A stretch of 64,000 nucleotides of DNA from an uncultured Actinomycetota bacterium. Its GTDB lineage: Bacteria > Actinomycetota > Actinomycetes > JAFAQI01. Below are positions 1 to 64,000 of this stretch, in pieces. The notes beneath the pieces are model-generated. The model was not told where the DNA came from, did not search any database, and was given only the letters and a program-made list of their open reading frames with translations. Numbering within the stretch: the stretch's first letter is position 1; every line of letters starts with the position of its first letter. A program made the position numbers and the translations under genes. The stretch is taken from the NCBI GenBank assembly GCA_963770565.1, contig CAVYQE010000011.1, positions 512,001 to 576,000 on the forward strand, in the 5' to 3' direction.

Positions 1-1307
1 TGCGCGGCGACCTCGTCGACCAGGAACGCGTCCGCCCGCGACCAGCGGGCCCGTGCGGTCGCCGCCGGTTGGGCGTGGTCGAGCAGCAGCTTCTGCTCGC
101 CGGCGTCGAGCACCCCATCGGCGACGTGCGCGAGCCCGTGCTCGTCGCTGAGCAGCCTGGTCACCAGGTGCTTCGGCGCGACCGCGGGCCAGTGCGTATC
201 GACGAACTCGCGAATCGGTGCCGACCGGGCCAGCCGGGTCACCCACCGGTCGTCCGGCGATCCACCGGTGCTCTCGGCCCGGCGACGAACGGTCTCCGCG
301 ATCAGGGTCGGCAGCCGCGAACGGATCACGCCGTACGGCTGGCCGGTTGCGAGCTCGCGCTGCATCAGGTCGGCGGTCTCGTCGGCCGGCAGCCGCCAGC
401 GCCGCGAGCCGACCGGGACGACCAGCGACTGGGTCGGTAGGACGATCCCGGCCCGCACCGCGGTGTCGATGACCGTGGCGAAGCGCGGATCGCCCTTCAA
501 CCGGGCCACTTCCGGACGGTCCTGGCCGCGCACGGTGACACCCGCGACCAGTTCGTCGACCACGACCTGCGCCACGTCCACCTCGCCGAGAGCCGGCAGC
601 AGCTCGCCGATGTAGGAGAGGAACGCGCGGTTCGGCCCGACCACCAGCACCCGGCTCTTCCGGAGCTGGTCGCGGTGGGTGTAGAGCAGGTACGCCGCGC
701 GGTGCAGGCCGACCGCCGTCTTTCCGGTGCCGGGCGCCCCCTGGATGCAGGTGGTCTGCGCGAGCGGGGCCCGCACCAGGTTGTCCTGGTCGGGCGCGAT
801 CGTGGCCACGATGTCGCGCATCGGTCCGACCCGCGGCCGTTCGATCTCGGCGGTGAGGATCCGGCTGTCGGAGACGCCGTGCTCGTCGCCGGCGGTGAGC
901 CGTTCGTCCTCGAGCGAGGTCAGCGTGCCGGCCGAGTGCCCGAACCGCCGCCGCATCGCGACATCCATCGGCTCGGTCGCGGTGGCTTGGTAGAACGCCA
1001 GCGACACGTCGGCGCGCCAGTCGACCACCACCACGTCGCCCGCGTCGTTGCGCACGTGCCGACGGCCGACGTGGAAGGCCTCGCCGGTCGAGTCGCGGTC
1101 GATCCGGCCGAAGAACAGCGGCACGCCGGGCACTTCGCGCAGGGCGTCGGCGCGGCGGGCGAGCTCGGACTTCAGGAACTCGGTCGAGACCGGGTCGCCG
1201 CCCTGCGGGTCGAGCGAGCGCACCGATTCGAGCATGTCGGCGAGGCATCGTCGGGCATAGCCGAGGTACTTCGCCTCGGCCGCCAGAGTGGCTTCCGGGG
1301 TGGCCAT
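1..1307 (-). CDS. HelD-like SF1 helicase / RNA polymerase recycling ATPase (runs off the window)
   Basis: Manual translation from ATG at 1307: LFFGRID..HVGRRHV..VVDWRA..FYQAT, IVATIAPDQD, Walker A QGAPGTGKTAVGLHRAAYLLY, VGPNRAFLSYIGELLPALGE. Confidence 0.85.
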   Translation of the reverse strand, partial: MATPEATLAAEAKYLGYARRCLADMLESVRSLDPQGGDPVSTEFLKSELARRADALREVPGVPLFFGRIDRDSTGEAFHVGRRHVRNDAGDVVVVDWRADVSLAFYQATATEPMDVAMRRRFGHSAGTLTSLEDERLTAGDEHGVSDSRILTAEIERPRVGPMRDIVATIAPDQDNLVRAPLAQTTCIQGAPGTGKTAVGLHRAAYLLYTHRDQLRKSRVLVVGPNRAFLSYIGELLPALGEVDVAQVVVDELVAGVTVRGQDRPEVARLKGDPRFATVIDTAVRAGIVLPTQSLVVPVGSRRWRLPADETADLMQRELATGQPYGVIRSRLPTLIAETVRRRAESTGGSPDDRWVTRLARSAPIREFVDTHWPAVAPKHLVTRLLSDEHGLAHVADGVLDAGEQKLLLDHAQPAATARARWSRADAFLVDEVAA

Positions 1308-1409
1308 CGACGTCGGTTTCGGGACTGGTTGATGAGCAGGCGACACGAGTCGAGAACTGTAGTCCTGTCCGGCGCGGCGTCCAAGCGCCATGTCGGCGTC
1401 AGGTGAATG

Positions 1410-2804
1410 TCATTCGCCCGGATGGTCGTCGTCCGGGTCGTCCGGGTCGTCCGGGTCGTCCGGGTCGTCCGACTCGTCGCCGGCGAGGCGGTATGGCGCG
1501 ATCAACCTGGTGGTGCCGGCCGGCGTGGTCCATGCGGTGTAGCCGTTAGGCAGCTTCGCGACTTTCCAGTCGGCGTGGGTCTTGCAGCGATGGTGGCGGC
1601 GGCAGCGCGGGCACATGTTCTCTTCGTCCGTTGCGCCGCCGGAGCCGTGCGCTTTCGTGTGTTCGGCGTCGCAGCGCTCCGCAGGGATCGGACAACCAGG
1701 AAAGTCGCAGGCCGGGGTGGCGGCTCGGAGGAATCGGCGCAGCACCGCCTTGGGTCGGTAGGTGGCTTGGCCGATCGCGATCAGCGCGCCGGTGTCGTCG
1801 GCGGTGAGGAAGCGGTGCCATTCGCCGTCGGCCGCGAGCTCGCGCAGGTGCTCGGCGGTGATCGGGCCGTATCCGGTCAGCTCACCCGGGTCGTCGCGGA
1901 GGCCGAGCAGGGTCTTGATCCCACCGGTCACCTGAACTGTGACCTTGCCTCGGACCGCCGGGCTGACGTCGTCGCTCGCAAGCGCCGAGGCACACAGGTC
2001 GATGAGCGCGTCGGCCCGGGCCTGGTCCATGGTCCGGCCCTCGGTCAGGGCGCCGGCCTTCACTTGCTCGCGGTCGCCGGCCTTGTAACCCTGGGCGATC
2101 TTGGTGAGCGCGTTCATCGCGGTGATCGCCGCCTCGGCCGGGACCTCCGCGTAGAGCGCAGCCATCCCGTCCGGCAACGGCCAGAATGCAACCCGCCGGT
2201 CCGCAACTGCGCGTTGCCGCTTGGCTTCCGCGGCCGTGGTGTCAGCTTTGAGGACCTCCCGGCGCAGCTTGCGCCGCCAGGCGGGGAGGTCTCGGTCGAT
2301 GTCCCAGGTGGCCATCATCGCCCGGTCGACGTCCACTCGGGCCCAGGCGGGGAGCGCGGCGGTAGCGTCGGCGACTGCCCGGGCCATCAGCCAGCTGATC
2401 GCCCCGCGCTCGAGTGCGCTCCGGACTCCCGCTAGCTCTCGGACCACGGTCCGCGCGGTGGTCAGCTCGTTCGCGGCGCTGTTCAGGGACAAGCCGGTGA
2501 CCAGCGCGACGACCTCCTGGCCGAAGTCGTCGACCCCGAACGGCCCGGACACCTGCTCGTGCTCGGTGGTCGCATCGACCATCGCCTCCGCGCGGCGCAG
2601 TGCAGTCCAGGCCGAGAACCGGTCCCAGCAGCCGAGCACCCGCTCCCGATCGGCGTCGGACAGCTCTTCCTCGCGCAGGTGATCCAGGACGGAGAGCATC
2701 CACGCCCCGGGCCGCTCCACCTCTAGATGGTCGAGCAGCTCGCCCGGGGTGGCGCCGAGCAGCACAGCGAGCTGCGCTGGTACGTCGTACTCGCTTTCGA
2801 ACAC
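1410..2804 (-). CDS. DUF222 + C-terminal HNH endonuclease (13E12/Rv1128c-like family)
   Basis: GELTGYGPI, YRPKAVLRRF, CDFPGC..CDAEH..GGATDEENMCPRCRRHHRCKTH; start placed at GTG 2804 (VFESE), 7 nt after a -10 element. Confidence 0.85.
   Translation of the reverse strand: MFESEYDVPAQLAVLLGATPGELLDHLEVERPGAWMLSVLDHLREEELSDADRERVLGCWDRFSAWTALRRAEAMVDATTEHEQVSGPFGVDDFGQEVVALVTGLSLNSAANELTTARTVVRELAGVRSALERGAISWLMARAVADATAALPAWARVDVDRAMMATWDIDRDLPAWRRKLRREVLKADTTAAEAKRQRAVADRRVAFWPLPDGMAALYAEVPAEAAITAMNALTKIAQGYKAGDREQVKAGALTEGRTMDQARADALIDLCASALASDDVSPAVRGKVTVQVTGGIKTLLGLRDDPGELTGYGPITAEHLRELAADGEWHRFLTADDTGALIAIGQATYRPKAVLRRFLRAATPACDFPGCPIPAERCDAEHTKAHGSGGATDEENMCPRCRRHHRCKTHADWKVAKLPNGYTAWTTPAGTTRLIAPYRLAGDESDDPDDPDDPDDPDDDHPGE
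1428..1471. repeat. 9-bp tandem repeat (GTCGTCCGG, about 5 copies) encoding the acidic DDP tail of the HNH protein
   Basis: gtcgtccgg repeated directly in sequence; minus-strand translation SDDPDDPDDPDDPDDD. Confidence 0.9.
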
Positions 2805-2812
2805 GTGTTCGA
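2797..2812. promoter_or_regulatory. LexA (SOS) box overlapping the start of the DUF222-HNH gene
   Basis: Perfect palindrome TCGAAC-ACGT-GTTCGA matching the actinobacterial TCGAAC-N4-GTTCGA consensus. Confidence 0.85.
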
Positions 2813-2834
2813 CGCTAACGCCTGCCACCGACAA
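2812..2834 (-). promoter_or_regulatory. PafBC-type (RecA-NDp) DNA-damage promoter
   Basis: Minus strand TTGTCGGTG-GCAGGCGT-TAGCGT fits TGTCGG-N10-TANNNT. Confidence 0.75.
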
Positions 2835-3023
2835 GAAAGGACCAGCTATCCACTGGCGCTGAGGCGCCGCCGCCCCGCGCGTGAATGCCAGAGACGAGTG
2901 GACTGGCAGGGGGCAACGCCGACCGCACACTGCTGCAGGTCGGCCGGTGGCGGAGGAGTGGGTCCACGGTGTCGGAGGGGTAGGGCAGGGTGGACCGAGA
3001 CCTGCAATGGAGAGGACACGCTG

Positions 3024-3542
3024 ATGGTCGAGGACCTGGTCGACTCCCGCCGTACCGAGCCGGCTTACGGCCTGCCCGAGCGGGCGATGCTCGAGGCCTG
3101 GCTCGAGTTCCACCGCACGACCCTGTTGCTCAAGTGCGAAGGGCTCGATGACGCGCAGCGCAAGGCCCGCCCGGTCGCGACGTCGAACCTCTCGCTGCAC
3201 GGCCTGGTCCGGCACATGGCGGAGGTGGAGCGCAACTGGTTCAGCCGGGTGCTGTCGGAGTCGGGCGCGAATCCGATCTGGTACGACCCCGACGTCGAGG
3301 ACAGCGAGATGGTGCCGCTCGACCACGCCGACTGGGCGGCGGACCTGGCTGCATGGGAGGCCGAGTGCGCGCACAGCCGGCAGGCGGCCGCGGAGCGCGG
3401 GCTCGACGACAGCGGGCGCCGGCGCAACGGCGACGTGGTGACGCTTCGCTGGATCTACGTGCACATGATCGAGGAGTATGCCCGCCACAACGGGCACGCG
3501 GACCTGATCCGCGAGCTCATCGACGGCGCCGTCGGCTGGTAG
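3024..3542 (+). CDS. DinB/DUF664 family protein (putative mycothiol transferase)
   Basis: ERAMLEAWLEFHRTTLLLKCEGL, SLHGLVRHMAEVERNWF, LRWIYVHMIEEYARHNGHADLIRELIDG; RBS AGAGGA. Confidence 0.85.
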   Translation: MVEDLVDSRRTEPAYGLPERAMLEAWLEFHRTTLLLKCEGLDDAQRKARPVATSNLSLHGLVRHMAEVERNWFSRVLSESGANPIWYDPDVEDSEMVPLDHADWAADLAAWEAECAHSRQAAAERGLDDSGRRRNGDVVTLRWIYVHMIEEYARHNGHADLIRELIDGAVGW

Positions 3543-3957
3543 CCCGGCGGCCCGGGTCGGCGAGCAGCCCGAGGCCGATCCCGAGCATCCAGACGTCCTT
3601 GCTGACTGCCATCCCGGCCGGGGTCGGCCAGACGCTGCCCGGCTTGTGCATCGTCGGCGTTCGCCAGTACATCGCCAGCAGGGCGCCGGAGAACCCCGTC
3701 AACGCGAGACCGGCCAGGCGATTGGACGTGAGCGGGTTCAGCAACAGCGCGCCGGTCGCCAGCTCACCGGTCGCCAGCATCTTCAGGAACGCAGTTGACG
3801 GGATCGGCTCGAGGACCGGGAAGGCTCCGGAGGCCATGGTGTGAACACCGGCCGCGCGCTCGGGGGTGCCGTGCCACTTCTCGAAGCTGGCATGCGCGAT
3901 GTAGGCGCCGGTGGCTACCCGGCCCGGGACGTTCCTGGCCTTGATCCGCCACCTCAT
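3517..3957 (-). CDS. DoxX-like membrane protein
   Basis: PGRVATGAYI, hydrophobic segments, PTPAGMAVSKDVWMLGIGLGL. Confidence 0.65.
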   Translation of the reverse strand: MRWRIKARNVPGRVATGAYIAHASFEKWHGTPERAAGVHTMASGAFPVLEPIPSTAFLKMLATGELATGALLLNPLTSNRLAGLALTGFSGALLAMYWRTPTMHKPGSVWPTPAGMAVSKDVWMLGIGLGLLADPGRRATSRRRRR

Positions 3958-3979
3958 CGGCAAGGTCCGGCCGAGCAAT

Positions 3980-4774
3980 TCATACGCCGGGGAAGATCCG
4001 GCGCAACACATCCAGGTCGATGCCCTCCGCCTTGAGCGGCGGCGTGTGCTCGGGATCGAGCCGACCGTAGACGAGCCGGATCAACGCCTCTGCAGGCAGC
4101 TCCAGGCCCGCTACTCCGGAGCCGGCCGCATCGTCAGGTTCGGCCGCGACGAGCGAGACGCCGTCGTCGCTTGCGGTCAGCCGCAACGAGCGACTCGGGT
4201 CGGTGGTGGTGATCGACACCTCGACCGGCTCGTCCGGTGCCTTGCCGGCCCGAGCCGCGAGCTGGCCGAGAGGGTCGATCAGCAGGTCCACACCCGCCGG
4301 TGAGAGCGTCGCGGCCGGGTCGAGTGCGACCGCGACGTCCCAGGTGTGCAGGACGTGCTCACCGAGCCGCAACCGGGCGACATCGGCGATTCGCTGATGG
4401 CCGCCGAACATCTCGAGTTCCCAGGTCTCCCGAGCGTCCTCGTCGAGCTCCTGGAGCAGCCCGAGGAACGCGGCGTCCGCGCTGAGGCTGTCCTTGGCCT
4501 GGTCGGAGGGTGTCTTGGCGTTCCACTCGTCCCAGATCGGTTGGATCTCCTCCATGCCGGGCGCCGGCGAACCGCTCGTGCCGGCCTTCACGAACAGCGC
4601 AAAGATCACCGCGCCGGACCCGAGATGGGACAGGACCTGCGCAATCGACCATTCGCCGTCGTACGACGGGGCCTCGACGGCATCGCCGCTCAGCGGAGCG
4701 ACGAGATCCGAAAGGCGCCGTTGTGATTCGCGCAGCGCTGCGAACCAGTCAAGCGTCGAAGGGGGAGAAGTCAT
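3980..4774 (-). CDS. Maleylpyruvate isomerase family mycothiol-dependent enzyme
   Basis: PSYDGEWSIAQVLSHL, RLGEHVLHTWDV motifs. Confidence 0.8.
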   Translation of the reverse strand: MTSPPSTLDWFAALRESQRRLSDLVAPLSGDAVEAPSYDGEWSIAQVLSHLGSGAVIFALFVKAGTSGSPAPGMEEIQPIWDEWNAKTPSDQAKDSLSADAAFLGLLQELDEDARETWELEMFGGHQRIADVARLRLGEHVLHTWDVAVALDPAATLSPAGVDLLIDPLGQLAARAGKAPDEPVEVSITTTDPSRSLRLTASDDGVSLVAAEPDDAAGSGVAGLELPAEALIRLVYGRLDPEHTPPLKAEGIDLDVLRRIFPGV

Positions 4775-4829
4775 GGGCCAAGGGTACTTGCGCCCGCAAC
4801 TGACAATTCGGGCGACCCCGCCGCGCGGC

Positions 4830-6254
4830 TCAGCTCGCGACGAGCGACCGTACCGCGCTCACCAGCGCGGCCAGGCCGGCCTTGGCGTCGGCGAAGTACA
4901 TCCCGGTCTTCGGGTTGGTGAACAGCTCGTTGTCGATGCCGGCGTAGCCGTGACCCATCGAGCGCTTCATCACTACGATGCTCTTCGCCTGGTCGACGTC
5001 GAGGATCGGCATCCCGGCAATCACCGAGTCGGTTCGGCGGGCGGCCGGGTTGACGACGTCGTTGGCCCCGATGACGAGCGCCACGTCCGCGCGCGCGAAC
5101 TCCGGGTTGATCTCGTCCATCTCTTTCAGCAGCGGGTAGGGCACGTTGGCTTCGGCGAGGAGGACGTTCATGTGTCCCGGCATCCGGCCCGCCACCGGAT
5201 GGATCGCGTAGGAGACGTCGACGCCGCGCTGCTCGAGCAGGTCGGCGAGGGCGGCCAACTCGTGCTGCGCCTGTGCGACCGCAAGCCCGTAGCCCGGCAC
5301 GAAGATCACCTTCTGCGCGTATGCCAGCTGGAGCGCGACATCGTCGGCCTCGACCGCCCGGACGGTCTCTCCGGCGCCGACGACGGCAACCCCGGTGCTG
5401 TCCGCAGCGCCGAACCCGCCGACGATGATGTTGCGGATCGAGCGGTTCATCGCGGTAGCCATCAGCTTGGTGAGGATGCTGCCGGAGGCACCGACCAGCG
5501 CGCCGGCGATGATCAGCACACTGTTGTCGATGACGAAGCCGGCCATCGCGACCGCGGTGCCGGTGAAGGCGTTGAGCAGCGAGATCACGACCGGCATGTC
5601 CGCGCCGCCGATCGGCATCACCATCGTCACGCCGAAGATCAGCCCGAGGACGAGGAAGGCGACGAGCGCCAGGGTCGCCCGGTGGTCGCCCCAGATCAGG
5701 TAACCGCCGCTCCCCAGCGCTCCCAGCACGAGGACCGCGTTCATCGCGCGGACTGCGGGGAAGGTCACGGGCGCGCTGGTGATGAGGCCCTGCAGCTTGC
5801 CGGCCGCGATCAGCGATCCGCTGAAGGTGACCGCGCCGATGATCACGTCCAGCACGGTCGCGACGGTGGCGCGGGTGCCGAGCTCGGCGCCGTGGATGCT
5901 GACGACCCGCACGAACTCGGTGATCGCCACCAGTGCGGCTGCACCACCGCCGGCAGCATTGAACAGACTGACCAGCTGAGGCATGTCGGTCATGTGCACG
6001 GTGCGCGCGCCGACCAACCCGGCGATGCCGCCGACCAGGATGCCCGCGACGACGATGATCCAGCCGGTGGCCGAGATCGTGCCCCGATGCGCGACGAACG
6101 CGATCGTCACGACGATGGCGAGGGTCATGCCGGCGGCCGACACCGTGTTGCCGTGCCGGGCCCGGGCGGGGGAGTTCATCAGATGCAGGCCGAGCACGAA
6201 GCAGACCGCAGAGACGAGGTACGCCAGGCGCACGACTGTGTCGAAGTCGCTCAC
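4830..6254 (-). CDS. pntB: NAD(P) transhydrogenase subunit beta
   Basis: MPQLVSLFN, PIGGADMPVVISLLNAFTG, VPGYGLAVAQAQH, IHPVAGRMPGHMNVLLAEA, IGANDVVNP. Confidence 0.97.
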   Translation of the reverse strand: MSDFDTVVRLAYLVSAVCFVLGLHLMNSPARARHGNTVSAAGMTLAIVVTIAFVAHRGTISATGWIIVVAGILVGGIAGLVGARTVHMTDMPQLVSLFNAAGGGAAALVAITEFVRVVSIHGAELGTRATVATVLDVIIGAVTFSGSLIAAGKLQGLITSAPVTFPAVRAMNAVLVLGALGSGGYLIWGDHRATLALVAFLVLGLIFGVTMVMPIGGADMPVVISLLNAFTGTAVAMAGFVIDNSVLIIAGALVGASGSILTKLMATAMNRSIRNIIVGGFGAADSTGVAVVGAGETVRAVEADDVALQLAYAQKVIFVPGYGLAVAQAQHELAALADLLEQRGVDVSYAIHPVAGRMPGHMNVLLAEANVPYPLLKEMDEINPEFARADVALVIGANDVVNPAARRTDSVIAGMPILDVDQAKSIVVMKRSMGHGYAGIDNELFTNPKTGMYFADAKAGLAALVSAVRSLVAS

Positions 6255-6577
6255 TTCGCAGGGCCGGCTTCGGAGTCGCTGGACGGGGCAGGAGCCGGTC
6301 GGCGGCGGAACATCTGCAGCATCCGGTCGGTGACGACGTACCCGCCGACGACGTTGGCGGTCGCAAAGGCCACGGCAATGAACGCCAGGATGTAGCCGAG
6401 CGGGTTGTGCGCGGTCGAGGCGGCGAGGATCGCGCCGACCAGCACCACGCCGTGGATCGAGTTGGCGCCCGACATCAGCGGCGTGTGCAGCGTCGCCGGC
6501 ACCTTGCTGATCACCTCGAACCCGACCAGCAGGCTCAGCACGAAGATGCTGAGGTCGGAGAGCAGCGCGGCGCTCAT
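6251..6577 (-). CDS. pntAB: NAD(P) transhydrogenase alpha subunit part 2
   Basis: VPATLHTPLMSGANSIHG, NVVGGYVVTDRMLQMF. Confidence 0.95.
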   Translation of the reverse strand: MSAALLSDLSIFVLSLLVGFEVISKVPATLHTPLMSGANSIHGVVLVGAILAASTAHNPLGYILAFIAVAFATANVVGGYVVTDRMLQMFRRRPAPAPSSDSEAGPAK

Positions 6578-7746
6578 GACTGACCCGGCGTTGAGCTCAG
6601 CGCGGCCACCGCGGCCGCGACGACCGGGTGTACGACGGCACCGTCGTGGGTCATGACCACACCTGCCTGGATCTCGTCGCTCAGGTCGATGCCGATCTGG
6701 CCGTCGGCGAGCAGGTGCAGCAGCAAGGCACCGATGTTTCGAGAGTAGGCGGCCGAGGCGCTGGTCGACGCCGACGACGGAAGGTCGTCGGCGCCGATGA
6801 CGGTCACCCCGTTGCTGGTCACGATCGTCTCGCCCGGCCTGGAGGTCGCCACGTTGCCGCCGAGCGGGCTGCTCGCCGCGTCGACCACCACCGAGCCGGC
6901 CCGCATGCCGTCGACCGCGGCCGCGCTGACGAGCAGAGGCGGCGTGCGGCCGGGTACTTGCGCGGTGGTGATCACGATGTCGTGTCGCTTCACGTGCGTC
7001 GCGAGCTCCTCGACCAGAGCGGCCTGCTCCTCGTCCGTGAGCGCCCTCGCATAGCCGCCCTCGCCCGCCGCCGCTGTTACCGATTCGATGTCGAGGAACG
7101 ACGCGCCGAGCGAGAGCACCTCGGTGCGGGAGTCCGGCCGGACGTCGAAGGCGCGGACCTGGGCGCCGAGCCGGCGGGCGGTCCCGATCGCCTGGAGGCC
7201 GGCGACTCCGGCGCCGAGGATGAGGACCTCCGCTGGCCGTGCGGTGCCGGCGGCCGTGACCATCATCGGGAAGTACCGGCGGAAGGTGTCCGCGGCCAGC
7301 AGCACGCTGCGGTATCCGGCCACGTTGGCCTGCGAGGTGAGCGCATCCATTCCCTGGGCCCGGCTCAACGTGCGGGGCAGGCCCTCGAGGCTGATCGCGG
7401 TGACGTCGCGGCCGGCCAGGCTGCTGGCCAGATCGTGGTCACTGAGCAGGCCGAGCAGCCCGATCAGGACCTGGCCGTCACGGAGCGTGTTCACGATCTC
7501 GGGCGCCGGTGGGCGGACACAGAGCAGGACGGAGGCGGCAGCCACCAGACCGGTGGCGTCGGCGGCGATGGTGGCGCCGGCATCCGCGTACGCCGAGTCG
7601 CTGAACCAGGACCCGTCGCCTGCACCCGCCTGGACGACGACCGCGCAGCCGGCCGCAAGGACGCGCGCGACCCCGTCCGGGTCAAGAGCGACGCGTCGCT
7701 CGCGGGGAGCCGTTTCCTTCACGACCCCGACGGTCAGCTGGTCCAT
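6574..7746 (-). CDS. pntAA: NAD(P) transhydrogenase alpha subunit part 1
   Basis: KETAPRERRVA, RAQGMDALTSQANVAGY, GAGVAGLQAI, DIVITTAQVPG. Confidence 0.95.
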   Translation of the reverse strand: MDQLTVGVVKETAPRERRVALDPDGVARVLAAGCAVVVQAGAGDGSWFSDSAYADAGATIAADATGLVAAASVLLCVRPPAPEIVNTLRDGQVLIGLLGLLSDHDLASSLAGRDVTAISLEGLPRTLSRAQGMDALTSQANVAGYRSVLLAADTFRRYFPMMVTAAGTARPAEVLILGAGVAGLQAIGTARRLGAQVRAFDVRPDSRTEVLSLGASFLDIESVTAAAGEGGYARALTDEEQAALVEELATHVKRHDIVITTAQVPGRTPPLLVSAAAVDGMRAGSVVVDAASSPLGGNVATSRPGETIVTSNGVTVIGADDLPSSASTSASAAYSRNIGALLLHLLADGQIGIDLSDEIQAGVVMTHDGAVVHPVVAAAVAALSSTPGQS

Positions 7747-8020
7747 GCACACCTCTCGCTCGGCGATCCTGGTAGCACATCATCGTCGTCGCTCACCTCG
7801 GAACCCGCACTGGGTCCGCGTCATCGGGCCGGGGTGTCGAATCGGACCGTTCCGCCACCCCGCCGAATCCGCTGCAGTAGAGTGTGCTGATACAAGTAGT
7901 TGCTGAGCCGCTCGGTGAGGACGATCTCCGGCCCGGGTTCCCGGCAACGTGAGAGCCAACGCGGATCGAGGCACGTAGCGTCACCATGCTTGCCCAGGAC
8001 AGCAGGTCTACCGCGTCGCG

Positions 8021-9883
8021 ATGAGCGCTAAGGAAACCCAGCAACGCGACCGGGTCGTCATCCGATTCGCCGGTGACTCCGGCGACGGCATGCAGTTGAC
8101 CGGCGACCGCTTCACCTCGGAGACCGCAGAGCTCGGCAACGACATCTCGACCCTTCCCGACTTCCCGGCCGAGATCCGCGCGCCGGCCGGAACCCTCGCG
8201 GGCGTGTCGGCCTTCCAGCTGCACTTCGCCGACCACGACGTGATGACCCCAGGTGACATCGCCGACGTCCTGGTCGCGATGAATCCGGCCGCGCTGAAGG
8301 CAAACCTCAGCGAGCTGCGGCCCGGCGGCGACCTGATTCTCAACACCGACGAGTTCACTTCGCGCAACCTTGCGAAGGTCGGGTACGCCGCCAACCCGGT
8401 CGACGACGACACGCTCGCGGCGTACCAGGTGCATCCGGTGCCGCTGACCTCGCTCACGGTCGAGGCGCTGAAGGACTTCGACCTCAGCCGCAAGGACGCG
8501 GAGCGGGCCAAGAACATGTTCGCGCTCGGGCTGTTGTCCTGGCTCTACAGCCGGCCGACCGAGACGACCAAGGAGTTTCTCGGCCACAAGTTCGCGAAGT
8601 CGCCGGTGCTGGCCCAGGCCAACCTGACCGCGTTCAACTCCGGCTGGAACTTCGGCGAGACCACCGAGGCGTTCACGATCCGGTACGAGGTCAAGCCCGC
8701 GGTCATGGCGCCCGGGCTCTATCGCAACATCACCGGCAACACGGCGCTGTCCTATGGCCTGCTGGCCGCGAGCCTGCAGTCGAAGCTGCCGATCTTCCTC
8801 GGCGCCTACCCGATCACGCCGGCCTCGGACATCCTGCACGAGCTGGCCAAACACAAGCGGTTCGGCGTACAGACCTTCCAGGCCGAGGACGAGATCGCCG
8901 GCATCGGCGCCGCCCTCGGGGCGTCGTTCGGCGGGGCGCTCGGCGTGACGACGACGAGCGGCCCCGGGGTCGACCTGAAGTCGGAGGCCATCGGTCTCGC
9001 GGTGACCCTCGAGCTGCCGCTGATCGTGTGCGACATCCAGCGGGCCGGCCCGTCGACCGGGATGCCGACCAAGGTCGAGCAGTCCGACCTGCTGCTGGCG
9101 ATGTTCGGCCGGCACGGCGAGGCGCCGGTGCCGATCATCGCGCCGCTGTCGCCGTCGGACTGTTTCGACGCCGCGATCGAAGCCGCCCGGATCGCGGTGA
9201 AGTACCGCACGCCGGTGTTCCTGCTCTCCGACGCCTACCTCGCCAACGGCTCCGAGCCGTGGCTGATCCCTGACGTCGAGACACTGCCGGAGCTGCCGGT
9301 CGACTTCGTCACCGAGCCGAACCACGAGGCCGCCGACGGCACCCCCGAGTTCTGGCCGTACCTCCGCGACCGTGACACCCTGGCCCGCCCCTGGGCGGTG
9401 CCGGGCACGCCGGGCCTCGAGCACCGGATCGGCGGCATCGAGAAGTCCGACGGGTCCGGCAACATCTCCTACGACCCGGCCAACCACGACTCGATGGTGC
9501 GGCTGCGCCAGGCCAAGGTCGACGGCATCGCCCGCGACATCCCGCCGCTCGCGGTCGACGACCGGGACGGCGACGCGGGCCTGCTCGTGCTCGGGTGGGG
9601 ATCGACGTACGGCCCGATCGGCGCGGCCGTCGCCATGGTGCGGGAGAGCGGCGGCAAGGTCGCGCAGGCGCACCTGCGTTACCTCAACCCGTTCCCGGCC
9701 AACACCGGCGAGGTGCTCGCCCGCTACCGCCGGGTCTTGATCCCCGAGATGAACCTCGGCCAGCTCGCGATGCTGGTCCGTAGCCGGTATCTCGTCGACG
9801 CGATCTCCTTCACCCGGGTGCGCGGCATGCCGTTCAAGGCCGACGAGCTCGCGGACGCGATCAAGGACGTGAGCGAGTCATGA
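8021..9883 (+). CDS. korA: 2-oxoacid:ferredoxin oxidoreductase alpha subunit
   Basis: VVIRFAGDSGDGMQLTG, YPITPASDILHEL, QAEDEIAG, TTTSGPG, QRAGPSTGMPTK. Confidence 0.95.
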   Translation: MSAKETQQRDRVVIRFAGDSGDGMQLTGDRFTSETAELGNDISTLPDFPAEIRAPAGTLAGVSAFQLHFADHDVMTPGDIADVLVAMNPAALKANLSELRPGGDLILNTDEFTSRNLAKVGYAANPVDDDTLAAYQVHPVPLTSLTVEALKDFDLSRKDAERAKNMFALGLLSWLYSRPTETTKEFLGHKFAKSPVLAQANLTAFNSGWNFGETTEAFTIRYEVKPAVMAPGLYRNITGNTALSYGLLAASLQSKLPIFLGAYPITPASDILHELAKHKRFGVQTFQAEDEIAGIGAALGASFGGALGVTTTSGPGVDLKSEAIGLAVTLELPLIVCDIQRAGPSTGMPTKVEQSDLLLAMFGRHGEAPVPIIAPLSPSDCFDAAIEAARIAVKYRTPVFLLSDAYLANGSEPWLIPDVETLPELPVDFVTEPNHEAADGTPEFWPYLRDRDTLARPWAVPGTPGLEHRIGGIEKSDGSGNISYDPANHDSMVRLRQAKVDGIARDIPPLAVDDRDGDAGLLVLGWGSTYGPIGAAVAMVRESGGKVAQAHLRYLNPFPANTGEVLARYRRVLIPEMNLGQLAMLVRSRYLVDAISFTRVRGMPFKADELADAIKDVSES

Positions 9884-9905
9884 GCCGAGACCTGAGCGAG
9901 GCCGA

Positions 9906-10997
9906 ATGAGTATCCCGGTGCAGCCGATCGGCCCGGACGGCCGGAGCGGCCTCGACCTGATCCCGGTGGTCAGCGAAAAGGGAAACAAGAAGGAGTACAC
10001 CTCCGACCAGGAGGTGCGCTGGTGCCCGGGCTGCGGTGACTACGCGATCCTCGCCGCCGTCCAGTCGTTCCTGCCGGACCTCGGCCTCAAGCGCGAGAAC
10101 ATCGTGTGCGTCTCCGGGATCGGCTGCGCCGCGCGGTTCCCGTACTACCTCAACACCTACGGGATCCACTCGATCCACGGCCGGGCCCCCGCGATCGCGA
10201 CCGGTCTCGCGACCTCGCGGCCGGACCTGTCGGTGTGGGTCATCGGCGGCGACGGCGACTTCATGTCGATCGGCGGCAACCACCTGATCCACGCGCTGCG
10301 CCGCAACGTCAACCTCAAGCTGCTGATGTTCAACAACCGGATCTACGGGTTGACCAAGGGCCAGTACTCCCCGACGTCGGAGGTCGGCAAGATCACCAAG
10401 TCGACCCCGGCCGGCTCGGTGGATACCCCGTTCAACCCGGTGTCGCTCGCCCTCGGCGCGGAGGCCACCTTCGTCGCCCGCACGATCGACTCCGACCGCA
10501 AGCACCTGACCGCGGTCCTGCGTGCGGCGACCGAGCATCGTGGTGCGGCCTTCGTCGAGATCCTGCAGAACTGCAACATCTTCAACGACGGCGCTTACGA
10601 CGTCCTCAAGGACCCGGACACCCGCGACACCGCGGTGCTCCGGCTCGAGGACGGCGAGCCGGTGACCTTCGGCTCCGAGCGTGAGAAGGGCGTGCGGTTG
10701 ACCGGTCGCGGCGGGCTCGAGGTGGTCGATGTCGCCGACGCGGGAGCGGACACGATCCTCGTACACCACGTCGACCACGACGAGCCCGCGCTCGCCTTCA
10801 TGCTGTCGCGGCTGGGCAATGTCGATGGCGGCGTGACACCGATCGGGGTCTTCCGGTCGGTCAATCGGCCGACGTACGACGACGACGTCCGGGCCCAGGT
10901 CGACCACGCGGTCGCCACCCGCGGTCCCGGTGACCTGGCAGCGTTGCTGGCCAGCGGGGACACCTGGCGGATCGGCGCCTCGGGAGCAACCGGCTGA
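9906..10997 (+). CDS. korB: 2-oxoacid:ferredoxin oxidoreductase beta subunit
   Basis: WCPGCGD, SGIGC, HGRA, TPP motif GDGD..NN, YGLTKGQYSPT. Confidence 0.95.
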   Translation: MSIPVQPIGPDGRSGLDLIPVVSEKGNKKEYTSDQEVRWCPGCGDYAILAAVQSFLPDLGLKRENIVCVSGIGCAARFPYYLNTYGIHSIHGRAPAIATGLATSRPDLSVWVIGGDGDFMSIGGNHLIHALRRNVNLKLLMFNNRIYGLTKGQYSPTSEVGKITKSTPAGSVDTPFNPVSLALGAEATFVARTIDSDRKHLTAVLRAATEHRGAAFVEILQNCNIFNDGAYDVLKDPDTRDTAVLRLEDGEPVTFGSEREKGVRLTGRGGLEVVDVADAGADTILVHHVDHDEPALAFMLSRLGNVDGGVTPIGVFRSVNRPTYDDDVRAQVDHAVATRGPGDLAALLASGDTWRIGASGATG

Positions 10998-11109
10998 GTC
11001 GCTCAGCCGAGCACACAGATCGACCAAGTCAGTCCGCCGCGGCCCGTGCCGCAGCGTGGGGGCGTGATGGGATCGGGCGCGGTATCAACCCGAGCGCAGG
11101 GAGGGTCAC

Positions 11110-11862
11110 GTGGTGCTGGGCCTGCCCGACGGCGTGACCGCCTGTTTGTTTGACCTCGACGGGGTACTGACCGATACCGCTGCAGTGCACGCCGCCGCCT
11201 GGAAGGACACCTTCGACGCTCTCCTGCGCGCACGGTCGGAGCAGGACGGCGGCGAGTTCGTCCCGTTCGACGCGCACCGCGACTACCTGTCCTTCGTCGA
11301 CGGGAAGCCGCGCGAGGCCGGGGTGCGCGACTTCCTCGCCAGCCGGGGCATCACCTTGCCCGAAGGCACGCCGGACGACCAGCCCGACGATGACACGGTC
11401 TACGGCGTCGGCGCGCACAAGAACCGCGACCTGCGCGAGCGGATCCGGACCGACGGGGTCAAGGTCTTCGAGGGTTCACGCCGCTATCTGGAAGCGGCGC
11501 GCACGGCCGGGTTGCGGCGCGCGGTGGTGTCGTCGAGCGCCAACACCGCGGACGTCCTGGCGGTGACCGGGCTCGGCGACTACATCGAGCTCAGGGTCGA
11601 CGGGGTGACGATTCGCGAAGAACACCTCGCCGGCAAGCCGGCACCCGATACCTTTCTCTCCGCGGCTCATCGGCTCGGCGTCCAGCCTTCAGCGGCCGCG
11701 GTGTTCGAAGATGCCATTGCCGGGGTTCAGGCCGGCCGGGCCGGCGGCTTCGGCGCGGTGGTGGGGGTCGATCGAACGGGACAGGCAGCGGCGTTGCGGG
11801 ACAACGGGGCGAGCGTGGTCGTGCGCGACCTCGCTGAGCTACTCGACGGGGTGACGGAGTGA
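11110..11862 (+). CDS. Beta-phosphoglucomutase family HAD hydrolase
   Basis: [32 protein letters not shown]; overlaps the GH65 start. Confidence 0.9.
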
Positions 11863-14222
11863 TTGAGCAATCGGCGTACCCGGTTGAGCCGTGGGTGGTG
11901 CGCGAGACGAACCTCAACCTCGACCTGCTGGCGCAGTCCGAGTCGGTGTTCGCGCTATCGAACGGCCATATCGGGATGCGCGGCAACCTCGACGAGGGCG
12001 AGCCGCACGGCATCCCCGGCATGTATCTGAACTCCTTCTACGAGCAACGGCCTTTGCCGTACGCCGAAGCCGGGTACGGCTATCCCGAATCCGGCCAGAC
12101 CGTGGTCAACGTCACCAACGGCAAGCTGATCCGGGTGCTCGTCAACGACGAGCCGCTCGACGTCCGCTATGGCGAGCTGCGCGAGCACGAGCGGCTGCTC
12201 GACCTCCGCGCCGGCACGCTCACCCGCTCGCTCGACTGGGAGTCGCCGGCCGGCCAGCGGATCCGGGTGCGCTCGCGACGGCTTGTCTCGTTCGTGCAGC
12301 GGGCGGCGGCCGCGATCGAGTACATCGTCGAGCCGATCGACGCGCCGGCCCGATTCGTCGTGCAGTCCGAGCTGGTCGCCAACGAGGAGCTGCCGCGGCT
12401 GTCCGGCGACCCCCGGGTCTCCGCGATCCTCGACAACCCGCTGGTCGGCGTGGAGCACTCGCGCCAGGACAACGGCGGGATCCTGATGCATCACACCCGG
12501 GCGAGCAACCTGTCGATGGCGGCCGGGATGGACCACCTCATCGAGGGGCCGGGCCGGCTCGAGATCGACATCGACTCCCGCAACGACTGGGTACGCACCA
12601 CCGTGGTCGCCCAGCTGCGCCCGGGCGAGCAGCTGCGGCTCATCAAGCTGCTGGCCTACGGCTGGTCGAGCCTGCGATCGCGGCAGTCACTGCGCGACCA
12701 GGTGGCGGCGGCGCTGCGCAGTGCGCGCTACTCCGGCTTCGACGGCCTGCTCGAGGAGCAGCGTGCCTACCTCGACGAGTTCTGGGAGTCCGCGGACGTC
12801 GAGGTCGATGGCGACGCTGAGATCCAGCAGGCGGTGCGGTTCGGCCTGTTCCACGTGCTGCAGTCCGGCGCCCGCGCCGAGCGGCGCTGCATCCCGGCTA
12901 AGGGCCTGACCGGCCCGGGCTACGACGGGCACACCTTCTGGGACACCGAAGGCTTCGTCCTGCCCGTGCTGACCTACACCCAGCCGAGCGCGGCGGCCGA
13001 CGTGATCCGATGGCGACACTCGACCCTCGACCTCGCTAAGGAGCACGCGGCGAAGCTCGGCCTGAAGGGGGCGGCGTTTCCGTGGCGCACGATCCGCGGG
13101 CATGAGTGCTCCGGCTACTGGCCGGCCGGCACCGCCGGGTTCCACATCAACGCCGACATTGCCGACTCGGTGGAGCGCTACCGGACCGTCACCGGTGATG
13201 ACTCGGTCGATCGAGCCGGCGGCGTCGAGCTGCTCGTCGAAACCGCGCGGATGTGGATGTCGCTCGGTCACCATGACGAGGACGGCGCCTGGCACGTCGA
13301 CGGGGTGACCGGGCCGGACGAATACAGCGCGATCGCCGACGACAACGTCTTCACCAACCTGATGGCGGCGCGCAACCTGCAAGCCGCGGCCGAGGCGACC
13401 GTTCGCCATCCCGATATCGCCCGCGACCTCGGCGTCGATCTCGAAGAGGCCGCGAAGTGGCGCGACGCCGCCGCCGACGTCTACATCCCGTACGACGACA
13501 AGCTCGGCGTCCACCCGCAGTCGGAGGGCTACACCCGCCATGAGCTGTGGGACTTCGAGGCGTACAAGGACCGATACCCGCTGCTGCTGACCGCGCCGTA
13601 CTTCGACCTGTATCGCAAGCAGGTGGTCAAACAGGCCGACCTGGTGCTGGCCATGCACTGGTGCGGCGACCAGTTCACGGCGGAGGACAAGGCCCGCAAC
13701 GTCGACTACTACGAACGCCGGACGGTCCGCGACTCGTCGCTGTCGGCGTGCACCCAGGCGGTGATGGCGGCCGAGGTCGGCCACCTTCAGCTCGCCCATG
13801 ACTATGCCTACGAAGCGGCAATGATCGACCTTCGCGACCTGCACCAGAACAGCCGGGACGGCCTGCACATGGCGTCGCTCGCCGGCGCGTGGATCGCGCT
13901 GGTCGCAGGCTTCGGCGGGCTGCGCGACTACGGCCAGCGACTGATGTTCGACCCGGCCCTGCCGCCCGGAATCAGCCGGCTGTCCTTCAGCATCCGCTGG
14001 CGCGGGGTGCGGCTTCGGGTGGCGGTCGACCACCGTCAGGTGACCTACTCGCTGCACGACGGCGACAAGGGCGAGGTCGAGCTGCGCCACGACGGCGAGG
14101 ACATCGTGGTGACCGCGGCCAAGCCGGTGACCCGGCGGCTGAAGGCGCGCAAGCCCCGGCTCGAAGCGCCGTCACAGCCGGTCGGCCGGGAGCCGAATCG
14201 CCGGATGGCTGCCCCGTCCTGA
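11859..14222 (+). CDS. Glycoside hydrolase family 65 disaccharide phosphorylase
   Basis: [51 protein letters not shown]. Confidence 0.92.
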
Positions 14223-14247
14223 GCCGGCCGTGACCTGGCCTGGCCGG

Positions 14248-14820
14248 TCAGCCGGCTGAGTTCCAGCGGGTGATGGCGGCGGTTTCGCGTTCCCAGCCGA
14301 GCACGCTGATGGTCGCCGTACCCAGCACCACCCGGGAGCCGCCGACCGGCGGCAGCTCGATCCAGCGGGCCGCCAGGATTCGCAGAATGTGACCGTGCGC
14401 GAACAGCATCACCCGGCCGTCGATCCCGCGGATGGTCTCGATGACGTGATCGGCTCTCGCGCCGACCCTGGCCAGGGTCTCGCCGTTGGGGCAGCCGTCG
14501 TCGAAGACGTCCCAGCCGGGATGCTGCTCGCGAATCTCGTTGGTGGTCAGGCCCTCGTAGTCGCCGTAGTCCCACTCGCGCAGGTCGGGGGTCACGACGG
14601 CGCGATCGCCGAATCCGGCCAGCGCGCAGGTCTCGAGCGCGCGCTGAAGCGGGCTGGTGAGGACGAGGTCGAAGTGCTGCCCCGCGAGCAGGGCGCCCAG
14701 CGCGCGAGCGGCGGCCCGGCCGTCGTCGTTGAGCGGGATGTCGCTCCGGCCGGTGTGCCTGAGCGCGACGCTCCAGTCGGTCGCGCCGTGCCGGGCCAGC
14801 CACACCTCGGGTTGGATCAC
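14248..14820 (-). CDS. Histidine phosphatase (phosphoglycerate mutase family)
   Basis: LARHGATDWS, TSPLQRA, EWDYGDYEG, FAHGHILR. Confidence 0.9.
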   Translation of the reverse strand: MIQPEVWLARHGATDWSVALRHTGRSDIPLNDDGRAAARALGALLAGQHFDLVLTSPLQRALETCALAGFGDRAVVTPDLREWDYGDYEGLTTNEIREQHPGWDVFDDGCPNGETLARVGARADHVIETIRGIDGRVMLFAHGHILRILAARWIELPPVGGSRVVLGTATISVLGWERETAAITRWNSAG

Positions 14821-14927
14821 ATTCGCAGGATGCCCGCTGATCTTCGGTCTGACGACCAGTTGTACGGCGTGTCGCGGCCAAAGTGGTCTCGAGCGCGAAG
14901 GTGGACGGTGGCACTAGGTTCAGCACC

Positions 14928-15764
14928 ATGCGGGGAGATGCGTTCACGGCCGCGGTCGACGGCGGCCAGGTCAGCGGCTGGGTGGTCGGCGACGGAGTGC
15001 CCGTGCTGATGCTGCACGGTGGCCCCGGGATGTCGTACGACTACCTCGAGGATCTCGCGGACGAGCTCGGCCCGGGCTACCGGATCGCGTCGTTCCAGCA
15101 GCGCGGGCTGGCGCCGTCGATGCTCGACGGCCCGTTCGACATCGACACCCATCTCGCCGACGTCAGCGCCGTGCTCGGAGCGCTGAACTGGCCGACCGCC
15201 TACGTCGTCGGGCACTCCTGGGGCGGTCACCTCGCCTTCCACGTCGCGGTCGCCCTCCCGGATCGGACGTCGGGGGTGCTTGCGCTCGACCCGCTCGGCG
15301 GGGTCGGCGACGGTGGCGAGGCGGAGTTCGGTGCGGAGATGGTGGCGCGCGTGCCGGAGGGCAGCCGGACTAGAGCGGCCGAGCTCGATGCCCGCGCGAT
15401 GGCCGGTGAGGGCACGGAGGAGGACGAGTTGGAGAGCCTCCGGCTGTTCTGGCCGGCGTACTTCGCCGACTTCGATTCGGCCCCGGCGATGCCGCCGCTC
15501 TCGCTCTCGGTCGCGGCGTACGCGGAGTGCTTTGACTCGGTCCGGGAGCGGCTGCCGGCCCTCGAGGCCGCCTTGCCGACCGTCTCGGTGCCGGTCGGAG
15601 TGGTGTCCGGCGCGCGCAGCCCGATGCCGGTCTCGTCGGCGCACGACACCGCCGCGGTGATCCCCGGGGCGTGGGTCGAGGTGGTCGAGGGCGCCGGCCA
15701 CTTCCCGTGGTTCGAGCGGCCCGGGTCGGTCCGTTCGGCGTTGGCCCGGCTGGTGGGGAGTTGA
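14928..15764 (+). CDS. Alpha/beta hydrolase
   Basis: LHGGPG, GHSWGG nucleophile elbow, GAGHFPWFE. Confidence 0.85.
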   Translation: MRGDAFTAAVDGGQVSGWVVGDGVPVLMLHGGPGMSYDYLEDLADELGPGYRIASFQQRGLAPSMLDGPFDIDTHLADVSAVLGALNWPTAYVVGHSWGGHLAFHVAVALPDRTSGVLALDPLGGVGDGGEAEFGAEMVARVPEGSRTRAAELDARAMAGEGTEEDELESLRLFWPAYFADFDSAPAMPPLSLSVAAYAECFDSVRERLPALEAALPTVSVPVGVVSGARSPMPVSSAHDTAAVIPGAWVEVVEGAGHFPWFERPGSVRSALARLVGS

Positions 15765-16585
15765 TGGCGGCGCTCGCCGATGTGGTTGCCGCCCTCGAAC
15801 GCCGGTATGACCCGAGCTGGGCCGCGGAGTGGGACTCGGTCGGCCTGGTCTGCGGCGATCCCGGCGCAGAGGTCGACACCGTGCTGTTCGCGATCGACCC
15901 GGTCGAGGTGGTGGTCGACGAGGCGGTCGCCGGCGGCGTGCAGCTGCTGGTCACCCACCATCCCTTGTTTCTCGGCGGCACCGACTCGGTGGCTGCGACG
16001 ACGGCCAAGGGCCGGGTGGTCCACCGGCTGATCACCAACGGGATCGGGTTGTACGTCGCCCACACCAACGCCGACGTCGCCGACCCGGGCGTGAGCGACG
16101 CGCTGGCCGGAGTCCTCGGCCTCGCCGACGTGCGGCCGATCGAGCCGACCGTCGAACGCGGGCTCGGGCGGATCGGTCGGCTGGCGGAGCCCATGACGCT
16201 GGGCCGCTTCGTCGCGATGGCCGCCGGGGCCCTGCCGGCCACCGTGTGGGGGCTGCGGGCCGGCGGCGACCCGGATCGTCGGGTCGCGAGCGTCGCGGTC
16301 TGCGGCGGCTCGGGCGGCGAACTGGCGGAGTCTGCCGCGGCGGCCGGGGCCGACGTACTCCTGACTGCGGATCTGAAGCACCACCGCAGCTCCGAAGCAC
16401 TGGCCGATGTCGACATCGCCCTCGTCGACGCCGCGCACTGGGCGACCGAGCAGCCGTGGGTGGCGCAGGCCGCCGCCCTCCTTGCCGACGACCTGCGCGC
16501 GGCGGGCACTAACGTGGAGACCAGATCGTCAACCATCGTCACCGACCCGTGGACCCTGCACGCCCACTCGCCTGAGGAACCGTGA
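15764..16585 (+). CDS. Nif3-like dinuclear metal centre protein
   Basis: AAEWDSVGL, THHPLF, AHTNAD, AVCGGSG, TADLKHH, AHWATE. Confidence 0.9.
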   Translation: MAALADVVAALERRYDPSWAAEWDSVGLVCGDPGAEVDTVLFAIDPVEVVVDEAVAGGVQLLVTHHPLFLGGTDSVAATTAKGRVVHRLITNGIGLYVAHTNADVADPGVSDALAGVLGLADVRPIEPTVERGLGRIGRLAEPMTLGRFVAMAAGALPATVWGLRAGGDPDRRVASVAVCGGSGGELAESAAAAGADVLLTADLKHHRSSEALADVDIALVDAAHWATEQPWVAQAAALLADDLRAAGTNVETRSSTIVTDPWTLHAHSPEEP

Positions 16586-17325
16586 AAGCCGCACCCGACG
16601 ACCAACTTCGACTCCTCGATGTCCAGGTGCTCGACTCTGCGCTCGATCGCCTGGCGCACCGTCGCGCGACGCTGCCCGAGCTCGCGACCATCGACTCCCT
16701 CCGGGACCGGAGCGACGAGATCGCCGATGACATCGTCCGGGCCGAGACCGAGGACAGCGATCTCGGCCGCGAGCAGGCGCGGGTCGACGCCGACGTCGAG
16801 ATGGTCCGGAGCCGGATGGAGCGTGACCAGCAGCGGCTCGACAGCGGCCAGGTGGGCTCACCGCGCGAGCTGGAGAACCTGCAGTCGGAGATCGAGTCGC
16901 TGCATCGGCGGCAGTCGGATCTCGAGGACGCCGAGCTCGAGGTCATGGAGCAGCGCGAGAGCATCGAGGCGCGGCTGAAGGAGTTGCGCACCGAGCAGGA
17001 GCAGGTCACCTCCTCGCTCGCCGGTGCCGAGCGCACCCGCGACGCGGCGTGGGCCGAGATCGACTCCGAGACCGAGAAGTCGCGGGCGCAGCGGGCGGAG
17101 CTCGCGGGGACGCTGCCGGACGACCTGGTCGCGCTGTACGAGAAGCTGCGCGCTTCCTCCGGCGGAGTCGGCGCGGCGGCATTGCACCGCGGCCGATGCG
17201 AGGGCTGTCACCTACAGCTCAACACGACCGACCTGAACAACCTGCGCGATGCGCCGGCCGACGACGTCGTGCGCTGCGAGGAGTGCCGGCGGATCCTGAT
17301 CCGCACCGCCGAGTCCGGGCTGTGA
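16582..17325 (+). CDS. Coiled-coil protein with C4-type zinc ribbon (Rv2229c-like)
   Basis: Long coiled coil, then CEGC..CEECRRIL. Confidence 0.9.
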   Translation: MKAAPDDQLRLLDVQVLDSALDRLAHRRATLPELATIDSLRDRSDEIADDIVRAETEDSDLGREQARVDADVEMVRSRMERDQQRLDSGQVGSPRELENLQSEIESLHRRQSDLEDAELEVMEQRESIEARLKELRTEQEQVTSSLAGAERTRDAAWAEIDSETEKSRAQRAELAGTLPDDLVALYEKLRASSGGVGAAALHRGRCEGCHLQLNTTDLNNLRDAPADDVVRCEECRRILIRTAESGL

Positions 17326-18473
17326 CTGCCGCCCGTCGCGTCATCGTCGAGGCGGATGGCGGCTCGCGCGGTAACCCCGGCCCGGCCGGGTACGGCGCCG
17401 TGGTTCGTGACGCCGAAACCGGTCAGGTGCTGCGCGAGGTCGCGGCCGGGATCGGGGTCGCGAGCAACAACGTCGCGGAGTACCGAGGCCTGATCGCGGG
17501 TCTCGAGGCCGCGCTCGACCTTGGCGCCGACGACGTCGAGGTCCGGATGGACTCGAAGCTCGTCGTCGAGCAGATGAGCAGCCGGTGGAAGGTCAAGCAC
17601 CCCGACATGAAGGTGCTGGCCGGCAACGCGGCCGGCTTCATCCGGCAGTTCCCGGCGGTGCGGTTCGTGCACGTGCCGCGGGAGCAGAACAAGCACGCCG
17701 ACCGGCTCGCCAACGAGGCGATGGACGACCAGGCAGCCCGACGCCCTTGGCAGCAACGCGGCGCCGGATCGGCTCGCGATCCGGTCGCCGCACCGGCCTC
17801 GGCCCGCAACTCGCTGTATGGCTGGGGCGGGCCACCCGGCGCGCCGACGGTCGCGATCCTGGTCCGTCACGGCGAGACCCCGCTGTCGGTCGAGAAGCGC
17901 TTCAGCGGTCACGGCGATGCCACGCTGACCGAGCGCGGCGAGGCCCAGGCGGCTGCGGTCGCGACAGCGCTGTCCGGCGCCGGGGTCGACGCGATCGTGT
18001 CATCGCCGCTTCGGCGCACCCGGCAGACCGCTTCGGCGATCGGTACTGCGATCGGCGTCGACGTGCAGGTGGATGACGGCTTCGCCGAGTCCGACTTCGG
18101 CGAGTGGGAGGGCTCGACGTTCGCCGAGCTCGCCAAGGAGCACGGCGCGCAGCTGCAGGCGTGGCTCGACGATCCCCGGATCGCGCCGCCCGGCGGCGAG
18201 AGCATGGCGGCAACCGCGGTACGGGTCGCGGCGGCCCGGGAACGAGTGGTGTCGTCGTACTCGGGGAAGACCGTCGTCGTGGTCTCCCACGTCACGCCGA
18301 TCAAACTGATGCTGCGCGACGCGCTCGATGCGCCGATGGACGCGGTCTTCCGGCTGCATCTGGACCCGGCGTCGGTGTCGGTCATCGACTGGTACGCGGA
18401 CCGGGCGTCCGTCGTCCGCCGGATGAACGACACCAGCCATCTGGGGGTTCTCTCCACCGGTTCGCACCACTGA
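17322..18473 (+). CDS. Bifunctional RNase HI / acid phosphatase (Rv2228c-like)
   Basis: EADGGSRGNPGPAGYG, NNVAEYRGL, MDSKLVVEQM, NKHADRLAN, followed by an RHG phosphatase domain. Confidence 0.92.
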   Translation: MTAARRVIVEADGGSRGNPGPAGYGAVVRDAETGQVLREVAAGIGVASNNVAEYRGLIAGLEAALDLGADDVEVRMDSKLVVEQMSSRWKVKHPDMKVLAGNAAGFIRQFPAVRFVHVPREQNKHADRLANEAMDDQAARRPWQQRGAGSARDPVAAPASARNSLYGWGGPPGAPTVAILVRHGETPLSVEKRFSGHGDATLTERGEAQAAAVATALSGAGVDAIVSSPLRRTRQTASAIGTAIGVDVQVDDGFAESDFGEWEGSTFAELAKEHGAQLQAWLDDPRIAPPGGESMAATAVRVAAARERVVSSYSGKTVVVVSHVTPIKLMLRDALDAPMDAVFRLHLDPASVSVIDWYADRASVVRRMNDTSHLGVLSTGSHH

Positions 18474-18478
18474 CGGCT

Positions 18479-19723
18479 GTGCACGAAGCGGTTGCCCTGC
18501 TCGCGCTCGTTGCGCTGCTTATCACCGCGGTACGCCGGCCCAACGGGCTGCCGGAGCTGGTGGTCGCGGTGCCCGCGGTCGGTCTGCTGCTCGCGGTCGG
18601 CGCGGTGTCGTTCCATGCCGCGAAGACGGTCGTCGAGCAGCTCGGGCCGGTGGTCGGCTTCCTGGCTGCGGTGCTGGTGATCGCCGAGTGTTGCGAGGAA
18701 GAGGGCGTGTTTCGCGCCCTCGGCGGGTTGATGAACCGCGGGTCGAGACGGTCGTCGTCGCGACTGTTGCTCGCAGTTGTCGCGGTGGCCTCGGTGACCA
18801 CGGCGTTGCTGTCGCTCGACACGACGGTGGTGCTGCTGACCCCGGTCGTGGTTGCGACACTGCGCGCCAGCCGGGCGGCGCCACGCCCGCCGCTGTATGC
18901 GACTGCACATCTGGCCAACTCGGCCTCGTTGCTGCTGCCGGTGTCGAACCTGACCAACCTGCTCGCGTTTGCCGTCGTGCCGGTGTCGTTCGGCCGGTTC
19001 GCGGCCTTGATGGCCTTGCCGTGGCTGGTGGCGATCGTGGTGGAGATCGCCGGGGTGCGGTCGGTCTTCCGAGCCGACTTCTCGGCCGCGCTCGCGGCGG
19101 TTGACGATCAGCCGCGGCCGCTTCCGCTGTTCGCGACGACCGTGGTCGGGGTGACCGTTGCCGGGTTTGCGGTCGCGTCGTTCGGCGGGATCGCGCCGGT
19201 ATGGGTGGCGACCGCCGGCGCAGTAGTCCTCGCGGTGCGGCAGATGGTCGGACGGCGTACCGGTATCGCGGGGATCGTGCGGTCGACGTCGCCGTCGTTC
19301 TGCTTGTTCGTCCTGGGGCTTGGCATCGTCGTCAGCGCGGTCTCCACGAATGGGCTCGGCCGGGTCGTGGCGCATCTGGTGCCGGGAGGCAGCGGATTCC
19401 TTTCGCTGCTCGGTGTGGCAGCGGTCGCGGCGGTCCTGTCGAACCTGATGAACAACCTGCCCGCGACGTTGCTCCTGCTACCGATTGCCGCGGTCGGGGG
19501 AGTGGGGCCGGCGCTCGCGGTGCTGATCGGGGTCGACATCGGCCCCAACCTCACCTACCCGGGATCGCTGGCCACCCTGTTGTGGCGCCGCGCGGTCGCG
19601 GGTGTCGACGGCGTGCCTGAGATCGGTGACTTCACCCGGCTCGGGGCGGTCACGGTGCCGGTCGCGATCGTCGGCTCGACCGCGGCGTTGTGGCTCTCGC
19701 TGAAGGTCATCGGCGTGGGCTGA
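18479..19723 (+). CDS. ArsB/NhaD (SLC13-like) membrane transporter
   Basis: LSLDTTVVLLTP, ANSASLLLPVSNLTNLL, NNLPA, GPNLTYPGSLATLLW. Confidence 0.85.
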   Translation: MHEAVALLALVALLITAVRRPNGLPELVVAVPAVGLLLAVGAVSFHAAKTVVEQLGPVVGFLAAVLVIAECCEEEGVFRALGGLMNRGSRRSSSRLLLAVVAVASVTTALLSLDTTVVLLTPVVVATLRASRAAPRPPLYATAHLANSASLLLPVSNLTNLLAFAVVPVSFGRFAALMALPWLVAIVVEIAGVRSVFRADFSAALAAVDDQPRPLPLFATTVVGVTVAGFAVASFGGIAPVWVATAGAVVLAVRQMVGRRTGIAGIVRSTSPSFCLFVLGLGIVVSAVSTNGLGRVVAHLVPGGSGFLSLLGVAAVAAVLSNLMNNLPATLLLLPIAAVGGVGPALAVLIGVDIGPNLTYPGSLATLLWRRAVAGVDGVPEIGDFTRLGAVTVPVAIVGSTAALWLSLKVIGVG

Positions 19724-19745
19724 CGGTGAATCTGCAGGGCTCGCG

Positions 19746-20528
19746 CTAGCCGCCCATCGTGGCGAGGGTGTCGCGCAGCACCCGGCAGCCTTCGCTCTTC
19801 GGGTCGAGGTGGACGAAGTGGTCGCCCTTCACCACCTCGAGCCGGCAGTCGTCGCCGGCCTCGGTGGCTTCCTCGACGTAGCGCCGGCTCTGGCTGAGCG
19901 GGACCAGCCGGTCGCGTCGGCTGTGGATCAGCACCGACCGCACCCCGGTCGGCAGCAGCAGCAACGGATCGGCGACGGCGTACCGGTCGGGTACGGCGGC
20001 CGGCAGTCCGCCGAGCAGGGCCTGAACCGCACCGCGGCCGAGCTTGGCCTCGGCGGCGACGGACAGCGCGACGACGCCGGCTTGCGGGATTGCGAGTGCG
20101 GGGCGGAGCGGGTCCGGGTGGTAGCCGGGAGCACCGGGTGAAAGCCGGTGGCGCGAGGCGAGCCAGGCGGCCAGGTGACCGCCGGCCGAGTGGCCGACGA
20201 CCGCGACCCGACTGGTGTCGACCCGGTGGGCAAGCGCGCCGCGGGTCAGGTGGTCGTAGGCGATCGCAACGTCGCTGATGGTTGCGGGCCACGGGTCGGC
20301 GCCGGAGCGGTAGTCGATGTTCCAGCAGAGGTAGCCCTGCTCGGCGAGGTCCATCGCGACCGGTAGCTCGAGATCCCGGTCGTAGTCGGTGCCCCAGAAG
20401 CCGCCGTGAATGAGCACGACAGTTGGACGTGGGTCGTCACCGGGTGGCGCATACCATTCGCCGACCTGGAGCCGGTGGGCGCCGTACGCCTCGACCAGTG
20501 TGGTGACCTCGGGACGTCGTCGTCTCAC
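19746..20528 (-). CDS. Alpha/beta hydrolase (esterase/lipase-like)
   Basis: LIHGGFW, GHSAGGHLA, D..VP..QS, GDHF; start uncertain (GTG 20528). Confidence 0.8.
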   Translation of the reverse strand: MRRRRPEVTTLVEAYGAHRLQVGEWYAPPGDDPRPTVVLIHGGFWGTDYDRDLELPVAMDLAEQGYLCWNIDYRSGADPWPATISDVAIAYDHLTRGALAHRVDTSRVAVVGHSAGGHLAAWLASRHRLSPGAPGYHPDPLRPALAIPQAGVVALSVAAEAKLGRGAVQALLGGLPAAVPDRYAVADPLLLLPTGVRSVLIHSRRDRLVPLSQSRRYVEEATEAGDDCRLEVVKGDHFVHLDPKSEGCRVLRDTLATMGG

Positions 20529-20596
20529 CCGGTGAGTCTCACATCTCCCGCACCCGCGCGTGCTGCGGCCGCTGCTGGGCCGGGGGAGCGGTCGGG

Positions 20597-21079
20597 TCAG
20601 ACCTTGGTCAGGAGGTTGTCGCAGCTCGAGGCATCGACGCCGGGCTTCTCCTCGACCTCGAGCTCGGTGAGCACGCCGTTTTCGATCACCGCTGCGTAGC
20701 GCGCCGAGCGGCGACCGAGGCCGCCGCCACTGAGATCGATCGCGAGGCCCATGGCTTCGGTGAACTCGCCGTTGCCGTCGGCGAGCATGACGATCTTGTC
20801 GCCCACGCCCTGGGCCGAGCCCCACGCGTCCATGACCCAGGCGTCGTTCACCGAGATGCACGCAATGGTGTCGACGCCCTTCGCAAACAGCTCGTCGGCG
20901 CGCTGGACATAGGCCGGAAGGTGGATGTTGGAGCAGGTCGGGGTGAAGGCACCGGGTACGGCGACCAGGACGACCTTGCCCTTGCCGAGTACGTCGCCGG
21001 ATCGCACCGCCTCGGGTTTCCCATCGCGGATCGTCTTCAGCTCGACGTCCGGGATCGCGCTGCCAAGTGTCAATGCCAT
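20597..21079 (-). CDS. Peroxiredoxin (Prx5-type redoxin)
   Basis: VPGAFTPTCSNIHLP, SVNDAWVMDAW, LADGNGEFT, RSARYA. Confidence 0.92.
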   Translation of the reverse strand: MALTLGSAIPDVELKTIRDGKPEAVRSGDVLGKGKVVLVAVPGAFTPTCSNIHLPAYVQRADELFAKGVDTIACISVNDAWVMDAWGSAQGVGDKIVMLADGNGEFTEAMGLAIDLSGGGLGRRSARYAAVIENGVLTELEVEEKPGVDASSCDNLLTKV

Positions 21080-21191
21080 GGGGTCCTGAGCTCCTCGTGC
21101 AGTGGGCGCCGCTCACGTGCGCCCGTCGTTTGACTCTCTTGAGCGTAGGCGGCGCTGGCTCGGCGCTGATCTTCGCCGTACCCTGATCGTG

Positions 21192-21576
<385 letters not shown>

Positions 21577-21620
21577 TTCTAGGCCTGTGACCTGGGGTTT
21601 TACCTGGACCAAGATCGCTA

Positions 21621-21639
21621 AGTCCGCGAATAGTCCGCG
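21621..21639 (+). repeat. Putative integrase arm-type sites (AGTCCGCG x2, 11-bp spacing)
   Basis: agtccgcg at 21621 and 21632; same motif clustered near the other att site. Confidence 0.7.
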
Positions 21640-21656
21640 GGAACTTCGGAGAGAGT

Positions 21657-22734
21657 TCAGTCGGTCGCTCGGAGCGCCGCGTCCAGAACGCCGCGGCCCT
21701 CTTCCTCACTCGCGGGGAACAGGTGCCCGTAGGTGTCGAGGGTCTCGACGATGGAGGCGTGGCCGAGTCTGTCCTGGATGGTCTTGGGGTGCAAGTTGGC
21801 TGCGATCAGGGCTGACGCGTAGAAGTGGCGCAGGTCGTGGAACCGGGTGCCGGTCGGTAGCCCGGCGGTCTCGACGGCGGCGCGCCATCGGTCGCCGAAT
21901 GATGAGCGACGCACTGGGCCTTTCAGACGGTTGGTGATGAGCAAGCCGCTGTCGCCGGTCGGCCAGTCGCGAAGGTGCTGGGCGATCGCGTCGAGCAGTC
22001 CGTCGTCGGTCGGCACGGTGCGCCGCGACGCCCGGGTCTTGAGTGGCGCGAGGTGCGGGATATCACCGTTGCCGGTGAGCTGCTCCTCGACGTAGATACG
22101 CCGGCGCTCGAAGTCGACCCGGCTGGTCAGCAGACCGAGCGCCTCGCCCTGGCGCAGACCTGCGGCTGCGCCTAGCAGGACCGCGATTGCATATCGAGGC
22201 GTGATGGCGCTCGTCGAGGGCAAGAACCGCGTGCGGTGCCAGCGGCTCGACGACACGGGGCTCGACGCGGGGGAGCGGTACTCGCGAGCAGGGGTTCGCG
22301 GCGATCAGGTCATCGTCGACCGCCGACTGCATGATCGAGCGAAGCACTGCGTACGCGGTCTGCGTGGTGCTTGGCGCGAGACGGCTCGAGAGCTCGGCGA
22401 CGACCGCTTTCATGTCGGGGCGGCGTAGCGATGCGAGGGTGCGCCGGCCGATCAGCGGAAGGATGTGCGTGCGTAGGTGTGCGCGGTAGAGGTACTGGGA
22501 GTTGGGTCGCAGGTGGACCTGCGCCGGCAGCCACCGCTGCTCGACGTAGTCAGCGAGAGCGATGCGACCGGCGCTCGGGTCGACGTAGGTGCCGGTGACG
22601 AGGCCGGTCGTCATCTCGTCGAGCCAGCGTTGTGCGGCGGCCTTGCGGTCGAAGTGGCGGGCTCGCTCTCGACCTGATGGGTCGTGATAGCGGGCTCGCC
22701 AGTGGCCGTCCGGTCGTCGCTGAATGCTGGCCAA
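21657..22734 (-). pseudogene. Tyrosine integrase, frameshifted near 22210
   Basis: N-terminal part MASIQRRPDGHWRARY..YVDPSAGR in one frame; catalytic part GLRQGE..LKT..FHDLRHFYAS..LGH..TLDTYGH in another; removing one base rejoins them; RBS GGAGGT before TTG. Confidence 0.85.
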
Positions 22735-22857
22735 GCCCTACCTCCGTCGAGGCGCGCACGCTAGCGACGGGTGCGCTGTCTTTGTGCTGGAGTCGAGCAA
22801 CATGTGGATGAGCCCAGGAAGTTGTGGATAGTCGGTCTGACGCCGCGACAGCGGGAG

Positions 22858-23040
22858 TCAGGCGCCCCCGGCCGGTGTGACCCGTCCCGCGGTGATGAAG
22901 GCCTCCAGGTCGGCGGTGTCGATGCGGACGTGGCTGCCGAGCTTGACGTAGGGGATTCGTCGCTCGGCGATCAGTCGGCGGATGAAGCGGGTCTTGGTCG
23001 CGAGACGCTCGGCGGCCTGGTCGACGGTCAGCAGGGTCAT
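22858..23040 (-). CDS. Excisionase family HTH protein
   Basis: LLTVDQAAERLA..RFIRRLIAERRIPYVKLGSHVRI; RBS GAAGGAG. Confidence 0.9.
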   Translation of the reverse strand: MTLLTVDQAAERLATKTRFIRRLIAERRIPYVKLGSHVRIDTADLEAFITAGRVTPAGGA

Positions 23041-23087
23041 GGCGTGCTCCTTCAGGTTGTGACGGTGAGAACACGGTTAGTGCGGGG

Positions 23088-23370
23088 CGTCCCCACGAAC
23101 GTCCCCGCGAACGTCCCCACCGCAGGTCAGGACGCTGCGGTGAGGCGTCTCGACCGGGGTCGGAGCGGTGGACATGAAGGCGAGCATGCGCGTGAGGCGT
23201 ACCGCTGGGCGTACCGGTTGCCGTACCGCCCGGCGTACCGGTTGGTGTGTTTTCAGCGGGCGGCAAGTGCTCATGCGGCAGCGTGCACTCGGGGTGTACC
23301 CCCGGACGTACCCCGAGGTCCGCTGATCAGGTGGGGGTACGTCTGGGGGTACGCCTGGGGGTACGCCTGG
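23088..23370. repeat. Four blocks of 12-bp-period repeats upstream of the excisionase
   Basis: CGTCCCC at 23088/23100/23112; CGTACCG at 23198/23210/23222/23234; GTACCCC at 23296/23308; inverted GGGGGTACG at 23333/23345/23357. Confidence 0.85.
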
Positions 23371-23437
23371 TGATTGTGACTAAGCAGCCCGACTGAGTAT
23401 GGTGGTCAGCGACGCCGCGCGGCCCTACGCTGGTTGT

Positions 23438-23668
23438 GTGCTCTTCGACCGCATCACCATCGAGCCCGACCTCATGGCCGGGCAGCCCTGCATACGCGGG
23501 CTGCGGATCCCGGTCGCGACCGTCGTCGCGATGGTCGCCGACGGCATGACGGTCGAGGAGATCCTCACCGACCTTCCCGAGCTCGAAGCCGAGGACATCG
23601 CGCAGGCGCTTCGCTACGCCGCGGCCGCCGTCCGGGAGCGCGAGCTGCCCTTGCGTCACCCGGCGTGA
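23438..23668 (+). CDS. DUF433 antitoxin (VapB45-like)
   Basis: RITIEPDLMAGQPCIRGLRIPV..GMTVEEILTDLPELEAEDIAQALRYAA; TACGCT 6 nt before GTG suggests a leaderless transcript. Confidence 0.9.
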   Translation: MLFDRITIEPDLMAGQPCIRGLRIPVATVVAMVADGMTVEEILTDLPELEAEDIAQALRYAAAAVRERELPLRHPA

Positions 23669-24033
23669 GGTTCCTGGTCGATGCAAACCTCTCGCCGCGG
23701 CTAGCCGCGAGCCTTGCTCACGCCGGGCACGACGCCGTCCATGTGTCCGATGTAGGGATGAGCCGCGCGACCGACACCGAGATCCTGGACATGGCCGACG
23801 GACAGGACCGGGTGGTCGTCTCGGCCGACACCGACTTCGGCACCCTGCTCGCGGTCAGCAACCGACGCGGGCCGTCGGTGCTGCTCGTCCGGTTCACCAG
23901 CCCGCGGCGCGTGGAGCAGGTCGCGTCGGTGGTTCATGTGAACCTGCCGGCCGTCGCCGAATCGCTCGAGGCGGGTGCGGTTGTGGTGCTGGAGGATGAC
24001 CGGGTCAGGATTCGCTCGCTGCCGATGCGGTAG
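23665..24033 (+). CDS. DUF5615 PIN-like toxin (VapC45-like)
   Basis: RFLVDANLSP..GHDAVHV..ATDTEI..RVVVSADTDFG; GTGA overlap with DUF433. Confidence 0.9.
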   Translation: MRFLVDANLSPRLAASLAHAGHDAVHVSDVGMSRATDTEILDMADGQDRVVVSADTDFGTLLAVSNRRGPSVLLVRFTSPRRVEQVASVVHVNLPAVAESLEAGAVVVLEDDRVRIRSLPMR

Positions 24034-24226
24034 CCGGCCTCGACACGCCCGACCCCGTGCAAATTTCTCAACTTTCTTCTCATCTCAACTTCGACTCACT
24101 GTCACACTCCGCCTTTTTCCTCTACTTCCCAACGCTTTCCGCCACTTCCACCCTTCGATCTACCGCTCGTCTGACCGTCCCACGGCACCGGCAGACATGT
24201 GCATTTCCAATGCGTACGGTCACCGC

Positions 24227-26995
24227 ATGTTGTCGACCTCGAAGATCGGAACCGCGTCCTGGCGGTACTACTCCAACCAGGTGCAGCGCGGTGTGTGCGA
24301 GTACTACCTGGGTGTCGGGGAGGCCCCTGGCCGCTGGCAGGGCCGCGGCGTCGAAGCCCTCGGGCTAGAACCGAGAGCCGTTGTCGGCGAGCGGGAGCTG
24401 GAGGCGCTGTTCGGTCGCGCGCTGCACCCCACGACCCGTCAGCGACTGGGTAGGGCGTGGCGCGCGGACGGGGTGACTGGCTATGACTTGTGTTTCTCGG
24501 CGCCGAAGTCGGTCAGCGCGTTGTGGGCGGTCGGTGAGGGCAGTGTCCCGGGTGAGGTGATGGCGGCGCACCGCGCTGCGGTGGCCACCGCGCTGGACTA
24601 CTTGGACAGCCATGCGTCGTTCTCTCGGGTCGGCACGAACGGGCACACCCAGGTCGGCACGGACGGGTTCGCCGCCGCGGTGTTTCCGCATCGCACCAGC
24701 CGGGCGGGGGACCCGCAGCTGCACTCCCACGCGCTGGTAGTGAACAAGCTCCGCTGCCCAGACGGCGGCTGGCGCACGATCGACGGGCACGAGATCTACG
24801 CGCACAAGAAGTCCGCGGGGACGGTGTATCAGGCCGCGTTGCGCAACGAGCTGACCGGCCGGCTCAACGTGTCATGGACACCGGTGTCGAAGGACGGTCA
24901 GGCGGAGATCGCCGGCGTCCCCACTGCGCTGATGAAGGCCTGGTCGAAACGGGCCGTGCAGGTGACCGGTGAGGCCGCCCCGGTGATCGACGCCTACGAG
25001 CAAGAGCTCGGGCGGCCGCTGTCCTCAGCGGAACGCACCGCGGTGCTGAAGGTCGCGGTGCTGAAGACTCGGCCGGGGAAGGACCCGGTCGACGTCGTCG
25101 CGCTCTCCGACCGGTGGACAGCAGAAGCCGCCGAGCTGGGGTGGGACGGGCACGGCGTGCAACGGGAGATCGGCAGGGCGAGCCAGCCGCTACCGGGATC
25201 CGCTGAGCTGGCCGCCGAGATGGACCGAGCGGTCCTCGAGGCGGTCGGGGCGGCCGGGGCGCGGCGGGCGGTGTTCACCCGGTCCGATCTGGTGGCGGAG
25301 GTCGCGACCCGGCTGCCGAACGGCGGGTTCGACGCGAGCCTCGTCCGCACGCTGGTCGAGCAACTCACCGATCACGCCGTCGGCACGCCCGATACCGTCA
25401 CGTTGCGCCCTCAGGTCGACGGATGTCGCCGTGGCTCCGACGCCCGCTATGCCTCCCGGGCAACGGTGGATGCGGAGCTGCGGGTCCTCGGCGTCACTTC
25501 TGGCGGCCGGGCGGCGGGTCTCGCGGCGCTCGACCCGGCCCAGGTCCGGCAGGTCGCGAAGCGCCACGGATTGGACGGGTCGCAGCAGGCAGCACTCGTC
25601 CAGGTCGCCGGGAGCGGTGACGCGGTCTCGGTGCTGGTCGCCCCGGCCGGGACCGGGAAGACCACCGCGCTGGGCGCGGCGGTCGAGGCGTGGCAGGCCG
25701 ACGGTTACCGCATTGTGGGGCTCGCACCGTCGGCCCGCGCCGCCGCCGAACTCCGCGACGCCACTGGCACTGCTGCGGACACCGTCGCGAAGTTCCTCCA
25801 CGAACACGACAAGCCGACCCGGCGAGGCGGACGCTGGGACATCGACCCGTACCGGCTCAACGCCGGGGTCGTGATGATCGTCGACGAAGCCTCCATGCTC
25901 GCTACCGCCGAACTTGACCGGCTGACCCAGGCGACGGGGGCGGCCGGCGCGAAGCTGCTGCTGGTCGGTGACCCAGCCCAGATCGGTGCCGTCGACGCGG
26001 CCGGCGGGATGCTCCCCGTCCTCGCCCACCGCCTCGATGCGCCGACCCTGGACACGGTGCACCGGTTCACCGAGCCCTGGGAACGGCATGCCTCCCTCCG
26101 ACTCCGGCGCGGTGACCCGACCGTCATCGACGACTACCTCGCCGCCGGCCGGGTCCACCACTGCCCAGATGAGTCCGCGGCCTATCAGGCAGTCCTCGCC
26201 GCTTACCTCGACGCGAGCACGGCAGGACGCAGGGTGTTGATGCTCGCCCGGACCCACCACGACGTCGACACCCTGAACACCCTCGCCCGCGCGCACGCGA
26301 TCGAGACCGGGCAGGTTCACGGACCGGTCCTGCTCGACGGGCCAGTCGAGTGGCGGGCCGGGGACCGGCTCCGCGCCACCCGCAACAACCGCACGATCAG
26401 CGTCGGCGCCGACTACCTGCGCAACGGTGAACGGTTCACCGTGCTCGGGGCTGACCGTCACGGACTGCACGTCCTAACCGTTGACGGCGGCCAGACCGCG
26501 CGACTCCCCGCCGAGTACGTGGCCGCACACAGCACCTACGGGTGGGCGACGACGATCGACGCCGCGCAAGGCGCCACCGTCGACCATGCGATCCTGCTCG
26601 CCCGACCCGGCATCGACCGCGAACACCTCTACGTCGGGCTCACCCGCGGCCGAAACGCCAACCACGTGATCGTCGCCCAGCCCACCAGCGACGTCGATCA
26701 CCACGGCCTGCCGAAAGCAGGGGTGCCTCGGGCGGCTCGGGAAGTCCTTGCTGACGCACTCAGTGGCAGCGGCGTCCAGCAAGCCGCCCACACCCGGCTC
26801 CCCGAGCACCAACAAGTCGAGCCGGCCGCAAAGCCAACAACAGCTCGGCCCATCGTTCGGCGGCCAAGACCGGCACGAGTGCCGCTCCGCCGGATCGAAC
26901 GGCCCCAGCGCACCATGGAACCCGACCACCACTACCGCGGCCTCACACACGACCACGGGCTCGACCAAGGACGCGACATGGGCCGCGGACGATAA
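24227..26995 (+). CDS. MobF (TrwC-like) relaxase with RecD-like helicase domain
   Basis: N-terminal YY..YY, YDLCFSAPKSVS, HUH motif HRTSRAGDPQLHSH, Walker A APAGTGKT, IVDEASM, VGDPAQI, AQGATVD, LYVGLTRGR. Confidence 0.93.
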   Translation: MLSTSKIGTASWRYYSNQVQRGVCEYYLGVGEAPGRWQGRGVEALGLEPRAVVGERELEALFGRALHPTTRQRLGRAWRADGVTGYDLCFSAPKSVSALWAVGEGSVPGEVMAAHRAAVATALDYLDSHASFSRVGTNGHTQVGTDGFAAAVFPHRTSRAGDPQLHSHALVVNKLRCPDGGWRTIDGHEIYAHKKSAGTVYQAALRNELTGRLNVSWTPVSKDGQAEIAGVPTALMKAWSKRAVQVTGEAAPVIDAYEQELGRPLSSAERTAVLKVAVLKTRPGKDPVDVVALSDRWTAEAAELGWDGHGVQREIGRASQPLPGSAELAAEMDRAVLEAVGAAGARRAVFTRSDLVAEVATRLPNGGFDASLVRTLVEQLTDHAVGTPDTVTLRPQVDGCRRGSDARYASRATVDAELRVLGVTSGGRAAGLAALDPAQVRQVAKRHGLDGSQQAALVQVAGSGDAVSVLVAPAGTGKTTALGAAVEAWQADGYRIVGLAPSARAAAELRDATGTAADTVAKFLHEHDKPTRRGGRWDIDPYRLNAGVVMIVDEASMLATAELDRLTQATGAAGAKLLLVGDPAQIGAVDAAGGMLPVLAHRLDAPTLDTVHRFTEPWERHASLRLRRGDPTVIDDYLAAGRVHHCPDESAAYQAVLAAYLDASTAGRRVLMLARTHHDVDTLNTLARAHAIETGQVHGPVLLDGPVEWRAGDRLRATRNNRTISVGADYLRNGERFTVLGADRHGLHVLTVDGGQTARLPAEYVAAHSTYGWATTIDAAQGATVDHAILLARPGIDREHLYVGLTRGRNANHVIVAQPTSDVDHHGLPKAGVPRAAREVLADALSGSGVQQAAHTRLPEHQQVEPAAKPTTARPIVRRPRPARVPLRRIERPQRTMEPDHHYRGLTHDHGLDQGRDMGRGR

Positions 26996-27080
26996 CAACG
27001 ACCTATTCGACGGCCCGGGACACACACGAATCGCTCCGAGCCGGCGCTATCGCTCGCATGATTACTGACACGATGCAAAC

Positions 27081-27458
27081 ATGCCGATGATGGCGGTCAC
27101 GTCCTCAACAGCCGGTCGGCGGCATGTAGCCGATCCTTCAGCCGCGGATGTTGTGGCTGCTATCCGGGCGCTCGACGGAGAGGGTGAGGTTGAACTCGAT
27201 GCACCCGGTCATGGCTGGCTCGGCGTGGCGGGAGGGCCGGACAAGTACTTCCTCGGCTACTGCCGGGAGGGCGATGGCGCGATCTTGCAAGCTCGTGCCG
27301 TGGAGTCGGTCGGCGGCACCGTCGAGATGGTGATCGGAGGCCAACCCACCTCAATCGAAGCCGAGTACACGGTCACTCTGGATGCGGCAACGGCGGCCGT
27401 CCTGCACTTCTTGGAGACAGGTGAGGCCGACCCCGCCATCGGCTGGGAGCAGATGTAG
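27081..27458 (+). CDS. Imm1-like immunity protein
   Basis: C-terminal VTLDAATAAVLHFLETGEADPAIGWE resembles the Imm1 A..F..TG.P...W signature. Confidence 0.55.
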   Translation: MPMMAVTSSTAGRRHVADPSAADVVAAIRALDGEGEVELDAPGHGWLGVAGGPDKYFLGYCREGDGAILQARAVESVGGTVEMVIGGQPTSIEAEYTVTLDAATAAVLHFLETGEADPAIGWEQM

Positions 27459-27656
27459 AGGTGCGATAGGGAACGACGCACTCTGTCCGGCCTACCGACG
27501 CGAGGCGTCCGATCCTCGCCGGCGCTATTCGACGCGGCGTTGCGAGATCATCCCCCTTCAGCGGATGGATGATCCGTCGCGGCATGAAGGGACGGCGTAC
27601 CGTTCGGGGTTCGGAGCCGGTGGCTCAGATATCGCTGGAGTGTGAGGAGACTGGGC

Positions 27657-28172
27657 ATGTCAGCAGATGACGCAGACGAAGCGGATGACGAAATCCTGCG
27701 TGGCTTCCTCAGAGCCCAGCGCGAATCGGTATTGGCAATCGTCGAGGGGCTCGGCGAGGACGCGTGGCACCGGTCAGTCGTACCCACCGGCTGGACGCCG
27801 GCTGGGTTAGTGGAACACCTGGGCGGCGCCGAATGGCACTGGTTTCAGGGCGTCGTAGCGGGCAAGCAGCCGGAGTTGCCGGGCGACGTCGAGGAGGATC
27901 AGGTGCCTTACGACCCCATGTCGGTGGTGTTCACCTCAGACGCGTCCCCCGCGGAGATCACTACCTTCTACCGCGACCAGTGCGCGCAGTCGGAGGATGT
28001 GCTGGCGACCACAGCACTGTCGGCGTCGCCACTCGGTAAGCATGGCCGATACGAGCCGCCAAATGTTCGTTGGGTTGTACTGCACATGATCGAGGAGACC
28101 GCACGTCATGCCGGGCATCTGGACATCGCTCGGGAGCTTCTCGACGGCACGGTTCGGCAGGGCGGCCGGTGA
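27657..28172 (+). CDS. DinB/DUF664 family protein
   Basis: LRGFLRAQRE, WTPAGLVEHL..EWHWF, VRWVVLHMIEETARHAGHLDIARELLDG. Confidence 0.85.
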   Translation: MSADDADEADDEILRGFLRAQRESVLAIVEGLGEDAWHRSVVPTGWTPAGLVEHLGGAEWHWFQGVVAGKQPELPGDVEEDQVPYDPMSVVFTSDASPAEITTFYRDQCAQSEDVLATTALSASPLGKHGRYEPPNVRWVVLHMIEETARHAGHLDIARELLDGTVRQGGR

Positions 28173-28537
28173 TGCGGCGCCTGTGTTTTCCTCCGTGAGC
28201 TCGCCGCCGTCGAGAGCAACACGCTTAAGGATCCCGGTCAAACCGTTCCCGCCGCCGCCCGGATCAGCGCAGTGCGGATCCCACCGACGACCGCTCTCAT
28301 CAACCATGGGCTGGATGGGATCGTCCCGAGTTCCGCTCGGCAGCTGATCACTGACCGTCGCTGGGAAGAGCGGTGATACCGAACAGACGTGCCGTTCTGC
28401 ATCTTTCGTGACGAGGGCGTCAATCGACCAGAACGGCATTACTTCTCGTCGTTCGGTCTACGCCGGGCGGACGGTTGGGGGATGGCGATGGGGGACCCTC
28501 CTCGGCCGGGCACGGCACCCGGCCAAGGCCGAAGCGT

Positions 28538-28852
28538 CTAGCGCGGTGCTTGCAGCACCATAAGGCGCCCCTGAGCATTCACCCCGAGCACGCCGCCGTT
28601 CCATACGCTTGGCGCGCAGGGTGCTGCGGCGTTGTGATCAAAGGTGACCGATATGACGTCCACTTTCGGTCGGCTTTCGGCGCGGTCGTAAAGCTTCACC
28701 TCGAAGGTGTGTGGTCCGGCGGTGTGGATGGTTTCGCCTAGCCGCGTGCCGGGGTTGCCGCAGTATCCAACGAAGCAAGCGACGATGTGCCCGTGTGGAT
28801 GGCTGCGCGCCCATACGTAGGTGCTGAGTACTACGCCTTGCCACGGCGCCAT
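28538..28852 (-). CDS. Hypothetical protein (element cargo)
   Basis: 104-aa ORF with GAAGGT upstream; no recognised motif. Confidence 0.3.
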   Translation of the reverse strand: MAPWQGVVLSTYVWARSHPHGHIVACFVGYCGNPGTRLGETIHTAGPHTFEVKLYDRAESRPKVDVISVTFDHNAAAPCAPSVWNGGVLGVNAQGRLMVLQAPR

Positions 28853-29080
28853 CGCACCTTCACGCCGCTGAGTCGGCGCTACAGCCCGGCATCAACGCGA
28901 AGACCAGCCCGATAGCCGCGAAGCCATACAACGGAGATCGCACCTGGCAAGTTTGGCTGACCGGCTGGCCCTCGACGGTCACGATCCGGACTCATTCGGG
29001 CTCTGCGAACGGTGCGCCAGAACGGCACGTATGGATCACCTACACCACGCGAGGGCGGCCCACTACGAACGCTCGTGCTC

Positions 29081-29557
29081 CTACGGCGGCGGGGCCACAT
29101 TTAGGCGCGCAGTCGCGAGCGTCGCCAAGCCGCCAACGCAGGGCACGTTCTTCTTCGGGCGCGCGTTGTCGCACATCGCGTAGTTGATGGGAACACTGAC
29201 GCGGCCTGGGCGGGTCAGGAGCCAGCCATGATCCTGTCGCCGAAGAGGCGCACCAGCAGCCTTGTTGGCCAGCTGAAATATGTGAGGACAGCCCGACCGA
29301 CTGACGACGCGCACGACGTCGCCAACTTGCGCGTGGAGTTGCACGTCGCCGGTAACCGGCGTTGCGGCGCGATTGATGAGGAGTCGTGCGGTCGTACCTC
29401 GGCAAGGCCCAGGGCCGAGGGCGAGGGCAAGAGGCAATGCAGGGCGCGGGACCGGAGTAAACGTCACAGGACGAGTGACGCTGGGCGACGACGCTGCACC
29501 ACTACACGCGGCGACGAGAAGCGTGAGCGAAAGGCCCGCAAAGACGCGCACTCTCAT
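29081..29557 (-). CDS. Putative lipoprotein (element cargo)
   Basis: Signal peptide MRVRVFAGLSLTLLVAAC with lipobox; four further Cys. Confidence 0.55.
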   Translation of the reverse strand: MRVRVFAGLSLTLLVAACSGAASSPSVTRPVTFTPVPRPALPLALALGPGPCRGTTARLLINRAATPVTGDVQLHAQVGDVVRVVSRSGCPHIFQLANKAAGAPLRRQDHGWLLTRPGRVSVPINYAMCDNARPKKNVPCVGGLATLATARLNVAPPP

Positions 29558-29719
29558 GCCCGTAAGACTCGCACGCAGCAACATCGGTTCCAAGGGACTT
29601 GATGATGACCAGGTGCCTCCGGGCCGACGCAAGAGAAGGTAACGCCGGTTAAGGTCGGCGAGCAGAAAGGCCAAATCGCGAATGCGGAACCTACAGACCA
29701 ACTCGATGATCCGCGCGAA

Positions 29720-29857
29720 AGTCCGCGAGGTCGGAGACAATCTGTACTTAGCCGCACCTCGCACAGGCGGCCTGTAGGAAATCAACTGGCGGCTCGGCGG
29801 TCCCGCGAGTCCGCGACAAGTCCGCGACAATTTCAGCAGTCCGCCGAAAGTCCGCGA
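29720..29857 (+). repeat. Putative integrase arm-type sites (AGTCCGC[G] x5)
   Basis: Copies at 29720, 29808, 29819, 29838 and 29849, including two pairs spaced 11 bp. Confidence 0.7.
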
Positions 29858-29966
29858 AAAACCGGACATTCCCGGCAGCCGACGGTCACTGGCGGTCAAG
29901 GTGTTGCCGCAGGTCGGGCCCGTAATTCGAGGAAAATGCCTGGTCAGCCAATCGCTCCGGAGGCAT

Positions 29967-29992
29967 CCCGGCTTACAGGCCAACTCGTCCGC
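29967..29992 (+). repeat. att core, distal copy (displaced original rnpB 3' end)
   Basis: Identical 26-mer; continues CAC to give 17/17 complementarity to the rnpB 5' strand at 21189-21205. Confidence 0.92.
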
Positions 29993-30243
29993 CACCCGAG
30001 CCCCCGACTAGCGTCTTCGCAGCATGCGACTAGGCAACGACGAGCGAGGAGCAGGCTTCACCCATCGTCTTCGCGCGGTGCCGCGATCCCGGGCGTCCAG
30101 CAGGTTATCGGTGTCGCTGAGTCGCCGTGCCACGTTGGAGATTCTCTTTTTGGCCTGCGAAGACCTGCGAAGCCGACGAGGATAGCCGCGTGGGAGCCCG
30201 TCCGCCCAGGCTCCCGCAGATCGAGTGCGGACAAGGAGTCGCC

Positions 30244-32373
30244 GTGTCGTACGCAGTTCTCGTTGCTCCCCAGACCCGTCCGCTGCGGCAGCCATTCACC
30301 GTTCATCAGCGAGCCTTTGTCGGGTTCGCGGCGCTTGCGCTCACGGCACTGACCGCGGCAGGTCTGCCGACGCTGTGGCCAGGTCACCCGGGTGGATCTC
30401 AGCCGCTCCCGGCCAGGGACGGCGTCAGCTCCCTGACGATGTCGAACCCGGCGCAACGCCTGACCGCGAGCTTCGGGTCGGGCGGCGCAACGGTCAGGTC
30501 TGATGGCGCTCGATTCACCCTTGGACTGACAGCCTTCGGCCGCGGTGCGCAGCTTCAGTCCGTCGCACCGGTCCAGCCACAGCTGCGGGACGGGATGATT
30601 CGCTACGCATATCCGGCTGCGGTGACCGAGACTTGGCGAAACGGACCCCTCGGGCTTGAGCAGGGCTTCGTTCTCTCGCAGCGGCCCGCCGGCAATGGAG
30701 CGCTGAGCATTGCCATGACTGCTCCGGCAACCTCGCTGCTATTGCGCGGCGCCGTGTTGCTGCCGGGTGGCCTGCGCTATGCCGGACTACGTGTGAGCGA
30801 CGCCAGCGGTCGGGTGCTGCATTCGTGGCTCGCGCTTGCGCACGGGCAGTTGCTGATCAAGGTGTCCGATCGCGGAGCGCATTACCCGGTACGGATCGAT
30901 CCGCTGGTGCAGCAGGCCAATGTGACCGCCAAGGATGGTGTGGTCGGGGACTACTTCGGGAGCAGCGTCGCAGTGTCCGGGCACACCCTGGTCGCGGGCG
31001 CTCCGTACCACAAGGTCGGTGTGAATTCGAACGAGGGCGCGGTGTACGTCTTCAGTGACCGCTCGGGTCATTGGAAGCAGATCGCCGAGCTCGCGGTGGC
31101 GGGCGGTTCGGCAAACCTGTATTTCGGCTCGACGGTCGGGATCTCCGGCAACACGATCGTCGCGAGCGCACCGTACGCGGGCGCGGCGAGCCAGGGCGCG
31201 CTGTACGTCTTCGGTGACGGCTCCGGCCGTTGGAAGCAGATCGCCGAACTGACCGCCTCAGACGCCGTGGCCGGCGACCAGCTCGGCCACTACTCCGTCG
31301 CGATCCAGGGCAAGACAATAGTCGCCGGCTCACCCGCACACGCAGTCAACTCAATCAGCGGTCAAGGGGCCGTGTATGTCTTCAACGAGCCTTCTGGTGG
31401 TTGGCACACGATGACGCAGAGCGCCGAGCTGAGCGAGGCACATGGGGCGCTCGACGATTGGGTTGGCTGGTCAGTGGGGATCTCCGGCAACACGATCGTG
31501 GCCGGCGCGCCCGCCCCGTACGAGGAGAGCAACCACCACGCGGCGGTGTTCGTCTTCACCAAGCGCTCAGGTCACTGGAAGCAGACGGGTGAGGTGCATC
31601 AGCGTGATGCCTCCATCAACAATGACATCGGCCAGGAGGTCGCGATCTCCGGCCACACGATCGCGGCGGGCGCACCGGAGTCCAACAACTTGTACATCTT
31701 CCAATCCGCCAGCGGCAAATGGAAGCAGACCGCGGACTTGACGTACAACGTGTGTGACTCCACCGAATGCTCGGGCGATTCGCTGGGCACTGCAGTCGCG
31801 TTTGCGGGCAACGCAATCGTTGCGGGTGCTGCTGCCGTTCGGAAGAACGACTACGTGGCCGCATTCCCCGAGTACCGGGAGTTCTCAGGCAAGTGGCGGC
31901 AGGTTGCGACGTTGTTTGCCGGCGCGAACCAGCACAGCACAGCGCAACGGTTCGCCGAGGCGCTCGCGAGCTCGGGCACCACCGTGGTGGCGGGTGTGTT
32001 CAATGGCGTTGACACCGGTTCGGTCGTGGTGTTGAAGGGCCGGGTCACCAGCGAAGGCCCGCTGATCGGGCAGATCGGTAGCGGTGCGGCTGGGGAGGCG
32101 GGAGTGCCCGTCACCTGCGAGCTTCCCGCCCATTCGACCTGCCGGGTGACCATCGGCGTGCATCGCTCAGGAAGCAAGCAGGTAATGGGACACGCGAAGC
32201 CGAAGAACATCCAGGGCACCGATATCAGGACCATCACGGTTCACTTCAATGCGGCCTTCGAGCGGCTGCTCTCGAGGCCGAAGGGCGTGAAGGTTACGTT
32301 CACGGTTCGCGAGACCTCTCATGGCAAGCTGAAGGCCTCCGGGAGTTCAACGGTCCAGTTCATCCCTGAATAG
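30244..32373 (+). CDS. Secreted FG-GAP repeat (beta-propeller) protein
   Basis: Repeats of FGSSVAVSGHTLVAGAP..GAVYVF..WKQIAEL; N-terminal hydrophobic segment; RBS AAGGAG. Confidence 0.85.
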   Translation: MSYAVLVAPQTRPLRQPFTVHQRAFVGFAALALTALTAAGLPTLWPGHPGGSQPLPARDGVSSLTMSNPAQRLTASFGSGGATVRSDGARFTLGLTAFGRGAQLQSVAPVQPQLRDGMIRYAYPAAVTETWRNGPLGLEQGFVLSQRPAGNGALSIAMTAPATSLLLRGAVLLPGGLRYAGLRVSDASGRVLHSWLALAHGQLLIKVSDRGAHYPVRIDPLVQQANVTAKDGVVGDYFGSSVAVSGHTLVAGAPYHKVGVNSNEGAVYVFSDRSGHWKQIAELAVAGGSANLYFGSTVGISGNTIVASAPYAGAASQGALYVFGDGSGRWKQIAELTASDAVAGDQLGHYSVAIQGKTIVAGSPAHAVNSISGQGAVYVFNEPSGGWHTMTQSAELSEAHGALDDWVGWSVGISGNTIVAGAPAPYEESNHHAAVFVFTKRSGHWKQTGEVHQRDASINNDIGQEVAISGHTIAAGAPESNNLYIFQSASGKWKQTADLTYNVCDSTECSGDSLGTAVAFAGNAIVAGAAAVRKNDYVAAFPEYREFSGKWRQVATLFAGANQHSTAQRFAEALASSGTTVVAGVFNGVDTGSVVVLKGRVTSEGPLIGQIGSGAAGEAGVPVTCELPAHSTCRVTIGVHRSGSKQVMGHAKPKNIQGTDIRTITVHFNAAFERLLSRPKGVKVTFTVRETSHGKLKASGSSTVQFIPE

Positions 32374-32472
32374 AGACAACGATCCGCACCGGAATCAGGT
32401 GACTGGGTTACCGGTGATCAGTCTGGTTTGTCGGGTGTTCGCAATCGCCCGATGGGGCGTGGCGGAGTCGCC

Positions 32473-32679
32473 CTACCGCCGCAGTAGCGGTGTCTCAGTG
32501 GTCGCCGCTCGGCTGTCCGGGACCTCCACCGGGCCTTGCAAACGTGCCCGCCGCGGCGCTCGCATCAAGGCGCCGAGCCGTCGCCGCCGCGGCCGGTGGG
32601 GAGGGCAGGGCGCGGCGCTGCAGGCCAGGCAGCGTTCACCGTCAGGGCCCAGCAACGCGCCGCAGTACGAGCAGAACAT
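32473..32679 (-). CDS. Small zinc-ribbon protein
   Basis: MFCSYCGALLGPDGERCLAC (CxxC-x10-CxxC). Confidence 0.5.
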   Translation of the reverse strand: MFCSYCGALLGPDGERCLACSAAPCPPHRPRRRRLGALMRAPRRARLQGPVEVPDSRAATTETPLLRR

Positions 32680-32802
32680 GCCGATGACGTCGACCTGACC
32701 GGCAGGCCTCTGATCACCCGGATGGGCGAGCGCCCATACCTCCCGGGAGCCGCGGGAGCTTGAGTCGAGCCCCGCAGACCACGGGCGACTCGGCTTCAGC
32801 GG

Positions 32803-32845
32803 ACAAAGAACCGCCCCCGCTGGGGGAGAGTCCTGCGGGGGCGGT
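32803..32845 (-). terminator. Intrinsic terminator-like hairpin with C-rich loop
   Basis: 11-bp stem 32810-32820 / 32835-32845 followed on the minus strand by TCTTTGT, just downstream of ORF 32880-33155. Confidence 0.6.
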
Positions 32846-32879
32846 GTGCCCGGTTAGCACTTCGTGCTTCGAACAGGCG

Positions 32880-33155
32880 CTAGCCGGCGCAGCTGTGGAG
32901 CGGCTGATCCAGGTGGCACATCGCCGACTGGTCCCTCCGGTATGCCCGGAGGGCATCCTCCGCGCGCTCGAGGTGGGCGAGGGCGAGCTCCTGCATCAGG
33001 TTGAGCTGCACGGACCGGACCGTCTCGCCTGAGTGCAGTCGGTCGAAGACCATGTGGCGTGCCCGCCGGTATGCCCGTTCCACATCGTCCAAGAGCATGT
33101 CCAGCTCGGGGCGGAGCGACGGCTGGTCGGGGAAGCTGAATTCCGTCCGGTTCAT
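32880..33155 (-). CDS. Hypothetical helical protein
   Basis: 91-aa ORF with AGAGG RBS and a downstream hairpin. Confidence 0.55.
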   Translation of the reverse strand: MNRTEFSFPDQPSLRPELDMLLDDVERAYRRARHMVFDRLHSGETVRSVQLNLMQELALAHLERAEDALRAYRRDQSAMCHLDQPLHSCAG

Positions 33156-33532
33156 GCCTCTAACTGTCGGCGTCGATGAGTCTGCGCGCCACCGCCAAAA
33201 GTCCTGAACGGGACGGGACCTCTGACATCGGTTGGATGGTGACAGGAACGGTGGTCCAGGCCGATCGGCGCCGATGCCAGCCGTTGATGACGGTGGTCGC
33301 CGCGCGCGCCGGGATTCCGGCGCGGTTCCTGGCCGCCACGGTGATCTGGTGCATCCCGCGCCTCGCGACCGGCTGTACCGTGTTGGTCCCCTGGCGCTTC
33401 AAGGGTGCAGGTGCGGTCGCCGGGAATGCGGCCGAACGGGTGAGACCGCGGCGACGAGCAACGTCGCTGGGCGCCCGATGTCAGATTGGTTGATGGCGTT
33501 GGCGGTCGGCGGCGCCCAATCCGGGAGGAATC

Positions 33533-34066
33533 GTGCGAATCAGTACTGCCAAGTCGGCGCCGATGATGGCGGTGGCCGTGGTCGGCCTCGTCGTCGGGCT
33601 TGCGCTGCCGGCCGCGGCACGCGAGACCAAGTTGATCATCAGCGGTAGCCAGATCAAGGCGAACACCGTGACCGGGAAGCAGGTCAAGGAGTCGACCCTG
33701 GCCACCGTGCCCAAGGCGACGCTGGCGACCAAGCTCCCACCCCTGGTCTGGCACCCGCTCGCGCTCGATGCTCCCTGGAAGAGTGTCGGATTCACGAACT
33801 TCGCTGCCGGGTACGCCGTCGACGCCCAAGGCATCGTGCACCTTCGCGGTGCGATCACCGGAGGCGAGGAGAACCAGGATGCATTCACCTTGCCGGCCGA
33901 TTTGACCCCGTCGTTCCTGAAGGTCCCGGTCCAGTGCACGGCGGGCGTCGGATTCCTCGAGATCAACGAAGACGGCGACCACGCCGTAAAGGTGGAGAGC
34001 CAGGAAGAGACCGAGGACGGTGGCAACCAGTACACCGATCTCGATGGTGTGACGTTCGCATCTTGA
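33533..34066 (+). CDS. Secreted protein with tail-fibre-like C-terminal beta domain
   Basis: Signal peptide ending PAAA; GIVHLRGAI..AFTLP..LDGVTF; RBS GGAGGA. Confidence 0.65.
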   Translation: MRISTAKSAPMMAVAVVGLVVGLALPAAARETKLIISGSQIKANTVTGKQVKESTLATVPKATLATKLPPLVWHPLALDAPWKSVGFTNFAAGYAVDAQGIVHLRGAITGGEENQDAFTLPADLTPSFLKVPVQCTAGVGFLEINEDGDHAVKVESQEETEDGGNQYTDLDGVTFAS

Positions 34067-34188
34067 CTCATTGAGTGCTCGCCGATCGTTGCAGGCGCCG
34101 GATCGACTGCAACACCATTGCAACGGGCGCTGACAACGTGAGTGTGCGCGATCATTGTGTACGGAACGCGACGCTCAGGGGGCAACGG

Positions 34189-35184
34189 ATGCATCAGATC
34201 AGGGTTGCTGCGGTTCAGACCGCGCCGGTCCTGCTGGACCGGGACGCGACGATCGACCGGGTGGAGCAATGGGCCGAGAAGGCGGCCGCTGAAGGCGCGG
34301 GCCTGGTCGCGTTCCCCGAGGCGTTCATTCCCGGCTATCCGGACTGGGTGTGGCGGACCCGGCCGTGGGACGCCAATGCCACCGCCTGTTACGCGCGACT
34401 GCTCGACCAGGCGCTCGTCGTCGGCTCACCGGCGTGCGACCGGCTCGGGCGGATCGCAGCCCGGCTCGGGATCTGGCTGTCGGTGGGAGCCGACGAGCGC
34501 GATCCGGACGGCTCAACGATCTACAACTCGTTGCTGCACTTCGCGCCGGACGGATCCCTGGCGGCCAGGCATCGCAAGCTCATGCCGACCGGTGGCGAGC
34601 GGCTGGTGTGGGGGATGGGTGATGGCTCGACCGTGCGGGTCGTCGACACCGACTTCGGCCGGCTCGGCGGGCTGATCTGCTGGGAGAACTACATGCCCTT
34701 GGCCCGGACCGCGCTATATGCCCAAGGGATCGACGTCTACCTCGCCCCGACCTGGGACAACTCAGACGAGTGGGTGCCGACCCTGCGCCACATCGCCAAG
34801 GAGGGGCGCACCTTCGTGATCGGCATCACCGCCTGCATTTCGGCGGCCGATGTCCCGGCGGATCTACCCGGACGCGACGAGCTGTACGCCGATCCCGCCG
34901 GGTGGCTCTCCCGCGGCAACTCGGCGATCGTCGGACCTGATGGTCAGCTTCTGGCCGGTCCGCTGATCGGGGAGCCGGGCGTCTTGTATGCCGACATCGA
35001 TGTGTCACTCGCCCGGGTGGCGCGTCAGGAGTTCGACCCGGTCGGCCACTACAGCCGCAGCGACGTGTTCCGCCTGGTGCTTGACGAGACACCGCGCACG
35101 GCGGTGACCGTCGTCGGCTCCGATCACGGGAGCGAGTCGTCCGTCTCGCCCTTCGTGCCGCCGGCCTCGGCTACTCCGGGCTGA
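34189..35184 (+). CDS. Nitrilase (carbon-nitrogen hydrolase)
   Basis: Catalytic triad motifs FPEAFIPGYP, HRKLMPT, ICWENYMP; FDPVGHYSR. Confidence 0.92.
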   Translation: MHQIRVAAVQTAPVLLDRDATIDRVEQWAEKAAAEGAGLVAFPEAFIPGYPDWVWRTRPWDANATACYARLLDQALVVGSPACDRLGRIAARLGIWLSVGADERDPDGSTIYNSLLHFAPDGSLAARHRKLMPTGGERLVWGMGDGSTVRVVDTDFGRLGGLICWENYMPLARTALYAQGIDVYLAPTWDNSDEWVPTLRHIAKEGRTFVIGITACISAADVPADLPGRDELYADPAGWLSRGNSAIVGPDGQLLAGPLIGEPGVLYADIDVSLARVARQEFDPVGHYSRSDVFRLVLDETPRTAVTVVGSDHGSESSVSPFVPPASATPG

Positions 35185-35237
35185 CCGTCGTCCCCACCCG
35201 TCGGTGGCCTTGCTGCACAGCGTTGACTGGCGCCGGC

Positions 35238-36176
35238 TCAGATCCGGCGGTAGTCCTGGCGGGACAGCCGCGGGCCTCGCCGCGGCGGCAGGCTGCCGGG
35301 AGTGAGCTCCAGCAGCCGTACGACGCGGAACCGGTGCGGCCGCCACGGCTCGTAGAACGCCTCGACGTCGTCCTCGTCGAGGGCGGTCCCGGTCAGCGCC
35401 CAGCCGGTCATCGCGGCCAGGTGGTAGTCACCGATCGGCAGGGCGTCGGCATCCCCGAGTGCGCGATGGCCGACTTGCGCCGCGGTCCACGGCCCCACTC
35501 CGGGGATCGCGAGCAGCAGCCGGTAGACCGCGCCCGGATCCGTCGCGGGGTCGGCGGCAACCCGTTCGAGCTTCGCGGCGTACCGGGCGCAGGCCAGTGC
35601 CGTCGTCGCGTGGCGCTGGTCGACGCCGGCCTTGTGCCACTCCCATGACGGCACTGCCAGCCACTGCTCGGCGGTGGGCGGCAGTCGCATGCCGCTCGGC
35701 ACCGGCCCGGGCGCCGGCTCGCCGAACCGGCTGACCAGCCGTCGCCACGCCGCCGCTGCGTCGATGCCGAGCACCTTCTGCTCGAGCACGGCGGGGATCA
35801 GCGCTTCCAGCACCCGGCCGGTGGCGGGGATCCGAAGTCCGCCGAGTCGGGCGTGCGCGCGGTGCAGCAGCGGATGTCGGGGCTCGAAGCTGTCGGGGTC
35901 GTCGCGCGCGCCGAGCAGGTCGGGAACTGCAGCGATCAACTCGGCGGCGCCCGGCCCCCACGCGGTCGCCGCCACTTCCCGCTGGCCAGGCTGGGTGATC
36001 CGATAGCTGACCGGGCCGGTTGGCATCCGGCTCGTACGCCACACCGCGCCGTCGGGGGTTTCGCGGTGGCGCGGGTCACCGCGATGGTGCCCGAGCAACG
36101 ACAGCGTGAGCCGGGCGTCGACCGGGTACGCCGGCCGCCAGACCGTGCTGATCTCCGGCTCGGCGACGACGGTCAC
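35238..36176 (-). CDS. AlkA-like DNA-3-methyladenine glycosylase (HhH-GPD)
   Basis: LIPAVLEQKV, LLAIPGVGPWTAA, GDADALPIGDYHL. Confidence 0.85.
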   Translation of the reverse strand: MTVVAEPEISTVWRPAYPVDARLTLSLLGHHRGDPRHRETPDGAVWRTSRMPTGPVSYRITQPGQREVAATAWGPGAAELIAAVPDLLGARDDPDSFEPRHPLLHRAHARLGGLRIPATGRVLEALIPAVLEQKVLGIDAAAAWRRLVSRFGEPAPGPVPSGMRLPPTAEQWLAVPSWEWHKAGVDQRHATTALACARYAAKLERVAADPATDPGAVYRLLLAIPGVGPWTAAQVGHRALGDADALPIGDYHLAAMTGWALTGTALDEDDVEAFYEPWRPHRFRVVRLLELTPGSLPPRRGPRLSRQDYRRI

Positions 36177-36277
36177 GCCGCCAGCCTGTCATCCGGCTGC
36201 GACCGGCGGTCCGGCTACTGTCGAGGAGTGCGCCCGCCGACCCCGCCCCGGCCGTTGACTGCACCGGCGGCGGGTCG

Positions 36278-36928
36278 ATGACGTCGGACCTCGCCGGTGG
36301 CGCGGAGGACTCCGAGGACTCCGATCTGGGCATCGCTCCGACTCCGTCGCCGTATCCGGCGTCGGCGACTGCGCAGTGGTGGGACGAGGCGCAGCGACCG
36401 TCGCGGGCGCCGTCGGCCGCGTCGTACACCGAGCTCGGCCGGGCGGTCGGCCAGCATCTGATCGATGTCCACGACCACTTGCGGGCCGAGCTCCGCCAGC
36501 TCCGCGAGCTGGTCGAACAGCTTCGGGTCGGCGCCGTCGATGCGGCGCAGGCCCGTAACTTCATCGCGCAGATGACGATCCGGCAGAACAACTGGACCGT
36601 CGGCGCCTACTGCGCGTCGTACTGCCGGATCCTGACCCAGCACCACAGCATGGAAGACATCGCGGTGTTCCCGCACCTGCGATCCGCCGACCCGAAGCTT
36701 GCTCCGGTGCTCGACCGCTTGGCCGAGGAACACCTGGTCATCCACGGTGTGCTCGAGACGGTCGATCGGGCTTTTGTGGACTTCCTTGCTCAACCGGGCG
36801 ATTTCGCCGCAATCGATGCCGCCTTGCATGCACTCGATTGCACCCTGCTGTCGCATCTGTCCTACGAGGAGGGGCAACTCGTCGAGCCGCTTGCCCGGCT
36901 CGGCTTCTACCCCGACCAGGTGACCTGA
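36278..36928 (+). CDS. Hemerythrin-like domain protein
   Basis: DVHDHLRAEL, QHHSMED..FPHL, EEHLVIH, SHLSYEE. Confidence 0.8.
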   Translation: MTSDLAGGAEDSEDSDLGIAPTPSPYPASATAQWWDEAQRPSRAPSAASYTELGRAVGQHLIDVHDHLRAELRQLRELVEQLRVGAVDAAQARNFIAQMTIRQNNWTVGAYCASYCRILTQHHSMEDIAVFPHLRSADPKLAPVLDRLAEEHLVIHGVLETVDRAFVDFLAQPGDFAAIDAALHALDCTLLSHLSYEEGQLVEPLARLGFYPDQVT

Positions 36929-37048
36929 TCGGCCCAGTCTGGACCGACCATCTGGCCTAGTGCTACCGTTTTTCTGCCCACCAAAAAGAGTAACTGCCGG
37001 TTCCTCAGCGTCCGCAATCGCGGGCGCTGGCGTCTACTCCGAGGTGTC

Positions 37049-37282
37049 ATGGCTGTCGGGTTCGCATTTACCTCACGAGCAGCAGAGTTGCTGAACCTCG
37101 TCATCGAGCGGCTAGAGGCCGAGTTCCCGTCGATGCCGCGCGGTCAGGTCGAGCGCTGCGTGGGCTTCGCGCGTGAATCGGCAAACACGACCGCGACCGA
37201 TCTCGGCGCCTACGCCAACATCGTCGAGGCCCTGGCCCGCGACTATCTGGAGAAGCTCCAGGCGGTCCACGGCAAGGGGTGA
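37049..37282 (+). CDS. Small three-helix-bundle (DUF3562-like) protein
   Basis: VIERLEAEFPSMPRGQVERCV..IVEALARDYL. Confidence 0.55.
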   Translation: MAVGFAFTSRAAELLNLVIERLEAEFPSMPRGQVERCVGFARESANTTATDLGAYANIVEALARDYLEKLQAVHGKG

Positions 37283-37339
37283 CCGGGCCGCCGATCGCGC
37301 CCCGCCTGCGATCGGCCGAGAAGTGCCACACTGTGCCGC

Positions 37340-37705
37340 GTGAACGAGTTGCCGCCTGAGCTTGCCGACGAAGCACAGCGCCGGCTCCGCGCAACCCGAG
37401 CACTCGACATGCGCAACAACCGGTACGGCGCGGCGTCGGCGTACATCGCGTGGGCGCTGGAGATCCTGCTCGAGCTCGACCCACTCGACACCGCGGTCCT
37501 GCTCGCCGACGGCGCAACGCTCGACTCGGTCCTGGCCCCGCATGTCCCGGTGGCCGAAGCTGACCTCGACCGGCTACGGGCCGAGGTGCGGCAGATGTAT
37601 GCCGGCCTCGAGGCGACCGCCGACCCGTCGCGACGCTCGGTCGAGGCGGTCCACAACATCGGACTGGCCTTGAGCCTGATCGAACAGACCCTGTTGCCGG
37701 AGTAG
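37340..37705 (+). CDS. Hypothetical protein
   Basis: 121-aa ORF with GC-rich third codon positions. Confidence 0.55.
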   Translation: MNELPPELADEAQRRLRATRALDMRNNRYGAASAYIAWALEILLELDPLDTAVLLADGATLDSVLAPHVPVAEADLDRLRAEVRQMYAGLEATADPSRRSVEAVHNIGLALSLIEQTLLPE

Positions 37706-37760
37706 CGGTCTGGTCGATCACGGCCTGCGCGCGACGACTTCCGCGGTGCAAACTGGTGGT

Positions 37761-38240
37761 ATGGCTCGCCGGGAGGACGATGCGTCCACGGCGAAGGCGA
37801 CTGCCCTGTTGCGATCGGCCGGTCAGCGGGTGACGAAGCCTCGGGTGGCCTTGCTGGCCTGCGTGGTCGCGGCCGGCGGCGATCACCTGTCTGCGGACGC
37901 GTTGCTCGACCAGGTGGCCGGCAGCGATCCGCCGATCCATCGGGCCACCGTCTATCGCACGCTCGAAGGGCTGACCGCGGCCGGCGTTCTGCGGCACGTG
38001 CACCTCGATCGCGGTCTCACGGCGTACCACCTGGCGGACGCTCGGCAGCTGGCCAACCACGGCCGGCCCGAGCATCTACACGCGCAGTGCTCGCAGTGTG
38101 GTCAGGTCACCGATCTCCCCGCCCACGTCCTGGGGGACACCGCTGCCCGGATCCGCCGGGTCAGCGGGTTCCGGCTCGACGCGAGCCACGTCGCGCTGTC
38201 CGGCCGCTGCCGTAACTGCGCCGAAGCCGGCACCCACTAG
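37761..38240 (+). CDS. Fur family transcriptional regulator
   Basis: GQRVTKPR, HLSA, RATVYRTL, HLHAQCSQCG, GRCRNC. Confidence 0.9.
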   Translation: MARREDDASTAKATALLRSAGQRVTKPRVALLACVVAAGGDHLSADALLDQVAGSDPPIHRATVYRTLEGLTAAGVLRHVHLDRGLTAYHLADARQLANHGRPEHLHAQCSQCGQVTDLPAHVLGDTAARIRRVSGFRLDASHVALSGRCRNCAEAGTH

Positions 38241-38345
38241 CGACCGGGTGATCTCTCGTTCGTCGGGCAACACAACGGCCGACCCTCCGATACTCTGACC
38301 CCTCCTCGGATCGAGCCGTCGAAGCCCGGCGGCGGAGAGGCAGCG

Positions 38346-40163
38346 ATGTCGCGTCGCGTGTCGAAGGCATCCCGCACCCTAGCCACCCTCGCGGTCGCGA
38401 CCGTCGTACCTGCGGCGTTCGCGGGTGCGCTCGGATCGGCGACCGCCGCTCCGCTCGGTCACGCTCACGCCGGCCGGACCTTCGTCGTCACCACGACGGC
38501 TGACAGCGTCGACGCCGACGTCGGTACGCCGAAATGCGCGGACGCGCACGGCAAGTGCTCGCTGCGGGCGGCGATCATGCAGGCGAACTTCGACGCAGGC
38601 CCTGACACCATCAAGGTCCCGGCCGGCACATACCGGCTGACCCGCAAGGGCCTCGACGATCTGGACGTGCTCGGTGACCTGGACATCGCTCATTCGCTGA
38701 CGTTGCAAGGTGCCGGCGCCGCCAAGACGATCATCGACGGCAACGGCAAAGTCACCGGCGACCGCGTCCTGCAGGTCCTCGGGACCGCAACCGACGTGAC
38801 GATCACCGGTGTCACGATTCGCGGCGGAACCGCACTGGACGGGACCTTCGACGAAGGCGGCGGCCTGGACTGGGCGGGGCAGGGCGGCAACAAGCTTGTC
38901 ATGACCCATGTGGTGGTGACGGGTAACCAGGCCTACTACGACGCCGGGTTGGCGCTCACCTTCAGCAACGACGAAGACATTGCGACCTTGACCGACCTGA
39001 CCGTGCAGGACAACCACGCGACTTCGGCAGCCGGGGGAGTCGGAGTGCACGTCGGCACTCAGGGAACGTTCCTGATGCGCGACAGCCTGGTCGTGGCCAA
39101 CCGGGCGTACGAGGGCGCGGGTATCTACCTCGATAGCAACGGTCCCTCCGATGCCAAATCGATCCAGATCCGGCACACCGTGGTCGCGTCCAATCAGGCC
39201 TCCGGGCTGTCCGGTGGTATGGAGAACCATGCCGGTTATGGCGGGAAACCGGTACTAATCGTCGGCACCTACTTCCACGACAACACCGCCAAATATCAGG
39301 GCGGCGGGATCGGGAACTATGGCAATCTCCATCTGAACAGCTCGACGGTCGAGGCCAACTCCTCCGGCCTGGGTGGCGGGATGTATGACTACGAAGGTGG
39401 CCTCGCGACGCTGACCAACGACACGCTCGCCGCCAACTCGGCCACGTCGGAGGGCGGAGCGGTCTACGTCGAGTTCTTCATTCACGGAATGGCCGACGTC
39501 GCGTTCCGGAGCTCGACATTGAGCGGCAATTCGGCCCCGACCGGTGGCGGTGTCTTCGTCGATCCGGCCGGCGCCCGCGCGTCGTTCGCGAATACGATCA
39601 TCGCCAAGGGCACCGGTGCCAACTGCAACGAGAACCTAGCCGGATTGACCAGTCTTTCGGACGACAGCTCGTGTGGCTTCGGGGCGGGCGATGGGATTGC
39701 GAACCTCGGGCTCGGCCCGATCGGCGCCCACGGCGGCTTCACCAGAACGCTGGTTCCCAAGGTCGGGAGCCCGGCTCTGGACGTCGGGACCGCGGCTGGC
39801 GCACCGGCGACCGATCAGCGCGGGATCACCCGGCCGCTGGGAACCGGGGTGGATATCGGCGCGGTCGAGGTCTGCCCGCTTGCGCCGGGAGTGCCGGTCC
39901 GGGTGGCTCCGCTCGGCGCTGCCAAGGGTCCACGCCTCACCCTCGACTGGAAAAACGTCGCGTGCATCCAGACGTACTCCGTCGTGATCAGGGCCAAGTC
40001 GACGAAGGGCAAGATCGTGCAGTCGAAGAGCGGATTGCTGACTTCGACGTTCCGTACGAAGAAGTTGGGCAAGGGCAAGACGTACTTCTGGCGGGTCAGC
40101 GCGATCGGCGACCGGGGGACCACGGTCTCCGGCTGGCACCGCGTACGGGTGAAGTTGCACTGA
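38346..40163 (+). CDS. Secreted CSLREA / choice-of-anchor Q beta-helix protein with FN3-like C-terminus
   Basis: VTTTAD..CSLRAAI, GDLDI, N-x-A..GGG repeats, GSPALD..TDQRGITRP..DIGAVE, YFWRVSA. Confidence 0.85.
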   Translation: MSRRVSKASRTLATLAVATVVPAAFAGALGSATAAPLGHAHAGRTFVVTTTADSVDADVGTPKCADAHGKCSLRAAIMQANFDAGPDTIKVPAGTYRLTRKGLDDLDVLGDLDIAHSLTLQGAGAAKTIIDGNGKVTGDRVLQVLGTATDVTITGVTIRGGTALDGTFDEGGGLDWAGQGGNKLVMTHVVVTGNQAYYDAGLALTFSNDEDIATLTDLTVQDNHATSAAGGVGVHVGTQGTFLMRDSLVVANRAYEGAGIYLDSNGPSDAKSIQIRHTVVASNQASGLSGGMENHAGYGGKPVLIVGTYFHDNTAKYQGGGIGNYGNLHLNSSTVEANSSGLGGGMYDYEGGLATLTNDTLAANSATSEGGAVYVEFFIHGMADVAFRSSTLSGNSAPTGGGVFVDPAGARASFANTIIAKGTGANCNENLAGLTSLSDDSSCGFGAGDGIANLGLGPIGAHGGFTRTLVPKVGSPALDVGTAAGAPATDQRGITRPLGTGVDIGAVEVCPLAPGVPVRVAPLGAAKGPRLTLDWKNVACIQTYSVVIRAKSTKGKIVQSKSGLLTSTFRTKKLGKGKTYFWRVSAIGDRGTTVSGWHRVRVKLH

Positions 40164-40164
40164 C

Positions 40165-40249
40165 CCAAGCAATGTCACATTGCCCCGCACTTCGTGGGGG
40201 CAATGTCACATCACCCCCGGAAACAGCTGGGCAATGTGACATTGCTTGG
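40165..40249. repeat. REP-like palindromic element between convergent genes
   Basis: 21-bp perfect inverted repeat CCAAGCAATGTCACATTGCCC (40165-40185 / 40229-40249) with a third internal GCAATGTCACAT copy. Confidence 0.8.
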
Positions 40250-40262
40250 AAACTGACGGGGG

Positions 40263-40853
40263 CTAGTCGACGTTCGCCGAGAGCCACGCGCCGAGGGCCA
40301 CCGCGCTTCGCTCGATCGTCTCGGCCCACGACAGTGCACCGGCGTCGGCGTTGTCGCTGACGTGCTTGACCAGTCGGCACCGCACGCCGGCTTGTCGGCA
40401 GGCCCAGGCGACCGCGAAACCCTCCATGTCGACGAGCGCTGCACGCGGCGCGAGCGCGGCCCGCTCGTGCGGGTCGGCGATGAACGAGTCACCGGTCGCG
40501 AGGACGACATCGTCGCCGCCGGGAATCTCGATCCGGTCGGTGATGTCGACGCCCAGGCTGCGGATGAGCTCGGCGGACAGGTCGTGGTTGATGACCGCAC
40601 CGGGTAGGTGCAGTCCGTCGAGACCGTCATGAAGCGCCCCCGCCGACCCGATGTTGACGACGGTGACCTGCGCATCGCGGTCGGGCCGGTCGGCCAGCGC
40701 GTGCGCGACCGCGGCAGCAGCCGCGACCTTGCCGATCCCGGTCAGCAACAGCGGTAGGCCGGCCGGCACGTAGCGTGCCTCCGCGGCGGTCGCCGCCACG
40801 ACGAGTACGTCGTCGCGCGCCTCGCCGCTGCCGGTGCCATACCCGCCGCCCAC
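40263..40853 (-). CDS. Nucleosidase (PNP/MTA-SAH nucleosidase family)
   Basis: LTGIGKVAAA, VNIGSAG, LATGDSF, VDMEGFAVA, KHVSDNAD. Confidence 0.85.
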   Translation of the reverse strand: MGGGYGTGSGEARDDVLVVAATAAEARYVPAGLPLLLTGIGKVAAAAAVAHALADRPDRDAQVTVVNIGSAGALHDGLDGLHLPGAVINHDLSAELIRSLGVDITDRIEIPGGDDVVLATGDSFIADPHERAALAPRAALVDMEGFAVAWACRQAGVRCRLVKHVSDNADAGALSWAETIERSAVALGAWLSANVD

Positions 40854-41040
40854 GAGCCGAGCCTACGAGCGCCTCTCCGGTTCGACGACCCGCAGTCGGG
40901 TGAGTAACTCGATATTCCATAGTGGATTACACAAAAATGCTCGGCACGCTGCGATCGAAGGTGCCTCGGGGGCGTCCCTCCCAGTGAACAACTTCGCGAT
41001 CGACCTGGCGAGATTGACCCGCCAGCCCGCCGGGTCGCGC

Positions 41041-41554
41041 TCAGACCACGACCGTCGAAGCGGACGGAGCATCGAGCAGTGATTTAGCCATTCAGGCCAG
41101 CACGACGCGGTACCCAAGCGAGTCGTACAAGTGTCGGGCGACTGCGTTGAATTCGAAGACGCTGAGCCCTAGTTCCGTGTACCCCGCGTCACGAGCAACA
41201 CGCTCGGCCGAGCATCGCGGCCCTGCCCAGACCACGACCGCGGTGGCTCTCATAGACCTCGATGTCCTGGACGTACGCCGCCGCTGCGCGGTCCGGATCG
41301 GCGCGAATCCAAAGGGTTCCGGCCTCAGCACCTTGCTCATCGAGGATCATCAACAGCCAGGTGCGCTCGGTGTTCACGCCGTCTGGCAAGAGCTGGTGCA
41401 GCTGCTGCTGAGCGCGTTCTCGGGTGACATCGACGGAGTTGCCGGTGGCGCGGGCGAGGTCGTCGGCGTACGACGTGACTGCCCTCACAGACCAGATCTC
41501 GAACTCCTCGCCGGTCATCGGCCGGACCATCGCAGGTTGCGCCGCGCCCGTCAC
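41041..41554 (-). pseudogene. GNAT acetyltransferase with frameshift (~41208) and premature TGA (41092-41094)
   Basis: ..DIEVYESHRGRGLGRAAML, then in another frame AERVARDAGYTELGLSVFEFNAVARHLYDSLGY..*MAKSL. Confidence 0.75.
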
Positions 41555-41765
41555 GCCGGCTCCCAGTGCGCCAGCCATCGTGGCCCGATGACCGGAAGCC
41601 CCTGCTCGAATCTCCGTGCGCGCCCCGCATCGCCACGCGTCAACACCTGCTCATCATGACCATGATCGAGCGGGTTGGACAGGACCATGTTTCCCGTAGA
41701 GCGCATGTCGAGGCCTGCCAGTGTGGGCGGCGCCGGCTCCACCTGGTGACTGAAGGGCTTCTCGC

Positions 41766-42074
41766 TCAGTTGGTCGGGCGGTCGACGGCGTACCCGGGTC
41801 GAGTGCCTTCACCCGGTTGCTCCGCCGACGACCGCTCCCACCCGGCAAGCCGTACGAGGCCCGAGCTCTGTTGCGGGTCATCGATGCACACCCACGCGAC
41901 GTAAGTGCGGCCCGTTCGTCTGGCCTCGTCGTCCGCCCAGGTCAGCACCTCGGGAATGTCGGCCTCGGTGATCTCGTACTCGTCGGATCTCCCGCGCTCC
42001 CAGAAGTAAACGCGGTAGGTGGCCGAGTGTTGCTCCCAGCTCGTGTCCCGCGGATCGACGCCTGCAATGTTCAT
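41766..42074 (-). CDS. Hypothetical protein
   Basis: VDPRDTSWE..YRVYFW..ADIPEVLTWA..GLVRLAG; reads like a globular protein. Confidence 0.6.
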   Translation of the reverse strand: MNIAGVDPRDTSWEQHSATYRVYFWERGRSDEYEITEADIPEVLTWADDEARRTGRTYVAWVCIDDPQQSSGLVRLAGWERSSAEQPGEGTRPGYAVDRPTN

Positions 42075-42162
42075 CGCGGAAGTATCGCGCCAGCCCAGTC
42101 GCACGGACCCGGAGGACCAATGACTCTGGTCGCGCAACAGGGGCGACCGCACAATTCGTGAC

Positions 42163-42450
42163 ATGGACGAACCGCCGGAGCTGCAGTTCAACCGGCACTG
42201 GAGGATGGCCGTCTGGGGCCTCCGAGTGGGGTACGTCGGGCTGGCCGTCGCCCTCGTCGGCCTCATCGTGAGGTCGTCGGGATCCACGCCGTGGGTCCTG
42301 GCCGTCGGGGTGATTATCTGGCTTGCCGCCGCCATCGTCACGTTGGTCGGGTTCCTCCGCGGCCGGCATGAGCTTCCCGAACCGCGACCGGGGTTCTGGC
42401 CGATGAGGTTCATGCTCATCCGCGACACCGTCCACGCCCGCCGCCGGTAG
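42163..42450 (+). CDS. Small two-TM membrane protein
   Basis: Two hydrophobic helices. Confidence 0.55.
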   Translation: MDEPPELQFNRHWRMAVWGLRVGYVGLAVALVGLIVRSSGSTPWVLAVGVIIWLAAAIVTLVGFLRGRHELPEPRPGFWPMRFMLIRDTVHARRR

Positions 42451-42717
42451 CGGCCGCATCGGCCCCCGGTCCTGTTGATCGCGCTGGCGGCCCTGCCGCC
42501 GCTGTGGGTACCCGCGACCATCCGCGGCCGCATGCTTCCGCGCAGCGTGCTCCGATCCGCCGCGAGCCACAACGACCCGAGCGCTGACCCGAGGACCGCA
42601 CCAATCCTTCCTCGTACCGACTGGGTGCACCTTGGTGTCGTCCTGATCGAAATCGCAATCCTCGGGTGGCTCCTGCGCGGCGGAACGGCGTAGGGACCCA
42701 GCCAGCGAACCTGGACG

Positions 42718-43086
42718 TCAGTCCGGCATGGGTATCTCCCGCTCGGCCGCCGGGATTGCGAGCGCGTCCTCGGGCACGAGGACAACGTCGTACACGCGGC
42801 CCGGCATACCCGCGTCGGCGCCAGCAGCCAGAGCCGTGTCGACGGCCAGCTGCGCCGCGCTTCCGTAATCCATGCCCCGCACCATGAAGGTGAGCCCGAT
42901 GACCGGCGAGCCTTCATGCCCGCGACCCTGGTCGACCCCGACCAGGTCGCGATCGCCACCATTGCCGAACGGCAACTGACGGATCACCGCATCAGCGAGC
43001 AGGCCGACCGAATGGCCATCGGCATCGGGTGCGACGAGATCCACCCGAACGCTGAAGAGCTCCGGACCGTCACCGACCCACCTCAT
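42718..43086 (-). CDS. Hypothetical protein
   Basis: 122-aa ORF with plausible composition. Confidence 0.5.
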   Translation of the reverse strand: MRWVGDGPELFSVRVDLVAPDADGHSVGLLADAVIRQLPFGNGGDRDLVGVDQGRGHEGSPVIGLTFMVRGMDYGSAAQLAVDTALAAGADAGMPGRVYDVVLVPEDALAIPAAEREIPMPD

Positions 43087-43186
43087 GACGAGCAGCCTCG
43101 CACTCGCCGGGCGCCGGGGTTCGAATCCGGACCACAGCGGTCGCTCGTGTCAGACTGAGCTCCGACCTGACAAGGCGAGGTATCCC

Positions 43187-43315
43187 ATGACCGCACCACC
43201 GCTGCCGCCCGACATCCCCGACAACCCCGATGACCCGGATCCCACGCTGGACCAGCCAGAGCGGACCCGCGAAGAGATCGGTGACGACGAGTCGGAGCCC
43301 AACGAGGCCGACTGA
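43187..43315 (+). CDS. Small acidic Pro/Asp-rich peptide
   Basis: GAGGT RBS; MTAPPLPPDIPDNPDDPDP.. Confidence 0.35.
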   Translation: MTAPPLPPDIPDNPDDPDPTLDQPERTREEIGDDESEPNEAD

Positions 43316-43366
43316 CCGAACGAACCGGCCGCGGGTAGCGGACAAGTTGATCCGGCGAGTGTCGGC

Positions 43367-43876
43367 CTACTCCGCTTCGACCGTTCGGGCCAGGATTCCC
43401 AAGGTCGCGCGCAAGGCCGACTCCGGGATGACCGGGAAGATTCCCGCGTCGCGATACTGCGGCTCGATCTCGCTCCAGTCGTAGTAGGACATGACGACGG
43501 TGCCCTTCTCGCTGGGCTCGAGGCGGTATCCGTACAGGTGCCTGATCGGCGGCTGAATCACGCCGGAGACCGTCCATTCGATCAGCTCGTTGCGCTGGAA
43601 CTTCGTGATGATCACCGTGACGTCGTACTTGCCGAGCGGGTAGTCGTTAAGGGCTTCACGATCCATGTGCACGATGAACGTGTCGCCCACGCGTTGCACG
43701 CTCTCACCATCGGCAGACTGCAGCATCCCGGAGCTGTCGATCGCAACGTGACCGCGCGGGTCGCGCAAGAGGTCGAACACGACCGCCGGATGCGCGCCGA
43801 TGTCGCGCAGGATCTCGAATCGCTCGGCGGTCGCGCCGCCGCCATCCCGATCTTGTGCGCTCGACGTCTGCACCAT
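43367..43876 (-). CDS. SRPBCC / polyketide cyclase family protein
   Basis: VFDLLRDPRGHVAIDSSGML, GDTFIVHM, YGYRLEP, YYDWS. Confidence 0.8.
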   Translation of the reverse strand: MVQTSSAQDRDGGGATAERFEILRDIGAHPAVVFDLLRDPRGHVAIDSSGMLQSADGESVQRVGDTFIVHMDREALNDYPLGKYDVTVIITKFQRNELIEWTVSGVIQPPIRHLYGYRLEPSEKGTVVMSYYDWSEIEPQYRDAGIFPVIPESALRATLGILARTVEAE

Positions 43877-43910
43877 CAGTCGATCATGCCCCACAAAGCC
43901 CGGTTGAGGG

Positions 43911-44813
43911 CTAGAACAGTGGGTCGAAGCGTTCGGTCGCGACGACCTGAGGCGACGAGGCGGCCCGCAGATGCAGGACCGTCATGCCGCCCTTGCGCAC
44001 GGTGGGATCGCTCGGCGGCGTCGCACCCAGCGCCGTGCAGGCGGCGCTCAGCAAGGCCGGCAACGTCTTGCCCTGACTACATACCACCGACGGCGCGCCG
44101 CTTCCGATGATCTCGAGCAGCCGCTCCAATGCGCGGTCGGGTTGTTCGGCGTACCCGGCCTCCGACAGCAGCGGCTCGCTTTCGACCGGAAGGTGCGCGC
44201 GGGTTGCGTACGGTCCGATCGTCTCCATGCAACGCAGCACGTCGGCGGACAGCACGATCCGGATCCCGTACGCCGAAAGCAGGGGCACGAGTGCCTCGGC
44301 CTGCTCGTCGCCGAGATCGTCCAGCGGGCGTTCGCGATCGTCGCCCTGCCAGGCCGAACGATCACCGGCGCTGCCATGGCGGACCAGTAGGCACGGCCAG
44401 GTCGTGACGGCGTCGACGTCGACACCGGTGAGGATCCGCTGGTCGCGATCCGGCAGCAGGTGCCGCATCGCCTCACGCGGCGGCAGCCACATGATCTGGT
44501 CGACCTCGGCGTTGGCGGCGAACTCGCCGGCCGCGACCCGCATCGCCCAGTAGCGCACCCGCTTCGGAGTGCCATCCTTCACGTAGCGAATCTCGCCGAG
44601 CGGTCGCCCTGGCACACCGGTGTAGCCGGTCTCCTCCCACACCTCGCGGACGCCGCCGACCACTGGGTGCTCGCCGATGTCGAGCTTGCCCTTGGGGATC
44701 GACCAGTCGTCATACTTGGGGCGGTGGACCAGTGCGATCTCGATCCCCGAACCACCGGTCGCGTGCCGCCACAACACTCCACCGGCGGCTTCGATGACCT
44801 TTTCTGGCGCCAT
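43911..44813 (-). CDS. mutT1: NUDIX hydrolase + histidine phosphatase domain (MutT1-like)
   Basis: AAGGVLWR, HRPKYDDWSIPKGK, REVWEETG, LVRHGSAG; TGATG coupling to the upstream gene. Confidence 0.85.
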   Translation of the reverse strand: MAPEKVIEAAGGVLWRHATGGSGIEIALVHRPKYDDWSIPKGKLDIGEHPVVGGVREVWEETGYTGVPGRPLGEIRYVKDGTPKRVRYWAMRVAAGEFAANAEVDQIMWLPPREAMRHLLPDRDQRILTGVDVDAVTTWPCLLVRHGSAGDRSAWQGDDRERPLDDLGDEQAEALVPLLSAYGIRIVLSADVLRCMETIGPYATRAHLPVESEPLLSEAGYAEQPDRALERLLEIIGSGAPSVVCSQGKTLPALLSAACTALGATPPSDPTVRKGGMTVLHLRAASSPQVVATERFDPLF

Positions 44814-46369
44814 CAGGGCGTCAACCATCTCCGGAGTCTCGGTCGCGAGGCGTCCGCCCACACGCGTCCGAATTCGGCGCGCGCGGCGAGCGCTGCTGCG
44901 GTTTGGCGGGCATGGAGCACTCCGAGCGTAAACGCCGTCGTACCGGCCCCCTTCGCGGTGGCCATGGAATAGAGCAGATCCGCGGCGATGACCGCGTCCT
45001 GGTGCTCGCCGAGCGCCTCCTGGACCCGCTCGGCCTGCTGAGCCAGCGCCCGGGCCGGTTTGCCGAACATCGGCTCGACCGCCTCGCAGGCGTAGCGCAG
45101 CTGCTTCGCGTCGATGCGCACCCGGTGCCAGTCGTGCTCGGTGGCGTCGGGACGCGACAGCCGCCGGGCCTCCTTCGCCATCCGGGTCCAGGCCGCGCCG
45201 ACCAGCGCGGGGAGCACCTCCTCGACCGTTGCGTCAGCGGCCGGCGCGGTCATCGGCTCCCAGGCCGCGTCCACCAACCGCTCGAGCAGTACGACGTACC
45301 GCTCGGAGCGAAGGGTTTCCAGTGCCTGGCTGCCGCCGGCGGCCAGATCGCCGCCGACCACGTGCTCGATCCGGGCCCGAACCGGGCCGAACACGAGCTG
45401 CGGGGGAAGTCGGTCAAGGTCGCTGAGCAGGCGTTCGAGCAGGACCTCGTTGTCCCGGGCGCCGGCGAGTGAGTCGCCGAGCCACTTCAGCTCGGCCCGC
45501 AGCGAGGTTGCCCACTCCGGATCGAGCAGCGGCCCGAAGGTCTTCAACCCGCTGCGCAGCCGCCGCGAGTTGACCCGCATCTGGTGGACCGCATCCGGGA
45601 TGTCACGGCGGACCGCGACGTCGTGAATGATCAGCGCCCGGACATAGCGGCGCAACATGTCCCGAATGCCGCAGCGGGCCGGCTCACCGAGCCCGACCGG
45701 CCCGGGCAGCGGCGGGTCCGGGTCGGCCGTCGCCTGCGGGCCGAGCGCCCGGACCACCTTCGGGAGGAACTCGCCGCCGACCGCCCCGCCGGCGCGCAGC
45801 ACGTTGCCGACCGCCTCGATCGCCTCGACCCCGCCGCCGCAGTCCTCGACCTCGATCTCGCGGAACCGGCCGGCGACGTGCCCGGAGCTGAGGACCGACA
45901 CCAGATCGTCGGTCAGCTCCACCAACGCGTTGCCGCGCTCGTCGCGCAGGAGGTAGACCGTCCGCTGCGTCACCAGGGTCGCCACCGGTCCGAGTACGGC
46001 GGTGCGGGTCCATGGGGTGATCAGGTTGCGCAGGCTGTCGGGGATCGTGTCGCTGATGCCGGTTGCGTGCAGCTCGTCGCGGGTGCCGATGCTGCCGTCG
46101 GGCACTCGTCCTTCGCCGACCGGCAGTTTCAGATGCCAGCCGTCCTTGCCCGGCCCTTCGCCGAAGCGGTGCCGCAGCGTCACGCCCTCGCGGGCCAGCC
46201 GGAGGTCGCTGGTGTCCCAGTAGACCGCGCGCAACTGCTGTTCCTGCGCGGCGTCGACGGTGGCCGCGCCGCTTCGTTCACCGGTCAGGTCGGGCAGCTC
46301 GAACGGCGGGTGGACCCGAAACTTCGCCTCGACTTCTCGGATGGTCGAGGTCGCGGGCTTGGCGCTCAC
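44813..46369 (-). CDS. CYTH + CHAD domain protein
   Basis: [23 protein letters not shown]; [41 protein letters not shown]. Confidence 0.9.
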
Positions 46370-48555
46370 GGATGCGGCTCCGCCCGGGCCTCGGCCGCGC
46401 GGGCGGCAGTTGCTTTGAGCAGGGTGAGCTGGTAGTCGCGCAGCGGTTCGCCGTCTTCGTTCTTGGTCTGGCGCCGCCACGATCCGTCCCGGCGCAACTC
46501 CCAGGCCGAGGTGCCAGGGTCGGTGACGAGGCCGAGCAGGCGCTGGAGGCCGGCGCGGGCGTCCGGGTCGCGGACCTCGACCAGCGCCTCGACCCGGCGA
46601 TCGAGGTTGCGGTGCATCGCATCCGCGCTTCCGATGTACAGCTCCTCCGCCCCGTCGTCGCAGAACCGGAAGATCCGGGAGTGCTCGAGGAACCGGCCGA
46701 GGATGCTGCGGACCCGGATGTTGCTCGACAAGCCGGGCACGCCGGGGCGAAGGCAGCACATGCCGCGAATGACGAGGTCGATCGGCACACCGGCGGCGGA
46801 CGCGTCGTACAGCGCGTCGATGATGAGCTCGTCGACGATGCTGTTGAGCTTCCAGGTGATGCCGGACGGCCGCCCGGCGCGGGCGTTGTCGGCCTCGCGA
46901 GTGATCTTGGCGACCAGGCTGCTGCGCAGCGTCTCGGGGGCGACCAGCAGGGTGCGGTAGTCGCGATGCTTGGTGTAGCCGGAGAGGTGGTTGAACAGGT
47001 CGGCCATGTCGGCGGTGACGGCTGGATCGACGGTGAGCAGGCCGAGGTCCTCATAGAGTCGGGCGGTCTTCGGGTTGTAGTTGCCGGTCCCGATGTGGGC
47101 GTAGCGGCGCAGGCTGCCGTCCGGCTCCTGCCTGACGACGAGGGCCAGCTTGCAGTGCGTCTTCAAGCCGACGACGCCATAGACGACGTGACATCCGGCG
47201 TGCTCGAGTGCGCGGGCCCACTTGATGTTGGCCTGCTCGTCGAAGCGGGCGGTGATCTCGACCACAACGAGCACCTGCTTGCCCGCCTCGGCCGCGTCGA
47301 CCAGGGCGTCGACCAACGGTGAGTCGCCACTGGTCCGGTAGAGCGTCTGCTTGATCGCGAGTACGTCGGGATCGGCCGCGGCTTGCTCGACGAAGGCCTG
47401 GACGCTGGTGGCGAACGAGTCGTACGGATGGTGCAGCAGTACGTCGCGCCGCCGCATCGCTGCGAAGACGTCGACCGCGCTCGACGTCTCCCCGCTGCCT
47501 CGCAGCTGCGGGTGGGTGACCGGGGGAGTGGCGTCGTACTTCAGGGCCGGCAGGTCGAGGTCCACGATCGCCCAGAGCCCGGCCAGGTCGAGCATGCCCT
47601 TGATCCGGTAGAGCTGCGGCTCGCTGATGTCGAGCTCGCGCACCAGCAGGTCGAGCACCCGGTCGCCGATGTCGGCTTCGACCTCGAGTCGTACGGCGGG
47701 GCCGAACCGGCGGCGGACCAGCTCGCGCTCGAGCGCCTGCAGCAGGTTGTCGACGTCGTCCTCGTCGACGGTGAGGTCCTCGTTGCGGGTCACCCGGAAC
47801 AGCGACGCCTCGATCACGTCCATGCCGGGGAACAACGCCGGCAGGTGGGCCGCGATCACTTGCTCGATCAAGACGAAACGGCGGGCGCCGACGCTGATGA
47901 AGCGCGGCAGCAGCGGCGGCACCTTCACCCGGGCGAAGTGCTCGCGGCCGTTCTCGCGGTCGCGCACCACGATCGCCAGGTTGAGGGAAAGGCCGGAGAT
48001 GTAGGGGAACGGATGCGCCGGGTCGACGGCGAGCGGCGTGAGCACCGGAAACACGTGCTCGTCGAACAACGCATCGGCGGTCTTGCGCTCGTCGTCAGCC
48101 AGCGCGTCGTACATGACGACTTCGATGCCCACCTCTTTGAGCGCGGGCAGGATCTGGCCGCGGAACAGCTCGCCGTGGCGGGTCGCGAGCTCGTGCGCCC
48201 GGGTGCTGATCAGCTCGATCTGCTCACGGGCGGACAGGCCGGCCGGCGAGGCCACCCCGAGCCCGGTGGCGATCCGGCGCTGCAGGCCGGCGACGCGCAC
48301 CATGAAGAACTCGTCGAGGTTGTCGGCGAAGATCGCCGCGAACCGGGCCCGTTCGAGCAACGGCACCGAGGCATCCTCGGCCAGCTCGAGCACCCGGGTG
48401 TTGAAGTCGAGCCAGCTGCCCTCGCGGTCGAGGAACCGATCCGGGTCGGATGGGCGGTCGCCGGGTTCGGCATCCTGGCTGAGATCCTCGATTTCCTCCG
48501 CGAGCTCCTCCGCGTAGCGCGGCAGGTCCCTGGAGCTCGGGGTGGTCGTGCTCAC
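46366..48555 (-). CDS. ppk1: Polyphosphate kinase 1
   Basis: [78 protein letters not shown]; start GTG 48555 or ATG 48588. Confidence 0.97.
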
Positions 48556-48594
48556 CGCCTTACTCTCGTCGCTGTAGTCGGGCGGCATCCGAGG

Positions 48595-48627
48595 CCAAGG
48601 TGAACGCCTGATGAACGGGAGTTGAAC
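48595..48627 (-). promoter_or_regulatory. PHO box (three 11-bp direct repeat units)
   Basis: Minus strand GTTCAACTCCC-GTTCATCAGGC-GTTCACCTTGG upstream of ppk1. Confidence 0.75.
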
Positions 48628-48720
48628 AGTCGCCGAAAATGATCATCGTCAAGCGTGGACAACCCTGTGGATAATCCACCCGGGGTTGCGTCTGCCTGTT
48701 GACGGCGCGAACGTTTCGCC

Positions 48721-48927
48721 ATGGCGCCGACACTCTCACTTGCCGATCAGGTCGACAAGGTGACGCAGCGGCTGACCGCGGAGTTCTCGGGCAGGGTGCC
48801 CGATCCCGAGGTACGCCGGATCGTGACCGAGGTCTACGGCGAGATGTCCTCAGCGCGGGTCACCCAGTTCGTCCCCGTGCTGCTGGACCGTGGCGTCCGC
48901 GATCGGCTGCGGTCCCGAGCCGGCTGA
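48721..48927 (+). CDS. Three-helix-bundle (DUF3562-like) protein
   Basis: VTQRLTAEF..VRRIVTE..ARVTQFVPVLLDRGVRDRL. Confidence 0.75.
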   Translation: MAPTLSLADQVDKVTQRLTAEFSGRVPDPEVRRIVTEVYGEMSSARVTQFVPVLLDRGVRDRLRSRAG

Positions 48928-49018
48928 GCCGCCGCCCGGATCGCGGGCGCTGATGGGCGACCACCTGCGGTGGCCGCAGCGAAACCTCGCGTTCATAAAC
49001 CCATGCAACCGTGGAGGC

Positions 49019-49462
49019 ATGGAAGGAACACGCAGTCATGAGGCACCGTCGGGTCGACGGATCGCCTTGATCGCCCACGACAACAAGAAGCAGGACATGC
49101 GGGAATGGGCACGATTCAACCTGCACCGCCTGCACGAGCACGAGCTGTTTGCCACCGCGACCACCGGCCGGATCCTGATCGACGAGCTCGGCCTACCGGT
49201 GACCTGTTTCCGTAGCGGCCCGTACGGCGGCGACCAGCAGATCGGCGCCCGGATCGCCGAGGGCGAGATCGACCTGCTGGTTTTCTTCTGGGACCCGCTG
49301 GAGCCGCATCCGCACGACCCGGACGTGAAGGCCCTGCTCCGGATCGCCGTCGTCTGCAATATCCCGGTGGCGTGCAACCGCGCGACCGCCGACTTCATGA
49401 TCTCCTCGCCGCTGATGCATCAGCCGCACCTCGGGATCGTGCCCGATCTCCTGACCGCCTGA
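49019..49462 (+). CDS. mgsA: Methylglyoxal synthase
   Basis: IALIAHDNKK, ATATTG, SGPYGGDQQIGA, FFWDPLEPHPHDPDVKALLR, ACNRATADF. Confidence 0.95.
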   Translation: MEGTRSHEAPSGRRIALIAHDNKKQDMREWARFNLHRLHEHELFATATTGRILIDELGLPVTCFRSGPYGGDQQIGARIAEGEIDLLVFFWDPLEPHPHDPDVKALLRIAVVCNIPVACNRATADFMISSPLMHQPHLGIVPDLLTA

Positions 49463-49687
49463 CCGGCTGGACCGCCGACTACACGGCCGAGGGCAAAGCC
49501 GGGTCTGGTCTCACTGTGAACAGTTAGTACTGGACTACTCAGTACGGTTCACACCGCGCCTAACGGGCTTGGGCTATTTCGTCATCCTCCGGAGGTCGTT
49601 TCGAGCCTGATGCCGGCGTGGCGCCGGACGCCGCTGCGCCGGACGACTGGCTCAAGCCGTTGCCGCCCAGTGGGAGCACACTCCGGG

Positions 49688-50347
49688 TCAGGACTCCAGA
49701 TAGCGGAGGACGGCGAGCACCCGTCGGTGGTCGGCGTCTGAGGGTGCCAAACCGAGTTTGGCGAAGACGTTGGCGACGTGCTTCTCGACTCCCCGTTCCG
49801 AGATCACAAGGGTGCCGGCGATGGAGCCGTTCGACTTGCCTTCGGCCATCAGGGAAAGGACGTCGCGCTCTCTGGGGGTGAGAGCGTCGAGGCCATCGGT
49901 GCGCCGGGCGGCCTCTCGGAACAGTTGCGTGACGACCTCGGGGTCGAGGGCGGTGCCGCCGGCCGCCACCCGGCTCAGCGCGTCGACGAACTCCCCAACA
50001 TCGCCGACGCGGTCCTTGAGCAGGTATCCGATGCCGGCGGCACCGCGGCTGGATGCCGCTTCAAGGAGCTCGGCGACGTGGCGGGTCTCGATGTACTGAG
50101 AGAAGACCAGCACTCCGGTGCCGGGGTGGTCACGGCGGATGGCGATCGCGGCCCGGATGCCCTCGTCGGTGTAGTCGGGCGGCATTCGCACGTCTACGAC
50201 GGCAGCATCCGGCTCGTGCTCGTCCACGGCCGCTCGCAGCGCCTCGGCATCGCCTACCGCGGCCACCGTCTCGTGTCCCCGGTCGGCGAGGATCTCAACC
50301 AGCCCGGCCCGGATGACTGCGGAGTCTTCGGCGATAACGATCCGCAT
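49688..50347 (-). CDS. NarL/LuxR family response regulator
   Basis: MRIVIAEDS, DVRMPP, GYLLKDRV, LTPRERDVL, HRRVLAVL. Confidence 0.93.
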   Translation of the reverse strand: MRIVIAEDSAVIRAGLVEILADRGHETVAAVGDAEALRAAVDEHEPDAAVVDVRMPPDYTDEGIRAAIAIRRDHPGTGVLVFSQYIETRHVAELLEAASSRGAAGIGYLLKDRVGDVGEFVDALSRVAAGGTALDPEVVTQLFREAARRTDGLDALTPRERDVLSLMAEGKSNGSIAGTLVISERGVEKHVANVFAKLGLAPSDADHRRVLAVLRYLES

Positions 50348-50366
50348 TCGAGCTGCTCCTATCGGG

Positions 50367-51260
50367 TCAGACGTGAGAGGGCAGTACGACGGTGACCACC
50401 GTGGGGCCGCCGGCCGGACTTTCGACCTGCAGCCTGCCATCAACTGTCTTGACCCGCTCTGCGAGACCGGCCAGGCCTCCGCCGGGCTCGAGCCGGGCGC
50501 CGCCGGGTCCTTCGTCGCTGACCCGCATCGTCACCAGGCCGGCGTGGTTGAGCACCTCCACCTTGGTATGCTGGGCACCGCTGTGCTTCGCGGCGTTCGT
50601 GAGCAGTTCGGCAGCGCAGAAGTAAGCCATCGTCTCGATGGCAGCGGACGGACGCTCCGGCAGGCCGACGACCAGTTCGACTGGCAGGTCGCTGCGTGCC
50701 ACGAGGCCGGCGAGGGCGGCACCGAGGCCTTCGTCCAGGGCCGGCGGATGGATACCTCTGGCCAGGTCACGCAGTTCGGTGATCGCCTCCATCGCGCCGC
50801 GGCGGGCCGCGGTCACCAGTTCCAGGACCCGGTCGAGATCGGCGCCCCCTGGCCTGGCCGCCGAGGTGTTGAGATGGTCCTGAGCGAGCCCCAGCTTCAT
50901 GACGACAGCGACCATCTGGGCTTGGGCTCCGTCGTGCAGATCCTGCCCGATGCGGCGTAACAGGGCTGCCGCGTCGTCCACCACGACAGCTCGGGATCGT
51001 TGCAGCTCGCGCACGCGCTCGACGTTCTTGGGGGCATCCCGGAGTAGGTTCCAGCGCGGCACCAGGTAGGCGAGCGAGCCGTTCAGCCCGGCCGGCACGA
51101 ACAGGAACACCCCCCACCACTGACCCAAGGCCAGCAACACCGCCCCCCAGACCACGAAACAGACCGCGGCAACCCAGCGCGCGACTGCCACGCCTTTGAC
51201 ATGACGCGCCCCGAACGCCGTGAAGGTGCCCCTGGTGGCCGATGGACCCGCCTCGGTCAT
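50367..51260 (-). CDS. HisKA_3 sensor histidine kinase
   Basis: QDLHDGAQ, ARGIHPPAL, ELLTNAAKHS, DEGPGGA, GGLAGLAERV; two N-terminal TM segments. Confidence 0.9.
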   Translation of the reverse strand: MTEAGPSATRGTFTAFGARHVKGVAVARWVAAVCFVVWGAVLLALGQWWGVFLFVPAGLNGSLAYLVPRWNLLRDAPKNVERVRELQRSRAVVVDDAAALLRRIGQDLHDGAQAQMVAVVMKLGLAQDHLNTSAARPGGADLDRVLELVTAARRGAMEAITELRDLARGIHPPALDEGLGAALAGLVARSDLPVELVVGLPERPSAAIETMAYFCAAELLTNAAKHSGAQHTKVEVLNHAGLVTMRVSDEGPGGARLEPGGGLAGLAERVKTVDGRLQVESPAGGPTVVTVVLPSHV

Positions 51261-51506
51261 ATCGAGACCTACGTCGAGAGGTTGGCGTTCTTGGGGGCAT
51301 CCCGGAGCAGGTTCCAGCGCGGCACCAGGTAGGCGAGCGAGCCGTTCAGCCCGGCCGGCACGAACAGGAACACCCCCCACCACTGACCCAAGGCCAGCAA
51401 CACCGCCCCCCAGACCACGAAACAGACCGCGGCAACCCAGCGCGCGACTGCCACGCCCTTGACATGACGCGCCCCGAACGCCGTGAAGGTGCCTCTGGTT
51501 GCTGAT
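51023..51506. repeat. 221-bp direct duplication (51023-51243 / 51286-51506)
   Basis: Five mismatches, all at synonymous third codon positions. Confidence 0.95.
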
Positions 51507-51550
51507 AGAGCGACGTCGGTCGGTCGCTGATGTTCACTCATGTCGGGCAT
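51269..51550 (-). CDS. Small two-TM membrane protein identical to the kinase N-terminal domain
   Basis: Strong RBS AAAGGAGG; 93 aa, of which 73 are identical to the kinase. Confidence 0.8.
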   Translation of the reverse strand: MPDMSEHQRPTDVALSATRGTFTAFGARHVKGVAVARWVAAVCFVVWGAVLLALGQWWGVFLFVPAGLNGSLAYLVPRWNLLRDAPKNANLST

Positions 51551-51630
51551 CGGACTGCCTCCTTTGATCTTCGGCATCGACCACCTTGGTCGTCCACGGT
51601 TCGATCTTCGTCCCCAACGAGCCACAGATT

Positions 51631-51674
51631 CCACCGTGCGAGCACCCGAATCCGGGGTACGGCTAGCACGGTGG
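51631..51674. promoter_or_regulatory. Inverted repeat, candidate response-regulator operator
   Basis: CCACCGTGC (51631) ... GCACGGTGG (51666) upstream of the three-gene operon. Confidence 0.4.
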
Positions 51675-51840
51675 TCATCGCCTGACATAAGCATCGAACC
51701 GGGAAGTGCGCCCGCCCATTTACACCGGCTTCCGGACGCTGCCGCCAGACCGATCGGTCAGTGAATGCCGTTCTAGGGCACTTGAACTGACGCTCTGATG
51801 GGTTGTTGGGCCTGGGATGAGCGCCGGAGTCCGGATCGAG

Positions 51841-52539
51841 TCAGTGGGGCTCGCTGACCGCCTCGGTCTCGAAGCGGTAGCCCATCCCCGTCTCGGTCAG
51901 CAGGTAGCGCGGGCGCGAGGGGTCGGGTTCGAGCTTGCGCCGCAGCTGCGCGACGTACACCCGCAGGTAGTTGACCTCGGTGGAGTACGCCGGGCCCCAG
52001 ACGTCGTGCAGCAGCTGGCGCTGCGTGACCAGCTTGCCGGGATTGCGGACCAGCACCTCGAGCAGCTGCCACTGCGTCGGCGTGAGTTTGATCTCGCCGT
52101 CCGAGCGGGTCCGCACTCGCTTGGCGGCGAGGTCGATGGTGAAGTCGTCAGTGGTGATCACCGGCGCGTCCTGGGCCGGCGCGGCCCGCCGGACCGCCGC
52201 GCGCAGTCGCGCGAGCAGCTCGTCCATCCCGAACGGCTTGGTGACGTAGTCGTCGGCACCGGCGTCGAGGGCGGCGACCTTGGTTACCTCGTTCTCGCGT
52301 GCCGACAAGACGATGATCGGTGCACTCGACCAGCCGCGAATGCCGCGAATCACCTCGGCTCCATCCATGTCGGGCAGGCCGAGGTCGACGATCACGACGT
52401 CCGGCCGCTCGCGGGCGACCGTGGCGAGCCCGCTGATCCCGTCACTTGCGGTCTTCACGTCGTACGAGCGGGCGGTGAGGTTGATCCGGAGGGCGCGGCA
52501 GATCGCGGCATCGTCGTCGATCACGACCACCTTGGTCAC
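51841..52539 (-). CDS. kdpE: KdpE-like OmpR family response regulator
   Basis: DLGLPDMDG, KVAALDAGADDYVTKPF, YLRVYVAQLRRKLEPDPSRPRYLLTE. Confidence 0.88.
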   Translation of the reverse strand: MTKVVVIDDDAAICRALRINLTARSYDVKTASDGISGLATVARERPDVVIVDLGLPDMDGAEVIRGIRGWSSAPIIVLSARENEVTKVAALDAGADDYVTKPFGMDELLARLRAAVRRAAPAQDAPVITTDDFTIDLAAKRVRTRSDGEIKLTPTQWQLLEVLVRNPGKLVTQRQLLHDVWGPAYSTEVNYLRVYVAQLRRKLEPDPSRPRYLLTETGMGYRFETEAVSEPH

Positions 52540-54362
52540 GACTGTGACCGGGGCGCCTCGGCGTTGGCGACGGTGGCAGCGGCCGGCAGGGAAATCGTCA
52601 TGGTGAGCCCGCCGCCCGGCGTCTCGCTGGCCTCCAGCGTGCCGCCCATCACCTCGACGAACCCGCGTGCGACGGCGAGCCCGAGGCCGATGCCGGTCGC
52701 CGTGTCGTGGTCGCCGAGTCGCTGGAACGGCTCGAACATGGTCTGGCGCTGCGAGGCGATGACGCCCGGCCCGTGGTCGACGACCGTGATGAGGACACCA
52801 TCCGGTCCGGACCGGGCCCGCAGCATCGGCGGGCGCTGAGGCGGGGAGTAGCGCAGCGCGTTGCTGAGCAGGTTGGCCACCGCGCGCTCGAGCAGCCCGG
52901 CGTCCGCACGCAGCAGGGGCAGGCCCTCCGGGATGTCGAGTCGCACGGTGTTGGCGCCGTGCAGGCCGTGCAGGGCCAGCGGGGCAACCTCCTCAACCGC
53001 GACCGGCTGCACGAACGGCTGCAGCGCGCCGGTCTGCAGCCGGCTCATGTCGAGCAGGTTGGCGATCAGTACGTCGAGCCGGTCGGTGGAGTCCTCCACG
53101 GTGGCGAGCAGCTCGCGCTCGTCGTCGTCCGAGTAGGCGACGTCGGGCTGGCGCAGGCTGCTGATGCTGGCCTTGATCGATGCGAGCGGCGTCCGTAGGT
53201 CGTGGCTGACCGCCGCGAGCAATGCAGTCCGCATCCGGTTGCCGGCCTCGAGCGCCTCGGTCTGAGACGCCTGCGTCCGCAGTCGATCGCGGTCGAGTGC
53301 GGCGGCCGCGAGGCGGGCGGCGGCTTCGAGCAGCGCGGGCGCAACCTCGCCGATGTTGTCGCCGACGATCAGGCGCAGATCGCTTCGGACCACGAACGTG
53401 CGAGCGGTCTCGGCATTGACGTCGCCGGTATCGGCGATCCGCACCCACCGGTCGCCGACCCGTTCCTGCAGCTCGGCGGTCACACCGAGGTGGTCGTGCA
53501 GGTGCTGGAGGACCGAGGTTGGGGTGTCGTTGGCGCCGAGCACGGTGCGGGCGAGCCCGAGCAGCGCCTGGGCTTCTCCGGCGCTCTGGCTGGCCAGCGT
53601 GGCCCGCCGTGCGGCCACGTGGACGACGCTGGACACGCTCATCGCGACCAGGATGAACAGCAGCAGCGCGAGCAGGTTGCGCGGTTCCTCGATGGTCAGC
53701 GTGTGAACCGGGGGGGTGAAGAACCAGTTCAGGCAGAGGCTCGCGGCCGCGGCGGCGAGCACCGCCGGCCCGAACCCGCCGATGACCGCGACCGCGACGA
53801 CCGCGAGCAGGTAGATCAGCAGGTCGTCGGCAAGGTTGAGGTCGCTCTGGATCAGCGAGAGGAGGAGGGTGAGCAGGCTCAGCATGACGACCCCGACCGC
53901 GATACCCAGTCGGCGACGGCGCCCGTCAACCGCCGCGACGAAGTCCGTGATGGACGGTCGGCGCGGCTCGCTCACCACGTCGGTTGGCGGGACCACGTCC
54001 TCCAGTGTGATCCCAAATCCTCTCGACGTCGCGCCGGCACCCAGACCGATCGCCGCCGCGGTCACGAGCACGATCGCTCCGAGCGCAACCGGGCGGTGGT
54101 GAGCGGTGAGGACGGCGTACGGCGCGTTGGCGAATGCGATTGCCGTCATCCAGCCGATCCCCGTGACCGCCGCGGTCGCCGACAGGTTCGAAACCGCTCC
54201 GGTCGCGGCCACGATCACCGCGCAGCCGGCGAGGACACCGCTGCTCGGCAACCCGCCGTGCAGGCCGGCCGCGAGGGCGCCGAGGCACAACAGGGCCGAG
54301 GACGCGATCGGGAGCACGAGGTGGGCAGGAGCGCGCCTTAGCAGTGCCCGCTCGGTGTCCAT
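52536..54362 (-). CDS. KdpD-like sensor kinase (DUF4118 + HisKA + HATPase) lacking the N-terminal KdpD/USP domains
   Basis: NWFFTPPVHTLTI, ALLAAVSHDLRTPLASIKA, NALRY, DHGPG, GIGLGLA. Confidence 0.85.
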   Translation of the reverse strand: MDTERALLRRAPAHLVLPIASSALLCLGALAAGLHGGLPSSGVLAGCAVIVAATGAVSNLSATAAVTGIGWMTAIAFANAPYAVLTAHHRPVALGAIVLVTAAAIGLGAGATSRGFGITLEDVVPPTDVVSEPRRPSITDFVAAVDGRRRRLGIAVGVVMLSLLTLLLSLIQSDLNLADDLLIYLLAVVAVAVIGGFGPAVLAAAAASLCLNWFFTPPVHTLTIEEPRNLLALLLFILVAMSVSSVVHVAARRATLASQSAGEAQALLGLARTVLGANDTPTSVLQHLHDHLGVTAELQERVGDRWVRIADTGDVNAETARTFVVRSDLRLIVGDNIGEVAPALLEAAARLAAAALDRDRLRTQASQTEALEAGNRMRTALLAAVSHDLRTPLASIKASISSLRQPDVAYSDDDERELLATVEDSTDRLDVLIANLLDMSRLQTGALQPFVQPVAVEEVAPLALHGLHGANTVRLDIPEGLPLLRADAGLLERAVANLLSNALRYSPPQRPPMLRARSGPDGVLITVVDHGPGVIASQRQTMFEPFQRLGDHDTATGIGLGLAVARGFVEVMGGTLEASETPGGGLTMTISLPAAATVANAEAPRSQS

Positions 54363-54403
54363 GACATCGAGGACACGCCCCCAACGCGCGCAAAGCCAGG
54401 ATT

Positions 54404-54453
54404 TTCACACTTTCTTCACGCCTCTCCAGCGGGTCTTGACGCTGCCTTGACGC
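54404..54453. promoter_or_regulatory. Candidate KdpE-type direct repeats
   Basis: TTCACAC / TTCACGC / TTGACGC / TTGACGC at 54404, 54415, 54436, 54447; TACCGT -10 at 54473. Confidence 0.55.
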
Positions 54454-54484
54454 GGGAAGGCCTCGTCCGCTCTACCGTCGAGGC

Positions 54485-56893
54485 GTGGATGACGCGGCTC
54501 GGCCGTTGCCGATCGACGTCGACTTGCCGGAACGCCTCAGCTACCGGATCAAGCGACGCCTGCTTGGCCTGCCGCTGGTGACCGACAAGCTCGCCGAACA
54601 ACGGTTGCCGAATCCGGTCGCCTTCGGGGTCTTGTCACCGGACTGCATCTCGTCCTCGGCGTACGGCACCGAGGAGATCCTGATCGAACTGTTGCCCTAC
54701 GCGGGCATGGCCGCCTTCGCACTAGTGCTTCCGATCACGGCGGTGATTCTCGGGATCCTGCTCCTGCTGCTGTTCAGCTACCGGCAAGTCTTGACGGTCT
54801 ACACCAAGGCCGGTGGGTCGTATGTGGTCGCGCGGGACAACTTCGGCCCGCGGGTCGCGCAGATTGCTGCGGTAGCGCTCCTCATCGACTACGTCGTCAC
54901 GGTCGCCATCCAGACCGCCGCCGGCTCGGCGGCTGTGGTGTCCGCGGTTCCATCGATTGGTCGGTTGTTCGGCCATCACGGCACTATCGTGCTGACCTTG
55001 GCGGTGGTTGCGCTGCTGTTCTACGGCAACCTGCGCGGGATCCGGGAAGCGGGTCGGGCCTTTGCCTTCCCGCTCTACTTCTTCATCATGATGGCCGGGT
55101 TGACCGTCCTCGTGTGCGTCGCCCGGGAGATCACCGGACACCTCACGATTATTGACCCGCACTCGCTGCATGGCGTTTACCAGATCCGGAAGCGCGGCGG
55201 GTTCATCGAGGGTGCCACCCTGATCGTGGTGTTGCGCTCGTTCGCCAACGGTGGATCATCGCTGACCGGGTTCGAAGCGATCAGCAACGGCGTAAGTGCC
55301 TTCCGGCCGCCGGAGGGCCCCAATGCTCGCAAGGTGCTCTTGGTGATGGCGTGCACCCTCGGCTTCCTCGTCGGCGGGGTGTCGTGGGTGGCGCACGTTA
55401 CGCATGCGACGCCGTACCTGAGTGGTACGCCCACGGTGATCAGCCAGGAAGCCCGCCTCGCGTTCGGCCACAGCGCGATCGGTTCCCTCCTGTTCTACTT
55501 GATGCAAACTGCAAGCGCCCTGATCCTCTACACCGGCGCGAACACCAGCTTCAACGGCTTCCCGTTCCTCGCGAACTTTGTCGCCGAGGATCGCTTCCTT
55601 CCCCGCCAACTCACCCGGCGTGGCCACCGGTTGGTGTTCAGCAACGCGATTGTCGTGCTGACCCTGATTTCAGGCCTCCTGTTGCTGATCACCGGGGCAA
55701 AGGTCAACAACTTAGTGCCGTTCTACGCAATCGGGGTGTTCACCGGATTCGCGATGGCGGGTTTCGGGATGGCAAAGCACTACTCGAGAACCCGCGACGG
55801 TCGCTGGCGGCGAAGTATCGCGATCAACATGGCCTCCGGGATCGTCTCGACCATTGTGGTCGGGATCTTCGCGATCGCGAAGTTCACCGAGGGCGCCTGG
55901 GTCGTGGTGATCGTCTTCCCGGTGATGGTATTCGTGCTGATCCGGCTCAACCGCGAGTATCGGGAGGAGGCCGAGGCGCTCGGCTCGATCACGCCCGAGG
56001 TGCTGTCGTGCCCACCCAACTTCTCCCGGCACGTCGTACTGATCTTCGTCAACGAGCTCGACCTCGCGGTGATCGGTGCGCTTCGTTATGGGCAGACGCT
56101 CAAAGCGACTGAGCTGCGGGCCGTGCACTTTGCATTGGACACGGCGGCCGCGACCGCGCTCGATCGGCAGTGGGAGCAGACCGCCCAGAGCGTCGTGCTC
56201 GAGATTGTCGATGTCCCCGACCGGCGGCTCGGGCGGGCCGCACTCGAGCTTGTGATGCGCGAGACGTCGGTGCCGGGCACGCACGTCACCGTCCTGCTGC
56301 CTCGCCGCGGCTTCTCACCGGCCTTCGGCCGGCTGCTCCACGACCGCACGGCCGACAAGATTGCAGCGGTGATCAGCCGGATCCCGAACGCGGCTGCCAC
56401 GATCGTGCCCTTCGACACCTCGAAGCCCGAGCAGGCGATGATGGCCGTCGGCGGCTTGGCCGTTGGCCGTCAGTCGAGGTCGGCCCGGGCAGCAGCTCGG
56501 GTATCGGGCCGGGGCTCGGTTCGGGCCAACGGCGCGGCGCACAATCGTAAGGGCGAGCCCGGGTCCGCGGCGCAACTCGACATCAACCGATTGCTCGGCA
56601 GCGACCTTTCGCCCGGCCCGGATGCGATCGGCAGCCTTGCTTCGCGCCAGCCCGCGACCATTCACGGGCGGATCCGAAGCGTGCGGATGCGGTCGGTCGC
56701 GGACACGCCGATGCTGGTGTGTGAGGTGGTCGACTCGACCGGCGGTCTGGAGTTGTTGTTCTACGGCCGCCGCTCGATTGCCGGCATGGTCGCCGGCGCC
56801 ACCATCAAGGCCACCGGCCGGACGTTGAGCCATCACGGCACGCTGGCGATGGCCAACCCCCGCTACCAGCTCAACCCCGAGTCACGGCACTAG
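54485..56893 (+). CDS. KimA-like APC potassium transporter fused to a C-terminal OB-fold domain
   Basis: SPDCISSSAYGTEE, SYRQV..GGSY, DYVVTVA, LTGFEAISNGV, FSNAI, KFTEGAW; C-terminal ATIHGRIRSV..DSTGGLELLFYGRRSIAG..MANPRYQL. Confidence 0.88.
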   Translation: MDDAARPLPIDVDLPERLSYRIKRRLLGLPLVTDKLAEQRLPNPVAFGVLSPDCISSSAYGTEEILIELLPYAGMAAFALVLPITAVILGILLLLLFSYRQVLTVYTKAGGSYVVARDNFGPRVAQIAAVALLIDYVVTVAIQTAAGSAAVVSAVPSIGRLFGHHGTIVLTLAVVALLFYGNLRGIREAGRAFAFPLYFFIMMAGLTVLVCVAREITGHLTIIDPHSLHGVYQIRKRGGFIEGATLIVVLRSFANGGSSLTGFEAISNGVSAFRPPEGPNARKVLLVMACTLGFLVGGVSWVAHVTHATPYLSGTPTVISQEARLAFGHSAIGSLLFYLMQTASALILYTGANTSFNGFPFLANFVAEDRFLPRQLTRRGHRLVFSNAIVVLTLISGLLLLITGAKVNNLVPFYAIGVFTGFAMAGFGMAKHYSRTRDGRWRRSIAINMASGIVSTIVVGIFAIAKFTEGAWVVVIVFPVMVFVLIRLNREYREEAEALGSITPEVLSCPPNFSRHVVLIFVNELDLAVIGALRYGQTLKATELRAVHFALDTAAATALDRQWEQTAQSVVLEIVDVPDRRLGRAALELVMRETSVPGTHVTVLLPRRGFSPAFGRLLHDRTADKIAAVISRIPNAAATIVPFDTSKPEQAMMAVGGLAVGRQSRSARAAARVSGRGSVRANGAAHNRKGEPGSAAQLDINRLLGSDLSPGPDAIGSLASRQPATIHGRIRSVRMRSVADTPMLVCEVVDSTGGLELLFYGRRSIAGMVAGATIKATGRTLSHHGTLAMANPRYQLNPESRH

Positions 56894-57732
56894 CAAGCTT
56901 GGTAGACGTAACCTTTCGTTCCGCGCGGTACGACGTCACGGTCGCGCAGGATGACCGAGATCTGTGCTCCGCGTCTCGTGCACGCGGTCTGGTAGGCGGC
57001 CCGGCCGTTGTCGGTGTACTCGATCTCGTAGACCTCGTCGCCGTAGGTCTTCAGATAGAAGCTGCACTCGTCGTAGACCTGGCATTCCTCGGCGATCGCG
57101 AAGTCGAAGTGGACCGTGCGGCGCAGGTGGTTGCTCTGCTCGGCGTCGTTCTTCTGCGCCATCGCCAGGCCGTCCGTGTGGCCCTGGGCGACCAGCAGCT
57201 TGGCAAACGCGAAGTCATCCGCCTGGCTGAGCAGGCCGTGCGAGCGGGTGTTGGAGTCGAGGTTGTCCGACTCCACCGCGGCGAACCCCTTGCTCTTGCA
57301 GCCGTGCAACCAGCCGGTCTCGATCTTGAGCAGGGCGCGTCGGTCGGCACTCGTTGACGTGTTCAGGATGATCTCGCCCGGCCAGCCCGGGTCCTCGATC
57401 AGCGCACCCTTCGCATTGCGCAGCAACAGCTTCGGATGGTGCCGCTTCCACCACCCGTCGTTCTCAGGCTGGGTCTGGAAGGCGTTGATGTAGCAGATGT
57501 TGTAGACCCCCGACGCCGGCTTCGAGGTGCGGTCACGATCCACGATCCGCACCGACGGCAGCGGCTTGTACGACCCGCCGAGCTGGTAGTCGAACCGACC
57601 GTTGGCTGGCGGAAGGCGCACCTTGGGCGTGATCGCCGGTCGGGTCGCAGCCGAGCTGCCGACCGATGTTGAACCGACGATCGCGGCGATGACGGCACCG
57701 GCGACGATCATCGATCGCCACGGTGCACGCAT
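56890..57732 (-). CDS. Secreted GH114 endo-alpha-1,4-polygalactosaminidase
   Basis: FDYQLGG, ICYINAFQTQP, GFAAVESDNLDS, AQKN, FDFAIAEEC, IEY; signal peptide. Confidence 0.85.
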   Translation of the reverse strand: MRAPWRSMIVAGAVIAAIVGSTSVGSSAATRPAITPKVRLPPANGRFDYQLGGSYKPLPSVRIVDRDRTSKPASGVYNICYINAFQTQPENDGWWKRHHPKLLLRNAKGALIEDPGWPGEIILNTSTSADRRALLKIETGWLHGCKSKGFAAVESDNLDSNTRSHGLLSQADDFAFAKLLVAQGHTDGLAMAQKNDAEQSNHLRRTVHFDFAIAEECQVYDECSFYLKTYGDEVYEIEYTDNGRAAYQTACTRRGAQISVILRDRDVVPRGTKGYVYQAC

Positions 57733-57734
57733 CG

Positions 57735-58349
57735 CTACTCTCCCAGTCGGATGATCTGGTCGCAGGTCTCGGCCACCGAGTCGTCGTGAGTCGAGAGTAC
57801 GACGATGCTGCCTGAGCGGGTGGCTTCGTGCAGCACATTCACGGCGTGCTCGCGGCTGTCGTGGTCGAGCTCGCTGGTCGGCTCGTCGGCGACGATCAGT
57901 GCCGGGCGCGGCGCGACCGCCCGGGCAACCGCAACCCGCTGGCGTTGCCCGCCGGACAACCGGGTCGACTCGCGGTCGGCGATCCCGACGAGTGACAGCT
58001 CGGCCATCAGCTCGGCGACTCGCTCGCGAATGTCTTCGGCCTCCCAGCCGATCGCCTGCAGCGGCAGGCTGATGTTCTCTGCCACGGTGAGGGTCGAGGC
58101 GAGCAGCACCGGCTCGGTGACGACGCCGATCTCGCCGCGGCCCACCCGGCGTACGTCGTTGCCGTCGAGGGCGATGACGCCGCCGGTCGGTGCGACCAGG
58201 CCGGCGATCGCCATCAGTACCGAGGTCTTGCCCGCACCGCTCGGCCCGACCACCGCCAAGCTGGCCCCAGGCGGCAGGTCGAGGTCGGTCGGCGGCAACA
58301 GGGTGCGCTCGCCGACCGCGACGTGCAGCGCACGACAGGTGAGGGTCAC
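57735..58349 (-). CDS. ABC transporter ATP-binding protein
   Basis: GPSGAGKT, LSGGQRQR, ADEPT, STHD. Confidence 0.9.
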   Translation of the reverse strand: MTLTCRALHVAVGERTLLPPTDLDLPPGASLAVVGPSGAGKTSVLMAIAGLVAPTGGVIALDGNDVRRVGRGEIGVVTEPVLLASTLTVAENISLPLQAIGWEAEDIRERVAELMAELSLVGIADRESTRLSGGQRQRVAVARAVAPRPALIVADEPTSELDHDSREHAVNVLHEATRSGSIVVLSTHDDSVAETCDQIIRLGE

Positions 58350-59182
58350 GGCCGCCTGCCCTCGTCGTCGTACGGCCTGAGCAGGATGCCTTCGCTGGTG
58401 ATCTCCACCCGGGCATAGTGGCCGGGGGGCAGCACCTCGAGCGCCTCGCCGGACAGCGCGATCGAGCCGTCCGCGCCGACGACCGCGAGCTGGGTGCCGT
58501 CACGTCCTTCGGCGCCGACCCGCCCGTCCCGCATCGACAGGGTTCGCTCGAAGGAGCCGGCGACGACCGGGTCGTGGGTGACCACCACCAGCGTGCTGCC
58601 GGTGCGCGCGACCGCGGCGTGCAGCGTCGTGATCACGACGTCGCGTTCGGCCGGATCGAGCCGGCTGGTCGGCTCGTCCACGAGCAGCAGCCCCGGTCGC
58701 CGCGCCATGACGACCGCAAGGGCGAGCCGCTGCAGCTGGCCGGCCGAGAGCTCGCGGGCCGGCCGGTCGGCCACCTCGTCGAGCGCGAAGTCCGACAGCG
58801 TGGTCGCCGGGTCGGGCGCGCCGGCATTCTCCAGGGCGAGTCGCGGGCTGGCGTAGGGGAGCAGCGCCCGGCTCGGCTCCTGCAGGAGGAGCGCTACGGT
58901 CTCGGCCCGCAGTCGCCGCCCGGCGAGCGGGTCGGCGGTGAGGTCGTGGTCGCCGACGACGAGCCGACCGGTCGACGGCCGTTGCAGCCCGGCCAGCAGG
59001 CTCATCAGGGTCGACTTGCCGCAGCCGGACGGTCCGAGCAGGGCGATCGACGTACCCGCCGGGATGGTCAGGTCGACGTCGCGGAGCGCGACGACCTGCT
59101 CGTCGCCGGTCTGGTAGAGGTGGGTGATCCGCTCGCAGACGACCGCGACACCGAGGGATGTGGTGAGCATCTCGGTGGTCAT
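58346..59182 (-). CDS. ABC transporter ATP-binding protein
   Basis: GPSGCGKS, LSAGQLQR, VDEPT, VTHD. Confidence 0.9.
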   Translation of the reverse strand: MTTEMLTTSLGVAVVCERITHLYQTGDEQVVALRDVDLTIPAGTSIALLGPSGCGKSTLMSLLAGLQRPSTGRLVVGDHDLTADPLAGRRLRAETVALLLQEPSRALLPYASPRLALENAGAPDPATTLSDFALDEVADRPARELSAGQLQRLALAVVMARRPGLLLVDEPTSRLDPAERDVVITTLHAAVARTGSTLVVVTHDPVVAGSFERTLSMRDGRVGAEGRDGTQLAVVGADGSIALSGEALEVLPPGHYARVEITSEGILLRPYDDEGRRP

Positions 59183-61881
59183 GGCAGGGCCGCCCGCAGG
59201 CTGGCCGCGTCGGTGCGTTTCGCGGTGTAGGAGCAGATCGCGATCTCGGCCACCAGCGCGGGGATCAGCGCGATGGTCACCGCGATGAAGGCCGGCGAGA
59301 TCGGTAGCGGCAGCAACGGCGACGGTACGGCGCCAGCCGCAGTCTGCGGAATGAGCCGAGCGGACAGGTGGGCAGTGGCGATTCCGCAGACGAGGGCGGC
59401 GACCGCGGCCGCTCCGAGTCGGGCGGACGCTGCGGCCGTGCGGCCGCGGACGATCGTGCTCCTGGACACCCCGGCCGAGGTGAGCGCGAGCGCCTCGGTG
59501 CGCTGCCGGCTCGCGGCGGCGACGCTGGTGCCGATCAGCAGCGCGATTGCGAGGATCGCCGCTATGACCGCGACCGCGAGGTATCCCGAGAGCCCGGCCG
59601 TCTCGGCGCTGCGCTCGAGGACTTGAGTCACCTGGTTGCGGGTGGTGATCCCGGTCACGATCAGGCCCTGGGCGCGCAGCCGGGCGAGCGCGTTCGCGGG
59701 CGCCTTCGCACCCAGCCACACCTGATTGGACAGCTGCGTGGTGCCGAGCCGGGCTTCGGGGATCGGCTTCGCGACCGCGATGATCGAGCTGAGGTCGGCC
59801 ATCGCACCCTGGTCGAGCAGTTCGGGCAGGACCGATGTCTGGCGCACCTGCATCCGCGCCAGCGGCTCGTTGTCGAGACCGAAGGTGGAGCCGTCGACCG
59901 GCCCCGCGGTCAGCAACGGCAGGGCGAGCCGGGCCACGCCGCTCGGCACATGGAGCAGGTGCTCCACTCCCTTCGGACCCAACCCGTCGATCCGCCGGTG
60001 CCAACCCGCGACCGCGGCCAGCCTGGTGGTGTCGATCGCGAGAGTGCGCTGCGCCTCGGATCCGAGCGGAGCGAGCAACTCGGCAGCCATCGCCCAGCGC
60101 CCGTTGGGATCGGCCGCGTCGACCGCGGCGATCAGCGACTTGCCGGGCGGCACTGCCACGGTGGCCACGGTCGGTGCCCCGACGATCAGGCCGGCCCGAT
60201 CGGTGCGGTCGCTGGCCGCGCCGCGGCTGACCGTCACCGCGAACGCGAGCAGGCTGAGTGCGAGCGCGACCATCGCGGTTACCCGCCAGGCCGCGCGGTC
60301 GCGCCGCAGCTCGCGGATCGCGAGGAATCGGGCGAGATCGCGCGACTCCGCGGTCGACCGAACCGCGGAACGCAGCAGCGCCGGGACCAGCCTGCCGAGC
60401 GCAAGGCCGGCGGCCAGACCGGTCAGCGAGGGGGCGAGCAGCGACCACGGCGTCGACGAGCTGCCCGAGTGGGTCGAGAACAGCTCGATCAGGCCCGCCG
60501 CAGCGAGCGTGATCGCGATGACGTCGATCCAAGCCCCACCGCGCCCGCCCGCGGATCGGGCGTCCTCGGCGAGTTGCTCGGCCAGTGGCCGCGATGCCAC
60601 GACGAATCCGACTACCACGGTCACCACTGCGGAGATCGCGGTCACGATGAGTGCCGCGGCGACCGAGCTGTCCGTGAGGTGCACCGGCGTACCGGGTCGC
60701 AGCCACAGGTGCGAGGCGATCACCGCCAGTGGCGCGCTGACAAGCAGGCCGGGTATGACGCCGACCAGGAGCAGAAGCACCGGCTCGGCCGCGATCGAGA
60801 AGGCGGTCGCTATCGGCTGCCGGCCTTGCAGGGTGGCGATCACGAGCTCGGGCCGGCGCCGGTCCATGCTCGCCGCCAGGATCGCGATCAGCACCAGTCC
60901 CACCAGCAGGAGCAGCTGGAGTTGGGCGAGCGTGACCAGGTGGTCGAGCTGGACCCGATCGGCCGCGTCGGCGTGCAGCAAGGCCGGGATCGAGGTGAAG
61001 ATCGAGATGTTCTCGGCCCGGTTGGCGTTCAGGCTCGCGATCGCGCTCTTGACCCCGGCCAGCTCCGCCGGGGTGGCATGGCTCCAGTCGAACGGTTGGT
61101 CCACCGTCACGTTCGCCCGGTACGGCGGTGGGAGGCCGACCAGCGTGGCACGCGGTACGAGTGCGGTCACCGTCGAGACCTGCGTGCCGTCACCGCTGAC
61201 GATCGGTGCGCTGATGTTCTTGCCGAACCAGTACGTCAGCTGGCTCGGCGGGACGGTGAAGAAGCCGACGATCCGTTCGTGCAGCTCGTAGCTCGAGGCG
61301 TCGAAGTGCGGATTCCCCGGGACGGTCTGGTCATTGATGTTGGTGACATCGCCGAACACCGGCCGGTCGAGACCCGACGCGACGATCGGGCCGCCGACCG
61401 TTGCGGACAGGACCTGCGCCGCGCTGACCGGTAGCGCGATCTCATGCGGTCCGGTTGGGCACCGCCCCGACGTGAACGTGACGTGTGCGCAGTCGTCCTG
61501 CCGCCACTCGAGCGCGGCGTACTCGACGAACTTGCCCGGCACCTGCAGCTGTGTGGTCGTGCCGCCGACCGACAAGCCGCGGATCACCGCACTCGACAGC
61601 GGCAGGCGCGGCACTCGCTTTTCGAGGATCTCGTCCGGTGAGTCTCCCGGCCAGGACGCGCCGGCCACCTCGACACCTGAGGCGTCCACCGACGCGCCGG
61701 TCATCCGCGCGCGCAGCGCCGAGATCGCTGCGGCAGAGCGGTAGGTCGGTGCGACCGCGGCGGCCGCGCAGGCAGCCATCGCTACCACGACGATGAGCAG
61801 GGCGATTCCGCGCCGGTAGAGCACGCCGCGAAGCAGGAGGCGAAGGACCGCGCCGATGCGGCGTCGACCCTGCATTGCCAT
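59179..61881 (-). CDS. Large FtsX/MacB-like ABC permease
   Basis: Multiple TM clusters separated by large extracytoplasmic domains; RRPELVIA..QG and RQRTEALAL..G motifs. Confidence 0.8.
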   Translation of the reverse strand: MAMQGRRRIGAVLRLLLRGVLYRRGIALLIVVVAMAACAAAAVAPTYRSAAAISALRARMTGASVDASGVEVAGASWPGDSPDEILEKRVPRLPLSSAVIRGLSVGGTTTQLQVPGKFVEYAALEWRQDDCAHVTFTSGRCPTGPHEIALPVSAAQVLSATVGGPIVASGLDRPVFGDVTNINDQTVPGNPHFDASSYELHERIVGFFTVPPSQLTYWFGKNISAPIVSGDGTQVSTVTALVPRATLVGLPPPYRANVTVDQPFDWSHATPAELAGVKSAIASLNANRAENISIFTSIPALLHADAADRVQLDHLVTLAQLQLLLLVGLVLIAILAASMDRRRPELVIATLQGRQPIATAFSIAAEPVLLLLVGVIPGLLVSAPLAVIASHLWLRPGTPVHLTDSSVAAALIVTAISAVVTVVVGFVVASRPLAEQLAEDARSAGGRGGAWIDVIAITLAAAGLIELFSTHSGSSSTPWSLLAPSLTGLAAGLALGRLVPALLRSAVRSTAESRDLARFLAIRELRRDRAAWRVTAMVALALSLLAFAVTVSRGAASDRTDRAGLIVGAPTVATVAVPPGKSLIAAVDAADPNGRWAMAAELLAPLGSEAQRTLAIDTTRLAAVAGWHRRIDGLGPKGVEHLLHVPSGVARLALPLLTAGPVDGSTFGLDNEPLARMQVRQTSVLPELLDQGAMADLSSIIAVAKPIPEARLGTTQLSNQVWLGAKAPANALARLRAQGLIVTGITTRNQVTQVLERSAETAGLSGYLAVAVIAAILAIALLIGTSVAAASRQRTEALALTSAGVSRSTIVRGRTAAASARLGAAAVAALVCGIATAHLSARLIPQTAAGAVPSPLLPLPISPAFIAVTIALIPALVAEIAICSYTAKRTDAASLRAALP

Positions 61882-62043
61882 CCTCTCCTCGCCGTCAGGC
61901 GATCTTCAGCGACCCTCGCACGATTCACAAACCTTGGCACGCTAGCCCGCGGGCGCGCCCGGTCCGTGACGGGATTGTGATCGGCGCGTGCCGATGCCGA
62001 GCCGTTCGCGAGCCGTTGTGCGTGCCTCGCTACTGCTGACGGC

Positions 62044-63060
62044 TCACGAACTCGAGCCGATGCCCGTCCGGTGGGCGCCGGCGTGGATGGCCAGACGGAG
62101 TGCGCCGAGCACCAGCGCCTGTGCAGCGAAGCCGAGTAGGCCACTCCATTGGTAGCGGACGAACACGAAGACCTGGGTGAAGAGCAAGGTCACCAACGCC
62201 GAGCGGTACAGCACCCGCATCGCTTCCTGGATCCGCCCGCGCTGCATGAACCAGATGCCGACCGCGGCGTAGGCACCGGATACCGCGGTCGAGATCTCGG
62301 CGCCGAGGTCGGTCACGTGTGACCCGCGACCGAGGCCGATGTCCGGCCGCAAGATCACCAGCAGCAGCTGGGCGACCATCCCGATGACCTGGAGGACGAC
62401 GAGCACTCGCAAACCCGGGACGAACGCCGGGTGGTCGACCGCCTTTCGGGCGAGGACGAGTAGTCGCTCGCGCACCCGGGTGGCGCGGGTCAGCGGGCGG
62501 ATGTTGGCGCTGTCAGCGCCGGTGAGGCAGTTGCGGATGCCGGTGGCGAGCGGGCTCGGGGCGGCGTCGTCGAGCAGACCGAGGGCGTACTGCTGGCCGG
62601 CGCTGTCGAGCTGGCCGAGGGCCAGGTCTCCGGCTGCGGCTGCGGCGATCGCCAGCCGGCGGGGATCGGTCATCGGCCGCCGGAGCGCCAGCTCCCGGAC
62701 AACGACATAGAACAGCACGAAGACCGCGTAGATGATGGCCACCGCTGGCCGGAAGAAGTAGTTGACGTCCTTGGTCAGAAACTTGCCGACCTCGTCGATG
62801 AACAAGCCGAAGCCGATGCCGCCAATGAAGGCCGCATGCACCCTGGCCCTCGTGCCAGGGGCGATCTCCACGGTCACGATCGCGGCGCCCATCAGCAGTC
62901 CGCCATACAACACGTGCGCGACGTGCAGGCCGTTGCCGCCCACCTGCGGATAGCCGGTGGCGGCCAGAGCGGACCGTACGACGAGGACGGTCGCGACCGC
63001 GGTCCCGAGGAACAGCTCGAAGCGAGCCAGCGCCTGGGAGTCGCGAAGGTCGTGTCGCAT
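62044..63060 (-). CDS. Conserved membrane protein
   Basis: TGYPQVGGNGLHVAHVLYGGLLM, GFGLFIDEVGKF, several TM helices. Confidence 0.75.
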   Translation of the reverse strand: MRHDLRDSQALARFELFLGTAVATVLVVRSALAATGYPQVGGNGLHVAHVLYGGLLMGAAIVTVEIAPGTRARVHAAFIGGIGFGLFIDEVGKFLTKDVNYFFRPAVAIIYAVFVLFYVVVRELALRRPMTDPRRLAIAAAAAGDLALGQLDSAGQQYALGLLDDAAPSPLATGIRNCLTGADSANIRPLTRATRVRERLLVLARKAVDHPAFVPGLRVLVVLQVIGMVAQLLLVILRPDIGLGRGSHVTDLGAEISTAVSGAYAAVGIWFMQRGRIQEAMRVLYRSALVTLLFTQVFVFVRYQWSGLLGFAAQALVLGALRLAIHAGAHRTGIGSSS

Positions 63061-63106
63061 GACGCGACCGTAACGAACGTCGAGCCGATCCGAGCGCGAT
63101 CAGCGC

Positions 63107-64000
63107 TTAGAAGACCACCACGGAACGCAGCACGTCACCTTTGTGCATCTTGTCGAAGGCAGCCTCGACGTCGTTGATGCCGATGGTCTCCGAGACGAAC
63201 TTCTCCAGCGGCAGCCGACCGGACAGGTGCAGGTCGACCAGCATCGGGAAGTCGCGGCTCGGCAGGCAGTCGCCGTACCAGGAGGACTTCTGCGACCCGC
63301 CGCGGCCGAAGATGTCGATGAGCGGCAGCTCGATCGTCATGTCCGGTGTCGGTACGCCGACGAGGACGACGCGCCCGGCCAGGTCGCGGGCGTAGAACGC
63401 GGCCTTGTAGGTGTCGGGGCGCCCGACCGCCTCGATCACGACGTCGGTGCCGAGCCCGTCCGTGATCGCGTGGACTCCTTCGACGATGTCGGTGGTGCGC
63501 GAGTTGACCGTGTGAGTGGCGCCGAATCCCTTCGCCCACTCGAGCTTGCGGTCGTCGATGTCGACCGCGATGACGGTGCGGGCACCGGCGATCGACGCGC
63601 CCAAGATTGCCGCGTCACCGACGCCGCCGCACCCGATGACGGTCACGGTCTCGCCGCGGCGAACCGCAGCGGTGTTCAGCGCGGCACCGAGCCCGGCCAT
63701 CACGCCGCACCCCAGCAGTCCGGCCACCTCGGGACGGGCCGCCGCGTTGACCTTCGTGCACTGGCCGGCTGCGACCAACGTCTTGGTCGCGAACGCGCCG
63801 ATCCCGAGCGCGGGGGACAGCGGCGTACCGTCGGTCAGGGTCATCCGCTGCGTGGCGTTGTGGGTGGCGAAGCAGTACCAGGGCTCGCCGCGCGAGCAGG
63901 CCCGGCATTGGCCGCACACGGCCCGCCAGTTCAGGATCACGAAGTCGCCAGGCGCGACGTCGGTGACGCCCTCGCCCACCGCGGACACCACGCCGGCCGC
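63107..64000 (-). CDS. mscR: S-(hydroxymethyl)mycothiol dehydrogenase / S-nitrosomycothiol reductase (5' part outside window)
   Basis: [55 protein letters not shown]. Confidence 0.88.

Follow-up and report, generated by a model that had tools for sequence, protein, structure and literature searches.

The window analyzed in this study, a 64,000-nt (64-kb) stretch of DNA, contains a full-length rnpB gene for bacterial type A RNase P RNA at positions 21197–21575 on the plus strand (Rfam RF00010, 316.3 bits, E 1e-102, model positions 1–367 of 367). It is the only rnpB copy in the whole genome, and no tRNA gene was found across the window. The 26-mer CCCGGCTTACAGGCCAACTCGTCCGC occurred exactly twice in the window, both times on the plus strand, at 21551–21576 and 29967–29992, and was absent elsewhere in the 4.43-Mb genome when up to four mismatches were allowed. 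None of 100 shuffles matched this repeat, even with up to two mismatches. Because the full-length Rfam match covers 21197–21575, the proximal 26-mer is the 3′ end of rnpB, and this copy, referred to here as the attL core, makes up the last 25–26 nt of the gene. The core stretch corresponds to what we take to be the 3′ strands of helices P4, P2, and P1, named after the E. coli M1 RNA model. Thus, the direct repeat matches the 3′ end of the target gene at both borders, and the target rnpB is intact. The two copies differ in what follows them. The distal copy (the attR core) continues with CAC at 29993–29995, and GCCAACTCGTCCGCCAC matches the reverse complement of 21189–21205 at every position (17/17), whereas the proximal copy continues with TTC and forms 14 Watson-Crick pairs with the 5′ strand of rnpB. 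Both the exact recurrence of the last 26 nt of rnpB at 29967–29992 and the 17/17 versus 14 pairing contrast had been pointed out in an earlier sequence-only reading of this DNA, and both were reproduced here, the former with just two copies genome-wide.

A tyrosine integrase gene adjoins the rnpB target, 80 nt from the core. It is located at 21657–22734 on the minus strand, convergent with rnpB, and was recognized by PF00589 (81 bits on 21660–22304) as well as by PF22022 and PF14659 (on 22066–22737). The R, K, HxxR, H, and Y motifs were found by eye in its C-terminal frame. In the assembly, a single additional base near 22214 disrupts its reading frame and places the N- and C-terminal parts in different frames. 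These two frames were 73 and 74% identical to the intact integrase of 368 amino acid residues from genome G025. An excisionase (recombination directionality factor) of 60 residues is encoded at 22858–23040, also on the minus strand (PF12728 HTH_17, 48 bits; TIGR01764 "excise," 59 bits). The integrase, the excisionase, and the other element genes listed in the sequence-only reading were all present between the two copies of the repeat, with the correction that the integrase frame is disrupted in the assembly.

Short repeats were found in the two arms of the element. The P′-side arm adjoining attL (21577–21656, plus strand) contains two AGTCCGCG(A/G) units at 21621–21629 and 21632–21640, and the arm was conserved in genomes G025 and G018. 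The P-side arm adjoining attR (29720–29857, plus strand) contains AGTCCGCGA units at 29720, 29808, 29819, and 29849 and a further unit with one mismatch at 29838. All five exact AGTCCGCGA sites of the 64-kb window lie in the two arms of the element and on one strand, and one metagenome contig carried extra arm units at 29719 and 29807. The sequence-only reading had overlooked these arm-type repeats, together with the integrase frameshift and the four int/att layouts of the integrase clade described below. In addition, tandem- and inverted-repeat searches identified 12-nt iterons in a divergent intergenic region at 23088–23370, of which the GGCGTACC-type iterons are at 23196–23240 and the inverted GGTACGCC-type iterons at 23332–23370. 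This region is a candidate operator or oriT.

The remaining recognizable genes are all on the plus strand. The first two encode a DUF433 protein, a putative antitoxin (23399–23668; PF04255, 84 bits), and a DUF5615/PIN-like protein, a putative toxin (23668–24033, start approximate; PF18480, 86 bits; PF18478 PIN_10, 33 bits). The two genes are small, adjacent, and on one strand, and they have the family make-up of a putative toxin-antitoxin pair; DUF433 and PIN-like (DUF5615) proteins presumably form a predicted toxin-antitoxin system. They are followed by a gene at 23975–26995 (start approximate) with an intact frame for a MOBF-type relaxase with a C-terminal helicase of about 1006 residues (PF08751 TrwC, 268 bits; PF13604 AAA_30, 193 bits). 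The PF08751 match spans positions 6–286 of the 286 profile positions, and PF13604, PF13245, and PF13538 lie C-terminal of it, so that the predicted protein has the MOBF (TrwC/TraI) make-up of an N-terminal TrwC domain fused to a helicase. The cargo includes an Imm1-like immunity protein (27081–27458; PF14430, 38 bits) and a mycothiol-S-transferase/DinB-family protein (27642–28172; PF04978, 133 bits). No recognizable gene was found at 28173–29700, where six candidate ORFs had no Pfam or NCBIfam match, and no Pfam or NCBIfam family matched the cargo ORFs at 27.9–30.0 kb. Within this stretch, a repeat at 29020–29656 was 84% identical to a sequence on another contig of the same genome (G000:C2:461943–462614); numerous indels separate the two sequences, codon periodicity is absent, and the repeat appears to behave as non-coding DNA.

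Comparisons with related loci distinguished the two copies of the repeat. The 70-nt flank of attL shared homology with the 70-nt stretch behind rnpB in G025 and G018 (local score z of about 20 and 22, respectively), both of which carry a related integrase (71–74% identical) after rnpB. The flank next to attR showed no homology to these after-rnpB flanks. The stump of G025 itself lies on a different contig, and the repeat there is 30 nt or longer. Moreover, P1 of the uninterrupted rnpB of relatives is longer by 3 bp (GCG/CGC). In the window, this extension is completed only by the distal copy, as GUG/CAC, a compensated change. The proposal of the sequence-only reading that the proximal copy is element-supplied and the distal one the displaced chromosomal end is therefore supported by the flank homology in two genomes and by the P1 extension: the attL core belongs to the element from the crossover point on, and the CAC after the attR core is the original terminus of rnpB, moved away by the insertion.

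What was observed directly comprises the repeat, an unbroken rnpB, the int-xis module, the derivation of the attL flank from the element, and the reappearance of this arrangement across the clade. We conclude, with a probability of roughly 90%, that an integrative mobilizable element (IME) of 8,416 bp, measured from core start to core start, was inserted into the only rnpB of its host by tyrosine-integrase recombination. The earlier proposal, made from the sequence, of an integrated element with the rnpB 3′ end duplicated at its borders is borne out by the repeat, the full rnpB, and the enclosed genes. In the proposed mechanism, an attP copying the last ~26 nt of rnpB would have recombined with the rnpB 3′ end of the host. 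Because attP repeats the end of the gene, rnpB is complete at attL and its former end persists at attR as a 26-nt stump. The AGTCCGCGA repeats of the two arms would serve as arm-type binding sites of the integrase, and the excisionase would direct excision. The TrwC relaxase would nick an oriT, possibly within the iteron region at 23088–23370; no oriT was identified in the element. Transfer would rely on the coupling protein and mating channel of a helper.

Pfam and NCBIfam scans of the ORFs of the element identified no coupling protein, type IV secretion system (T4SS) gene, VirB4, or FtsK family. The predicted gene content, a relaxase without a coupling protein or mating channel, is thus that of an IME. 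Given that the element contains no coupling protein or T4SS gene, its description as mobilizable and in need of a helper, which was also that of the sequence-only reading, is reasonable. Outside the element, the genome has two genes for TraG-type coupling proteins beside TrwC-like relaxases, and these TraG-D_C genes, at about 760 kb on G000:C2 and about 186.7 kb on C6, are candidate helper genes. The genome also holds at least six further int-xis-TrwC modules, whose integrases are unrelated to that of the element (26–34% identity).

Public genomes were searched for relatives of the integrase, and 73 of the 80 best-scoring ones had rnpB or a 3′ fragment of it in their loci (63 by profile search and 10 by the 3′ fragment). 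A tRNA-Lys gene was beside the integrase in three distant relatives, and the other four had no recognized target. In 18 loci, a full rnpB was accompanied by a detached 3′ fragment that points the same way, at a distance of 4.6 to ~11 kb. In the phylogenetic tree, 70 ingroup rows were split from the other integrases of the genome with 100% SH-aLRT. Dozens of independent genomes, some of them complete and some from cultured strains, showed this rnpB-element layout; the cultured hosts of the clade include Microbacterium proteolyticum, Nocardioides speluncae, Streptosporangium, Nonomuraea, and Planotetraspora. Four different int/att layouts were found within the clade. These results support the assignment of the integrase to a large actinobacterial group with rnpB as its landing site. 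The sequence-only reading had suggested an integrase clade specialized for rnpB, to be looked for as homologs beside rnpB with a duplicated 3′ fragment; the 73 of 80 loci and the tree split agree with the former, and the integrases beside rnpB and the 18 loci with the latter.

An empty site was found for a member of this clade. In G052, a full rnpB is joined directly to the sequence that follows the stump in M. proteolyticum (93–96% identity). Among the loci of 11 relatives, a full rnpB is immediately before the flank gene in 8 (G052 and seven more), and none contains an integrase. For the element in the window, no empty site was found: the join of rnpB to the sequence after 29992, which the sequence-only reading had proposed to look for, was absent from the relatives compared, in which gene order beyond rnpB is not conserved. 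The sequence of 70 nt behind attR did not resemble any of 10 native rnpB flanks (best z of 2.2), tblastx revealed no synteny between the 12-kb right flank and the loci of 12 relatives or between three same-genus downstream regions and the whole genome, and the right-flank genes of the window were not 3′ of rnpB in three same-genus genomes. In one of the same-genus assemblies, G003, the contig stops in rnpB 11 nt before the core, and neither an rnpB-type integrase nor the right end was found among its 550 contigs. A 918-nt contig from an independent metagenome runs from rnpB into the integrase. Neither the 21576-to-29993 junction nor a circular junction was found among the Logan contigs of four runs, contigs from which rare forms are dropped, and in these runs the cargo region at 27.2–29.6 kb had almost no cover.

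The alternative that survives best accepts the element as real and regards it as dead in this strain, an immobilized remnant inactivated by the integrase frameshift. A +1 frameshift would leave this copy immobile unless an integrase is supplied in trans or the base is an assembly error. Consistent with a remnant, the extra base near 22214 that splits the integrase frames lies outside any homopolymer run, other int-xis-relaxase modules of the genome are in pieces (e.g., at C1:962–968 kb), and the integrase ORF is broken in 13 of the 80 relatives. However, the excisionase, the 1006-residue relaxase, the exact 26-nt repeat, and the arm repeats are all intact, and many of the broken relatives are from metagenome-assembled genomes. 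The extra base was also missing from the contigs of all four other metagenome runs, one of which had seven differences in 398 nt. An intact form of the integrase is therefore in circulation, and a single-base assembly error is a possible source of the frameshift. On this evidence, a dead remnant is doubtful, though it deserves to be kept in mind.

Much less probable is that the insertion is a self-transmissible element, such as an actinomycete integrative and conjugative element (AICE) of the pSAM2/SLP1 kind or a T4SS-type ICE, or else a prophage or satellite. Integrated elements of ~9–24 kb in actinobacteria are commonly AICEs, and phage integrases are among the distant relatives of the integrase. 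However, Pfam and NCBIfam gave no match in the element for the AICE hallmarks, an FtsK/SpoIIIE-like TraB translocase and a Rep replication initiator, or for a coupling protein, VirB4, capsid, or terminase, and the ~1.5 kb without a recognizable gene is too small for a transfer apparatus. With these hallmark families absent from the ORFs of the element, the AICE, ICE, and prophage readings were rejected. An assembly artefact, such as a chimera with a plasmid or foreign contig at a shared rnpB fragment, was also rejected as scarcely credible: the assembly is in multiple contigs with an estimated contamination of 3.97%, and the same-genus contig break lies 11 nt before the core, but the layout recurs in dozens of independent genomes, complete and cultured ones included, the independent metagenome contig spans the attL junction, and GC content is steady over the junctions (0.62–0.70).

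Beyond the integrated mobilizable element, an rnpB-type attachment site was found in a phage. The isolated Arthrobacter phage Kukla (PQ362669.1, 46.7 kb) encodes an integrase 34% identical to that of G025, and the 32-mer directly 3′ of its stop codon is identical to the rnpB 3′ end of genome G029. This 32-mer is therefore a free attP of the element's kind. Similar to the element, Kukla combines a tyrosine integrase with an rnpB-end core; different from the element, it is a phage and not a relaxase element, and its core points in the same direction as int (layout D). The Kukla integrase is on a long branch of the tree, where its placement is unsure. Phage TripleJ has a near-identical integrase match to that of Kukla, and the one paper located that names TripleJ mentions neither attP nor rnpB. 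Searches of phage and plasmid collections found no close relatives of the integrase, the best being 34 and 32% identical, respectively.

Taken together, rnpB is, somewhat more probably than otherwise, a third general class of structural-RNA att site beside tRNA and tmRNA genes. It would be used by an old, Actinomycetota-wide integrase family found in relaxase elements, in other islands of small size, and in one or more cultured phages, in which attP was rearranged into four int/core layouts and the core tracks the P1/P2 helix of the host with the invariant P4 strand as its anchor. As far as searched, neither this class nor this family is in print: the literature searched did not describe integration at rnpB, although Mageeney et al. 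(2020) or the TIGER database may list one. The core starts exactly at the near-invariant P4 strand, a simple reason why rnpB would be a safe and widely portable landing site. Given that insertion in this host swaps the last 3 bp of the extended P1, it could also alter 3′-end maturation of the ribozyme. With cultured hosts and an isolated Arthrobacter phage available, the claim is directly testable, and integrases of the clade could become single-copy integration tools for actinobacteria.

IMEs are reportedly defined, by Guedon et al. in 2017, as elements that encode a relaxase and lack a mating channel. Similar to IMEs, the element is small and combines an integration/excision module with a relaxase, without a coupling protein or T4SS. 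Different from IMEs, it encodes a MOBF (TrwC) relaxase-helicase of full size, as is more usual for large conjugative plasmids, and its host is an uncultured high-GC actinobacterium. AICEs, such as pSAM2, SLP1, and pMEA300, are actinobacterial elements with a tyrosine integrase and Xis that reside in the 3′ ends of RNA genes. The element resembles them in host, recombination genes, and the RNA-gene 3′ end as its site; unlike AICEs, it gave no Pfam or NCBIfam match for an FtsK-like TraB, a Rep, or a Nudix/Pif gene, and its transfer would be relaxase-dependent.

Textbooks give tRNA and tmRNA genes as the rule for site-specific integration, and island-finding tools were built around it. Tyrosine-integrase islands, prophages, and plasmids are said by Williams in 2002 to occupy the 3′ part of these genes. 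Islands in tRNA and tmRNA 3′ ends are the subject of the Islander and TIGER resources (PMC12424338; PMC12884075), of which Islander covers tRNA and tmRNA genes only, and the recent summaries of TIGER give tRNA/tmRNA, protein-coding, and intergenic sites as the site classes. As these classes do not include rnpB, rnpB sites would not be visible as such, and a large family targeting the single-copy, essential rnpB would go unlabelled in island surveys. Similar to the tRNA/tmRNA islands, the rnpB element has its integrase by the target, an attP duplicating the 3′ terminus of a structural RNA gene, a rebuilt gene at attL, and a stump at attR, and in both cases integrase subclades keep their target. 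Different from those islands, the target of the rnpB element is the gene of the RNase P ribozyme, neither a tRNA nor a tmRNA, whose 3′ end has no tRNA-like acceptor or T arm.

A complete bacterial type A RNase P RNA gene (rnpB) was found at 21197–21575 (Rfam, 316.3 bits, model positions 1–367 of 367), and a profile made from actinobacterial rnpB genes identified only one rnpB in the genome. The 26-mer CCCGGCTTACAGGCCAACTCGTCCGC, the 3′ end of rnpB, was present at 21551–21576 (proximal copy) and 29967–29992 (distal copy), both on the plus strand. No additional copy was found in the window with 2 mismatches permitted, nor was any found in 100 shuffles. With up to 4 mismatches, these were also the only two sites in the whole genome (4,428,154 bases, 11 contigs). 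No tRNA or tmRNA gene was found in the window. The distal copy runs on as CAC, and 29979–29995 is the exact reverse complement of 21189–21205 (17/17); the proximal copy runs on as TTC and retains 14 Watson-Crick pairs. The repeat search and the pairing read from the sequence thus confirmed an earlier, sequence-only reading, which had described two exact copies with 17 and 14 pairs, respectively. Taken with the results described below, this identifies the 8,416-bp insertion (measured from core start to core start) as a genuine integrative mobilizable element, placed in the rnpB 3′ end by an integrase from a large clade specific for rnpB. The frame of this integrase is broken by one base in this assembly.

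The 70 nt past the proximal copy aligned with the 70 nt past rnpB of two other genomes, G025 and G018 (z of 22 and 20, respectively, for local score against shuffles), both of which carry a related integrase right after rnpB. No alignment was found between these 70 nt and 10 uninterrupted relatives. Helix P1 of the RNase P RNA is longer by three pairs (GCG with CGC) in the uninterrupted rnpB of genomes G001 and G014, and by one pair only in that of G017. In the window, the 5′ side of the P1 extension is GUG, and the matching CAC is found at the distal copy only, which is a compensated change. Given this distal-only extension and the flank homology to G025 and G018, the distal copy and its flank are the chromosomal end that was displaced, whereas the element supplied the proximal copy, as had been proposed from the sequence alone.

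The arm beside rnpB is 80 nt long and contains two AGTCCGCG units. It is followed by the tyrosine integrase gene on the minus strand, convergent with rnpB, whose catalytic domain (PF00589) lies in 21657–22304 and whose SAM-like and central domains lie in 22063–22734, and by an excisionase of 60 amino acid residues (HTH_17, TIGR01764). A divergent region of 300 nt contains inverted arrays of 12-nt iterons. These three arrays, at 23088–23370 between the excisionase and DUF433 genes, are CGTCCCCACGAA (2.8 copies), GGCGTACCGCTC (3.8 copies) and the inverted TGGGGGTACGCC (3.2 copies), and they resemble iterons of an operator or an oriT. Rightward of the iterons are the DUF433 gene and a DUF5615/PIN-like gene. 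The element also encodes a TrwC relaxase fused to a helicase (~1006 amino acid residues), with an Imm1-like gene to its right and, further rightward, a mycothiol-S-transferase/DinB gene. Next to a stretch of ~1.5 kb without recognisable genes, the second arm contains four exact AGTCCGCGA units and one with a single mismatch, and the distal core lies beyond it. All five exact AGTCCGCGA sites in the 64-kb window were within the two arms and on a single strand; with one mismatch permitted, their frequency in the window was not above that in shuffles, so the weight falls solely on the exact copies and their placement. The AGTCCGCGA units are putative arm-type integrase sites. A metagenome contig (run X1) had one extra AGTCCGCGAG and one extra AGTCCGCGACA unit, at 29719 and 29807. 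Thus, copies of the element differ in how many arm repeats they have. Finally, ~640 bp inside the element (29020–29656) were 84% identical to positions 461943–462614 of contig C2 of the same genome (G000), with numerous small indels and without codon periodicity. No Rfam family matched this segment at gathering score, and it is a non-coding repeat.

A coupling protein, VirB4, an FtsK-like translocase, a replication initiator and virion genes were also sought in the element, and nothing similar was found. With a relaxase but no channel, the element fits the definition of a mobilizable element, which bears out the suggestion that it is an integrative mobilizable element lacking T4SS genes. At least six further integrase-excisionase-TrwC modules, some in pieces, were identified in the genome, and their integrases were 26–34% identical to the rnpB type. 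Their sites are C11:309–317 kb, C2:786–792 kb, C2:882–885 kb, C1:962–968 kb, C6:71–74 kb, C6:168–172 kb and C6:188–193 kb. The relaxases of these modules were at most 80% identical to that of the window, and one module integrase was ~330 nt from tRNA-Ala and tRNA-Ile genes. The genome also contains two genes for TraG-type coupling proteins, both beside TrwC-like relaxases. Larger elements with such coupling proteins would be candidate helpers.

The intact integrase of G025 (368 amino acid residues) aligned to the window in two frames: residues 1–173 with 22734–22216 (73% identity) and residues 165–355 with the frame of 21660–22304 (74%). The frame switch was located in GACGAGCGCC, around 22205–22215. 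When Logan contigs from four public metagenome runs were aligned to the region, the sole covering contig of each run had one base fewer at 22214 (4/4 runs); one of these contigs differed from the window at 7 of 398 positions. By codon phase, dropping one base at 22214 joins the N-terminal to the C-terminal frame and gives the length of the G025 integrase. Thus, an intact integrase gene exists in close relatives, and the additional base seen here arose either by private mutation or through an error of assembly. Another sample yielded a 918-nt contig that bridged rnpB and the integrase, which independently supports the junction at the proximal copy.

A two-integrase alignment, used as the query against 185,579 species with one genome each, identified 206 stretches encoding an integrase relative, of which the best 80 were taken with up to 10 kb of flank. 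A profile search found rnpB in 63 of these 80 loci, and a panel of rnpB 3′ ends, used in a short-sequence search, revealed a 3′ fragment in 10 more. Hence rnpB or its 3′ fragment was present in 73 of the 80 loci, in agreement with the proposal of an integrase clade specialised for rnpB. Among the other seven, three adjoined tRNA-Lys and four had nothing recognised. In 39 loci, the integrase and rnpB were convergent and at most 300 nt apart, as in the window (layout A); four more had this orientation with rnpB 1–5.6 kb off, and one had the 3′ fragment alone past the integrase. In layout B, mostly from Acidimicrobiia, rnpB was followed by the integrase in one direction (20 loci, plus two with the fragment only). 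Six loci had the 3′ fragment beside the integrase start, at the far end (layout C), and one had a co-oriented fragment beside the integrase end with the full gene 8.3 kb upstream (layout D). In 18 loci, a full rnpB was accompanied by a separate fragment in the same orientation; the repeats there were 25–53 nt long and spaced from 4.6 to about 11 kb, an upper bound fixed by the flank length taken. Besides a full rnpB, the locus of Planotetraspora silvatica (L059) contained two 3′ fragments in the same orientation, one near 1815 and one where the locus starts, which suggests two elements in tandem at rnpB. In one MAG (G015; contigs C131 and C92, loci L017 and L015/L084), an uninterrupted-looking rnpB was on one contig, and on the second an integrase adjoined an rnpB 3′ fragment whose flank resembled that of the first. 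This pattern could reflect mixed strains or an attP whose homology is extended.

A tree (IQ-TREE quick search, SH-aLRT support) was built from 75 rows: 68 of the 80 loci, G025, the window integrase (its two frames read as one, X marking the break) and five other G000 integrases as outgroup; 12 loci with ORFs shorter than 300 amino acid residues were left out. The split between the ingroup (70 rows) and the outgroup was supported at 100%, and the window, G025 and a Jatrophihabitans MAG grouped together at 99%. Layout B formed a clade of 12 rows and layout C another clade, both at 100%. The three tRNA-Lys loci (L097, L099 and L101, from Actinocrinis and a MAG) were the most distant relatives, with 34–35% identity, and their integrases were convergent with tRNA-Lys instead of rnpB. 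They formed a single clade nested within the ingroup, surrounded by integrases that use rnpB; this resembles a switch of target. According to the records, the hosts include Streptosporangium, Nonomuraea, Planomonospora, Planotetraspora, Actinoplanes, Parafrankia, Frankia, Nocardioides, Microbacterium and a Propionibacteriaceae isolate, together with many Acidimicrobiia MAGs and two Dormibacterota MAGs.

In the relatives compared, no empty site was found for the element of the window: its right flank (sequence and genes past 29992) was absent downstream of rnpB, and the left flank was syntenic. Among four genomes of the same genus (the window from 29993 and loci L012–L014), no synteny was observed downstream of rnpB, whereas the upstream side (redoxin, hydrolase) was conserved. 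Within the genus, this downstream side seems to be variable, as would fit an insertion hotspot of long standing. In Microbacterium proteolyticum (L058, layout A), the distance from rnpB to the displaced 3′ fragment was 8.9 kb. In genome G052, the full rnpB led directly into the 515-nt spacer and flank gene of L058 at 93–96% identity, with no integrase. Thus, an empty site exists for a member of the clade. Within this comparison, the full rnpB immediately preceded the flank gene in 8 of the 11 relatives' loci. The distance from the rnpB 3′ end to the conserved flank gene was 3.3–5.4 kb in G054, G058 and G059; no rnpB-type integrase was detected in these three loci, where the same site may have taken up inserts that are of another kind or have decayed.

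The nearest phage integrases, with 34% identity, were those of Arthrobacter phages Kukla and TripleJ. The accessible text of the paper naming TripleJ contains no mention of attP or rnpB. Right past the stop codon of the Kukla integrase begins ACAGAACCCGGCGTATCGGTCAACCCATCCAC, a 32-mer that exactly matches the rnpB 3′ end in genome G029, where the gene is full-length; this was its sole match among 401 genomes sampled from the class. Judged by this match, Kukla may be a phage with an attP like that of the rnpB elements. In the tree, its integrase was on the ingroup side, on a long branch whose placement had no support.

Elements with tyrosine integrases in the 3′ parts of tRNA and tmRNA genes are classical. 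A full-text literature search, which covered sources in part, found rnpB nowhere described as an attachment site, and a listing in Mageeney et al. (2020) is possible. The site classes in the accessible part of the TIGER/Islander announcement are tRNA/tmRNA, protein-coding and intergenic. Similar to an island in a tRNA gene, the element described here works in the same way; different from such an island, however, its target is rnpB, which has gone unrecognised.

Follow-up and report, generated by a model that had tools for sequence, protein, structure and literature searches.

In an uncultured soil Actinomycetota bacterium, a HisKA_3 sensor kinase gene (K) is preceded by a small ORF (S) which repeats the membrane hairpin of that kinase. 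The two genes were found in a window of 64,000 nucleotides, the whole stretch of DNA that was analysed. The arrangement is almost certainly an old and conserved partial duplication of about 240 nt, coding for the hairpin, whose upstream copy stands free as S and whose two copies are homogenised by gene conversion. As the best overall explanation we lean towards a converted S/K pair with coupled translation, in which S would be a partner of the kinase.

Table 1 Features of the cassette in the window
Feature	Coordinates	Strand	Description
S	51269-51550 (stop codon included)	minus	93-aa ORF with two predicted membrane helices (from translation); stop codon TAG at 51269-51271
K	50367-51260	minus	297-aa HisKA_3 sensor kinase (Pfam)
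Regulator	49688-50347	minus	219-aa NarL/LuxR-type response regulator, final gene of the cassette (Pfam Response_reg and GerE)
Leader of the cassette	51551-51672	minus	conserved, 122 nt; contains the S Shine-Dalgarno AAAGGAGG and a CCCG(A/G)ATTCGGG palindrome
Repeat copy within S (upstream)	51286-51521	minus	one half of the 236-nt direct repeat
Repeat copy at the K 5' end (downstream)	51023-51258	minus	other half of the 236-nt direct repeat
Spacer, absent from the repeat	51259-51285	minus	27 nt: S tail codons, TAG, 8 nt and the first base of the K start

Organisation of the cassette

The preliminary description of this DNA had read a small ORF, a HisKA_3 kinase and a NarL regulator, an anatomy borne out by the ORFs and the Pfam domains. 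K matched HisKA_3 (E 2.6e-9, 37.9 bits for a cut-off of 24) and HATPase_c (E 3.5e-7, 31.1 bits, cut-off 26.4), and the regulator matched Response_reg (49.8 bits, cut-off 30.2) and GerE (55.1 bits, cut-off 23.5). Together they show the composition that defines a HisKA_3/NarL two-component system, and residues H109 and N222 of K are invariant in the 24 kinases aligned. Upstream of the three genes are located two genes which we take, by eye, to be kdpD and kdpE. The most similar paralogous kinase of the same genome differs at its N-terminus, which is multi-span.

The AlphaFold2 model of K, with a mean pLDDT of only 65.6, exhibited helices at residues 18-44, 48-74 and 76-107, the hairpin having a loop of 3 residues. 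It suggests, with modest confidence, that the hairpin runs straight into the DHp (phospho-acceptor) helix. As modelled, K has the architecture of intramembrane-sensing kinases, with two helices, a short linker and no extracytoplasmic domain. Kinases of this LiaS/BceS type carry two helices with a very short loop and usually rely on accessory membrane proteins. K resembles them by its short-loop hairpin, by the absence of an extracellular domain and by the combination of HisKA_3 with a NarL-type regulator. Unlike in the LiaS/BceS systems, neither a LiaF-like gene nor an ABC transporter gene was present beside the cassette. The score of K against the NCBIfam LiaS family was 36 bits for a cut-off of 450, and the cassette is not of the LiaFSR type, since S matched no LiaF family in Pfam or NCBIfam. 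More generally, the searches of S returned zero Pfam families at E <= 0.1 and zero NCBIfam families at E <= 0.01, and thus neither MgrB nor another named modulator family. S-like proteins of about 93 aa form 171 clusters in the protein database. An assignment of S to DUF6343 (PF19870), for which an atlas cluster scored 0.87, was rejected, with the family being present on 16% of the members and the Pfam scan of S giving no family.

The duplicated segment is a single direct repeat of 236 nt with 96% identity and a spacing of 263 nt. Residues 16-88 of S (SATRG...DAPKN) are identical to residues 7-79 of K. Counted base by base, the two copies differ at 10 of the 236 nt. Five of these differences fall in the first 15 nt, where four residues are changed (S has D V A L, K has E A G P). 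The remaining five differences are all synonymous (TCA/TCG, GCA/GCC, AGA/AGG, AAG/AAA and CTG/CTA), three of them in the 13 nt after these first 15 nt and two in the final 208 nt. The preliminary description had counted five differences, all synonymous; the count is right for the protein-identical stretch, and is partly an effect of having drawn the box there. Genome-wide, 89 local direct repeats were found, the S/K repeat among them. Terminator-like signals within the repeat were discarded as coding sequence.

The ribosome-binding site of S, AAAGGAGG, lies 7 nt ahead of its ATG and is strong, as had been described, and the K start shows no Shine-Dalgarno site like that of S. An alignment of 23 leaders gave a mean column identity of 80%. 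An Rfam search of 51200-51900 gave zero matches and a promoter scan gave zero sigma-70-like sites. The consensus fold of the leader had a covariation term of -0.32, which means none; the paired columns are invariant and the fold is uninformative, including for a possible pairing with the ribosome-binding site.

Occurrence of the pair and gene conversion between its copies

We examined whether the duplication is real. The source genome is a draft of 11 contigs, the repeat is short, and the best of the public sequencing runs held 0.23 of the sampled words, which makes read-level proof for this genome thin; all this would suit a spurious tandem duplication made by the assembler. The probability of such an artefact is nevertheless negligible, given the 10 positions at which the copies differ and the recovery of the same junction in dozens of independent assemblies. 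Moreover, exact soil-metagenome contigs cross the junction. One of them, of 151 nt, is an exact match to 51158-51308, which runs from the K start through the spacer into the S tail, and a second one matches 51280-51489 exactly; these contigs may come from the source sample. If anything, assemblers err towards collapse, as illustrated by a single-copy contig (L056) having the same sequence as a duplicated contig of a sister sample (L057).

The order S-K-regulator was present in two of four other genomes of the genus, with kinases 88% and 80% identical to K, and 33 further loci came from a scan in which each prokaryotic species was represented by one genome. After removal of one locus (L049, same sequence as L004), 35 genome-derived loci were counted: 28 with S and K, three with a single copy, three cut by contig ends and one unclear. 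The preliminary description had argued against an assembly duplication and had proposed a search for similar paired loci. The pair in 28 of 35 genome loci agrees with the first point, and the search was answered both in the same genus and in many other assemblies. The three single-copy loci (L028, L029 and L039) look intact, each with a single kinase that has an S-type N-terminus and a strong ribosome-binding site; two of them (L028 and L039) are presumably long-read assemblies, judging by their names and by how long their contigs are. A metagenome scan added 59 contigs. Taken together, genomes and metagenome contigs yielded 49 pairs whose two cores are intact, 44 of them unique, and 14 loci with a single copy, of which 11 are short-read contigs. 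Many of these short-read single-copy forms are probably collapsed assemblies, as follows from the L056/L057 case. The known carriers are all uncultured metagenome-assembled genomes. The contigs matched from the public runs are fragments. Two of them, from RNA libraries, covered the K part only (50779-51256) and came from relatives, and they give no evidence of transcription.

The homology among loci is sharply bounded, from 51672/51673 to 49629-49692 of the window. The flanks of the cassette differ even within a genus and are mostly unrelated among the 26 loci with full flanks. A Mutator-family transposase adjoins the cassette in 2 of 10 loci scanned, and the neighbourhoods of 10 loci revealed no conserved target genes. 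The S protein was present in 3 of 36 genomes of the source's family, all of one genus, and in none of a sample of 400 other genomes from across the phylum. The bounded homology, the differing flanks and the rare occurrence indicate that the cassette is a rare, self-contained module of 2 kb with a patchy distribution.

In the 21 loci examined, the junction was the same: S stops at TAG in all of them, K starts 4-10 nt beyond this stop with ATG in 20 and GTG in one, and the S tail and the spacer are conserved. The duplication in these loci is therefore one old event. Twenty-three pairs had a repeat spacing of 263 and 13 pairs one of 262, and since the frame relation thus varies among loci, an S-K fusion through frameshift or readthrough was ruled out.

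The cores nevertheless group by genome and not by gene. Within a locus, S and its own K differed by 0 to 37 of 195 nt, and the own K was the nearest sequence for 28 of the 44 S copies (unique pairs). A maximum-likelihood tree was built from 25 S cores and 25 K cores; on it, the S/K label has to change 22 times, and forcing the S copies into one clade was 492 lnL units worse (AU p 3.6e-69). Pooled within pairs, pS was 0.112 and pN 0.039, compared to K-K medians between loci of 0.273 and 0.114. The mismatch between partners was about 5% over S codons 19-78, rising to 21-52% at codons 10-18, to 12-39% at codons 79-90 and to about 70-75% outside. The loci thus exhibit a shared junction, proximity to the own K, a low within-pair pS and a homogenised core with diverged edges, as in concerted evolution, and the mismatch and tree pattern is that of recurrent gene conversion with eroding edges. 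The protein identity of S and K in this genome is explained by this repeated homogenisation. Some diverged copies (L026 and L031) look like imports from other lineages.

The preliminary description had proposed selection to keep the two proteins the same. As a rival to conversion, such selection would act directly on the two amino-acid sequences, with no conversion involved. The five synonymous differences inside the identical stretch of this window speak for such selection, but the protein-identical box was drawn after the identity had been seen. Low synonymous divergence within pairs (0.11 versus 0.27 between loci) is a signature of gene conversion and not of selection on the protein. Furthermore, the within-pair pN/pS of 0.35 is close to the 0.42 measured between orthologous kinases, which indicates no extra constraint towards identity. 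The 21 pairs with at most 8 differences hold in total 36.5 nonsynonymous and 47.5 synonymous changes. Other loci have diverged copies: 9 of the 44 pairs differ by 17-37 of 195 nt, in some loci the copies are separated by as many as 17 nonsynonymous differences over 65 codons, and at one locus (L117) every one of the 7 codons that differ is nonsynonymous. Direct selection for sameness is thus very unlikely.

A comparable homogenisation is described for the ATP1A1 duplicates of toad-eating frogs, which undergo concerted evolution by gene conversion according to the excerpted text of bioRxiv 10.1101/2020.08.04.234435. In both cases, as far as this excerpt goes, neighbouring copies are made alike along a central tract but still differ at the edges and at a small number of sites (10.1101/2020.08.04.234435). 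Unlike in ATP1A1, only a gene part of 240 nt is duplicated here, a stand-alone ORF faces a domain of a larger protein, and an encounter of the two products in the membrane is plausible.

Related lineages and the origin of the pair

A sister kinase lineage (K2), 68% identical to K, has a pair of its own, in which S2 (about 100 aa) is followed by K2. Its repeat offset is 289-291 nt and its junction is different; the pair was present in 6 loci and a single copy in 2. The within-locus distances of S2 and K2 were 2, 4, 6, 8 and 21 of 213 nt, and L117 belongs to this lineage. A third lineage, 65% identical to K, is represented by one locus (L147), in which S3 and K3 are offset by 382 nt. Its copies differ at 52 of 228 nt (23%), with a pS of 0.39, a pN of 0.17 and a pN/pS of 0.44, and S3 is intact. 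The pairs of the three lineages are either very old, with a junction that has diverged, or have arisen more than once. With different junctions in three lineages, the design is very old or has repeatedly arisen, and either would point to an advantage.

In the tree of the kinase catalytic region, which is unrooted, the single-copy forms are nested among the duplicated ones. Duplication has therefore outlasted many speciations, even though a single recombination event between the repeats is enough to restore an intact kinase. The preliminary description had considered a kinase that "recently" captured its target gene as a new sensor; this timing does not hold, the pair being older than many speciations.

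A search of 1.84 billion representative proteins with the S profile gave 39 matches. They were mostly small proteins of about 80-116 aa, in clusters at less than 50% identity, having the same hairpin motifs, with few kinases. Two genomes (G456 and G457) had one profile match each, a stand-alone small protein of about 100 aa, and the flanking DNA examined at these two loci revealed no HisKA_3 gene. In a third genome (G458), a small protein without adjoining kinase (L124) was accompanied by a second, weak match elsewhere. At another locus (L161), the small ORF is fused to a kinase remnant. By eye, a weak N-terminal motif M-Y-x-x-x-E could be recognised in the S proteins of the family to which this S belongs and in some stand-alone proteins.

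These relatives raise the question of which copy came first. S might belong to an older family of free-standing two-helix membrane proteins, and a HisKA_3 kinase might have copied a neighbouring gene of this family as its membrane module, the single-copy kinases being later collapses of the repeat. The preponderance of small proteins among the profile matches, the stand-alone members in G456 and G457, the N-terminal motif shared by eye and the nesting of the single-copy kinases would all agree with this order of events. However, the duplication of an ancestral single kinase predicts the same pattern, since the upstream copy retains the ancestral N-terminus by construction. In addition, the stand-alone proteins could be what is left of cassettes that decayed, with the small ORF fused to a kinase remnant at L161 as an example, and the trees are unrooted. 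We regard an origin from the small protein as a minority possibility, though one of some weight.

Possible role of the S protein

Several small membrane proteins modulate sensor kinases, as in the pairs MgrB-PhoQ, SafA-PhoQ and LiaF-LiaS. Like MgrB, SafA and LiaF, S is encoded with a two-component system and could act via contacts in or at the membrane. To our knowledge, none of these three is a copy of its kinase.

With regard to the expression of the pair, S would be translated from its own strong site, AAAGGAGG, behind the 122-nt leader. The geometry of a coupled upstream ORF was present in 21 of 21 loci. K lacks a Shine-Dalgarno and starts 4-10 nt after an invariant TAG, from which coupling is the probable route to K, and S should outnumber K. 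We thus consider it probable, from this arrangement, that K is made by termination-reinitiation and at a lower level than S.

A precedent for such coupling is given by CbrX of Pseudomonas putida, a 58-aa two-helix ORF directly upstream of cbrA, co-transcribed and translationally coupled with it, and on which CbrA production depends, according to the excerpted text of PMC6591292. As in S-K, a small predicted two-helix ORF stands directly before a sensor kinase gene (excerpted text of PMC6591292). In that same excerpt, no paralogue of CbrX is predicted in P. putida, whereas S is a copy of the K hairpin; cbrX and cbrA overlap by 17 nt, whereas S and K are 4-10 nt apart; and CbrA is large and multi-span with a PAS domain, whereas K has two helices (PMC6591292).

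The S protein itself may be a functional membrane protein that takes the position of a second hairpin and sets or damps the kinase output, gene conversion matching partner and target; we give this reading nearly even chances. The preliminary description had considered S as a putative self-mimic or decoy that would heterodimerise with the TM region of the kinase as feedback. The S hairpin would pack on the K hairpin as a second kinase protomer does: being the same as that of the kinase, it would be expected to pack there and to modulate the output. The modulated kinase would be one without an extracellular sensor domain, and gene conversion would work as a copy-paste by which partner and target are kept alike. 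A complex prediction with S and residues 1-130 of K gave a score of 0.00, which speaks neither for nor against binding.

The selective constraint on S was then compared with that on K. In the segments specific to S, pN/pS reached 1.25 at codons 2-10, 1.5 at codons 11-15, 1.06 at codons 81-88 and 1.29 in the tail (89-93). The corresponding juxtamembrane stretch of K had a pN/pS of 0.067. The parts private to S look unconstrained as protein, which counts against an own function. At both ends of S, synonymous divergence is low (0.155 and 0.128), which suggests a nucleotide constraint around both start sites. Changes private to one copy amounted, in 50 sequences, to 18 synonymous and 18 nonsynonymous for S and to 17 and 11 for K, and in 102 sequences to 10 and 19 for S and to 12 and 14 for K. 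This strict count is unstable between the two sets; in the 102 sequences, the private changes of S gave an omega of about 0.69, not distinguishable from neutral (p 0.22). The within-pair differences were also polarised with the eight nearest outside copies. This gave 127 synonymous and 136 nonsynonymous changes for S (omega about 0.39) and 113 and 93 for K (omega about 0.30; Fisher p 0.16). These polarised values speak for an own function of S, as do the 171 clusters of S-like proteins, the pairs of the sister lineages, the stand-alone relatives and the long persistence of the duplication. However, the S core could be constrained indirectly, if variants that harm K are purged once conversion has carried them into K, and diverged copies may have been imported from other lineages.

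These data bear on another explanation, in which the duplication split the gene and S is a leader ORF only: its protein would have no role, it would persist because it bears the promoter-proximal ribosome-binding site and brings ribosomes to the K start, and it would look like the kinase solely through gene conversion. Such a leader would account for a pN/pS near or above 1 in every segment specific to S, for the neutral appearance of the S private changes in the larger data set and for the invariant stop just before a K start devoid of Shine-Dalgarno. It has a precedent for coupling in CbrX-CbrA (excerpted text of PMC6591292), and single-copy kinases do exist. Against it, the polarised omega of the S core is near that of K. 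The pair L147, with its 52 differences in 228 nt, has not been converted recently, yet its S is intact and the pN/pS is 0.44. Related small proteins also persist in genomes without a matching kinase, where they cannot be leaders. Taken together, we judge a leader without protein function to be rather unlikely, and prefer S as a kinase partner in a converted and translationally coupled pair.

More broadly, S might stand for a class of self-derived regulators, in which an excess of free hairpin would join the membrane bundle of the kinase and gate its signalling, and in which conversion, instead of independent co-evolution, would match the two. This generalisation from the sequence pattern is speculative, and on balance we doubt it. 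Kinase-tuning small membrane proteins are a growing field and, as far as we know, none of those described so far is related to its kinase; here the candidate partner reproduces the membrane module of the kinase and is matched to it by DNA copy-correction. In the full-text literature searched, subscription journals lying outside it, no kinase was described with an encoded copy of its own membrane domain. In the excerpted text of a 2025 review on small membrane proteins (PMC12648545), the stems 'duplicat', 'mimic' and 'decoy' are absent. What is new is thus that a sensor kinase and a free-standing paralogue of its membrane hairpin occur as a pair, which is conserved and may be recurrent.

The pair also calls for caution in the reading of genomes. 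When neighbouring copies encode the same protein and differ only synonymously, this reflects conversion and not selection for sameness, and short-read assemblies tend to merge such pairs into one gene. If S binds K, the pair would be a natural counterpart of the designed transmembrane peptides that probe kinase signalling, and gene conversion would be shown as a way of keeping interacting proteins compatible.

Limits and spread of the cassette

The alignments of the related loci with the window all fell between 51672/51673 and about 49630-49690, with none extending further, and the neighbouring genes of the cassette, composed of the 93-aa small protein S, the HisKA_3 kinase K and the NarL-type regulator, varied from locus to locus. 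In two loci, L036 and L044, a Mutator-family transposase adjoined the cassette. Its distribution was patchy: within the window's own family it was present in 3 of 36 genomes, and a phylum-wide sample of 400 genomes contained none with it. Together, the sharp limits, the varying flanks, the neighbouring transposase and the patchy spread suggest that the cassette has moved horizontally.

Coordinates of the cassette and its leader in the window
Feature	Position	Strand	Basis
S-K-regulator cassette, sharp-edged 2-kb module	49630-51672	-	Alignment limits of related loci
122-nt leader, conserved	51551-51672	-	Kept in 23 loci

The 122-nt leader contained a CCCG(A/G)ATTCGGG palindrome, which may serve as an operator for the cassette's own regulator. 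The comparison of the leader with Rfam gave zero matches, and no covariation was found among its paired columns across the 23 loci, because every paired column was invariant. A possible pairing of the leader 5' end with the ribosome-binding site was also seen.

Extra, broken and derived copies

Two complete cassettes, L034 and L051, were located on separate contigs of a single metagenome-assembled genome, G053, with four S matches genome-wide. More than two hairpin copies were present at L050:2500-3500, in the order S, partial copy, S again and a frameshifted K, around an N run; this locus, which could represent either a triplication or a fault of the assembly, was excluded from every count. 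The reading frames of K or S were broken by frameshifts or stops in L024, L054, L055, L072 and L112; these breaks could reflect either indels introduced by sequencing or decay of the copies. At L161:1500-1800, a small ORF of the sister family was followed directly by the mid-part of a kinase ATPase domain; this locus derives from the cassette by deletion, with a near-orphan small ORF left behind.

In the genome of the window, 89 local direct repeats were found, the majority clustering in the first ~350 kb of contig C1, where, with offsets of 98-1400 nt and spans of at most 961 nt, they presumably correspond to genes for repetitive proteins.

The hairpin in the sister family

After helix 2, where the conserved motif is P-R-W, the small proteins of the sister family had P-S-W; this held for all five that were read (handles L139, L140, L141, L142, L145 and L146, range L139-L146; L139 and L117 are one record), whereas every kinase copy kept P-R-W. 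Conversion has not erased this difference, which is fixed between small protein and kinase in the sister family. We found also, in the profile search, a protein of 270 aa (P0224) with the sister-family hairpin at its N-terminus, followed by a Gly/Thr-rich repeat region, apparently extracellular, and no kinase. P0224 is a further fusion partner of the hairpin module.
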